A stretch of 43,875 nucleotides of DNA from Vicinamibacterales bacterium (GTDB lineage: Bacteria > Acidobacteriota > Vicinamibacteria > Vicinamibacterales > SCN-69-37), in assembly GCA_046590915.1 (NCBI GenBank), contig JBKJTD010000202.1, positions 1-43,875 of the forward strand, read 5' to 3'. Each line of letters begins with the position of its first letter. Position 1 is the first letter of the stretch. Shown here in pieces: positions 1 to 43,875 of this stretch. Both the position numbers and the translations under genes were made by a program. Under the pieces are notes generated by a model, which saw only the letters and a list, made by a program, of their open reading frames with translations, searched no databases and was not told the DNA's origin.

Positions 1-1
1 C

Positions 2-544
2 ATCACACTCTTCAGCATCCTCCAATTCGGATTGGGTCTGTCGCCGTTCGTCTTCATCAGCCGGGTCAAGGCCGCGCTCATTACCGCTTTTTCCACAAGC
101 TCGAGCAGCGCCACGCTGCCGACTGGCCTGGACGTGGCCGAGAACCAGTTGGGCGTGCCGCGAAAAATTGCCGGCTTTGTGCTGCCAATTGGCTCCACGA
201 TGTGCATGAACGGCACGGCGATTTTTGAAGGCATCACCGTCATCTTCCTGGCGGAGATTTTTGGTATCGACCTGACGATCCCCCAGATGGCGATCGTCAT
301 GATCATGTCGGTCATCACCGCGATCGGCGCCGCCGGCGTCCCCGGCGGGTCCATCCCGCTCCTGGTCGGCATCCTGACGATGTTTGGCGTCCCCGGTGAA
401 GGTATCGCCATCGTCCTCGGTGTGGACCGGATTCTCGATATGTCCCGTACCACGGTCAATGTTTTCGGCGATTTGACGGCGGCCGTCTATGTCGCCAAGA
501 GCGAAGGCCAGTGGACGGCGGCGGACGTTCCCAATTTGAAATGA
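2..544 (+). CDS. Dicarboxylate/amino acid:cation symporter (DAACS/GltP-DctA family), C-terminal part; 5' end is outside the window
   Basis: The frame is open from the window edge. Family motifs are present: FSTSSSSATLP, GTAIFEGI, AAGVPGGS and LGVDRILDMSRTTVNVFGD. Stop TGA at 542-544. Confidence 0.85.
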   Translation: MTLFSILQFGLGLSPFVFISRVKAALITAFSTSSSSATLPTGLDVAENQLGVPRKIAGFVLPIGSTMCMNGTAIFEGITVIFLAEIFGIDLTIPQMAIVMIMSVITAIGAAGVPGGSIPLLVGILTMFGVPGEGIAIVLGVDRILDMSRTTVNVFGDLTAAVYVAKSEGQWTAADVPNLK

Positions 545-616
545 GCCAATGAGCCAATGGGGCAATGAGGCAATGCAATGGGGCAATGCACTTCATTGGC
601 CCATTGGCCCATTAAC
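543..616. repeat. Octamer array. Direct units are GAGCCAAT GAGCCAAT GGGGCAAT GAGGCAAT GCAAT GGGGCAAT; they are followed by inverted units CATTGGCC CATTGGCC CATTAAC
   Basis: Read directly. The array starts on the symporter stop codon and ends 13 nt before the protease ATG at 629. The direct and inverted units can pair (GAGCCAATGAGCCAATGG vs CCATTGGCCCATTGGCCC). Confidence 0.8.
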
Positions 617-628
617 AAAGGTCACCGG

Positions 629-3600
629 ATGCCCAAACGAACCCTCCTATTCGCAGCCACCCTCCTGATCGCATCATCGATCCCGTCCGCACAGTCCAGT
701 GACGAGCCGCTGTGGAACCGCTACCCGGCCATCTCGCCTGACGGATCGCAGATTGCGTTCACCTACAAGGGTGACCTGTACCTCGTCCCCTCATCGGGCG
801 GCACGGCGCGGCCGTTGACGATGCATGAGGCGCATGACTTTATGCCCGTGTGGAGTCCGGACGGGACGCAGATCGCGTTTGCGAGTGACCGCTACGGCAA
901 CTTTGATGTGTTCATCATGTCGGTGAAGGGTGGCGAGCCTCGGCGGCTCACGACGCACTCGGCGCCAGAGTCACCGTTCACCTTCGCGCCAGACGGACAA
1001 TCGATTGTCTTCGGGGCGGCGCGCCAGGACACGGCCGAACATCGCGGATTCCCCACCGGGTACATGCCGGAGCTGTACAGCGTACCCGTTGCGGGCGGAC
1101 GCGCCACGCAGGTGCTGACGACACCTGCAGAGGATGTGCAGTACAGCCGCGATGGCCGGCAGATGATTTACCACGACAAAAAAGGCCAGGAGAACGCCTG
1201 GCGGAAACACCAGGTGTCAGCCGTTGCACGTGACATCTGGGTGCAGGACACGCAAGCGGGCACACATCGAAAGATCACCACGTTCGAGGGCGAAGACCGG
1301 AACCCGATCTTCACCGACAGTGATCGGGCGTTTTACTACTTGTCTGAGGCGAGCGGGTCCTTCAACGTCCACAAGATGAACGTCGCCGGAGGTCAGTCGC
1401 AGCAGTTGACGCAGTTCAAGGCGCGTCCGGTGCGATTCCTCACGATGGCGCGCAACGGAATGTTGTCCTTCAGTTACGACGGCGCGTTGCACACGATGAC
1501 TCCTGGTCAGCAGCCGCGCAAAGTGCCCGTCACCATTGCCGCTGATGCCCGCGCCACCAACGAGCGCATCGTCACCGTCACTGGCGGCGCGAGTGATCTC
1601 GCGGTCGCTCCATCGGGCAAGGAAGTGGCCTTCATCGCGCGTGGCGACGTGTTTGTCACCAGTGTTGAGGGTGGCGTCACCAAACAGATCACCAGGACTC
1701 CTGAATCCGAGCGATCCCCCACGTTTTCTCCTGACGGCAAGACGCTGGTGTATTCGTCCGAGCGCGGAGGGCACTGGCAGATTTTTGAAGCGCGTCGCAC
1801 GCGTGACGAAGAGCTGCACTTCTACGCATCAACCTTGGTGCGCGAGACGCCGATGATCACTGACGCGGCTGAGAATTATCAGCCGCAGTTCTCGCCTGAC
1901 GGGAAACAGCTCGCCTACATTGAGAACCGGATGGCGCTGAAGGTCTATGACCTTTCGGCGAAAACGACGAAGGCGCTCTTGACCGATCAGCATTTGTTCT
2001 CGATGGGCGATCACGATCAGTACTTTCAGTGGAGTCCGGACAGCCAGTGGTTGCTGTTTGACTACGCGGTGCCGGGTATGGCGCCTGGCGAGGTCGGCCT
2101 CGTGCGCGCGGATGGCAGTGGGCGGGTCGTGAACCTGACGCAGAGCGGCTTCAACGACTCGCGGCCGCGCTGGATTCTCGACGGCAAGGCGATGCTCTGG
2201 TTCAGCAACCGCGACGGCCTCAAGAGCGTGGCGCAGTCAGGCGGCGCGCAGGCCGACGCCTACGGGATGTTCTTTTCGCAAGATGCCTGGGACAAATTCC
2301 GGCTGAGCAAAGAGGACTTCGCACTCATCAAGGAGGCGGAGGAAGCCAAGGCCAAAGTCGATGCGGCGGCCAAGAAGGATCCGGCCGCGCCCACACCTCC
2401 GCCGATACCGCTCACGCTGGAACTCGACGGCGTGACGGATCGGAAGGCTCGTCTCACCATTCACTCCTCGTCCCTGGGTGACGCGCTGGTAAGCAAAGAC
2501 GGCGAGTCCCTCTTTTACCTAGCGCGTTTTGAGCGCGGGCTGAACCTGTGGACCACCACCGTGCGCACGCGCGAGACCAAACAATTGGTGGCGCTCAACG
2601 CCAACAGCGGCAGCCTGCAGTGGGACAAGGACCAGAAAGTTTTGTATCTGCTTTCCGACGGTTCCCTTTCCAAGATTGACCCCGTCAGCGGCAAGCGGGA
2701 TCCGATCGGTATCAGCGGTGAGAAGGTGCAGGACCAGGCGGCGGAACGCAAAGCGCAGTTTGAATCGGTGTGGCGTCGCACCAAGCAGACCTTCTACACA
2801 AAATCGATGCACGGCATCGACTGGGATGAGGTCAAACCCGATTACCTGAAGTATCTGTCGCACATCGGCAACAGCTACGAGATGTCCGAGATGCTGGCGG
2901 AGATGCTGGGCGAACTCAACGTGTCGCACAGCGGGTCGTCCTATGCGCGGACCGGAACAGATCTCGACGCGACAGCGTCGCTCGGCGTGTTTTACGACCA
3001 GACCTACCACGGTGCCGGCTACAAGGTGGCGGAGGTCGTCAAGGGCGGCCCTCTCGACAAGGCAGGCATGAACGTGACGGCGGGGTCCATCATTCAAGCC
3101 ATCGATGGCGAACAGATTCCAGTTGACCGCGATCTGGCGCAGTTTCTGAATCGCAAGGCGTCGAAGCGGACGTTACTCACGATTGCGGACGCCGCAGGAG
3201 CGACGCGCGATCTTGTGGTCATGCCCATTCCACCTGCGGAAGAAGGGCGACTGCTCTACACGCGCTGGGTGAAGCGCAACGAGGCAGAAGTGGACCGCCT
3301 CAGCAACGGCACGCTCGGCTACGTGCACATTCCCGGCATGAACGACGGCGCGTATCGCACCACAGTTGAAGAAGTGTTCGGCAAGTTTGCGACACGCAAG
3401 GGACTGGTCGTCGATACGCGCAACAACGGCGGCGGCGACCTGGTCGCCGACCTCGACATGTTCCTTACCGGCAAGTACTTCTTCGACTACACGACCGACG
3501 GCCGCAGCACCGGGTTTGAGCCGAACTTCCGCTGGACCAAACCGAGCATCGCGTTGGTCAACGAGGCTAACTACAGCGACGGCCACTGCTTTGCCTGGAC

Positions 3601-3865
3601 CTATCAGGCGCAGAAGATCGGTCCGCTCGTCGGCATGCCTGTCCCCGGCACGTGTACGTTTGCCGGCTGGGCCACATTGCCCGACACCGGCATCCGCTGG
3701 GGCGTTCCACCACTGGGCGTCAAGGATCCGAAAGCGAAATTTCTCGAGAACTGGCAGACCGATCCGGACATCCGAGTACCGCCGACTTACGAGGCGATCA
3801 GCAAGGGCAAGGACGAGCAGCTGGAAGCGGCCGTGGCAGCGTTGATGAAGACGACGGGACGCTGA
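629..3865 (+). CDS. Secreted TolB-like beta-propeller / PDZ / S41 peptidase (tricorn-protease-like), copy 1
   Basis: Signal peptide MPKRTLLFAATLLIASSIPSAQS. Repeated SPDG..IAF propeller motifs. PDZ-like segment YKVAEVVKGGPLDKAGM. S41-like segment VVDTRNNGGGD...NYSDGH. I chose the ATG at 629 over the ORF-track start at 578, which lies inside the repeat array. Confidence 0.85.
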   Translation: MPKRTLLFAATLLIASSIPSAQSSDEPLWNRYPAISPDGSQIAFTYKGDLYLVPSSGGTARPLTMHEAHDFMPVWSPDGTQIAFASDRYGNFDVFIMSVKGGEPRRLTTHSAPESPFTFAPDGQSIVFGAARQDTAEHRGFPTGYMPELYSVPVAGGRATQVLTTPAEDVQYSRDGRQMIYHDKKGQENAWRKHQVSAVARDIWVQDTQAGTHRKITTFEGEDRNPIFTDSDRAFYYLSEASGSFNVHKMNVAGGQSQQLTQFKARPVRFLTMARNGMLSFSYDGALHTMTPGQQPRKVPVTIAADARATNERIVTVTGGASDLAVAPSGKEVAFIARGDVFVTSVEGGVTKQITRTPESERSPTFSPDGKTLVYSSERGGHWQIFEARRTRDEELHFYASTLVRETPMITDAAENYQPQFSPDGKQLAYIENRMALKVYDLSAKTTKALLTDQHLFSMGDHDQYFQWSPDSQWLLFDYAVPGMAPGEVGLVRADGSGRVVNLTQSGFNDSRPRWILDGKAMLWFSNRDGLKSVAQSGGAQADAYGMFFSQDAWDKFRLSKEDFALIKEAEEAKAKVDAAAKKDPAAPTPPPIPLTLELDGVTDRKARLTIHSSSLGDALVSKDGESLFYLARFERGLNLWTTTVRTRETKQLVALNANSGSLQWDKDQKVLYLLSDGSLSKIDPVSGKRDPIGISGEKVQDQAAERKAQFESVWRRTKQTFYTKSMHGIDWDEVKPDYLKYLSHIGNSYEMSEMLAEMLGELNVSHSGSSYARTGTDLDATASLGVFYDQTYHGAGYKVAEVVKGGPLDKAGMNVTAGSIIQAIDGEQIPVDRDLAQFLNRKASKRTLLTIADAAGATRDLVVMPIPPAEEGRLLYTRWVKRNEAEVDRLSNGTLGYVHIPGMNDGAYRTTVEEVFGKFATRKGLVVDTRNNGGGDLVADLDMFLTGKYFFDYTTDGRSTGFEPNFRWTKPSIALVNEANYSDGHCFAWTYQAQKIGPLVGMPVPGTCTFAGWATLPDTGIRWGVPPLGVKDPKAKFLENWQTDPDIRVPPTYEAISKGKDEQLEAAVAALMKTTGR

Positions 3866-3912
3866 TGTCAATGAGGCAGTGGGGCAATGCGCCAATGAGG
3901 CAATGGCCTCAC
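3866..3912. repeat. Second octamer array of the same family: TGTCAAT GAGGCAGT GGGGCAAT GCGCCAAT GAGGCAAT GGCCTCAC
   Basis: Read directly. It begins 1 nt after the protease stop (3863-3865). Its last full unit contains the ATG (3903) of the next gene. Confidence 0.75.
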
Positions 3913-4526
3913 TGACGCCGCGGTCCGTACATCGCGCTCTCGGCATCACGATGCTGCTTCCGCTCCTGGCGTGGGCGGTGACTGGGGCGATCTTTTTCAT
4001 CAAGCCGGGCTACGGCGGGGCCTATGAGAGTCTCGCCGTTCGCACCTATCCGCTGACTGCACCGATCTCGGTACCGCCGTCAGCCGACTGGCGGGAGGTC
4101 CGCGTCCTCAGAACCATGCTGGGTGATCACCTGATCGCACGGACGGAGTCCGGGTGGAAACAGCTCGATCCAGTGACGATGCAGGAACGCCCAGCGCCGT
4201 CCGACGCGCACGTCCGCGCGCTCGTGACGGACGCGTTCACGGCCAACCAGACTCGGTACGGGCAGATCGCCACCATCGAAGGCACGCGCATCACGACAGA
4301 CACCGGCGTGCGCGTCACACTCGACTGGAATCGGCTGTCGCTCTCGCAGTACGGCCGTGACACCGCTCGCATCGACGCGATCTACAAGGTGCACTATCTC
4401 CAATGGACCGGCGTCAAGTCGCTCGACAAAGTGCTCGGGGGCCTCGGACTCTTCCTGATCGTCGCGCTCAGCGCCTTCGGTGTGCGGCTGCTGTTCAGAC
4501 GATGCCCGCCCGCAGCGCAACTCTGA
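3903..4526 (+). CDS. Membrane protein with N- and C-terminal TM helices, PepSY-associated-TM-like
   Basis: N-terminal TM segment ITMLLPLLAWAVTGAIFFI. C-terminal segment YKVHYLQWTG...LGGLGLFLIVALSAFGV resembles PepSY_TM proteins. The start is taken at the ATG after the repeat-derived GTG extension. Confidence 0.55.
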   Translation: MASLTPRSVHRALGITMLLPLLAWAVTGAIFFIKPGYGGAYESLAVRTYPLTAPISVPPSADWREVRVLRTMLGDHLIARTESGWKQLDPVTMQERPAPSDAHVRALVTDAFTANQTRYGQIATIEGTRITTDTGVRVTLDWNRLSLSQYGRDTARIDAIYKVHYLQWTGVKSLDKVLGGLGLFLIVALSAFGVRLLFRRCPPAAQL

Positions 4527-4578
4527 GGCGGCGATTCGGATGTCGACAGCGCCGGGCTTGTGTGCCAACTGTGACCAA

Positions 4579-4597
4579 ATGGTAGGATCCGTACCAT
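4579..4597 (+). promoter_or_regulatory. Candidate vapBC promoter/operator: inverted repeat ATGGTA-N7-TACCAT overlapping a TAGGAT -10-like box (4583-4588) and the vapB ATG (4596)
   Basis: Read directly. Only 7 nt separate the -10-like hexamer from the ATG, which would give a leaderless or near-leaderless mRNA. TA operons are typically autoregulated at palindromes like this one. Confidence 0.3.
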
Positions 4598-4850
4598 GAC
4601 TGTAACCATGGATTCAGCCGGACGGTTGGTCATCCCGAGGAGCGTTCGAAATGAGGCCGGACTTGAGCCGGGCGTTCCTCTCGACATCCGGTGGCGTGAC
4701 GGCATCATCGAGATCGAGCCTACCCCGCTGACGGTGTCGGTTGAACCGCGCGGTCGCCTGTCCGTCGCGGTTCCCGTCACAGCGGTGGCCCCGTTGACTG
4801 CTGCAACCGTCGAACGTACGCGACGAGAGCTGCGGCGCGGACGTCGTTGA
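4596..4850 (+). CDS. vapB: AbrB/MazE-fold (SpoVT-AbrB) antitoxin, VapB-like
   Basis: N-terminal MDSAGRLVIPRSVRNEAGLEPGVPLDI matches the SpoVT/AbrB swapped-hairpin motif. 84 aa. The stop lies 1 nt before the toxin start. Confidence 0.8.
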   Translation: MTVTMDSAGRLVIPRSVRNEAGLEPGVPLDIRWRDGIIEIEPTPLTVSVEPRGRLSVAVPVTAVAPLTAATVERTRRELRRGRR

Positions 4851-4851
4851 C

Positions 4852-5292
4852 GTGGCGGCCTTCTCCGTCGACACCAGCTGCATGATCGCTGCCGTGTGTT
4901 CGTGGCACGCCCGGCACCGCGCGGCAGTCGCGGCGATCGAGTCGCGGTTCGACCGCGGCGACACGCTGGTGGTCGCGGCGCATGCGTTACTTGAAACCTA
5001 TGCCGTCCTGACGCGCCTGCCTTCGCCGTACCGCTTATCTGGTACCGACAGTTGGACCCTCATCAAGGCGAACTTTGTTGATCTTGGCACGGTTGCGGCA
5101 CCATCCGGTCAGCATTACATCGATCTCGTCGGCAGCCTGCCGGGGCGCGGGGTGGTGGGAGGGCGCAGTTATGACGCGCTCATCGCCACGAGTTTGTCAG
5201 GGTCTGGCGTCACTGAACTGCTGACGTTCAACACCAAACACTTCGAATCACTTCACGAGTTCGTCGCGGTGGAACCGGCTGCCGTGAGGTGA
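4852..5292 (+). CDS. vapC: PIN-domain toxin, VapC-like
   Basis: Acidic PIN residues sit in FSVDTS, LLETYAVL, SYDALIA and TFNTKHF. GTG start directly after the vapB stop. 146 aa. Confidence 0.8.
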   Translation: MAAFSVDTSCMIAAVCSWHARHRAAVAAIESRFDRGDTLVVAAHALLETYAVLTRLPSPYRLSGTDSWTLIKANFVDLGTVAAPSGQHYIDLVGSLPGRGVVGGRSYDALIATSLSGSGVTELLTFNTKHFESLHEFVAVEPAAVR

Positions 5293-5316
5293 CCTCGGCC
5301 GACTCGGCGTGGTTCC

Positions 5317-5535
5317 TCACCACCGCAACTTGTCCTTCCCTTTCGGAAAGATGCGGCGGGTCATCGACTCGCCAAGCCGGGCGGCCTTGTTCTCCTCCAG
5401 CGTGTGCAGATCGTCCAGACGACGGATGAAGAGGAGGTAGGTGATCTGCTCGATCACCTCGATGGGGTTGGAGATGCCGCCGGACCAGAACGCGTTCCAG
5501 ATCTGGTCAACTTGACTCTTGATCGTGCCGGTCAG
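5317..5535 (-). pseudogene. Remnant of the N-terminus of a type I R-M / N6-adenine DNA methyltransferase (HsdM_N-like); 72 codons, no ATG, premature stop
   Basis: My minus-strand translation is LTGTIKSQVDQIWNAFWSGGISNPIEVIEQITYLLFIRRLDDLHTLEENKAARLGESMTRRIFPKGKDKLRW*. The WNAFWSGGISNP..EVIEQITYLLFIRRLD block is the conserved N-terminus of this methylase family as I recall it. AGG sits where the ATG is expected, there is an in-frame TGA 3 codons upstream, and the rest of the enzyme is absent. Confidence 0.6.
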
Positions 5536-5627
5536 CCTGGGTCAGAGGATAGTACCGCAGCTCCTTGGTCGAGTCTCCGCTGCGCCACGGCTGTGTATCA
5601 CCCTTCATCCCTTTCGGGTGGATGCCA

Positions 5628-6896
5628 TTATTCGTAGCGCAGGGCGTCAACCGGATCGAGCAACGATGCCCGGCGGGCCGGCCAATACCCTGCGACCATG
5701 CCCACGACCACAGCGCTGACCACACCCGAGACCACCGCCCAGACGGGCGGCAGCGCCGGAAACGCCGGGGCCAGCGCCGCCGCGAGTGCGCCAATCGCCA
5801 GGGCGATCGAGACCCCGATGACGCCGCCTGCTCCGGCGAGTACGGCCGCCTCAAGGAGGAACTGCAGGCGCACCTCCTGTCGGCGCGCGCCGATGGCCAG
5901 CCGCAATCCGATCTCCCGGGTGCGCTCGGTCACGCTGATCACCATGACGTTGGCAATGCCGATCCCGCCGATGACCAGCGAGACGCCGGCGAGTGCGATG
6001 GTGGCCAAAAAGATCTGCGCGCCAATCTGATCGAAATTCGCGATGATCTGGTCGGCCGTCGACAGGGTGAAATCGTTCGGCGCATCGGCGGGCACGCCGC
6101 GCACCAGTCGCAACACGGTCTCTGTTTCCGCACGCGCGGCCTCACGCAGGCCCGGCCTGGCGCGCACGTAGAGCACCGTCTGCTCAGCGTCGGGAAATCG
6201 CCTGGTCGCTGTGCCCAACGGCAACGACACCACGCTGTCGTTGCGGTTTTCACCGAAAAAAGTCCCCTGTCTCGGTGCGAGCACACCCACCACGAAGTAG
6301 CGCTCACCACCAAGCAGGAATGCCTGCCCGAGCGCGTCGCTTGTGCCAAACAGCGACCGCGCAATGTTGGCGCCGAGCACGGCGACCGGCGCGGCCACAC
6401 GATTTTCTGTCTCCGTGAACGGGCGGCCCGAGGCAAAAGGAGTGTCGGCGACGTCAAACAGATTCGGCGACACCCCCTCGATGAGCACCGTATCGGACTC
6501 GTTGCCGCCCGCCCGTGCCGTGATCACACGCGTCGCGGTGGCCGCGGGGATCAGGAGTTGCACACCAACGTCGCGTACCGAAGGGGCCAGCCGCGTGATG
6601 GTCTCTGCCGTGGCCGCTGTCAGCGTCTTGCGGTTGGCATCGGCATCCGAGACGGACGAATACGGGTCGCCGTTGCGATGGAACGCAAAAATGTTCTCGG
6701 TGCCCAGTTCGCGAAACAGCTGCGCGACCGAATTACGCAGACCCACCAGCGTCGACGCCACCAGCACCACCGTCACGATACCGATCACAAGTCCCACCAT
6801 GGCGAGGACCGACCGTGCCGTGTGTACACGAATCGACTCCAGGGCGAGGATCGTCGCTTCTCGCGCCACATGCCGCCAGGAGGCTGCTGTGTTCAT
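5628..6896 (-). CDS. ABC-transporter permease, MacB/FtsX family (no ATPase domain)
   Basis: N-terminal TM segment SVLAMVGLVIGIVTVVLV, a large periplasmic domain, then the FtsX block ...REIGLRLAIGARRQEV... with a C-terminal GYWPARRASLLDPVDALRYE. The ATG at 6894-6896 overlaps the upstream stop (ATGA). Confidence 0.85.
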   Translation of the reverse strand: MNTAASWRHVAREATILALESIRVHTARSVLAMVGLVIGIVTVVLVASTLVGLRNSVAQLFRELGTENIFAFHRNGDPYSSVSDADANRKTLTAATAETITRLAPSVRDVGVQLLIPAATATRVITARAGGNESDTVLIEGVSPNLFDVADTPFASGRPFTETENRVAAPVAVLGANIARSLFGTSDALGQAFLLGGERYFVVGVLAPRQGTFFGENRNDSVVSLPLGTATRRFPDAEQTVLYVRARPGLREAARAETETVLRLVRGVPADAPNDFTLSTADQIIANFDQIGAQIFLATIALAGVSLVIGGIGIANVMVISVTERTREIGLRLAIGARRQEVRLQFLLEAAVLAGAGGVIGVSIALAIGALAAALAPAFPALPPVWAVVSGVVSAVVVGMVAGYWPARRASLLDPVDALRYE

Positions 6897-8116
6897 TCGG
6901 TCCTCAGGGCATCCACAACCGCCAGCCGCGTCGCCCGCCGCGCGGGATACCAGCCCGCCGCGAGACCACTTAGGGCCGACGCCACCACACTGGTAAGAAC
7001 CACACCAGGCGCGACCATGACCGGCAGATCGAGCGCGCCAGCAAGTGCCGCCACCACTGCGGCAGCCACGGCCAGTCCTGCAACACCCCCGATGATGGCC
7101 GTGAGCATCGACTCGGCCAACACCTCGCGGACGATCGCGCTGCGCCTCGCTCCGAGCGCCCGCCGCACACCAATCTCCCGCGTCCGCTGCGTGACCGACA
7201 CCAGCACCGTGTTGGTCACGACGACGATGGCGGCAAGGAGGGCCATCAAGGAGATGGGGCCTGCCGCCACACCGACGCGGCGCGTGAGGTTCGTCACAAA
7301 TCCGCGGGCGGCATCGGGCGTCAGAATATCGAAGGCATCGGGTTCGCCCGGTGCTTGTCCGCGACGCGCCCGCATGGAGACCCGCGCGTGATCTTCGGCC
7401 TCCTGGAACTCTCCTCCAGGCGTGGCTCGCGCAAACAGCGGCAACGTGCGCGGTGAGCCAAAGGCGCGCTGCCACGCGACAAACGGCACATATACGAACC
7501 GGTCGAGCGACGTGCCGTTGGAATTGCCGAGGCGGCTTTGTACGCCTATCACCACGAACCGCCGCCCGGCAATCCGGATCCCCTCACCCAGTGCCGTTCC
7601 GGTCGGAAAGAGCGTCTCGGCGATGTCCACGCCGATGACGGCCACCAGCGCCCCTGTGCGGTCGTCGTCGGACAACAGGAACCGTCCTTCGGCGATGGAG
7701 AGGTCACGCAAATCGGCGAGGGCCGAGGTGGTGCCTGAGACCGCCGCCATGTCGTAGGTGCGAGCGCCGGCAGTGACCTCGGCGACCGTCTGGACGTTGG
7801 GCGCATACATCACGCGATCGTCGGACACCTGTTCGAGGAAGCGCCAGTCCGCGCGTCGAATGGGCTGATTGCGGAGCAGTTGATCCTGCAACTCCTTCCG
7901 GGACACCCGGCCTGGTGAGGCCACCTGCGCAAGCAGGAATGTCTCGGCACCGAAGGCACGGCTGCTGGTGGCTTCCGCAGACGCGGCCACACCATCAAGC
8001 GCGGCGCTCACGATCACCTGGGTGGCCACAGCCACGGCGATGGCCAACGCCCCGAGCGCGGAGCGAAGACGGTTGGCGGCCAGCGTTGCCGCGGCCTGAC
8101 GGAAGGACTCCAGCAT
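6893..8116 (-). CDS. ABC-transporter permease, MacB/FtsX family (no ATPase domain)
   Basis: Same architecture as the neighbouring permease: ...TREIGVRRALGARRSAIV... and C-terminal GWYPARRATRLAVVDALRTE. Start taken at the MLESFRQAAATLAANRLRSAL methionine (8114-8116). Confidence 0.85.
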   Translation of the reverse strand: MLESFRQAAATLAANRLRSALGALAIAVAVATQVIVSAALDGVAASAEATSSRAFGAETFLLAQVASPGRVSRKELQDQLLRNQPIRRADWRFLEQVSDDRVMYAPNVQTVAEVTAGARTYDMAAVSGTTSALADLRDLSIAEGRFLLSDDDRTGALVAVIGVDIAETLFPTGTALGEGIRIAGRRFVVIGVQSRLGNSNGTSLDRFVYVPFVAWQRAFGSPRTLPLFARATPGGEFQEAEDHARVSMRARRGQAPGEPDAFDILTPDAARGFVTNLTRRVGVAAGPISLMALLAAIVVVTNTVLVSVTQRTREIGVRRALGARRSAIVREVLAESMLTAIIGGVAGLAVAAAVVAALAGALDLPVMVAPGVVLTSVVASALSGLAAGWYPARRATRLAVVDALRTE

Positions 8117-8157
8117 TGATACGACCGATCCCGGACCGTGCAAGTATAGAAGGTGTT

Positions 8158-9402
8158 GTGCGGACGTCTCGAGTGTTGGGTGTGGGCGCGCTGGTGGTGG
8201 TGGCTGCCGGCGCATGGTGGATGCTCCAGTCGCAGACGGATGATGCCGTGGATGTGACCACGGCGACGCTGGCGCGAGTGGAGGCGTTGCGGTCGTACGC
8301 CACCGCGTCGGGTGAAATTGTCGCGACCCGGTACGCCGATCTGGGGTCGTCGGTCATGGGGCGCGTGGTGTCCGTGAATGTGCGGGAGGGCGATCGCGTG
8401 CGTGTGGGACAGGTGCTCGCGCGGATCGATCCGGTGCAAGCCGAAAGTGCCGTCGCGTCTGCCTCCGCCGCACTACAGGCGCTTGAGTCGGAGGCCAGCG
8501 GTACGGACAAGTCCATCGCGGCTGCACAGGCAGACATCGACGTCGCCGTCGCGCGACAGACACAGGCCGGTCAGACTCTCGAGCGCGCGAAGAACCTGGC
8601 CGCCTCCGGCCTGGTCCCTAAGGCTGAACTCGACTCGGCCCAGGCGGCCGCAGATGCGGCGACCGCGCAGGTCGCAGCCGCACGCGCGGCCCTGGCGCGG
8701 GTGCAGCAGACGCGGGTCGCCGCCGGCCGCCGTGTTGCGCAGGGACGTGCCGAGCAGACACGTGTCGGCGATCAACTCGCCAAGACGAACATCACCGCGC
8801 CGATCGACGGTGTGATCACGCGGCTGGATGTGGAGGAAGGCGAGATGGTCGTGATGGGCGTCCAGAATCAGCCCGGCACCATTCTCATGACCATTTCCGA
8901 TCTGAGTTCGCTGAATGCGGAGGTCAAGGTGGCCGAGGCCGACGTCCTGCGTCTGGTGCTCGACCAACCCGGCGTCGTGACGCTCGACGCGTTGCCTGGG
9001 CGGCGATTCGACGGGCGCGTGGTGGAGATCGGCGCGAGCGCGTTGCCGCAGACCAGCGCCCAGGCGGCGGCGCGCGAGTTTCGCGTGACGGTGCGTCTCA
9101 CCGGCGACGTCTCTGCGCTGCGACCCGGACTGACGTGCGACACGGAAATTCTGGTCGCCGAACGCACGCAGGTGCTGGCGGCCCCCCTCCAGGCCGTGGT
9201 GCAGCGCGACGGGCGCAGCGGTGTATTTGTCGTCCGCGACGGCCGTGCGATCTTCACGCCGGTCACCACTGGCATCATCGGCGGCCTGACCATCGAAGTG
9301 GATGGGGTACCCGAAGGGGCCACGATCGTGACCGGTCCGTTCCAGCTCCTGCGTGAGCTGGCCGATGGCGCCCGTGTTGCGGAGACTTCGCGCCGGGACT
9401 GA
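8158..9402 (+). CDS. Periplasmic efflux adaptor (HlyD/MacA-type membrane fusion protein)
   Basis: TM anchor VLGVGALVVVAAGAWWML, an Ala/Gln-rich coiled-coil hairpin, lipoyl/beta-barrel motifs (VREGDRVRVGQVLARID, ITAPIDGVITRLDVEEGEMV). The GTG at 8158 is preceded by GAAGGTG. The start is uncertain. Confidence 0.8.
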   Translation: MRTSRVLGVGALVVVAAGAWWMLQSQTDDAVDVTTATLARVEALRSYATASGEIVATRYADLGSSVMGRVVSVNVREGDRVRVGQVLARIDPVQAESAVASASAALQALESEASGTDKSIAAAQADIDVAVARQTQAGQTLERAKNLAASGLVPKAELDSAQAAADAATAQVAAARAALARVQQTRVAAGRRVAQGRAEQTRVGDQLAKTNITAPIDGVITRLDVEEGEMVVMGVQNQPGTILMTISDLSSLNAEVKVAEADVLRLVLDQPGVVTLDALPGRRFDGRVVEIGASALPQTSAQAAAREFRVTVRLTGDVSALRPGLTCDTEILVAERTQVLAAPLQAVVQRDGRSGVFVVRDGRAIFTPVTTGIIGGLTIEVDGVPEGATIVTGPFQLLRELADGARVAETSRRD

Positions 9403-9411
9403 ATGCTCGAA

Positions 9412-12400
9412 CTATCGACCCTTGACCGCTTCCAGCTTCAGCCGTGTGGCTTCCGCATTGAACCCGGCAAGCTCCTTCGCGAGGATGCGCTCGAAGTTGT
9501 CGGTCAACACCTTGAGTTCGCCAGACAACGCTGTAAAAATCGGCAGCGCGTTGCCGATGGGTTTGCCATCGCCGCTGTTGATCATCGACATCAGCGACGC
9601 CAGCCGGTTGTTCACCTTGATCGGGAAGTTCAGGGGGTCTTGTCCGCTCTGATTCTTCACCTGGTAGATCTCGCCCTCCACTTCGCTGAGCGCCGCAACC
9701 AGGCTGTTGCCCATCGTCTTCAGCCGTGCATCAGGTGACTTGGACAATCGGTCCGAGACATCCGCTTTGATCCGGCGAATATCAATCACCGCCTGATTGG
9801 CTTCGCTGGTTTTGTCACGAATGCGAATCACCAGATCAAACTGCTCTTGCAGATCGGCGTCGGTGACATCGGTGTGCATGGGATGTTTCCTGACCTGGAA
9901 CGGCTGCGTCTGTGTGACACCATTGGCCGTCATCCGCACCTGATAGGTGCCCGGCGTCGCAAACGGTCCCTGCACGCCTCCGCCCCACAAAATCATGCCG
10001 GGGAAACTGGTCGCGGACGGGTAACGCAGATTCCACGTCACTCGCTGCATACCCTCCGCCATCGGGGCCATCGGGTTGCCACCACCTGCACGACCGCCGC
10101 CACCGCCGCGTCCCGCCGCCGGCGCCGCGCCACTGCCCCCGGACGCCCCTACAAACGTCTGTACGACCGCGCCGGTTGTGTCGATCACCTCAATGGTCAG
10201 ACTCTGCACCGCACCGGTGACCAGATACCCGATCGTCGCGCCTGCGGTCGATCGATACGCGGTCTCAGGTGCGAACAGGTACGCCGGCGCCGCAGCAGCC
10301 ACCGCAGGCGAGTACTGGCGGATCGGCGCAATGTCATCAAGCACGTAGAAGCCACGACCATGCGTCGAGATGACGAGATCGCGGTCCTCCACAATCAGGT
10401 CCGATACCTGCGTATTCGGCAGGTTCAATGACAACGGCAACCATGACCCGCCATCGTCATACGAAATGCGAACGCCCTCCTGGGTGCCCGCATACAGGAG
10501 ACCTCGACGCTTGGGGTCCTCTCGTACCGCGTGCACGTACTCGTCCGGATCGATGCCGTTGACGATCTTCGTCCATGTACGCCCGAAGTCATGCGTGCGA
10601 AAGATGTACGGCGAAAAGTCGTCGAGCAAGGGGCGCTTGACCGCCGCATACGCGGTGCCTGCGTCAAACGACGAAGCGTCGATGAGGCTGACGCGGCCGA
10701 ACTCCGGCATGGCAGGCGGCGTCACGTTTGTCCAGGTCTTGCCCCCGTCACGCGTCACATGAATCAGGCCATCGTCAGACCCGGCCCACAACACATTGGC
10801 GTCGGTCTTGCCGGGGGCCAACGTAAAGACCGTCGCGTACACCTCAGGCCCGTTCATGTCACCGGTGATTGGGCCGCCGGAGTGGCCCATGGTCTTCGGG
10901 TCGTGCCGAGACAAGTCGCCACTGATCCGGTCCCAGCTCTGACCGTTGTTCGTCGTGCGCCACACGTGTTGTGTGGCGGTGTACAACACACGTGGGTCGA
11001 CCGGCGAAAAGATGATCGGGAACGTCCACTGGATCCGCTCAACCAGGGCGCTTGCTGGCTCGCCTGAGAACATGCGCGGGTACGGGTGCACTTCACGCGA
11101 CTGGCCAGTGCGTCGATTGGTGTATTCGAGCCATCCACCGTTGACAGCGCCTGCGAAGAACACATCCGGGTCTTTCGGATCGGGCGCGATGTAGCCGGGC
11201 TCAAATCCGCCGGGGTTGTACATCTCCGGTGCGCCGCCGTCACGTCCGCCGGATGATTCGTTCGGGATGCACACCGTGTTGCCGTCCTGCTGCGCGCCAC
11301 AGACGTGATACGGCATGTGCTTGGTGGTGACGACGTGGTAGTACTGCGGTGTTGGAAAATCGCGTGACGTGAAGGGGTTGCCGCCGGTGTAGGTCACGGC
11401 GCCGCCGGTGTCACTGGCGTGCACAATGTGCTTCGGGTCACTGGGCTCGATCCACATGTCGTGGGAATCCCCGCCGGTGAAGCTGACCATGGTCTTGCCT
11501 CCGTCGGTAGACTTGAACGTGCCGACGTTGAGCACATACACCGTGTCGGCGTTGACCGGGTCTGCCGTGACATGCGTGTAGTAGAACGCGCGCTGGCGGA
11601 TGTTGCGCCCGCTGTTGACCAGCGTCCAGGTGGCGCCGGCGTCATCGGAACGGAACAGGCCGCCGTTAGCGTTTTCAATGACTGCGTAGACGCGGTTGGA
11701 GTTCGCAGGTGAGACGGACACGCCAACCCGGCCAATCATGCCCGACGGCAATCCAGGTCGACGCGTGAGTTCGGTCCATGTTTCACCGGCGTCGGTCGAC
11801 TTGAAGAGTCCGCTGCCTGGGCCGCCGCTCGACATCTGATACTCGACCCGGTAGGCCTCCCACATCGCCGCATAAATGACGCTGGAGTTATTGGGATCGA
11901 TGGAGATATCGATCGCCGCCGTCTTGGCGTCGCGGAAGAGCGTCCGCTTCCATGATTTGCCGCCGTCAATGCTCTTGTAGAAGCCGCGCTCGTCGTTCGG
12001 GGCGCCATGATGGCCGAATGCCGCCACATAAACGATGTCTGGATTTTTCGGGTCGATGCGAATCTTCGAGATGTTCTTGGCATCCCTGAAGCCGACATGG
12101 GCCCAGGTCTTGCCGGCGTCAGTGGATTTGTAGACGCCGTCACCCGACTGGATGTTGCCGCGGATACAGGTCTCGCCCATGCCGATGAAGACGATGTCCG
12201 GGTTGGTCTCGGAGACGGCGATGGCACCCACCGAGGCACTGCCGACGTGGCCGTCGGTGACAGGTGCCCAGGTCTGGCCGCGATCAATGGTCTTCCACAG
12301 CCCACCGCCCACAGCGCCGAAGTAGGCATGATCAGGGCGTCCGATCACGCCGGAGACCGCAAGCGACCGTCCGCCCCGATCGGGGCCGAGGCTGCGCCAC

Positions 12401-12552
12401 TGGAACATGCTCAGGTATGGGGGGAGGCCTGAGGCCGCCTGCTCGTCACCCGAGCGGCCGGCCAGCACTGGCAAAGAAAAGACACCGGCAAACACCAGGA
12501 CCAGCAGGATGCCGGCCACAAAAAGACGGGGACGACCGAGAGCGAGAGTCAT
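9412..12552 (-). CDS. Secreted BNR/Asp-box repeat protein (sortilin/VPS10- or GH74-like double beta-propeller) with a C-terminal extension
   Basis: At least 8 Asp-boxes, including STDAGKTW, SIDGGKSW, STDAGETW, SDDAGATW, STDGGKTM, TRDGGKTW, THDFGRTW and YDDGGSW. Signal/TM segment LFVAGILLVLVFAGVF. The ATG at 12550-12552 is preceded by GGAGGA. Confidence 0.8.
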   Translation of the reverse strand: MTLALGRPRLFVAGILLVLVFAGVFSLPVLAGRSGDEQAASGLPPYLSMFQWRSLGPDRGGRSLAVSGVIGRPDHAYFGAVGGGLWKTIDRGQTWAPVTDGHVGSASVGAIAVSETNPDIVFIGMGETCIRGNIQSGDGVYKSTDAGKTWAHVGFRDAKNISKIRIDPKNPDIVYVAAFGHHGAPNDERGFYKSIDGGKSWKRTLFRDAKTAAIDISIDPNNSSVIYAAMWEAYRVEYQMSSGGPGSGLFKSTDAGETWTELTRRPGLPSGMIGRVGVSVSPANSNRVYAVIENANGGLFRSDDAGATWTLVNSGRNIRQRAFYYTHVTADPVNADTVYVLNVGTFKSTDGGKTMVSFTGGDSHDMWIEPSDPKHIVHASDTGGAVTYTGGNPFTSRDFPTPQYYHVVTTKHMPYHVCGAQQDGNTVCIPNESSGGRDGGAPEMYNPGGFEPGYIAPDPKDPDVFFAGAVNGGWLEYTNRRTGQSREVHPYPRMFSGEPASALVERIQWTFPIIFSPVDPRVLYTATQHVWRTTNNGQSWDRISGDLSRHDPKTMGHSGGPITGDMNGPEVYATVFTLAPGKTDANVLWAGSDDGLIHVTRDGGKTWTNVTPPAMPEFGRVSLIDASSFDAGTAYAAVKRPLLDDFSPYIFRTHDFGRTWTKIVNGIDPDEYVHAVREDPKRRGLLYAGTQEGVRISYDDGGSWLPLSLNLPNTQVSDLIVEDRDLVISTHGRGFYVLDDIAPIRQYSPAVAAAAPAYLFAPETAYRSTAGATIGYLVTGAVQSLTIEVIDTTGAVVQTFVGASGGSGAAPAAGRGGGGGRAGGGNPMAPMAEGMQRVTWNLRYPSATSFPGMILWGGGVQGPFATPGTYQVRMTANGVTQTQPFQVRKHPMHTDVTDADLQEQFDLVIRIRDKTSEANQAVIDIRRIKADVSDRLSKSPDARLKTMGNSLVAALSEVEGEIYQVKNQSGQDPLNFPIKVNNRLASLMSMINSGDGKPIGNALPIFTALSGELKVLTDNFERILAKELAGFNAEATRLKLEAVKGR

Positions 12553-12678
12553 AAAGATGTTCCTCCAACAGACGTAGAGGAGCATAGCGGATACGGTCGT
12601 AATCCACGCCATTCGTCGGTCCATGAGGCCGTGAGGCCGGCCGCAGGACGTCCGAAGGGCGTGGATTCGTGCGCGTTG

Positions 12679-13227
12679 TTACTTGGGCATCAATACGGTG
12701 TCGATCACGTGGATGACGCCGTTCGACTGGTTCACATCAGCAATGGTCACCTTCGCCGTGCCGCCTTTTTCGTCGGTCAGGATCAGGTCGCTGCCCTTCA
12801 TCGACGCCCACAGCTTGCCACCGGCGACCGTCTTGATCTCGGCCTTGCCTTTGCCGTCCTTGATCAACTTGGCCACACCGGCCGCGTCCCACTTGCCCGC
12901 GACCACGTGATAGGTCAGGATGCCCGTCAGCGTCGCCTTGTTTTCTGGCTTCACCAGCGTGTCGACCGTACCGGCCGGCAGCTTCGCAAACGCCGCATTG
13001 GTCGGCGCAAACACGGTGAACGGGCCTTTGCCGCTCAGGGTCTCCACCAGCCCGGCGGCCTTGACTGCCGCCACCAGCGTGGTGTGATCCTTCGAATTCA
13101 CGGCGTTTTCAATGATGTTCTTCGTCGGGAACATCTCTGCGCCGCCAACCATCTTCGTTCCCATCTGGGCGCTCAGCGCCGCCGACACTACCATGACCGC
13201 CGCAGCGGTAATTGCTCGTACTTTCAT
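12679..13227 (-). CDS. Secreted fasciclin (FAS1) domain protein
   Basis: Motifs FTVFAPTNAAFAKLP, LTYHVV and NGVIHVIDTVLMPK. Signal peptide present. AAGGAGA ribosome-binding site upstream. Confidence 0.9.
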   Translation of the reverse strand: MKVRAITAAAVMVVSAALSAQMGTKMVGGAEMFPTKNIIENAVNSKDHTTLVAAVKAAGLVETLSGKGPFTVFAPTNAAFAKLPAGTVDTLVKPENKATLTGILTYHVVAGKWDAAGVAKLIKDGKGKAEIKTVAGGKLWASMKGSDLILTDEKGGTAKVTIADVNQSNGVIHVIDTVLMPK

Positions 13228-13320
13228 TTGGTCTCCTTGGAAGGCGTTTCGTCGCCCATTCTTGGATGTCTACGGCCGCCCAAGCGAACTGGATGGCGCC
13301 TCCGCTACAATGGCGGCGCC

Positions 13321-14937
13321 ATGGCCATGTCCAAACGCTCAGTCGCCGTCGTCCTGCCACTCCTGTTTGCGTCGGCCCTGATGGCTGCGCAACAGCAGCC
13401 TCCCGCACCGGCTCGTGTCGGCGGCATCGTTCCCGCGCCTGACCGGCGTCCAGATGAAGGGGTGGGACCCTTCCAGACGATGGTGATTCGAGGGGTGACG
13501 ATTATCGACGGCACCGGTGCGCCGCCGTTTGGACCAATGGATGTGGTGGTCGAGAACAACCGCATCGCCGCCATTCGGAGCGCGGGCACGCCAGGCATGC
13601 CGCTGCAGGCCAACCGGCCCCCGAAGGCACAGCACGAGATCGACGGCACGGGCATGTATCTCATGCCGGGTTTTGTGAACCTCCACATGCACGTGGGCGG
13701 CACGCCGAAATCGCCCGAAGCCGAATACACCTTCAAGTTGTGGATGGCGCATGGCGTGACGGCCGGCCGTGGCGTCGAACTCGGCCCGCAGGCCTACGCC
13801 GCGCCTGAGAAGGTCCGCGCCAACAGCAACGCGATCGTTGCTCCCCGCATCTTCAACTATCAGCGTCCCGGCGCCGGATGGACGCGTGGTTCAGTCACCA
13901 CACCTGAGATGGCGCGTGAGTGGGTGCGCTGGTGCAAGGAGAACGGCATCGACGGGATGAAACTCGTCTCGTACCCGCCGGCGATCATGGCGGCGCTGCT
14001 CGACGAAGCGAAGAAGCTCGGCCTGGGCTCCACCGCACACCTGGAACAGCGCGGCGTCGCGCAGATGAACGCGCTGACGGCCGCCAAGATGGGTCTGGGC
14101 ACGGTGACGCATTTCTACGGCCACTTCGAGGCGTTGCTCAAGGACTACGAGATCCAGCCCTGGCCGGCGCAGATGAACTACAACGACGAGTACTTCCGCT
14201 TTTCGCAGGTGGCTCGTCTGCACGACAAGATCTACGAGCCGGGCTCACCGCAGTGGAACGACTACCTCGCGGAGCACATCAAACTCGGCACCGTCTTCGA
14301 TCCAACGATGACTGCATATGCGGCAGGTCGCGACGTCATGCGCATGCGAAACGCGGACTGGCACGACAAGTACACGCTGCCCACGCTTCACGACTTCTAT
14401 CGTCCCGACCGCAACAATCACGGGTCCTACTTCTTCGACTGGACGCTCGACGATGAGATTCAGTGGCGCAAGTTCTACCAGGTCTGGTTCCGCCTGCTCA
14501 ACGACTACAAAAAAATGGGCGGCCGTGTCACAGCGAGCGACGATGCCGCGTTCATTTACAACACGTGGGGTTTTGGTTACATCCACGAGCTGGAGTTGAT
14601 GCAGGAGGCGGGTTTCCATCCGCTCGAAGTCATCCGCGGCGCCACGATGCACGCGGCGCAGGCGCTGCATGAACCTATGGGAAAAGAGATCGAATTCGGC
14701 ATCATCCGCGCCGGCATGCTCGCGGACATGGTGCTGGTCGATCAGAACCCGCTGCAGAACCTGAAGGTGCTGTACGGGACCGGCGCCGTACGGCTCAACG
14801 ATGCGACCAATCAGATCGATCGCGTCGGCGGCATCACGTGGACAATCAAAGACGGCATCGTCTACGACGCCAAAAAGATGCTCGCGGACGTGGCGGCGAT
14901 GGTCGAAAAACAGAAGAAAGAACGCGCTTCGCGCTGA
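13321..14937 (+). CDS. Secreted amidohydrolase-superfamily metallo-hydrolase
   Basis: Signal peptide MAMSKRSVAVVLPLLFASALMAA. HxH metal motif FVNLHMHVGG. C-terminal segment AGMLADMVLVDQNPL is typical of the family. Confidence 0.8.
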   Translation: MAMSKRSVAVVLPLLFASALMAAQQQPPAPARVGGIVPAPDRRPDEGVGPFQTMVIRGVTIIDGTGAPPFGPMDVVVENNRIAAIRSAGTPGMPLQANRPPKAQHEIDGTGMYLMPGFVNLHMHVGGTPKSPEAEYTFKLWMAHGVTAGRGVELGPQAYAAPEKVRANSNAIVAPRIFNYQRPGAGWTRGSVTTPEMAREWVRWCKENGIDGMKLVSYPPAIMAALLDEAKKLGLGSTAHLEQRGVAQMNALTAAKMGLGTVTHFYGHFEALLKDYEIQPWPAQMNYNDEYFRFSQVARLHDKIYEPGSPQWNDYLAEHIKLGTVFDPTMTAYAAGRDVMRMRNADWHDKYTLPTLHDFYRPDRNNHGSYFFDWTLDDEIQWRKFYQVWFRLLNDYKKMGGRVTASDDAAFIYNTWGFGYIHELELMQEAGFHPLEVIRGATMHAAQALHEPMGKEIEFGIIRAGMLADMVLVDQNPLQNLKVLYGTGAVRLNDATNQIDRVGGITWTIKDGIVYDAKKMLADVAAMVEKQKKERASR

Positions 14938-14972
14938 CGTTCACACGAGGTATGCAGGCGTGCAGTCACCTC

Positions 14973-15190
14973 CACCATGATGGTCATGAAGACCATGATG
15001 GGCGAGGGGTTGAATGCCGCCTGCGGCGGCATCGTGACAGGAGTGAGACGGGGAATGAATGCTCCGCTGGATGGCTTGAGGAGTATTCATTCCCCGTCTC
15101 ATTCCTGTCACGCGGCCCGGCGAAGCCGGGCCTTCAACCCCGATCGTCTGACGCGCATTTCTTCATGGATCCTCATGGATCTTCATGGTG
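14973..15190. repeat. 218-nt imperfect palindrome: 31-bp hairpin plus two small hairpins closed by a 9-bp stem (four-way junction), flanked by tandem 9-mers and 10-mers
   Basis: Pairings were checked base by base and are listed in the findings. My transcription was verified by translating the overlapping ORF-track entry 14977..15249. Confidence 0.85.
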
Positions 15191-15209
15191 AAAGACGCAC
15201 CGGTCCGAC

Positions 15210-16001
15210 TTATTTTCCCGCCAGTTCCCGAACCCAGATGTTCCGATAGCGCACTGGATTGGAGTGATCCTGCAGACGAATGGGTCCGCGCACTGAGGCG
15301 GGCACATATTTACCGACAATGCGATGTGCGGTTGGGCCCAAGAAAGGGCGGGCGTTGTGCACCAGAACGCCGTTGTGCAACATGGTGACGACCGCTGGTG
15401 ATTTGAGCGTGTCTGCCTCGTACCGAGGTGCGGTGAACGTGATGTCGTACGCCTGCCATTCCCCAGGCGGCCGCGAGGCGTTGACCAGCGGCGGGAACTG
15501 CCCATACATCGCGGCGGCCTGACCGTCCGGATACGTCGGGTTGTTGTCACTGTCGAGCACCTGAATCTCGAAGAGGCCTGCGAGATACACGCCGCTGTTG
15601 CCGCGGCCCTGGCCTTCCCCGCGCACCTGCGTCGGAGTCGCGAACTCGACGTGCAGTTGCACATCGCCAAACGAAGCCTCGGTCTCGATCGTGCCTTTCC
15701 CGGTCTGCGCGATGCCGTCTTCCACCGCCCATGTCACCGGTCCGCCGCCCACCTGTTGCCAGGCCGACATATCTCCGCTGGGCCCCAGCAGGATGGTCGC
15801 ATCAGAGGGCGGCGCGGCTACTCCTGCCCACGGCCCCGGTGTGACGACGGTCGGCTGCGGCCGGTTGCCATCGTGAACGCGCCACACCCCATCGGGCTGC
15901 ATCGGTGTGTCGTCGTATCCGAGCTTGGGCTGCTGGGTCATCACCACCGCCGACGCCAGCGAAGCGACAACAAGCACACTCACAGCCTTGAACTGACGCA
16001 T
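15210..16001 (-). CDS. Secreted DUF1080 / 3-keto-disaccharide-hydrolase-like (LamG-type jelly-roll) protein
   Basis: Family-typical motifs GNSGVYL, FEIQVLD, AAMYGQ and PIRLQDHSNPVRYRNIWVREL. Signal peptide MRQFKAVSVLVVASLASAVV. Confidence 0.75.
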   Translation of the reverse strand: MRQFKAVSVLVVASLASAVVMTQQPKLGYDDTPMQPDGVWRVHDGNRPQPTVVTPGPWAGVAAPPSDATILLGPSGDMSAWQQVGGGPVTWAVEDGIAQTGKGTIETEASFGDVQLHVEFATPTQVRGEGQGRGNSGVYLAGLFEIQVLDSDNNPTYPDGQAAAMYGQFPPLVNASRPPGEWQAYDITFTAPRYEADTLKSPAVVTMLHNGVLVHNARPFLGPTAHRIVGKYVPASVRGPIRLQDHSNPVRYRNIWVRELAGK

Positions 16002-16028
16002 GGCGAGTCCTCCAAGGGCGTAGTCTCT

Positions 16029-16038
16029 CCCTATAATC
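16029..16038 (+). promoter_or_regulatory. Candidate -10 region CCCTATAATC (TATAAT at 16032-16037) upstream of rsmE
   Basis: Perfect TATAAT 17 nt before the TTG start. The identical 10-mer recurs at 36457-36466 upstream of tricorn copy 2. Confidence 0.3.
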
Positions 16039-16054
16039 AATCCAGATCAACACC

Positions 16055-16786
16055 TTGAATCTCATCCTCTTCGACGCCGACGACATTCGGGCCGATGCCA
16101 CGGTCACCGCCACAGGCGTGCAGGCCAGGCATCTCGTACGCGTCCTGAAGGTTACGCGAGGGCAGCACGTGCGGGTTGGGGTGGTGGATGGTCCCATGGG
16201 CATCGGAACGGTCACCGCCATCGGCGACGGCCACGTCACCATGACGTGCGCGCTCGAACCCTCTGCACCCCAGCGCCCGCGTGTCGATCTGTTACTGGCC
16301 CTGCCACGCCCGAAGGTGATGCGACGGTTGTGGGCACAGCTGTCGGCGCTGGGGGTCGGTCAGGTGATCCTGACGAACGCGGAGAAGGTCGAACGCGACT
16401 ACTTCGATACCCATCTGCTCCGGCCGGAAGGCTATCGCCCGCTGCTCCTCGAAGGACTGCAGCAGGCACGCGACACACGGGTCCCCGTCGTCTCGGTCCA
16501 CAAGCAGTTCCGAAAACTCATCGAATCAGACCTTGATGACCTCTTCCCCGCCGGCCACCGCATCGTCGCCCACCCGGGAGGCGAGAAATCGATCAGCGCA
16601 GCTCTCGGGAATACACCTGGTCGGGTGCTTCTGGCCGTCGGGCCAGAGGGAGGCTGGAACGACTTCGAGCATTCACTTCTCCAATCCCACGGATTCACAC
16701 CGGTCACGATGGGGCCACGCACGTTGACGACGACCACGGCGTGTATTGCGTTGCTGGCGTTGGCGCACTCGCGACAGACGGGCTGA
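16055..16786 (+). CDS. rsmE: 16S rRNA (uracil1498-N3)-methyltransferase
   Basis: N-terminal PUA-like segment HLVRVLKVTRGQHVRV. SPOUT knot motifs LLLALPRPK and LAVGPEGGW. 243 aa. TTG start. Confidence 0.85.
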   Translation: MNLILFDADDIRADATVTATGVQARHLVRVLKVTRGQHVRVGVVDGPMGIGTVTAIGDGHVTMTCALEPSAPQRPRVDLLLALPRPKVMRRLWAQLSALGVGQVILTNAEKVERDYFDTHLLRPEGYRPLLLEGLQQARDTRVPVVSVHKQFRKLIESDLDDLFPAGHRIVAHPGGEKSISAALGNTPGRVLLAVGPEGGWNDFEHSLLQSHGFTPVTMGPRTLTTTTACIALLALAHSRQTG

Positions 16787-16832
16787 AGCCCCTCTGCTCC
16801 GAAATCCAATCCGGTAGGATAGAGGGCGCGCA

Positions 16833-18263
16833 ATGGCGGACGTCCCCTCAAAACCAAAACGACAATTTGATCGTTCGATTGTGGACGGTCCGCTCTCGAC
16901 TGCTGTCTGGAAGCTCGCGTGGCCCACAATGCTGCAGAACGCGATTGGCGGACTGCAGGGCGTCATCGACCATGCGATGGTCGGGCATTACGTCGGTCTG
17001 GCCGGCAACGCGGCGATTGGCGTCAGCATTCAAATTTTCATTCTCGTCATCGTTTTTATCGCGTCGGTATTTTCCGGCATGGGCGTGCTGGTGGCGCGAT
17101 ACGCCGGCGCCAACGACCACGACCGCGTCAATCACACCGTCTGGCAGGCGTTCATCGTCGCCGTCTTCATGTCCGTGGCGGTGCTGGCGCCTCTGGGGTA
17201 CGTGATGGCCCCGTGGCTGTTGACCTTGGTCAATGCCGCGCCGCAGGTGCAGGCGGAAGCGCTTCCCTACTTGCGCATCATGTTCCTGACCAACATCGGC
17301 ATGATGATGTTTTTCATGATGAGCGGCGCGTTGCGCGCAGCCGGTGATGCGCAGACGACGCTGCGGATGGGCGTGGCGATGACCGTGCTCAACATCACGT
17401 TCAACATCATCCTGATTGGCGGAGTGGGTCCCGTGCCGGCAATGGGCACAGCCGGAGCCGCCATCGGCACGGCTCTGGCCAGCTGCCTCGCCAGCGGCAC
17501 CGTGATCTGGATGATGTTCTCCGGCAAACTTGTCATCCGGTTTCACCGCGGGATGGCCGTCAAGCCCGACTGGGTGGTGATTCGCGAGCTCTTCCGCTAC
17601 GGCCTGCCGACCGGATTTCAGGGTATCGCCATGAATGTCGCCGGGGTCATGATGCTGGGCTTCATCGGATCGCTGCAGTACAGCGCAGAGGCGCAGGCGG
17701 CCTACGCCGTCAGTTACACGGAGCTGTTCTCATTGATCACGTGGACCTCGGTGGGCCTGATGGGCGCGACGGCTGCGGTGACGGGCCAGAACCTGGGCGC
17801 AGGACATCCAGATCGAGCCGCGCAGGCGCCCCGTGTCGCCGCAAGAATCGGGCTCAGCGTCGCCGCCACCGTGGGACTGCTGTTCATCACCATTCCGGGC
17901 CCACTGCTCGCGGTGTTTGCGTTGACTGACCCCATCGGCGGAGCGATTGGCCGACAGTTGCTGGCATTTCTTGCGGTCTCCGGATTTTTTGTGACCGTGG
18001 CCCTGACGTACTCCGGCGGCCTCCAGGGCACGGGAGACACCAAGAGTCCGCTGTATATTTCCATCGTCTCCCAGGTGGTCATCCCTGTGGGACTCTGCTC
18101 CGTGTTGTCAGCCACGGTCGGCCTTCAGGCGTGGCACATCTGGACCGCCATCGTGCTAGGGCACTTTGCGCGAGCCTCGCTGAGCGTCTGGCGTTTTGGT
18201 CAGGGCAAGTGGAAGACCATCCCGTCTGATGTTCCGTCCGAGGGCGCCGCCACGGCGTCATAA
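16833..18263 (+). CDS. MATE-family multidrug/toxin efflux transporter
   Basis: About 12 TM segments. N-terminal segment WKLAWPTMLQNAIGGLQGVIDHAMVGH is typical of MatE repeats. 476 aa. Confidence 0.85.
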   Translation: MADVPSKPKRQFDRSIVDGPLSTAVWKLAWPTMLQNAIGGLQGVIDHAMVGHYVGLAGNAAIGVSIQIFILVIVFIASVFSGMGVLVARYAGANDHDRVNHTVWQAFIVAVFMSVAVLAPLGYVMAPWLLTLVNAAPQVQAEALPYLRIMFLTNIGMMMFFMMSGALRAAGDAQTTLRMGVAMTVLNITFNIILIGGVGPVPAMGTAGAAIGTALASCLASGTVIWMMFSGKLVIRFHRGMAVKPDWVVIRELFRYGLPTGFQGIAMNVAGVMMLGFIGSLQYSAEAQAAYAVSYTELFSLITWTSVGLMGATAAVTGQNLGAGHPDRAAQAPRVAARIGLSVAATVGLLFITIPGPLLAVFALTDPIGGAIGRQLLAFLAVSGFFVTVALTYSGGLQGTGDTKSPLYISIVSQVVIPVGLCSVLSATVGLQAWHIWTAIVLGHFARASLSVWRFGQGKWKTIPSDVPSEGAATAS

Positions 18264-18296
18264 CGCACGCCAGCGACACCACGCAGGGAGAAGACG

Positions 18297-19202
18297 ATGA
18301 CACGGATAGTTTCCAGTCTAGTAATCGCCACCGCCGCTACCATTGCGGCATCTCCCGTTGCCGGTCGTCAGCCGGACCTGACGCTGGAAGGCGTTCTCGC
18401 GCGCGCGGCTGAATACCACGCCACCTATGTCCAGAAGGTCTCCGGCGTATCCCTGGACGAGCAGGTGCAACTGCTTGACGTCACCGGCGGCAAAACGCGC
18501 GGGGTCATCCGCATCAGTTCTGATGTGGTGCTCGCGGGCCTGCAGGGTCAGGTGATTGCCCTTCGCGACCCCTACGCGGTGGATACCCAGCCGCTGCGGG
18601 AGAAAGGGTCCCGGATCAGCGCGTTGCTTGGCGCCCCTTCGACACCGACGCTGGAGGATTGGGAATTGGCGTCCAGCTATCCCGCGAAGGGATCGATCCA
18701 CTTCATCCTGGATATTCAGCTCAAGGTGAATGAACCGACGAGCGCGTTGCAGTTCATCTCGGCCGCTCTGCAGCCAAAGCTGAAATACCGCCTCGATGGA
18801 AACAAGAAGATGAACGGTGTGCCCGTCGTGGGTGTGCGGTTCGAAGAACCCACCTCGCAGGAGACGGTGCACGTGCTGGGCACCCGGAGCAATGCCCGGG
18901 CGACCGGCCGCATCTGGATCGACCCGGCCACCGGATCCGTGCACCAGACGGAGTTGTGGGTGGATTCCAAGGCCGAGAACGCGATCGTGTCGGTGAAGTA
19001 CGCGCCACACGCCGCACTGGGCCTCCTGCTGCCGACCGAGATGGTCGACACCTACGACGAGCGGGAGGGCGGGGGCGGTCCGCGGCAAATGGGCAGTGGC
19101 GCCGACCCGCGGGGAAGTGTACCGAGCCGCATATCGGTGCAGAGCCGCGCCAACTATTCGAAAGCGACGTTTGCGGCGGTCGACCTGACGAAGTTACGCT
19201 GA
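18297..19202 (+). CDS. Hypothetical secreted protein
   Basis: Signal-like N-terminus. Balanced amino-acid composition, unlike the Arg-rich antisense ORF 18318..19088. GGGAGAAG ribosome-binding site. No family recognised. Confidence 0.6.
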   Translation: MTRIVSSLVIATAATIAASPVAGRQPDLTLEGVLARAAEYHATYVQKVSGVSLDEQVQLLDVTGGKTRGVIRISSDVVLAGLQGQVIALRDPYAVDTQPLREKGSRISALLGAPSTPTLEDWELASSYPAKGSIHFILDIQLKVNEPTSALQFISAALQPKLKYRLDGNKKMNGVPVVGVRFEEPTSQETVHVLGTRSNARATGRIWIDPATGSVHQTELWVDSKAENAIVSVKYAPHAALGLLLPTEMVDTYDEREGGGGPRQMGSGADPRGSVPSRISVQSRANYSKATFAAVDLTKLR

Positions 19203-19216
19203 GGCGCGAGACCGCC

Positions 19217-19323
19217 ATGTCATTCAAGATCGCCGTGATTGCACTCGGTGTTGCAACCGGAGCAACCCTGCAGGCCCAGGCAACGCCACGTTCGCCGCGA
19301 TCGATTTGACGAGGCTGCGCTGA
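19217..19323 (+). pseudogene. Collapsed paralogue remnant: a 30-codon signal-peptide-like ORF followed, out of frame, by a diverged copy of the last 10 codons and stop of the upstream gene
   Basis: The ORF encodes MSFKIAVIALGVATGATLQAQ... (19217-19309). Positions 19291-19323 encode FAAIDLTRLR* and 19170-19202 encode FAAVDLTKLR*; 25 of 33 nt are identical. Confidence 0.45.
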
Positions 19324-19325
19324 GA

Positions 19326-20261
19326 CTACTGTTTCTTCTTGAAGGAGTAGTTCAGCGCCCGCTGACCGGGCGCGCCGGTGACGGCGACGTCAACCCCACC
19401 GTCGGCGCGTTTGGTGTAGACGATCGCCTTCGGAAAGTCGTGGTCCGGATTTTCAAACGTGATGCTGTCGGCGGATACCTTCGTTGACAAAAAATTGGTC
19501 ATGCCGCCTCCGTTTGGCATCGCGGTATAAACGAGCCCACCCGCGCGCTGCGCGATGCACAAAAATTCAAACTCCACCATTGACGGTCCACGCGTCGTCC
19601 GGCTGTTGCCGATCATCGCCCCTCCGGCTGCGGACATCCATCGCTCTTCAACGGTGTTGTTGGACACGGTGCCCACCCAGTCGCCAACGAGCCAGGCCAT
19701 CGCATCGATGGTTGCGGGAGCCACGGTGACATTGGGGCCTTTGAGCGGCGGGGGCAGTGCCTCGGTGGTACGGCGATACACGGTGCCGACCTGTTTTGAT
19801 CCTGAGGCCTCCCGCATCGTCGACTCAATGACCAGGGTGTCGCCCACGGGGCGGAACTTGTAGGTGAGGCCCAGCGTGGTCGTCGCGGCGCCTGGGCCGG
19901 TGTTGGTGGCGATGACAAAGTCGAAGCCGGCGCCCTGACGCGTCACCAGATTGGTCTGCACCGCATCGCCGAAACACTGGCGGCCCGTCTGTGTGGCGCT
20001 CATCTCAGTGCCGTCGAGCGGCAGTGTGAGCACCGACGCGTTGGCGTTGCCTCGCACCGGGCGCGTCAGCACCACGGCATCGGCGGACACCGCCAGCGCC
20101 AGGCGCTCGCCAAACGCGGGACTGGGAGCCATCCCGATGCCGGCGGGTGGCTCCTTGGTGGCCACCCAGGTGCCTGTCAGCGAGGATGGTGGCTGCGCGT
20201 TGGCAGTAGCGAGCGCGCTGCCGATGATGGCGAGGAGGACAACGATTCGAACGATACGCAT
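19326..20261 (-). CDS. Hypothetical secreted protein; C-terminal half is DUF6265-like
   Basis: Signal peptide MRIVRIVVLLAIIGSALATANA. The C-terminal segment WLVGDWVG...EERWM...FEFLCI...LVYTAMP...ITFENPDHDFPKAIVY resembles DUF6265 as I recall it. Confidence 0.6.
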   Translation of the reverse strand: MRIVRIVVLLAIIGSALATANAQPPSSLTGTWVATKEPPAGIGMAPSPAFGERLALAVSADAVVLTRPVRGNANASVLTLPLDGTEMSATQTGRQCFGDAVQTNLVTRQGAGFDFVIATNTGPGAATTTLGLTYKFRPVGDTLVIESTMREASGSKQVGTVYRRTTEALPPPLKGPNVTVAPATIDAMAWLVGDWVGTVSNNTVEERWMSAAGGAMIGNSRTTRGPSMVEFEFLCIAQRAGGLVYTAMPNGGGMTNFLSTKVSADSITFENPDHDFPKAIVYTKRADGGVDVAVTGAPGQRALNYSFKKKQ

Positions 20262-20295
20262 GACCTGAGACTGTAGTGCGTTCGCGATCCTTTTT

Positions 20296-22614
20296 TCAGC
20301 GCTTCGAGAGGCGATTCTCCAGCGCCAGCCCCTTGGCCAGTTCTCGTTCGGCGTCGGCGGGCCGGCCTTTCTTCATCAACACGCCGCCGATGACAAAGTG
20401 CCCAAGTGGCGACGTTTGTCCTTCGGGCTCAAGCGCGAGGCCCTTCCTCGCCAGTGATTCCGCTTCGTCCAGCGCGCGGCCTTCGTCGAGTTTGGCCTTC
20501 GCGAGATAAAAGAACCCCTCAGCGAATTCCGGGTTGGTGTCGATGGCCTTCTGGTACCACTCAGCCGCTTCTTTGGCGTTGCCCTGCCGGGCGCGAAGCC
20601 GACCGAGGTTGAACGCGGCCTTATACGCCGTCGGATGCTGAGCCAGTTCAGCGCGATACGAATTTTCGGCAGCTGTGATGTCGCCGCGCGCCTCCGCGAT
20701 CAGTGCGAGATTGTAGTGGGCCAGACGCACGTCGGATTTGAGCGCGAGCGCGTCTCTGAGCAACTGCTCAGCTTGCGGGAGTTGCTGCCGTTGATAGGCG
20801 AGCACCCCCGTCGCCACTCGTGCCGAGGCCAGTTTGGGATCGATCGACAACGCCTGGTCAAACTGTTGCTCGGCTGCCTCCAGATCCCCACGATCGAGAT
20901 AGATCTCGCCAATCTGATACCGCACGTAGGCGTTCTTGGGATCAACCGTGACGTAATGTTCGTACCCCGCCAGCGCGGCGTCATCCTGACCGAGCCGCCG
21001 ATACGAATTCGCCATGTTGATGATGGCAAGGTCGTAGTCGGGCTTGAGCGCAAGGGCACGTCGGAAGTGCGCGATCGCTTCCGGGTAGTTGCCTGCCTTG
21101 AAGTACTCGTTGCCAAGCATGAACCATCCGTCGATGACGTTGGGATCCTCGCTCACGACCTTGCGCAGCATCGCGATGGCCTCGGCGCCGGAATCGCCCT
21201 CCTTCGCAACATCCCGAGCCGTGGTCATGAGGTTGAAGAGGCCGATCTTGTCCTTGGGATCGGCGCGCCCACTTGACGATTCCTTTGACGTCGCCACGAA
21301 CGAGCCAACATATCCAAGAGCCGCGAGTCTTGCGCGAGTCTCCGGATCGACGTCTTCGTTGACTGGCGCTTCGGGCGCCTGAGCATCCATCTCACGTTTG
21401 CGATCGCGCAACTGACGCAGCATGGCGTCACCCACGGATCGACGTTCCTCGAAGAGATTGGTCAGCTCATTCGGATCACGTTCGAGATCGTACAACTCCG
21501 GTCGCGGGGCGTCGATGAGTTTGTATCGTTCCGACCGCAACGTCGTCAGCTCGCTCCACCCGTAGTGGTGCAGCGGATACATGGCTTCGCCATACGCTTC
21601 AAGCTGGGCGGCCGGCAATTCACGCACCTCGCCCGACATCAGCGGCAGCAGGCTCACGCCGGCCACGGCTTGCGGCGCCGGGGCGCCGATCAAGTCGAGA
21701 ATCGTCGGCATGATGTCGACCGAACGCACCGGCTGGCTCACACGCCTGGGCGTGAGTCCACGGCCAGGCGCCCGCACGATGAGCGGCACTCGCATCGCAC
21801 TTTCGTAGACAAAAAATCCGTGCGTTTCTTCTCCGTGTTCACCCAGGCCTTCGCCATGGTCGGCCGTGACGATGACGATGGTGTTGTCGGCGAGACCGCG
21901 GGCATCCAGGTAGTCAAAGACACGCCCGACCTGTGCGTCGGTGAAGGCAATGGCGCCGCGATAGGGGTGACCGCGGTACTCCGAGCGGTATGGTTCAGGA
22001 GACTCGTAGGGTGCGTGCGGGTCATAGAGGTGCATCCACGCGAAGAACCGCTGGTCGGCCACCCCATCCATCCACTTGAGGGCCAAATCCACGACCTCGT
22101 TGCCGGGTCGCTTCACGGAGGCGAGCGACATCGCCTTGACGTTCGTGAGATCAAAATCGTCCTGGTAGGTCCCAAAGCCCTGGTCGTGGATTTGGCCCCA
22201 CTTGCTGTCCAGGACGAATGCGCCGACGGTGGCGCCGGTGTGGTAGCCCCGCTCGCTCAGAACTTCTGCCAGCGTCAGCTGCTCCGGTCCCAGAAAGAAC
22301 CCGCCATTGTCGCGGACGCCGTGTTTGGGGGGAAACTGCCCCGTCATGATGCTGCTGTGCGCCGGGAGGGTCAGCGGCGCGGTCGTCATGACCTGGTCAA
22401 AGACCACCCCCTGACTTGCCAGGCGGTCCAGATTCGGCGTTCGTACGCCCGTGGCCCCGTACGGGCCTATGTGGTCGGCCCTCAGCGTATCGAGGGTGAT
22501 GAGGACGACGTTCATGGGCGGGGGAGGGGCGTTCTTCGACCACATCCACCAGCCGGCACCGGCCAGAATGGCGACCCCGAGCAGGGCGGCGGGCAGATAT
22601 TTGGGCGGGGTCAT
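20296..22614 (-). CDS. Membrane-anchored sulfatase-family (alkaline-phosphatase superfamily) domain fused to C-terminal TPR repeats
   Basis: Motifs NVVLITLDTLRADHIG and VTADHGEGLGEHG. Several 34-aa TPR units in the C-terminal half. Start taken at the ATG at 22612-22614, before the TM helix. Confidence 0.8.
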   Translation of the reverse strand: MTPPKYLPAALLGVAILAGAGWWMWSKNAPPPPMNVVLITLDTLRADHIGPYGATGVRTPNLDRLASQGVVFDQVMTTAPLTLPAHSSIMTGQFPPKHGVRDNGGFFLGPEQLTLAEVLSERGYHTGATVGAFVLDSKWGQIHDQGFGTYQDDFDLTNVKAMSLASVKRPGNEVVDLALKWMDGVADQRFFAWMHLYDPHAPYESPEPYRSEYRGHPYRGAIAFTDAQVGRVFDYLDARGLADNTIVIVTADHGEGLGEHGEETHGFFVYESAMRVPLIVRAPGRGLTPRRVSQPVRSVDIMPTILDLIGAPAPQAVAGVSLLPLMSGEVRELPAAQLEAYGEAMYPLHHYGWSELTTLRSERYKLIDAPRPELYDLERDPNELTNLFEERRSVGDAMLRQLRDRKREMDAQAPEAPVNEDVDPETRARLAALGYVGSFVATSKESSSGRADPKDKIGLFNLMTTARDVAKEGDSGAEAIAMLRKVVSEDPNVIDGWFMLGNEYFKAGNYPEAIAHFRRALALKPDYDLAIINMANSYRRLGQDDAALAGYEHYVTVDPKNAYVRYQIGEIYLDRGDLEAAEQQFDQALSIDPKLASARVATGVLAYQRQQLPQAEQLLRDALALKSDVRLAHYNLALIAEARGDITAAENSYRAELAQHPTAYKAAFNLGRLRARQGNAKEAAEWYQKAIDTNPEFAEGFFYLAKAKLDEGRALDEAESLARKGLALEPEGQTSPLGHFVIGGVLMKKGRPADAERELAKGLALENRLSKR

Positions 22615-22712
22615 GGGACTAAATGGTGTCACATTACCGCTGGCGCTCGAACCCGCACAGGGGTATAGTCCCCAGCACTCCTGTACCAACCTTGTGAAAG
22701 GACTTTTTGCCT

Positions 22713-23069
22713 ATGAGTGACCGTAGCAGTCTCGCAGTGATACGACGCGTGGCGGGAATGGCGGCAATGACCGCACTCCTGACCACGATCGCGGCGCCCG
22801 CATTCGCCGCCTCCTCCAACCCGCCTCCATCGTCACCATTTGCTCCGGCCGCGGTGGCCAGGGTCGTGGCCAAGTCGGTGGTTTTCTCTGAGGCCGCACG
22901 CAGCACGGTGCCGGCCACGGCTCCGGTGAAGGTGAAAACTGCCAAGCAGGCTCAGGGGTCGTTCTTCAAATCACGGGTCGGCGTGATGGTGATTGCCGCA
23001 TTCGCGGTGGGCACGGGTTATGCCATCTATTCGGCCAAGGAAGACCGCATTCGCGGTCTGATTCGGTAG
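22713..23069 (+). CDS. Small hypothetical protein with a signal-like N-terminus and a C-terminal TM helix
   Basis: Segments MAAMTALLTTIAAPAFA and VGVMVIAAFAVGTGYAIY. The gene ends 7 nt before the receptor gene. No family recognised. Confidence 0.5.
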   Translation: MSDRSSLAVIRRVAGMAAMTALLTTIAAPAFAASSNPPPSSPFAPAAVARVVAKSVVFSEAARSTVPATAPVKVKTAKQAQGSFFKSRVGVMVIAAFAVGTGYAIYSAKEDRIRGLIR

Positions 23070-23076
23070 ACCTGCC

Positions 23077-25776
23077 ATGAAAAAATTCACATTGATTACA
23101 CGGGTTATTTGTGCGGTGGCTTTATTGCTCTCCGCCACCACCGTCTCGGCACAGTCGCTGAGCGGCGTGATCTCCGGGCGCATTGTTGACGCACAGGGCG
23201 CTTCCTTGCCTGGTGTGCTGGTGACGCTGGCCAGCCGCACGGGTGAAACCACGCAGACCACGGATGCGCAGGGTGACTTCCGCTTCCTGGGACTCAATCC
23301 AGGCATGTATGAAGTGCGCGCGGCCCTGCAGGGCTTCAAGCCTGCGGCCCAGTCGAACATTGAGATTTCGATTGGCCGGTCGGTGGACGTCAAGCTCACG
23401 CTCGCTGTGGGCGGGATGACCGAAGCCATCACCGTCGTCGGATCGGCGGCCAGTATCGACACGACCACCACGGCCACCGATACGAACATCTCGCAAGACC
23501 TGCTTTTCAGCATGCCGATCTCGCGGACCAACGCGGCGGTCAACATTCTGAACAACGCGCCGGGCATCAATAGCGGCTCGGCGTTTGGCGGCGCGGCGAA
23601 CTCGGCCAACTCCCTCCGTCTTGACGGCGTGGACGTGCGCGACCCTGAGGGCGGCACGGCGTGGGCCTTCTTCAACTACAACATCATCGACCAGGTGCAG
23701 GTCGGGTCCATCGGGCAGCCGGCCGAAATGGGCGGCTTCACAGGGGCGATCATCAACACGATTACCAAGTCTGGCAGCAACCGCGCGTCGGGCTTGTTCG
23801 AGTATCGGTACACCGAAAAAGGTCTGCGCGGCAACAACCTCTCGGCGGACGCCAAGCGGATCAATCCGGCGCTCAGAGTCACGGGCGTCGACAAGCTCAA
23901 CGACTACACGGTGCAGTTGGGTGGACCAATTCGCTTGAACAAGGCGTTCTATTTCGCCAGCATCCAGCGATACTCAGTTCAAGAAGATCCCGTTGGCCCG
24001 CGCACCATCCGCACGGAGGTGAGCCCGCGGTTCAACGGCAAACTCACGCTCCAGCCCACCTCCTCAGACAACATCATGTTGTCCGGGCAGTACGACCAGT
24101 ACAACCAGACGGGCCGCGCAGGGATTGGCGGAGTCAACGGCACCACCGACGCGCGCACCGTGGTGCAGGACTCTCCGGAAATCATCTACAACGCGCAGTA
24201 CCGCAAGGTGATCGGCAACTCGTCGGTCTTTGAATCGAAGTTCACCGGCTACTGGGGCTACTTCGACCTCGACCCGTTGACGCCGACATCGGCGAGGCTG
24301 GACGGCGCAACCGGCGCCTATACCGGCGGAGCCGGCTACAGCGCGCAGTATGACCGCACGCGCAACCAGCTCAATACATCACTGTCGAAATACGCGGAAG
24401 CGAAGGGCACCCACGCGTTCAAGTTCGGCGTCGAGATCGAACGGAGCACCATCCGCAACCGGTACGCCTATACGGACGGCCTGTTCTTCTACGACTACGG
24501 TGGCGCGCCGTACCTCGCGTATGCGTATTCGTACGATGTGAAGGGTCGCACCGATCGCCAGAGTGCGTTCGCCCAAGACCAGTGGCAGACCGGCCGACTC
24601 ACGCTCAACGGCGGCATCCGGTGGGACCGCATCACGGGCACGAGCACGGTGGACGACAAGCAGTACTACAACACCACGTCGTGGAGTCCGCGTCTTGGCG
24701 CGGCGTACGACCTCATGGGCGATGGCAAGTCGGTCCTTCGTGCCTACTACGGTCAGCTGTACGACGGAGCCGTGTTCGCCTCGTGGTCGCAGGCCACACC
24801 GGGCGTCGGTGACTACATCGGATACGAGGTCAGCCCAACGGGAAAATTGAAAGAAATTTTCAAAGTGTCGGGTGAATCCAAGTTCAGAGTGGATCCGAAC
24901 ATCAAACATCCGAGGACGGACGAGTGGAGTCTCGCCTACGAACGGCAACTCTTCCGCGGCATAAAAATGTCGGCGACCTACATCCGCCGGGACAGCAAGA
25001 ACTTCATCAACTCGGTCCTGCCAGACGCGACATGGGCCGCGGCCAACTACACCAATCCTCTGACAAGCCAGGCCAGCACGATCTACCGCTGGACCAACCG
25101 CGTCTCTGACCAGCGGTTCCTGATCACCAACGTGGACAACTACGCCTTCAAGGGTGCGCCGGCGGCCGACGCCTATCGCACCTACAACGGCGCCATGTTT
25201 GTGCTGACGCGAGGATTTGCGGATCGCTGGCAGGCACAGGTGTCCTACGTCTTTTCAAAGACCAAGGGCACGGTCACCAACGGCGCGTTCTCCGGGATCA
25301 CGAGCAGCCAGTTTCAGACGCCCAATGGGGCCCTGTACAACTCGGACGGCCTGGTGGGATTTGACCGGAAGCACGAGCTCAAGATATTTGCCGGTTACCA
25401 GATTCCGAAACTCGAGATTTCGGCCAACATGTACTACCGCTATCTCAGCGGTCTTCCGTGGACGCCGTTCCGGCGTGTGCCGGCGAGCACGTTCAACTGG
25501 TCCGGAAGCATCGACCTGCTTCTCGAGCCACGCGGCAGCCGCCGAACCGAGTCGCACCAACTCATGGACCTGCGGTTTGAAAAGGTCTTCCAGGTCGGTA
25601 TGAACCGTCTGGGGCTGTACCTCGACGCGGAGAACCTGCTCAACGCCGGATTTATTACCGGTGTTCAGACGCGCCACCCATCGGCCACCATCAGTGGCAC
25701 GTCGGTGCCACTGGGTGGTCCGACCTCTGTCACCACAGCGCGCCAGCTCACCTTCGGAGCACGCTGGAGCTTCTGA
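23077..25776 (+). CDS. TonB-dependent-receptor-like outer-membrane beta-barrel with an N-terminal carboxypeptidase-regulatory-like domain
   Basis: Signal peptide. CarboxypepD_reg segment ISGRIVDAQGASLPGVLVTL...TDAQGDFRFLGLNPGMYEV. Long beta-barrel ending in FGARWSF with a terminal aromatic residue. Confidence 0.85.
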   Translation: MKKFTLITRVICAVALLLSATTVSAQSLSGVISGRIVDAQGASLPGVLVTLASRTGETTQTTDAQGDFRFLGLNPGMYEVRAALQGFKPAAQSNIEISIGRSVDVKLTLAVGGMTEAITVVGSAASIDTTTTATDTNISQDLLFSMPISRTNAAVNILNNAPGINSGSAFGGAANSANSLRLDGVDVRDPEGGTAWAFFNYNIIDQVQVGSIGQPAEMGGFTGAIINTITKSGSNRASGLFEYRYTEKGLRGNNLSADAKRINPALRVTGVDKLNDYTVQLGGPIRLNKAFYFASIQRYSVQEDPVGPRTIRTEVSPRFNGKLTLQPTSSDNIMLSGQYDQYNQTGRAGIGGVNGTTDARTVVQDSPEIIYNAQYRKVIGNSSVFESKFTGYWGYFDLDPLTPTSARLDGATGAYTGGAGYSAQYDRTRNQLNTSLSKYAEAKGTHAFKFGVEIERSTIRNRYAYTDGLFFYDYGGAPYLAYAYSYDVKGRTDRQSAFAQDQWQTGRLTLNGGIRWDRITGTSTVDDKQYYNTTSWSPRLGAAYDLMGDGKSVLRAYYGQLYDGAVFASWSQATPGVGDYIGYEVSPTGKLKEIFKVSGESKFRVDPNIKHPRTDEWSLAYERQLFRGIKMSATYIRRDSKNFINSVLPDATWAAANYTNPLTSQASTIYRWTNRVSDQRFLITNVDNYAFKGAPAADAYRTYNGAMFVLTRGFADRWQAQVSYVFSKTKGTVTNGAFSGITSSQFQTPNGALYNSDGLVGFDRKHELKIFAGYQIPKLEISANMYYRYLSGLPWTPFRRVPASTFNWSGSIDLLLEPRGSRRTESHQLMDLRFEKVFQVGMNRLGLYLDAENLLNAGFITGVQTRHPSATISGTSVPLGGPTSVTTARQLTFGARWSF

Positions 25777-25786
25777 TCGTTTAGGT

Positions 25787-25820
25787 CACAGGGAGGCACT
25801 GAGATCTGTGCCTCCCTGTG
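25787..25820 (+). terminator. Perfect 13-bp hairpin CACAGGGAGGCAC-N8-GTGCCTCCCTGTG after the receptor gene
   Basis: Read directly, 10 nt after the stop codon. The downstream tract AAAGTTCTCT is only weakly T-rich. Confidence 0.55.
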
Positions 25821-25844
25821 AAAGTTCTCTAGAATAGAGGCGCA

Positions 25845-26111
25845 ATGCCTCTGTTCGACTTTCGCTGCCGCGTCTGCCAGACGCAGTTTGAATCCCTCGT
25901 CAGATCCGCCTCCTACGGCGATCCCCCCACCACCTGCCCCAGCTGCGATAGTCAGGATCTCGAACGCCTGCTCGCGTCTTTTGCCGTGAGCTCCGCCGAA
26001 AAAACACGCGCGTCGGCCTCCGCCAAGAACGCGAAGGCGGCCTCGGTGGCGCGCAAAGACAACATCGCCGAGCTGCACGACATCGAAAAACACCGCAAGG
26101 AAGACCACTGA
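25845..26111 (+). CDS. FmdB-family zinc-ribbon protein
   Basis: MPLFDFRCRVCQTQFE...CPSCDS (CxxC...CxxC) at the N-terminus. 88 aa. The stop overlaps the kinase ATG (TGATG). Confidence 0.8.
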   Translation: MPLFDFRCRVCQTQFESLVRSASYGDPPTTCPSCDSQDLERLLASFAVSSAEKTRASASAKNAKAASVARKDNIAELHDIEKHRKEDH

Positions 26112-28756
26112 TGGCCACCCTTCCGCCTGGCACGCAGGTCGGCCCCTATCAAGTCACTGGTGAGATTGGCTCCGGCGGCATGGGCGAAGTCTTCCGCGCC
26201 CGTGACCTGACACTGCACCGCGATGTCGCCCTGAAGGTCCTGCTGCCGGTCCACGGCGCCGACGCCGGTCGACAACGACGCTTCGCCCGTGAGGCGAGGC
26301 TGCTGGCATCGCTCAATCACCCGCACGTCGCCCAGATCTACGGGATCGAGGAGTCCGCTGCAGGTCCGGTCATCGCCATGGAGTATGTCGATGGGCGCAC
26401 GCTGCGCGATCTATTGCACACCGGCGGCCTGCCTCGCGCCGGCACGCCGGAGCTGGCCCGGCAGATCGCATCAGCCCTCGACGCCGCTCACGAGAAGGGG
26501 TTCATCCATCGCGACCTGAAGCCGGCAAACATCATGGTCACGCCAGACGGGTCGGTGAAAATTCTCGACTTCGGTCTGGCACGGGCGTGGGCGCAGGAGG
26601 ACGACGACGCGAATGGGCAGGAAGTGACCATGTCGGCAACGACGATTGGCGAGGTTGTCGGCACGCCGGCGTACATGAGTCCGGAACAGGCAACCGGAGA
26701 GCGGGTCGACCGGCGCACGGATATCTGGGCCTTCGGCTGCGTGCTCTTCGAAATGCTCGCGGGCCGACCCGCGTTTCCCGGTCATTCCGTGCAGGACACG
26801 CTCGCCCGCGTGATCGCACGGGAACCGGACTGGGACGTGCTGCCGGCCGACACACCAGCCGCACTTCGCGCGCTGGTGGCGCGTTGTCTCGAGAAGGATC
26901 AGCGCCGACGCCTTCGTGACATCGGCGACGCGCTCTACGAGCTCAAAGTGGTCGATGGGGCGGCGAGTGCGACTGGCGGCGCAAGCGCGTTGGCGACGGC
27001 ACACGCGCGGCCGACACTGAATGGGCCTATGGCGTTCGCAGTCGCCGGAGCCGTGCTGGTGGGCGCGTTTGTGACGTGGGCGCTCTTGACCGCGGGCACA
27101 CCGGTCAACCCCGCGCGAGGCGCAGCGCCGATCCGGTTCGCCCTGCCACCTCCGCCTGGCCTCATGTTCGGAGGGGCACTTCCGAGCCTCGAAGCCACCA
27201 CGCTTGAGGCCTCGCCCGATGGCTCTCGGTTCGCGTTCATCGCGTCCGGGCCCGGTGCGCCACCGCACATCTGGATTCGGACGCTGGGGGACGAGTCCGC
27301 CGTCCGTCTGGATGGCACCGAAGGCGCCGTGTCGATGTTCTGGTCGCCAGACGGACGGGCACTCGGCTTTTTCGCAGACGCGCAGTTGCGACGAATCGAT
27401 CTGGACGGCGGCGCACCTGTGAAGATCGCGGACGTCGCCGTCAAGACGGGGTTGTCCGGCACATGGAGCGCCGCAGGCACCATCCTGTTCAGTGCCGTTC
27501 AGGGCGAGGCGATCTTCCGCGTGTCGGTTGGTGGGGGCACGCCGGTTCCGGTGATCACGGTGGACAAGCCCGGCCAGCGCGTGGTGTGGCCGCGCTTCCT
27601 GCCAGACGGTCGCAGATTCCTCTACACGGAGCTCAATTCCGATTTCAAGGGACGTGTGATGCTTGCTGACGGCGACGGGCCGGCCACCTCGTTATTCGAC
27701 GCGCAGTCGCACACGCAGTGGGTCGATCCGGACTGGGTGCTGTTCGTGCGCGAGGGAACGCTCCTGGCGCAGCGGGTCGACCTGCAGGCAAAACGCGTGG
27801 TGGGTGATCCCGTGTCGGTGGCCGGCCGCGTGGCGTATTCGGCGGCGACCGGCTGGGCGAATTTCACCGCATCACCGGGAGGGGCTCTCGCGTTCCAGAC
27901 CAGTCGCGACGAAAACCGCCTGACCTGGTTCGACCGGGCGGGCCGAGAAACCGGATATGCCGGCGAGCCAGGTGCCTACTTCACCTTGAGCCTGTCATCC
28001 GACGACCGCACCGTCTTGTTCACGAGGCAGCGGCCCGAGTTGGGGACGTACGACATCTGGTCGATGGATTTGTCGAGGCAGTCCGAGACGCCGGTGACCA
28101 CGTCGCCGGGCATGGAAACCGGCGAAGTCTGGCTCTCAGATGGACGCGAAGTGCTGTATGCCGCGGCGACGGGGACGGCGCCAAATATCTATCACAAAAA
28201 TCTCTCGACGGGAGTGGAGCGGCGGCTGCTCACCTCACCACGATTTCAATTCCCGACAGCAGTGACCTCTGATCGCGCACGGATCTTCTACCAGCAGCGC
28301 ACCGAACAGGGCACGTGGGATGTCATGTCGATGACGATGACCGAACCCCGAGAGCCGACGCCGGTGCTCTCGACGCCGTTCTCGGAGCACACACTGCGGA
28401 TGGCCCCGTCGGGCAAGTACGTCGCCTACGTGTCCGATGAATCCACGAGGCCTCAGGTCTACGTGGCGCCGTACCCCTCGATCAACAGCAAGGTCATGGT
28501 GTCGTCCACTGGCGGGGGCCGGCCGCGATGGAGCCGCCGCAGCGACGAACTCTACTTCCTGTCATCTGGCCAATTGATGGTCACGACTGTCGATGTCTAC
28601 GGCCAGCCAGGCCAGACGCGTCCGCTGTTTGGCACGCCAGGTTGGCTCGACTTTGACGTGACAAACGATGGCCGCATCCTCGCCAACGTGTCACGCGTCG
28701 TCGCCCGGGAGCTGCCAATCTCGGTCATCGTGAACTGGTCGCCGCCCCCTCGCTGA
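26111..28756 (+). CDS. Hanks-type Ser/Thr protein kinase, one TM helix, periplasmic TolB-like beta-propeller
   Basis: Motifs GSGGMGEVF, HRDLKPANIMV, DFGLAR and GTPAYMSPEQ. TM segment FAVAGAVLVGAFVTWALL. Repeated SPDG propeller motifs. Confidence 0.9.
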   Translation: MATLPPGTQVGPYQVTGEIGSGGMGEVFRARDLTLHRDVALKVLLPVHGADAGRQRRFAREARLLASLNHPHVAQIYGIEESAAGPVIAMEYVDGRTLRDLLHTGGLPRAGTPELARQIASALDAAHEKGFIHRDLKPANIMVTPDGSVKILDFGLARAWAQEDDDANGQEVTMSATTIGEVVGTPAYMSPEQATGERVDRRTDIWAFGCVLFEMLAGRPAFPGHSVQDTLARVIAREPDWDVLPADTPAALRALVARCLEKDQRRRLRDIGDALYELKVVDGAASATGGASALATAHARPTLNGPMAFAVAGAVLVGAFVTWALLTAGTPVNPARGAAPIRFALPPPPGLMFGGALPSLEATTLEASPDGSRFAFIASGPGAPPHIWIRTLGDESAVRLDGTEGAVSMFWSPDGRALGFFADAQLRRIDLDGGAPVKIADVAVKTGLSGTWSAAGTILFSAVQGEAIFRVSVGGGTPVPVITVDKPGQRVVWPRFLPDGRRFLYTELNSDFKGRVMLADGDGPATSLFDAQSHTQWVDPDWVLFVREGTLLAQRVDLQAKRVVGDPVSVAGRVAYSAATGWANFTASPGGALAFQTSRDENRLTWFDRAGRETGYAGEPGAYFTLSLSSDDRTVLFTRQRPELGTYDIWSMDLSRQSETPVTTSPGMETGEVWLSDGREVLYAAATGTAPNIYHKNLSTGVERRLLTSPRFQFPTAVTSDRARIFYQQRTEQGTWDVMSMTMTEPREPTPVLSTPFSEHTLRMAPSGKYVAYVSDESTRPQVYVAPYPSINSKVMVSSTGGGRPRWSRRSDELYFLSSGQLMVTTVDVYGQPGQTRPLFGTPGWLDFDVTNDGRILANVSRVVARELPISVIVNWSPPPR

Positions 28757-28805
28757 CTCACACCCTGTATCATTCAGCACTCGGGATCGGTCAGTAGAGG
28801 CGCAC

Positions 28806-29273
28806 ATGTTCAAACTGATAGTTGGCTCACTTGCCGGCGCGATCGCCGGCTACGTCGTCATGGCCGTGTTCATCGCCGCTACGTTTGCCATGGCATTCCC
28901 GGTTCTTGGGACCGATCGACTGTTCGCACCTGGTACCTATGAGGCGTCCACTTCCTGGATTGCACTGAGCCTGGTGCTCGGTCTGGCCGGCGCCATGCTT
29001 GGCGGATGGGTCGCCTGGTATATCAGTCCCAAATCCCGCGCCGTGGCGGCCCTGGCGGGACTGGTGCTGGTCTTCGGTCTGTTCTCGGCGCAAGCCGCGC
29101 AAAAGGAAGTCGTCGCCCGCGGGGGCCCACGTGGTCCGAATGCGACGATGAGCGATGTGATGGCGCATGCGCGACAGCCGACATGGATCACCTTCCTGAA
29201 TCCGCTGCTTGGCGCGGTTGGTGTCCTCATCGGCGGCCGACGCAGGCCGAAGCAACAGCTTCGTTTTTATTGA
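28806..29273 (+). CDS. Hypothetical integral membrane protein (about 4 TM helices)
   Basis: Four hydrophobic segments. GAGG ribosome-binding site. The 3' end overlaps the convergent ADOP gene by 7 nt. No family recognised. Confidence 0.55.
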
Positions 29274-31726
29274 TCTGCGAGCGCCGTCAGGGGATTCACC
29301 TTGGCGGCGCGCCTGGCCGGGATCATCGTCGCCGCCACCGCCACGAGTGTGAGGATGAGCGACACCAGGCCGATGACCGTCGGGTCATTGGGTGCCACTT
29401 CGTACAGCTGGCTCCGCATCGCTTCGCCAACAAAATAGGTCCCCGCGAGCCCAAGGGCGAGACCCGCGCCGGCAATCTTGAGGCCGTCCCCCACCACCAG
29501 GCCAAACACCTCGCGTGTGGTGCTGCCAAGCGCCATCCGGATACCAATCTCGCGGCGGCGCTGGGCCACCTGATAGGCAAGGACACCATAGACACCAATG
29601 GCCGACAGGAAGACCGCGACGATGGCAAATGCCGCTGCTAACAGCATCGGCACGCGGCGGCTGATGAGCGACTCCTCCATCAACTCCATCATCGTATGCA
29701 CGGAATACACCGGCAGATCAGGATTGACCTCTGCGACCTTCTTCCGCAGCGAATTCACGACCGCCTCTGGAGACGTGAGTGTGCGGAGGGCCAGAGACAG
29801 GCTGCGAGCGGGGGCCTGTGCCTGCGCGAAATAGTAGGCGCCCACCATGGGGGTGCTGCTCGCCAACCCGGTGATTTGTACGTCCTTCACGACACCAATG
29901 ACGTTGTAGAAGCGGGTCTCTGGTGTGATTGCCGTTGGATCGTCCATGCTGGCGGGCGGGTACATCCGGCGACCGATTGGATCCTGGCCAGGCCAGAATT
30001 TCCCGGCCAGTTTTTCGTCCACGATCATGACCAGAGGCGCGGCAGCCGTGTCACTGGCTGTGAAGAATCGGCCACGCACAAGAGGCGTATTCATCGCCTC
30101 GAAGTAGCCGTTGCTCACCGACGTCTGCGCCGGCGAGAGAAGTGATTCGCCCGGCTTGGCCACATAGCCTTCGGCAAAGATGACGCTGCTGCTGTAATCG
30201 CCAGACATCGGCAGGGTCGAAGTCAGGCCGGCGTGCTCCACTCCGGCAATTGACTGTGCCGCGTCCACGAGCCTGCGGGAGACTGTTGCCAGCGCAGCGT
30301 CATCGGCGTAGGCGGCAGACGGCAACGTCACCTGCGCGGTGATGACACCGGCCGGCGTAAAGCCTGGGTCGATCTTGAGCACTTGGCGGAAACTTGCCAG
30401 CATCAGGCCTGCACCAATCAGGAGCACAAAGGCGAGCGCCACCTGTGCGGTCGCGAGCCCACGTCGAAGCAGGTTCGTGCTCCGGCTGACGGTGCCGCCA
30501 CGGCCTTCGTCCCGAAGAGTGCTGTTGACGTTCATCGTGCGCAGGCGCACCACCGGGACGAGGCCGATCAGGAAACCGACCACCATCGTCAGGCCTATCG
30601 CCACCGCCACGGTGGTGACGTCCATGTGAATTTCGTGGCCCCGCGGCAACTCATCGAGTCCAAGCGCGGGGACTGCCGACAGTGCCCACCATCCCAACAT
30701 GATTCCGAGCAGGCCTCCTCCGAGCGCCACCATCATCGTCTCTGACAACAACTGGCGGCTCAGGCGACCATGAGAGGCGCCGACCGCGTGTCGCGTCGCC
30801 ATCTCACGCGCGCGGCCACTCGCCCGAATCATGACAAGGTTCGCAATGTTCACACAGCCGATGAGCAGCACGAAGCCAACGCCACCCCAGAGAAGAAACA
30901 GCACCGGCTTCAGCTCGCGCACGAGGTCGTCCTGCAGCATGAGGGCGTCAGTTCTGAACCCCGCATCCTTGAGAATTTGTCTGAACTGGGGGAACTGTTC
31001 GTCGTTGGCGGCATTGATCGCATCCACTTGCTGCTGCACCTGCGTGATCGTTGCTCCCTGCTTCAACCTCCCCACCATCGTCCAGCTGTTGCTGTGGCGG
31101 CCGCTGTCGGATTTTTCTACAGCGGTGAACTGCGTGGGCAGCCAGACATCAATGTCGTTCCAAAGGACGGTGAACGTCGAGGGCAGCACTCCAGCAACCA
31201 CGTGAACGTTGCCGTTGAGTCGCATCTCGCGTCCGACGATACCGCTGTCGGCGCCGTATTTCTGCTGCCAGACCGCGTGGCTCAGCAGGACACGGCGGGG
31301 CGCGCCTTCTGCGGCGTCGGCTTCTGTAAACAGACTACCAAGCCTCGGGACTGCGCCGGTGAGCGTGAAGAATGAGGGCGTCGCCTGAACAGAGATCAGG
31401 CGCTCCGCTCCACCGTCGGCGCCAAGTGTGACGCCTGTACGTCGATACAGAGCCTGATCTTCCAGTGTCGTGACACCCGTGAGTCGATCAAAGTAGTCGG
31501 GAATGCCCGCCCCGGCCCTCGGCGCGCCTGCATTGGGATAACTGTTGAGCACCAGCACCAGGCGATCAGCATGGGGCACCGGCAGGGGCCGTAACAACAC
31601 CGACTGCACCACGCTGAAAATCGCGGTGTTTGCGCCGATGCACAAGGCCAGCGTCAGCAGTGCGGTGACGGTGAAACTTCGGTCTTTCAGGAGGAGTCGG
31701 AGGGCGTGCCTGACATCGAACAGCAT
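29267..31726 (-). CDS. ADOP-type duplicated MacB/FtsX permease
   Basis: N-terminal segment [28 protein letters not shown]. Two MacB-periplasmic plus FtsX halves ([12 protein letters not shown]..., [12 protein letters not shown]...). C-terminal [17 protein letters not shown]. 819 aa. Confidence 0.9.
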
Positions 31727-31798
31727 GGAGAAGCGGACGGGAATCGCAGTCCAGAGGTTCCGACGGAGATCCTGGGGTCGAGGGGTCCGGGGGTTCGA

Positions 31799-32893
31799 TC
31801 AGGCAGACAACGGGGCGCCGGAGCCGTGGTAGCGGATCTGGGTGATCTCGGCCATGACCGAGAGGGCGATCTCGGCCGGCGTCCGCCCGCCCAGGTCCAA
31901 GCCCACGGGTGCGCGAATGGCTGTGATGCGGTCGTCACTCACGCCCTCCTCACGCAGCATCTGTTCGATCAGTACCGTTTTGCGTCGACTACCAAGCAGA
32001 CCGATGTATCGCGCGTTGGTACGCACAGCCTGCATCACACAATCAGCATCCAGCTTGTGACCGCGGGTGGCGATGACGATGAAACTGTTCCAGCTGTATG
32101 AGAGGCTGCCGAGTGTCTCCGGCACATCGCCCTGGAGAACCGTGGCCAGCGGGAATCGCTCCGCACTTGCAAACTCCGGGCGGTCCTCGACAATCGTCAC
32201 GTCAAAATCGAGCGCTGCTGCCTGACGGGCGATCGCCAGCGCCACGTGACCACCGCCGGCGACAACGATGCGTGGCCGACTGGCAATGGCTTCGACAAGC
32301 AGATCGTGCTGCTCGCGATCGGTGTCATCCTTCACGATGCGGGGGGTGCCGTGGGGCAATTGTGCGAGTGCCGCGATCTGCGCTGCGGCGTCACAGGCCG
32401 ACGCTCCCAGTGATCCGACGCGTACGCCGTCTGCTCTCACCATGCATCGCCCGGCCATTGCGAGGTCGCCGCCGTTTTTTTTCAGTCGCGTGACAATGGC
32501 CACCGGAGCGCCGCCGACGGACGCGTCGGCGAGTTCGGAGAGCACGTCTTTTCCGTCAAACGTGTAGGCGTGGTCATCGCGCTGCACCAGAATCCACATG
32601 GTCCCTCCGCAGACCAGCCCTGTGTTCCACGCGAGCTCTTCGGTCAGTTCATAGGCGCGAAGGGACGGAATGCCGCTCGTGATGACCTGCAGCGCGCTGT
32701 CCACCGCGTCGGCCTCCACACACCCGCCGCCCAGCGTGCCCACGGCCGCCCTCACGTCCTCGCCTTCGCCCAGCACCAGTGTGGCCCCCGCCACTTGTGG
32801 CGTGCTTCCATGTGTTCTCACGACGGTGGCGACCGCAAAACGACGACCCCCTTGGCGCAGACCGACCATGCGGGCGTAGAGTGATTGATTCAC
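31799..32893 (-). CDS. xdhC: XdhC/CoxI-family molybdoenzyme maturation factor
   Basis: N-terminal XdhC_CoxI segment FAVATVVRTHGSTPQ. Rossmann-like XdhC_C segment RIVVAGGGHVALAIARQAAALDFDVTIVEDRPEF. GTG start. Confidence 0.85.
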   Translation of the reverse strand: MNQSLYARMVGLRQGGRRFAVATVVRTHGSTPQVAGATLVLGEGEDVRAAVGTLGGGCVEADAVDSALQVITSGIPSLRAYELTEELAWNTGLVCGGTMWILVQRDDHAYTFDGKDVLSELADASVGGAPVAIVTRLKKNGGDLAMAGRCMVRADGVRVGSLGASACDAAAQIAALAQLPHGTPRIVKDDTDREQHDLLVEAIASRPRIVVAGGGHVALAIARQAAALDFDVTIVEDRPEFASAERFPLATVLQGDVPETLGSLSYSWNSFIVIATRGHKLDADCVMQAVRTNARYIGLLGSRRKTVLIEQMLREEGVSDDRITAIRAPVGLDLGGRTPAEIALSVMAEITQIRYHGSGAPLSA

Positions 32894-33066
32894 GCTCTCA
32901 TTCTACCCACGCCATCCTCCTTCGCTCCTGCGGAGCTACGGCGGACTCCGCCTACGCCACCCACGCCACCCACACCACCTACTTCACCTTCTCAAGCGTG
33001 CGGATCACCCGCAAGGGCGATAGACCCTCCGGTGCGACGACTGCTCGCACGATCCAGGAGAAGTTT

Positions 33067-33654
33067 CTAGATGCTACCGGGCAGATCCGCCGGACGGTCC
33101 ACGTCGCGACGCACGCCAGTATCGGTGACATCGACGTGGAGCACATCCTCCTCCCGGATCAGATGGTCCAGTCGGTCGGCGGTCTCAGTTGCCAGAATCC
33201 GGTCCCGCAGGCCGGGTCCACACACCACCGGGTGACCAGGACAGTCATCCAGTCTCGGGACCACCGTCCGTCCAGTCATCGCCGCCGACGACAGCAGGCG
33301 GGCGACAGTGGCGGGCTCCACAAAGGGCATGTCGCCGGGCATCAGCACACAGACCCCCGCGTCTGCGGCAGCAACGAAGCCGCACTGGATCGAGGAGAAC
33401 ATGCCGCGATCCGGGTCAGGATTGACCACACACGTCACGGCCAGGCCCGACAGAGCGCGGGCAATCATCGTGGCCTGGCTGCCGGAAACGACCACGACAC
33501 TGCGATCAACACCGCCCGCCACAAGGGACTCCACGGTGCGGCGAATCATGGGCACGCCGTCGATCGGCGTCAACATCTTTGGGGGCATCCCTTCACCGGC
33601 CTGAGCAAAACGGGCACCTCGGCCAGCCGCCAGCACCACCGCAACAATGCTCAT
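33067..33654 (-). CDS. mocA: MobA-like NTP transferase, molybdenum cofactor cytidylyltransferase-like
   Basis: N-terminal segment VAVVLAAGRGARF...K.L..I.G.PM. 195 aa. Sits between bcp and xdhC. ATGA overlap with the bcp stop. Confidence 0.7.
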   Translation of the reverse strand: MSIVAVVLAAGRGARFAQAGEGMPPKMLTPIDGVPMIRRTVESLVAGGVDRSVVVVSGSQATMIARALSGLAVTCVVNPDPDRGMFSSIQCGFVAAADAGVCVLMPGDMPFVEPATVARLLSSAAMTGRTVVPRLDDCPGHPVVCGPGLRDRILATETADRLDHLIREEDVLHVDVTDTGVRRDVDRPADLPGSI

Positions 33655-34124
33655 CGCGAGCGCATCAGCGCACTCAGCACTTCGTCCACATGCCCTTCGA
33701 CAGACACCTTGTCCCAGCGCTTTGCGACTTTTCCATCCTCACCAATCAGATACGTGGTGCGGACGATGCCGAAGTACTTGCGGCCGTAGCGCATCTTCTC
33801 CTGCCAGACGCCGTACTTGTCGGCCACTTCATGATCGGCATCCGCCAGTAACGGGAACGTGAGGCCATGCTTGTTTGCGAACTTCGCCTTGCTCTTTTCG
33901 TCAAGAATGCTCACGCCCAGAACAACCACATCACCCGCCTTGCCGAACGTCGGGAGGCGCGACTGGAAGTCGCATGACTGGGTGGTGCACCCTGGCGTGT
34001 CGTCTTTGGGATAGAAGTACAACACCACTGGCCGACCCGCATACTGCGACAACCTGTGGGTCGTGCCGGTCTGGTCTTTCAGTGTGAACGCTGGGGCTTT
34101 TTGGCCTGGATCGATTAGGGGCAT
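33651..34124 (-). CDS. bcp: Thiol peroxidase (peroxiredoxin, Bcp type)
   Basis: Motif VVLYFYPKDDTPGCTTQSCDF carries the peroxidatic and resolving cysteines. 157 aa. Confidence 0.9.
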   Translation of the reverse strand: MPLIDPGQKAPAFTLKDQTGTTHRLSQYAGRPVVLYFYPKDDTPGCTTQSCDFQSRLPTFGKAGDVVVLGVSILDEKSKAKFANKHGLTFPLLADADHEVADKYGVWQEKMRYGRKYFGIVRTTYLIGEDGKVAKRWDKVSVEGHVDEVLSALMRSR

Positions 34125-34178
34125 TGGAGGATTCTACCTAACCGATCGGTCAACACAGTCGACGATGCGGGTCGGGCG

Positions 34179-35612
34179 TCACGGCGTTGCCGAAATGGCA
34201 ACCGGCTCCGTGACCTCGAGCCCCGACCGGTCGTGAGGTACAACGGGGATCAGCCGGCCGTCGGTTGACACGCCGCCAATCGGCACAACGGTCATCTGCG
34301 ATCCATTCACTTGCACCAGGAGGAAGTGCCCCTCGTTGGCCCACGAGACCGTGTGCGCCGAGTCGAAGCGATTCGCGCTTGGAGGTTCTGGCGACACCTT
34401 TCCACCTCCCCCTGTGACGAAGTAATGCGCGGAGTTCGCAAGCGAGTGCTGGTAGTTGTGCTCGTGCCCGAAGAACGCGACGCGCACGCCGGCGAACTGA
34501 AAACGGCTGACCAGATGCTCAATGACCGACTCCGAATTGTGATGACGCGGCCCGGCCGTATACGGCGGGTGATGCGCGAATGGAATCTGCCAGCGGGGTG
34601 CGCCGGCGCCCGCCTTGGCACGGAACGTTTCATCGAGGAACCCAAGGTGCCTGGGATTCAGAAAGTAGCGATCGCCTGGAATGGGCGAAGCCTTCGACGT
34701 GTCGAGGCACACGAACTCGATGTCCGCGCCGAATCGAAATCGGTAGAACAGGCCCGGCTCCATCGAGGCGAACGGCGCGACGTCCGGCGCGTCAAACCGC
34801 TCCTGCAGAAAGAAGTTGTCCATCAACTGACTACGATCGTCGTTGTCGAACTCCGCTTCACCGGAATCATGGTTGCCCACCGACGGATAGAACGGCACGC
34901 GATTGAGGATGTAGCGATACGGCTGATAAAAAGTGAAGAACCAGTCATCGTCTTCGTCACCGGTCGCGCCAATCGCGAGTCCGAAGACCTTCCTGCCTGC
35001 GTAGATGTTGTCGCCGGTCGTCAGGACCAACCGCACGCCCGCCGAATCGACCGCCTGTGTCAGCGCGACTGCAATCTCGCGCTGCTGGTTCTTGGGGGTG
35101 GACGCCTTGCGCACACCAACGCCGAAATCGCCCAGCACCGCGAATGCCAGGGGCGTCGAGACGGTGGGATGCGCATGCGTGCGGAAGCGGTTGTCGTACC
35201 GCCCCCCGAGTGGCGCAAGCCCGGCGGCGCCGTCCGCCACCACCCAATCGAGCAGTTCGCCTGCGCCCCACGGTTCGCCGTTCACCACGACCCGATAGGT
35301 GTATTCGGTGTCGGGGGTCAGTCCGGTGATCCGGACGTGATTGGTGAGCGTGGTCGCGGCCACCGCAGCGATGGCGCCCGTCGCGGCCTCGCGCACCTCG
35401 ACGACCGCGTCACCGTAGGGCTCCGAGTGCGCACCAATCGTTTGGCGTCTGGGCGGATGCACGCGATCAAGATCGCTGTCATCCACCAGCTTGAAGTCAC
35501 CGCGTTTGTCCTTGATCCTGAAGAAGAAGCTGCCCCACGAAATGATCGCCGTCTTCTGTGACACGTCCGCGAGCTGGAGATACTCCTCGCGATGAAACTC
35601 TCCCTTGGCCAT
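34179..35612 (-). CDS. Metallophosphoesterase (purple-acid-phosphatase-like, with an N-terminal Fn3-like domain)
   Basis: Calcineurin-like motifs GDFG, TTGDNIY, VGNHD and FGHEHNYQH. The N-terminal segment ISWGS...YRVVVNG is typical of PAP N-domains. Confidence 0.8.
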   Translation of the reverse strand: MAKGEFHREEYLQLADVSQKTAIISWGSFFFRIKDKRGDFKLVDDSDLDRVHPPRRQTIGAHSEPYGDAVVEVREAATGAIAAVAATTLTNHVRITGLTPDTEYTYRVVVNGEPWGAGELLDWVVADGAAGLAPLGGRYDNRFRTHAHPTVSTPLAFAVLGDFGVGVRKASTPKNQQREIAVALTQAVDSAGVRLVLTTGDNIYAGRKVFGLAIGATGDEDDDWFFTFYQPYRYILNRVPFYPSVGNHDSGEAEFDNDDRSQLMDNFFLQERFDAPDVAPFASMEPGLFYRFRFGADIEFVCLDTSKASPIPGDRYFLNPRHLGFLDETFRAKAGAGAPRWQIPFAHHPPYTAGPRHHNSESVIEHLVSRFQFAGVRVAFFGHEHNYQHSLANSAHYFVTGGGGKVSPEPPSANRFDSAHTVSWANEGHFLLVQVNGSQMTVVPIGGVSTDGRLIPVVPHDRSGLEVTEPVAISATP

Positions 35613-35630
35613 GCAGAACTCCCTGCTCTT

Positions 35631-36437
35631 TCAGTGCGTGAGGCCGTAGATGATGGCGTTGACACCCAGCTTGAAGGCCTCGTTGGATTGTTCGATCGGC
35701 CGCAGCCCGCGCCCTGACCATTCCCAAAACTGCGAAATGTCCGTGTTGTAGTTGATGAACATCTGCATCCGCTTTGTGGGGTCGTTGTTCTCAAACAGTC
35801 CGCGGAAGATCGGTCGACCGGCGTTGTAGGCCTGCGGAAAGATGTCGAGTGATTCTATCGTGAAGAACTGACTGAAGACCGGGTGTGTGATGTCGAGATC
35901 GAGAAACCTGCCCTCAGGCACCACACGACGCATGTTGTCAGCAAACTGATCCCAGCCGCGTCCACCGCGCCACTCGGCGGTTTTGAAGTCGTCCACGATC
36001 ACAAAGCCGCCCTTGTCGAGAAACGCCCGCAGGTTCCGGGCTTCCTTTTCGGTGATCTGCCACCAGCTGACCTCGATGATGTACAGCAACGGGTATTTGA
36101 AGATCTCGGGATCCTCGAGCGAAAGGGTGTTGGTGCGGCGATGGCCCGTGACGCTGGTGAACGTCTCGAGAATCTGCATCAAATTTTCTTCCGACGCGGG
36201 GTACCCGTGTGACCAGGCCGGCTGCCCGCGATACCAGTGCCCGCCGGGCAACGTGTCGTAGGTGAGCCGCACAAACGCAAACCGGCCGTCGTAGGGGATG
36301 TTGTCGGCGGTCATGAGCGGCCGCCCGAGGCGTCCATCGAACGGGTCGCCGAATCCGCCGCGCTGCGCAAGCGCAAAGCCCGACACCGCGAGTGCGACCA
36401 GCACGGCCAGTGGGGCCATGGCGACACGTCCCTTCAT
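35631..36437 (-). CDS. Secreted DUF4159-like protein
   Basis: Signal peptide. The segment FAFVRLTY...YPLLYIIEVSWWQITEKEARNLRAFLDKGGFVIVDDF resembles DUF4159 as I recall it. Confidence 0.6.
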   Translation of the reverse strand: MKGRVAMAPLAVLVALAVSGFALAQRGGFGDPFDGRLGRPLMTADNIPYDGRFAFVRLTYDTLPGGHWYRGQPAWSHGYPASEENLMQILETFTSVTGHRRTNTLSLEDPEIFKYPLLYIIEVSWWQITEKEARNLRAFLDKGGFVIVDDFKTAEWRGGRGWDQFADNMRRVVPEGRFLDLDITHPVFSQFFTIESLDIFPQAYNAGRPIFRGLFENNDPTKRMQMFINYNTDISQFWEWSGRGLRPIEQSNEAFKLGVNAIIYGLTH

Positions 36438-36456
36438 GGAAAAAGCATACGGTAGA

Positions 36457-36466
36457 CCCTATAATC
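36457..36466 (+). promoter_or_regulatory. Candidate -10 region CCCTATAATC (TATAAT at 36460-36465) upstream of tricorn copy 2
   Basis: Perfect TATAAT 21 nt before the ATG at 36487, with GGAG in between. It lies in the 49-bp divergent spacer. Confidence 0.35.
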
Positions 36467-36486
36467 GCCGCACCTTGGAGTCCCCC

Positions 36487-39400
36487 ATGAAACTACGCGC
36501 CCTGTGTGTATGTCTTGCCGCGGCACTGCTGACGGCCGGTTCCGACTCGTTCCATGCGTCCGCTGCCGATCCCGACACGGCCGACACACGCCTCATCGCG
36601 CAGCCCGCGCTGAGCGCCACGCACCTCGCCTTTGTCTACGGCGGCGATTTATGGGTGACCGACACCGGGGGCGGCACGGCGCGCCGGCTGACGGCCGACG
36701 AGGGGGAGGAACGGAACCCGGAGTTCTCGCCCGACGGGAAGCTCATAGCCTTCAGCGCGCAGTACGACGGCAACACCGACGTGTTCACCATCCCGGTCGA
36801 AGGGGGCGTGCCGACGCGGCTCACGTGGCACCCGGGCGCCGACATCGTGCAGAGCTTCACGCCCGACGGCTCGGCGGTGCTGTTCACATCGGCGCGCGCG
36901 GTGTTCACGGGACGCTACACACAGCTCTTCACCGTGCCGAACGCCGGCGGCATCGAAACGCAGTTGCCGATTCCAAACGCGTCCCAGGCGGCCTACTCAC
37001 CCGACGGCCGCAAGATGGTCTACAACCCGCTCGGGCCGTCCTTCCTGCAGTGGAAGTCCTATCGCGGCGGCACGCATTCGGTGCTCTATGTCTATGACGT
37101 GCGGACGCACGCCATCGAAAAGATTCCGCAGCCGGCGACGCGCGCCAACGACGTCGATCCCAACTGGGTCGGCGACACGATCTATTTCCGCTCCGACCGC
37201 AACGGCGAGTTCAATCTCTTTGCGTACGACACGCGCACCAAAGCGGTGCGACAGGTCACCACACACAACGACTTCCCCGTGCTTGAGGCGACTGCTGCCG
37301 GCACGCGCGTGGCCTACGAGCAGGCGGGATATCTGCACATGCTGGACACCGCGAAAGGCGGCCCGGCGACGCGCCTGACGATCGGGGCCGCAGCCGACCT
37401 CGTGGGCCTGCGCCCGCGCTGGGCGCGCGGTGCCAACTGGATTCGCAGTGCCGAGCTCTCGCCCACCGGCGCGCGCGCGGCATTCGAATATCGCGGCGAG
37501 ATCGTCACGGTGCCGATGGAAAAAGGCGACCCGCGCAACGTCACGAACACGCCGGACGCGCACGAGCGCCAGCCCTCATGGTCGCCCGACGGCACGCGTC
37601 TCGCCTATTTCTCTGATGAGTCGGGCGAATACATGCTGCACATCGCGCCGCAGGACGGCCGCGGCGACGAGAAAGCCATCCGCCGCTTCCCGCTTGGCGG
37701 CGCGGGTTTCTACGAGCTGCTCGACTGGTCGCCCGACGGCACGCGCCTCGCGTTTGCCGACAACTCGCAGACACTCTTCTGGATGGATGCCGCCAGCGGC
37801 AAGGTCACGAAGATCGAATCGGCGTACATCTATTCACCGGGCGGCGTGCCCATCCGCTACGACTGGTCGCCCGATTCCAAGTGGCTCGCCTACACGATCA
37901 AGACGAACACGCTGGAGACGACGCTCAAGCTGTACTCGCTCGAGCAGGCGAGGGGCTATCCGGTCACCGACGGCCTCGGCTATGTGTCCGACCCGGTGTT
38001 CGACAGGAGCGGCAAATATCTGTATTTCCTCGGATCCACCGACGCCGGTCCGGCCTCCGACTGGTTCGCGATGTGGAGCCAGGACATGGAGCCCAACAAC
38101 AGCCTGTATGTCGCGGTGCTCGCCAACACCACGCCCAATCCGCTCGCACGCGAAAGCGACGAGGAGAAGGTCGCGCGCGCGGCAACGCCGCCTGCGACAC
38201 CGGCGACACCGGCGACATCTCCCGCCGCGGCTGACGCTCCGCCGCCCGCAGCGCCGCCTGCCGTCACGCGCATCGATCCCGAAGGCATTGAGTTCCGCAT
38301 TATCGATCTCCCCGTGCCTGCCGGCAACATCACCAACCCGCGCACGGGCGAGGACGGCCAGCTCTACTTCCTGCGCCGCACCGACGGCGTTACCTCGCTG
38401 CAGCGGTTTTTGATGACCACGCGGAGGGCCGAGCCGTTCCTGGCGAACGCGGAGGCGTATACGGTGTCACACGATCGCAAACGCCTGCTCTATCTGAACA
38501 ACGCCGCCTGGTCGATCGTACCGACCAACCGTGCGGTGCAGGCGACAGAAGGCCGCCTCAATATCGATGCGATTGCCGTCCGCGTGGATCCGAAGGCGGA
38601 GTGGCAGCAGATCTTCAATGAGGCCTGGCGCCTCAATCGCGACTACTTCTACGCCTCCAACATGCACGGCCTGGACTGGCTCGAAGAGAAGTCCCGCTAC
38701 AGCGCCTTCCTCACGCACATCGCGTCGCGCGGCGATCTGAACCGCGTGCTGCAGTGGATGTCGAGCGAGCTGGCGGTCGGCCACCATCGCGTGGGCGGCG
38801 GCGACGCCGGTCCCGACACGCCGGAGACCGTCCCAGGCGGACTGCTCGGCGCCGATTACGAGATCGCCAATGGCCGCTATCGCTTCAGAAAGGTCTTCGG
38901 CGGCCTCAACTTCAACCCGCAGTTGCGCGCGCCGCTCAGCGAGCCGGGCGTGAACGCGAAGGCGGGCGAATACCTGCTCGCCGTCAACGGCCGCGACCTG
39001 CGTCCGCCCACGAACCTGTACTCGCTCTTCGAAAACACCTCCGGCCGCATCGTCGACCTCACCATCGGACCGAATGCCGACGGGTCTGGCTCGCGCACCG
39101 TGCAGGTCGTGCCGGTCGCCAACGAAGCGGCGCTGCGCAACCGCGACTGGGTCGAAGGCAACCTGCGCAAGGTGAACGCCGCCACGGGGGGCCGCGTCGC
39201 CTACGTCTATGTGCCGAACACGACGACGCTGGGCTATACGTACTTCAAGCGCTATTTCTATCCGCAGGCCCACAAAGACGCCGTCATCGTCGACGAGCGC
39301 TTCAACGGGGGCGGATCGGTGGCCGACTATTACATTGACATCCTGAAACGCCCCGCGTCGTCCATGTGGGCGATGCGCTACGGCGCCGATCTGAAGATGC

Positions 39401-39828
39401 CCGCCGCGTCGATTCAGGGGCCGAAGGCACTCATCATCGACGAAACGGCCGGATCGGGCGGCGATCTGTTCCCGTGGATGTGGCGACAGGCGAACCTCGG
39501 TCCCATCGTCGGCAAGCGCACGTGGGGCGGGTTGGTCGGGACGCTCGGCTTCCCCCTCCTGCTCGATGGCGGCAGCATCACGGCGCCGAACCTGGCATTC
39601 TGGACGGCCGAAGACGGCTGGCTCGTCGAAAACGAGGGCGTGCCGCCCGACGTGGAAGTCGAGCAGACGCCCGCCGACGTGATTGCCGGCCGCGATCCGC
39701 AGCTCGAGCGCGCGATCGCGATCGTGATGGATGAACTGAAGAAAAATCCGCCTGCGAAACTCACGCGCCCGGCCCTGCCCGAGCGCGGCAAGACGCTCAG
39801 GGGGACGGTGATCAAGAAGAATCAGTGA
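36487..39828 (+). CDS. Tricorn protease homologue (TolB-like propellers + PDZ + S41), copy 2
   Basis: Signal peptide MKLRALCVCLAAALLTAGS. Motifs LAFVYGGDLWV, repeated SPDG, WQQIFNEAWRLNRDYFY, VDERFNGGGSVADY and IIDETAGSGGD. Confidence 0.9.
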   Translation: MKLRALCVCLAAALLTAGSDSFHASAADPDTADTRLIAQPALSATHLAFVYGGDLWVTDTGGGTARRLTADEGEERNPEFSPDGKLIAFSAQYDGNTDVFTIPVEGGVPTRLTWHPGADIVQSFTPDGSAVLFTSARAVFTGRYTQLFTVPNAGGIETQLPIPNASQAAYSPDGRKMVYNPLGPSFLQWKSYRGGTHSVLYVYDVRTHAIEKIPQPATRANDVDPNWVGDTIYFRSDRNGEFNLFAYDTRTKAVRQVTTHNDFPVLEATAAGTRVAYEQAGYLHMLDTAKGGPATRLTIGAAADLVGLRPRWARGANWIRSAELSPTGARAAFEYRGEIVTVPMEKGDPRNVTNTPDAHERQPSWSPDGTRLAYFSDESGEYMLHIAPQDGRGDEKAIRRFPLGGAGFYELLDWSPDGTRLAFADNSQTLFWMDAASGKVTKIESAYIYSPGGVPIRYDWSPDSKWLAYTIKTNTLETTLKLYSLEQARGYPVTDGLGYVSDPVFDRSGKYLYFLGSTDAGPASDWFAMWSQDMEPNNSLYVAVLANTTPNPLARESDEEKVARAATPPATPATPATSPAAADAPPPAAPPAVTRIDPEGIEFRIIDLPVPAGNITNPRTGEDGQLYFLRRTDGVTSLQRFLMTTRRAEPFLANAEAYTVSHDRKRLLYLNNAAWSIVPTNRAVQATEGRLNIDAIAVRVDPKAEWQQIFNEAWRLNRDYFYASNMHGLDWLEEKSRYSAFLTHIASRGDLNRVLQWMSSELAVGHHRVGGGDAGPDTPETVPGGLLGADYEIANGRYRFRKVFGGLNFNPQLRAPLSEPGVNAKAGEYLLAVNGRDLRPPTNLYSLFENTSGRIVDLTIGPNADGSGSRTVQVVPVANEAALRNRDWVEGNLRKVNAATGGRVAYVYVPNTTTLGYTYFKRYFYPQAHKDAVIVDERFNGGGSVADYYIDILKRPASSMWAMRYGADLKMPAASIQGPKALIIDETAGSGGDLFPWMWRQANLGPIVGKRTWGGLVGTLGFPLLLDGGSITAPNLAFWTAEDGWLVENEGVPPDVEVEQTPADVIAGRDPQLERAIAIVMDELKKNPPAKLTRPALPERGKTLRGTVIKKNQ

Positions 39829-40017
39829 TCAGAATGCGCCAAACCGCCGCCGCGGGTTCATCAGCAGCACGACACCCGCCGCCATCGCTAGCCCTCCGAC
39901 GAGCGGCGGAATGGGTATGTGTTCGACGATTGTGTCTGTGTTGGGGACGGCGATTCGGCCTTGGACCAATGCCGTCAGGCCGGCGACGAACAACAAGACG
40001 CCAATGATTCGCAGCAT
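39829..40017 (-). CDS. Small two-TM membrane protein (DUF3185-like)
   Basis: The 62-aa product is MLRIIGVLLFVAGLTALVQG...PPLVGGLAMAAGVVLLM. GAGGT ribosome-binding site. Its stop abuts the tricorn stop with no spacer. Confidence 0.5.
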   Translation of the reverse strand: MLRIIGVLLFVAGLTALVQGRIAVPNTDTIVEHIPIPPLVGGLAMAAGVVLLMNPRRRFGAF

Positions 40018-40178
40018 ACGTGTACCTCACGCGAGTGTGGTGCACGTCCCGTTCCAGATCGGCGACGAACAATTCCCGAACCAGCCTGTCCGGAGCGCGC
40101 TCGCAGGATCAAGTCGGGAGCCGCGAATTGCAGGATGGAATACAGCCGTGCGATCCGCGCCCATGGGACAATCGGGGC

Positions 40179-40865
40179 ATGCCCGCCGCACCACTGCCGC
40201 TTAATGAGGAAGAACGCCTCCGAGTGCTTCGCGCCTATGACGTGTTGGATGCCACTGGCGAACGCACCCTCGACGACATCGTCATCATTGCGGCAGAGGT
40301 GTGCGGCACGCCAATGGCGGCCGTGACATTGATCGACCAGCATCGGCAGTGGTTCGCCGCGCGCAAGGGTATCAACGCGGCAGAAACCACACGAGACGAT
40401 GCCTTCTGCAGTTACACGATTCTCGACACCGCGCCGTTGATCGTGCCGGATGCGCGACAGGACGCGAGGTTTGCCGATAACCCCTACGTCCTCGAGAATC
40501 CGCATGTCCAGTTCTACGCGGGCGCACCACTGATCACGCCAGCAGGTCACGGACTCGGTGCTCTCTGCGTCATCGACGACCGGCCCCGGAACCTGACCGC
40601 AGGCCAGATCACGGTCCTGGAGGCGTTAGCCCGCCAGGTCGTGGCGCTATTTGAACTCCGCCGATCCTCGCGGCAACTCGCCAACGCCCTCGAGCGGGTC
40701 CAACTCCTTGCGCAGCTGGTCCCGGTGTGCGCGTGGTGCCGGAAAGTGCGCGACGACAAGGATTTCTGGGTGAACGTGGACACCTACATCAGGACCCAGA
40801 CAGGGTCGGAGGTGACCCACGGCATTTGCCCGGACTGCGCCGTGAAGGAAATCGACCCGCACTAA
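40179..40865 (+). CDS. GAF-domain protein with a C-terminal Cys/His-rich module
   Basis: N-terminal segment LNEEERLRVLRAYDVLD plus a GAF core (FCSYTI..., FYAGAPLITPAGHGLGALCVID). C-terminal segment VPVCAWCRKVRDDKDFWVNVDTYIRTQTGSEVTHGICPDCA. Confidence 0.8.
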   Translation: MPAAPLPLNEEERLRVLRAYDVLDATGERTLDDIVIIAAEVCGTPMAAVTLIDQHRQWFAARKGINAAETTRDDAFCSYTILDTAPLIVPDARQDARFADNPYVLENPHVQFYAGAPLITPAGHGLGALCVIDDRPRNLTAGQITVLEALARQVVALFELRRSSRQLANALERVQLLAQLVPVCAWCRKVRDDKDFWVNVDTYIRTQTGSEVTHGICPDCAVKEIDPH

Positions 40866-40966
40866 CGGCGGCAGAACTGTAATCAGCACGGCCGTAATGT
40901 GATCGTCGTCGCCTGGCCCAATTCTGCAACACTATATTTTCCAACACGTTACGGGGATAGGTTTCG

Positions 40967-40980
40967 GGTACCTGCCTTGC
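40967..40980 (+). promoter_or_regulatory. Weak sigma-54-like -24/-12 candidate GG-N10-GC (GGTACCTGCCTTGC) upstream of the pilin operon
   Basis: GG at 40967-40968 and GC at 40979-40980, followed by T. It lies only 13 nt before the GTG at 40994, so it would imply a nearly leaderless transcript. Confidence 0.2.
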
Positions 40981-40993
40981 TCTTTGCAGGACC

Positions 40994-41593
40994 GTGACGA
41001 CCCGACACCCACACGACCACGGTTTCTCCGCCGTCGAACTCCTCATTGTTCTCGCCGTGATCGGCTCCCTTGCCGCGATGAGCGTCCCGATGTCTGGCGG
41101 AATGATCGACGACATCAGGCTTCGCGGTGACGCGCAGGGGCTCTCCAGTGCGGTCGCCCTCACGAAGATGACGGCTGCGACGAAGTTCTCGAGAACCCGC
41201 TTGCGCGTGAACGAAGCCGCTGGTACGTGGCAGATCGAAACGTGGCAGTCCACCGGCACTCCGGGCTGGATCATGGACGGCGGCACGCATAGCCTCTCCC
41301 AGGGCGATCGGTTCGGTGCGGGCCCGGCAGCCTCAGCACCGCCCAACAGCCAGGCGGTAGTCGCGCAGCCAACCCCATGTCTGGCGGCCGACGGCACCGC
41401 GATCAACGGCACGGCGTGCGTGATCTTCAATTCCCGTGGCCTTCCCGTTTCAAACGCCGGCACCCCGATGACCACACAAGTGCTGTACCTGCGGGGTCCC
41501 ACAGGGGTCTTCGGCATTGTGCTCGGGGCCACCGGCCAGATGCAGGTCTGGAGGACAACGTTGTCTTCCGACGGCGCGTGGCGCCAGCAATGA
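40994..41593 (+). CDS. Prepilin-type N-terminal methylation-domain protein, GspH/FimT-like minor pilin
   Basis: A leader ending in G is followed by FSAVELLIVLAVIGSLAA. GTG start. ATGA overlap with the next gene. Confidence 0.75.
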   Translation: MTTRHPHDHGFSAVELLIVLAVIGSLAAMSVPMSGGMIDDIRLRGDAQGLSSAVALTKMTAATKFSRTRLRVNEAAGTWQIETWQSTGTPGWIMDGGTHSLSQGDRFGAGPAASAPPNSQAVVAQPTPCLAADGTAINGTACVIFNSRGLPVSNAGTPMTTQVLYLRGPTGVFGIVLGATGQMQVWRTTLSSDGAWRQQ

Positions 41594-42096
41594 CCTCCCA
41601 GTCCGATCAGGGTTCGTCTCTTATCGAGACCATGGTGGCCACCGCCCTGCTGCTTGTTGTTCTGGGCGGACTCGGGTCGATGGGTGTGGTCGGCATGATG
41701 ACCACGGAAAATCAGGGGCACCTGGCGGCCCGCACCACTGAATACGCGCAGGACAAGATGGAACAGCTCCTGGTGCTCGCGTGGGGCGATTCCACCAGCG
41801 ACACGCGCGTGTTTCCTGCGGCCGGGTTTGGCGGCACGGGCCTTTCGGTTGGAGGCACTGCCAATCCGGCCGCGCCGGTAGCCGGATACGCGGATTATCT
41901 CGACAAGAGCGGCACCCTGATCGCCAGTGCCGACGGGAGTGCGCCCGCCGGATGGTTCTACAAACGGGTCTGGGCGGTGTCAAGCCCGATGGCCAATCTC
42001 AAGCAGATTGAAGTCACCGTGACTGTGGAATCGAGTCTGGGGCGCACGGCGCCGCCACGGTCCACGGTCACATCGCTCAAGACCTTCCCCTTCTGA
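41590..42096 (+). CDS. PilV-like minor pilin
   Basis: The segment QGSSLIETMVATALLLVVLGG is a prepilin cleavage/methylation motif. 168 aa. Confidence 0.7.
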   Translation: MTSQSDQGSSLIETMVATALLLVVLGGLGSMGVVGMMTTENQGHLAARTTEYAQDKMEQLLVLAWGDSTSDTRVFPAAGFGGTGLSVGGTANPAAPVAGYADYLDKSGTLIASADGSAPAGWFYKRVWAVSSPMANLKQIEVTVTVESSLGRTAPPRSTVTSLKTFPF

Positions 42097-42097
42097 T

Positions 42098-43006
42098 ATG
42101 GCCGCCTTGCACGACGACGAAGCCGGATTTTCACTGCCTGAATTGCTGGTGTCGATGCTGGTGCTCAGCGTCGTGATTGGCATCGCCACGCAGCTCCTGC
42201 TCCAATCGGTCAACGGGCAACGGACCACATGGAACCGGACGCAGATGCACAGCAGCGTCCGCGGCGCAATTGAACTGCTGCAGCAGGAGGTCGGTCAGGC
42301 CGGGCTCGTCGCGCTGCCCGGACCGGTGACGCTCGCGTCTGCCGTCGCCACCGGCGTGCAGACGATTGGTGTCAGTTCGACCGCAGGGATGTTTGTCGGC
42401 GAGCAGTTGCTGATTGACACCGGCGGCTCTCAGGAAACGGTCGCCATCACCGCCATCGATACCACCAGCCATCTGATTACCGGATCGTTTGTCCTGGTGC
42501 ATGCGGCTGGCGCGCCGGTGGCCGTGGTCGGCGGATTCTCACACGGGATCGTGCCGCCGTCGCTCATGAACGGGTCGACCGGCACCGTGCTCAAACTGTT
42601 TGGGGATGTGAACAGCAACGGTCAGATGGTGTACATCGAGTACACGTGTGACACGGTCAATCAGCGCCTGTCGCGCAACATGGTCGCGTGGGATGCACCG
42701 TCGAAACCCGCGTGGACGCCGGCGATGATTCTTCTGAGCAACGTGGTGGCCAACCCCGGCGGCGCGCCGTGTTTCAGTTATCAGACCGAAGTCGTCGCCG
42801 GCAATACGTACGTCACAGCGGTGGCCATCACCCTGAGCGTCCAGACGCAGCAGATTGATCCGGTCTCACGCCAGTTTCAGGTGGAAACCAAGACGCTGCT
42901 CAACGTGTCCCCTCGGAATGTCTTTCACGCATGGCAGATGGCGTCGATGCAGGAAACCAATCGCATCCAGCCGATGCCGCTCACGATTCTGGCCCTCCTG
43001 CCATGA
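42098..43006 (+). CDS. PilW-like minor pilin
   Basis: The segment EAGFSLPELLVSMLVLSVVIG is a prepilin motif. 302 aa. ATGA overlap with the next gene. Confidence 0.7.
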   Translation: MAALHDDEAGFSLPELLVSMLVLSVVIGIATQLLLQSVNGQRTTWNRTQMHSSVRGAIELLQQEVGQAGLVALPGPVTLASAVATGVQTIGVSSTAGMFVGEQLLIDTGGSQETVAITAIDTTSHLITGSFVLVHAAGAPVAVVGGFSHGIVPPSLMNGSTGTVLKLFGDVNSNGQMVYIEYTCDTVNQRLSRNMVAWDAPSKPAWTPAMILLSNVVANPGGAPCFSYQTEVVAGNTYVTAVAITLSVQTQQIDPVSRQFQVETKTLLNVSPRNVFHAWQMASMQETNRIQPMPLTILALLP

Positions 43007-43875
43007 CAAAACGATCAGAGCCGCGTAACGACGAAGGGATCGCGCTCGTGCTGGCGCTGCTGTTCATGCTCGCGTTTTCATCGCTCGGCGCGGCGGTGTT
43101 GGTGCTCGGGCGCACGGAAACCTTCTCAAGTCTCAACTACCGGATGATGTCGCAGGCGCGGTATGGCGCCGAGTCGGGCGTCCACAAGGCGGCACATTAC
43201 CTGTTGAACACGTACGCCCTTCCCGGGTCGTTGGCCGATCCCACCACCAACTACGACACCACGGTGTCACCGGTCCGGTATCTCGGACAACCCGTGGTCT
43301 TGTCGGCCATGGCCGGTGTCTCCAGCAATTACCCTGTCACGGCCGTGCAGACGGCGTTCGCGGCGGCTGCCCAGGGGACGTTGCCTGCGGGCCAGACCAC
43401 TGTGGGGTACACGGCCACCGCCACCCTGCTTTCGATGCGCGACGTGACCCCGTACGGTTCCAGCATCGCCACCGTCGTCCAGACGTGGAGGCTCACGGCA
43501 CGCGGAAGCGTCGCGGGCGCGCGATCCGGCCAGGTCGAAGTGTCCGCGATTCTTGAACGGCAGGTCGTGGCTGCGCACACCTACGCGGCGTTTGCGACCC
43601 ATGGCGGCTGCGGCGCACTCAACTTCTCGGGTGGCGTCTCGACTGACAGTTATGACTCTGCCAACATGACGCTTGTCGGTGGTGTGCCGGTGACCGACAA
43701 CACCTACGGCCATGTGGGCACAAACGGCAACCTCACGGAAAGCGGCAACTCGACCGTCAACGGTACGCTGTCGACGCCACGCACTGGCGTGGGCAACTGC
43801 AACAACGGCGCGGTCACCGCACTGACGCTTGGTGGCAACGCGCAAGTCACGGACGGGATCGTGGCCCTGCCGCAA
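43003..43875 (+). CDS. PilX-N-domain pilus protein; 3' end is outside the window
   Basis: I translated 291 codons with no stop. The product is MTKRSEPRNDEGIALVLALLFMLAFSSLGAAVLVLGRTETFSSLNYRMMSQARYGAESG..., which is PilX_N-like. It is missing from the ORF track because it has no stop in the window. Confidence 0.65.
   Translation, partial: MTKRSEPRNDEGIALVLALLFMLAFSSLGAAVLVLGRTETFSSLNYRMMSQARYGAESGVHKAAHYLLNTYALPGSLADPTTNYDTTVSPVRYLGQPVVLSAMAGVSSNYPVTAVQTAFAAAAQGTLPAGQTTVGYTATATLLSMRDVTPYGSSIATVVQTWRLTARGSVAGARSGQVEVSAILERQVVAAHTYAAFATHGGCGALNFSGGVSTDSYDSANMTLVGGVPVTDNTYGHVGTNGNLTESGNSTVNGTLSTPRTGVGNCNNGAVTALTLGGNAQVTDGIVALPQ

Follow-up and report, generated by a model that had tools for sequence, protein, structure and literature searches.

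Genomic Context of the Palindrome

The locus considered here is an intergenic spacer between two convergent genes, located in a 43.9-kb stretch of Vicinamibacterales DNA referred to below as the window. On the + strand, an amidohydrolase gene terminates with a TGA ending at 14937, while a gene of the DUF1080 (3-keto-disaccharide hydrolase) family on the minus strand terminates with a TAA at 15210-15212, as read from the sequence. The 272-nt spacer between these convergent stops is almost wholly taken up by a 241-nt imperfect palindrome, whose edges lie 22 nt from the amidohydrolase stop and 9 nt from the DUF1080 stop. A spacer of this length is unusual here, the other convergent spacers in the window measuring -7, 9, and 123 nt. 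The features of the locus are listed below, with no strand assigned to the palindrome or its parts.

13321..14937, + strand: amidohydrolase, about 538 aa, an estimate based on the lengths of homologues; homology to the contig of one relative (L004) runs up to 14938
14960..15200: whole imperfect palindrome, 241 nt, supported by folds, by alignment of one half against the other, and by a self-match of 78% over 138 nt
14973..15001: left subterminal repeats, with the terminus CACCATGA; CCATGA / TCATGA / CCATGA in 9-nt phase
15006..15014: 5' arm of the closing stem, GGGGTTGAA, pairing perfectly with 15133-15141
15014..15032: side hairpin 1, ATGCCGCC-TGC-GGCGGCAT, 8 bp with a 3-nt loop
15033..15112: central hairpin, 31 bp (29 Watson-Crick and 2 G-T), flanked by C-G pairs; the loop of 16 nt spans 15065-15080
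15114..15132: side hairpin 2, GGCCCGGC-GAA-GCCGGGCC, 8 bp with a 3-nt loop, mirroring hairpin 1 in position
15133..15141: 3' arm of the closing stem, TTCAACCCC, 9 perfect pairs with 15006-15014
15142..15160: asymmetric linker GATCGTCTGACGCGCATTT, 19 nt, the left counterpart being only 4 nt (GCGA) in the half-versus-half alignment
15161..15190: right subterminal repeats, with TCATGG (read as CCATGA on the minus strand) three times in exact 10-nt phase and the terminus TCATGGTG
15210..16001, minus strand: DUF1080 / 3-keto-disaccharide hydrolase family, 263 aa; relatives are homologous down to 15220-15223

The window (63% GC) encodes ordinary chromosomal genes, including tricorn-like proteases, MacB/FtsX and HlyD transport components, a sortilin/BNR protein, RsmE, MatE, a sulfatase-TPR protein, and a Ser/Thr kinase, and among the listed matches the named homologues of the flanking proteins come from metagenome assemblies of Vicinamibacterales / Acidobacteriota. 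No transposase, integrase, recombinase, RAYT, Rep, or ParB gene was found in its 43.9 kb, and no GC-skew switch occurs within it. The long open reading frame at 12631-14937 overstates the amidohydrolase, whose homologues measure 523-573 aa and whose nucleotide homology to L004 begins at 13310. About 700 nt of apparently non-coding DNA (12625-13320) thus separate it from a divergent sortilin/BNR gene, and this interval includes an inverted repeat with 22-nt arms at 12601-12667.

Architecture of the Palindrome

Every coordinate given in the preliminary description of this element was reproduced by a script check and a repeat search. The central stem joins 15034-15064 to 15081-15111 over 31 positions, with 29 Watson-Crick and two G-T pairs (15043/15102 and 15061/15084) around a 16-nt loop of sequence CGCTGGATGGCTTGAG. 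The two side hairpins that had been reported, TGCCGCC-TGC-GGCGGCA (15015-15031) and GGCCCGG-CGAAG-CCGGGCC (15114-15132), each contain seven perfect pairs, and in the minimum free energy (MFE) structure both extend to eight pairs with 3-nt loops. The 9-bp closing stem is perfect at 9/9 pairs, the junction linkers measure 0-2 nt, and the tandem left 9-mers CCATGATGG TCATGAAGA CCATGATGG (14975-15001) and the inverted, phased right 10-mers CTTCATGGAT CCTCATGGAT CTTCATGGTG (15161-15190) are present as described. The boundaries are the one point extended, since complementarity continues outward past the earlier limits of 14973-15190, with GTGC at 14960 pairing with GCAC at 15200. The termini CACCATGA and TCATGGTG are inverted, and the outer arms, including the GTGC...GCAC pairs, are paired in the MFE structure, so that terminal inverted repeats are present.

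The palindrome can be described as two inverted copies of a half-unit, consisting of [CCATGA x3], a linker, GGGGTTGAA, an 8-bp GC hairpin, and CGTGACAGGARTGAGACGGGGAATGAATRCTCC, arranged around a 16-nt centre. In an alignment of the left half to the reverse-complemented right half, the likeness reaches 94% in the central arms and about 78% overall. The phased CCATGA triplet gives one match in the window against 0.02 expected and occurs nowhere else in it. Placed in register, the two side hairpins share 4/8 base pairs and differ in the remaining 4/8 on both sides, and both hairpins are nevertheless perfect. These paired differences are compatible with structure having been maintained; they are no proof of selection on RNA, because any two perfect hairpins would give this pattern and quasipalindrome correction at the DNA level could produce it as well. 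The four-way junction emphasised in the preliminary description needs no special explanation, because a palindrome with a small hairpin in each half-unit yields one automatically.

Folding, Strand Preference, and Coding Potential

The folding calculation proposed alongside the preliminary description places the palindrome far beyond its shuffled counterparts, with z about -12 on both strands. The MFE of the + strand RNA is -153.6 kcal/mol (z -12.6) and that of the minus strand RNA is -143.1 kcal/mol (z -11.9), with 0/200 shuffles as good in either case. Under DNA parameters, the core at 15006-15141 folds at -64.6 kcal/mol (z -14.4). In an inverted-repeat scan, the palindrome is the strongest inverted repeat of the window, and its GC content (58%) is lower than that of the window (63%).

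A + strand transcript had been suspected from the two G-U pairs of the central stem. This hint is not significant, as the central stem has only these two transition mismatches, and the alignment of the whole left and right halves contains three G-T against one A-C. The minus strand fold is nearly equal to that of the + strand, which is better by 10.5 kcal/mol, and such a strong, non-random fold on both strands fits a palindrome at the DNA level rather than a strand-specific RNA. A scan of 14938-15209 on both strands identified no terminator-like site and no U-tract after any stem, and its sole promoter-like match is weak, on the minus strand, and within a stem arm. The two central arms, 15034-15062 on the + strand and 15111-15082 on the minus strand, each carry a sigma-70-like GTGACA followed, after an 18-nt spacer, by AATGCT or AATACT. 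Only the minus strand version passed the scan (9/12 matches), and any activity it had would start transcription within the stem, toward the antisense strand of the amidohydrolase.

Two + strand reading frames are open through the palindrome. In frame 3, the left CCATGA repeats (14967-15004) would be translated into the His/Asp-rich peptide HLHHDGHEDHDG, within a 117-aa ORF at 14838-15191 that stays open across the palindrome; the second is a 90-aa ORF at 14977-15249. A search with the concatenated translations of the open frames, designed to catch spurious ORFs called on other copies of the palindrome, returned nothing at E<=10 from a protein library of 5.8e9 clusters. Among 1.84e9 representatives, only two proteins matched the 90-aa ORF, both of them satellite-like tandem-repeat proteins scoring through the sum of weak repeats, and these matches were rejected as non-homologous and spurious. 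A small protein or His-rich peptide (the HHDGHEDHDG frame) was likewise rejected, being without homologues, and the palindrome is, as judged from its reading frames, non-coding.

Comparison with Related Genomes

The locus was compared with the contigs of relatives carrying either flanking gene, namely three with the amidohydrolase (L004, L005, and L006, with 94%, 83%, and 80% amino acid identity, respectively) and ten with the DUF1080 gene (L007-L016, 88-82%), the longer of which keep the order MatE-RsmE-DUF1080. In blastn alignments with the window, homology stops almost exactly at the two stop codons. L004 aligns up to 14938, one base beyond the amidohydrolase stop, and on the other side the alignments of L007, L008, and L016 reach 15220-15223, and that of L012 stops already at 15234. 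What follows each gene differs between genomes: in L004 a different + strand gene begins 19 nt after the amidohydrolase stop, in L007-L011 an unrelated convergent gene of 467 aa lies 3 nt after DUF1080, and the next feature is a PIN toxin-antitoxin pair in L012-L015 and a CarboxypepD_reg gene in L016. The relatives' spacers after DUF1080 measure 3-14 nt, and blastn and nhmmer found no palindrome-related sequence in 65 kb of the relatives' loci.

The C-termini of both flanking proteins are as long as those of their homologues, so that all of the additional DNA is intergenic. The palindrome is absent beside both genes in the relatives, where the neighbouring genes also differ, so that no clean empty site can be aligned. 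Since homology ends at the two stops and the relatives carry other neighbours, the whole 272-nt spacer is lineage-specific and located at a synteny breakpoint; the amidohydrolase and DUF1080 blocks are adjacent in no sampled relative. These comparisons bear directly on the possibility, raised in the preliminary description, of a conserved structured RNA, which an absence of conserved pairing in orthologous spacers was to count against. In the relatives sampled, the orthologous spacers hold nothing alignable, those after DUF1080 being just 3-14 nt in length, and a conserved structured RNA is not supported. The related proposal of a 3' UTR of the amidohydrolase as a conserved feature fares no better, as homology stops at 14938 and the palindrome is absent in the relatives.

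The surroundings of both genes are variable in other respects. L004 965-1201, just upstream of the amidohydrolase in this 94%-identical relative, matches window positions 5319-5555, so that about 7.7 kb of the window (5556-13309; two MacB/FtsX, HlyD, and sortilin/BNR) are either missing in L004 or the region has been rearranged, and the amidohydrolase context is thus variable on both sides. PhdYeFM/PIN toxin-antitoxin pairs lie on one or both sides of DUF1080 in L008-L009 and L012-L015, with none in the window or in L007 and L016, and these insertions mark the DUF1080 flanks as a recurrent insertion hotspot of the lineage.

Searches for Further Copies and Known RNA Families

No second copy of the palindrome was found in the window, and blastn gave no match in plasmids and phages. 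In the GTDB and JGI DNA collections, the search used exact 19-20-mers from the central arms only, a design that diverged copies would escape. Within this scope, the 20-mer common to both central arms gave three single-arm matches in unrelated organisms among the GTDB species genomes, about the number expected by chance, and the central-arm seed gave eight matches in the JGI metagenomes, all confined to the seed and again about the chance number. In IMG/VR, a 16-mer was found at 96 loci, 0 of them with both arms and none extended past the seed by blastn, and a degenerate pattern of the terminal repeats returned two chance matches. Rfam yielded 0 matches at the gathering score, with BTH_s1, 6S, and Acido-1 among the families covered; under permissive settings, the matches were miRNA-precursor hairpins, reflecting generic long stems, and BTH_s1, with 23.3 bits against a gathering score of 74.

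Comparison with Known Elements

REP elements normally occur in tens to hundreds of copies per genome and are associated with RAYTs. The palindrome resembles their composite forms (REPIN or BIME) in that a pair of units in inverted orientation, both containing a short GC-rich stem-loop of 8 bp with a 3-nt loop, folds into one long hairpin. In addition, it is non-coding and lies no more than about 20 nt from the 3' ends of convergent genes, a placement typical of REP elements (PMC3733652), and the different stems of its two REP-like hairpins recall the described 'heterodimers' (PMC3733652). REP assignment relies on a GTAG or CGTC tag beside a short stem-loop, and the loops of the CGTC families measure 4-5 nt (PMC3733652), whereas the loops here are of 3 nt and neither tag is present, the side hairpins being followed by CGTG and GCGTG, not by GTAG or CGTC/GACG. 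The unit is also much longer, at about 110 nt per half, with phased CCATGA subterminal repeats, and one copy was found here, with no RAYT (Y1 transposase) gene in the 43.9-kb window.

A second comparison is with bacterial MITEs and the long palindromic repeats of intergenic regions, among them ERIC/IRU (127 bp), Correia (100-155 bp), YPAL, and Nezha. The palindrome falls into their 100-300 nt class, with terminal inverted repeats and the potential to form a hairpin over its whole length, and like them it is intergenic, non-coding, probably co-transcribed with its neighbours, and apparently lineage-specific in presence and absence. It differs in having no detected sequence similarity to ERIC, Correia, YPAL, or Nezha, no identified cognate IS, and no target-site duplication, none being found at 14960/15200, at 14973/15190, or around 15006-15141 (GGCGA versus GATCG).

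Among structured RNAs, the nearest comparison is BTH_s1 (Rfam RF02690), a Burkholderia thailandensis sRNA of about 200 nt, in which a closing stem surrounds several hairpins, and which was seen experimentally as a multi-hairpin transcript encoded between convergent genes (PMC4035088). Membership was rejected, given the score of 23.3 bits against 74, a match confined to GC hairpins, and a source in a different phylum. Bidirectional terminator or mRNA-stabilising hairpins resemble the palindrome in position and in self-complementarity on both strands, but it is about ten times larger than needed and has no U-tract on either strand, while the other convergent pairs in the window manage with -7 to 123 nt.

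Several further identities were considered and rejected. An integron attC site likewise appears as an imperfect palindrome directly downstream of an ORF with variable context, and GTTGAAT fits the GTTRRRY core; however, the core is reversed here (5'-GTTRRR...YYYAAC-3' instead of 5'-RYYYAAC...GTTRRRY-3'), the palindrome is longer than attC, and there is no integrase or cassette array in the window. The GGGG inverted repeats around 15006-15141, considered as a Tn3-type end, are flanked by no 5-bp duplication and show no similarity past GGGG. A protelomerase, dif, origin, or terminus site is opposed by the non-palindromic centre and the lack of a GC-skew switch, and a retron or 6S RNA by the lack of a nearby RT gene and of an Rfam match.

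Interpretation and Rival Explanations

The palindrome is a real, lineage-specific, non-coding feature at a synteny breakpoint, with relatives undetected in the collections searched. Of the three options offered in the preliminary description (a MITE/REP-like element, a structured ncRNA or 3' UTR, and a protein-binding site), the MITE/REP-like one emerges as the most plausible, though undemonstrated, because the palindrome looks like a lineage-specific insertion; the conserved 3' UTR or RNA is not supported. The reading tentatively preferred here, to which we assign slightly short of an even chance, is that of an orphan insertion of REPIN/BIME or MITE type that, if transcribed, would act as a 3'-end hairpin insulating the convergent genes. 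It is supported by the build as an inverted dimer with a short GC hairpin in each unit, the position near convergent stops, and the apparent presence or absence between relatives. The location at a rearrangement junction counts for the repeat class as well, since it is expected if dispersed repeats recombine. The palindrome is only a candidate for formal membership among MITEs or REPs, with no target-site duplication, no tag, no second copy in the collections searched, and no cognate transposase in the window.

The palindrome may have arrived by insertion, or it may be a copy of the repeat that remained where a recombination or rearrangement took place. Both convergent mRNAs would then run into it, and the transcribed palindrome would be expected to fold into a hairpin of about -150 kcal/mol. 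When transcribed, REP, ERIC, and Correia elements block 3'-to-5' exonucleases and/or read-through. By analogy, the hairpin here could block such exonucleases and/or stop read-through, insulating the two genes from each other, and it is likely that both convergent mRNAs carry a very stable 3' hairpin limiting read-through and exonucleolytic decay.

The palindrome might instead have been generated locally and have no dedicated function, through an inverted duplication or template switch at the junction that joined the amidohydrolase and DUF1080 blocks, after which quasipalindrome correction by intrastrand template switching kept the arms and small hairpins perfectly paired. The single copy wherever searched, the position exactly at the synteny breakpoint, the lack of a target-site duplication or nearby mobile gene, and the nearly equal folding of both strands are all in keeping with such an origin, but the modular build, with CCATGA triplets, a closing stem, two unlike side hairpins, and a long central stem, goes beyond a simple inverted duplication in its elaboration, and halves only about 78% alike outside the central stem that nevertheless retain perfect helices suggest maintenance of structure. 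A local origin is regarded as unlikely, at perhaps one chance in five. The compensated differences at 4/8 pairs of the side hairpins can also be read in favour of a lineage-specific structured RNA, either a stand-alone sRNA or a + strand RNA derived from the 3' UTR of the amidohydrolase, with a four-helix junction, for which Burkholderia BTH_s1 offers a comparable sRNA of several hairpins. The advantage of 10.5 kcal/mol on the + strand, the two G-U pairs where the minus strand has C-A, and the full-length, sub-threshold match to BTH_s1 (23.3 bits), itself a transcript detected experimentally between convergent genes (PMC4035088), point the same way. Nevertheless, the two G-U pairs carry no statistical weight, the structure is conserved in no sampled relative, no Rfam family reaches its gathering score, and the other sub-threshold matches are miRNA-precursor hairpins; the single promoter-like site is weak, on the minus strand, and in a stem arm, and no terminator U-tract is present. 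This RNA is considered improbable.

At the DNA level, the inverted CCATGA boxes, three per side, could be bound by a multimeric protein, with a cruciform-prone core between them, as a protein-binding or recombination site. Such an arrangement of boxes is also that of transposon ends, iterons, and sites of site-specific recombination. The box spacing of about one helical turn (9 and 10 bp), the hexamer count above expectation (1 match versus 0.02), the exact 10-nt phase on the right, the inverted termini, and the DNA fold at z = -14.4 agree with this arrangement, against which stand the unequal spacing of the boxes (9 on the left, 10 on the right), the occurrence of the triplet nowhere else in the window, the lack of any partner gene (transposase, recombinase, Rep, or ParB) in 43.9 kb, and the lack of a GC-skew switch hinting at an origin or terminus; such a site is rated the least probable of the explanations, at about one chance in ten. 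A bolder view combines elements of the last two, holding that the palindrome is a single-copy functional device of one uncultured Vicinamibacterales lineage, either a new, perfectly stacked four-helix-junction RNA made from the spacer or a cruciform DNA site clamped by a protein that recognises the helically phased CCATGA triplets on either side. Selection for structure would then account for the mirror side hairpins differing at 4/8 pairs yet remaining perfect. This device is rated as improbable as the structured RNA above. Overall, the reading as a conserved RNA lacks support, and that as a repeat element, though plausible, is unproven.

Significance and Other Inverted Repeats

The Vicinamibacterales are an abundant, barely cultured group of soil bacteria. 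If the palindrome belongs to a dispersed repeat, this would be the first palindromic repeat family described for the group, useful for marking strains and as a source of rearrangements in the genome, the latter suggested by its position at a synteny breakpoint in this locus. If single-copy, the palindrome would illustrate how so large a hairpin can arise de novo between convergent genes. In either case, current concepts remain unchanged, and the locus mainly advises caution against calling an impressive fold a conserved RNA without comparative support.

Other inverted repeats were noted in the window. One at 548-613, with 21-nt arms that are 90% complementary (AATGAGCCAATGGGGCAATGA / TCATTGGCCCATTGGCCCATT), covers the beginning of the ORF of the tricorn-like protease at 578-3865. 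Another, at 25786-25821, is a 17-bp hairpin (TCACAGGGAGGCACTGA/TCTGTGCCTCCCTGTGA) located 10 nt past the stop of a CarboxypepD_reg/OMP gene. Its arm sequence GGGTTCACAGGGAGGCACTGAGG... recurs at L016 8110-8212 within a longer palindrome with 46-nt arms, flanked by a CarboxypepD_reg gene and a MacB gene convergent with it, and the two hairpins could be a conserved terminator or else belong to a family of REP-like hairpins in Vicinamibacterales.
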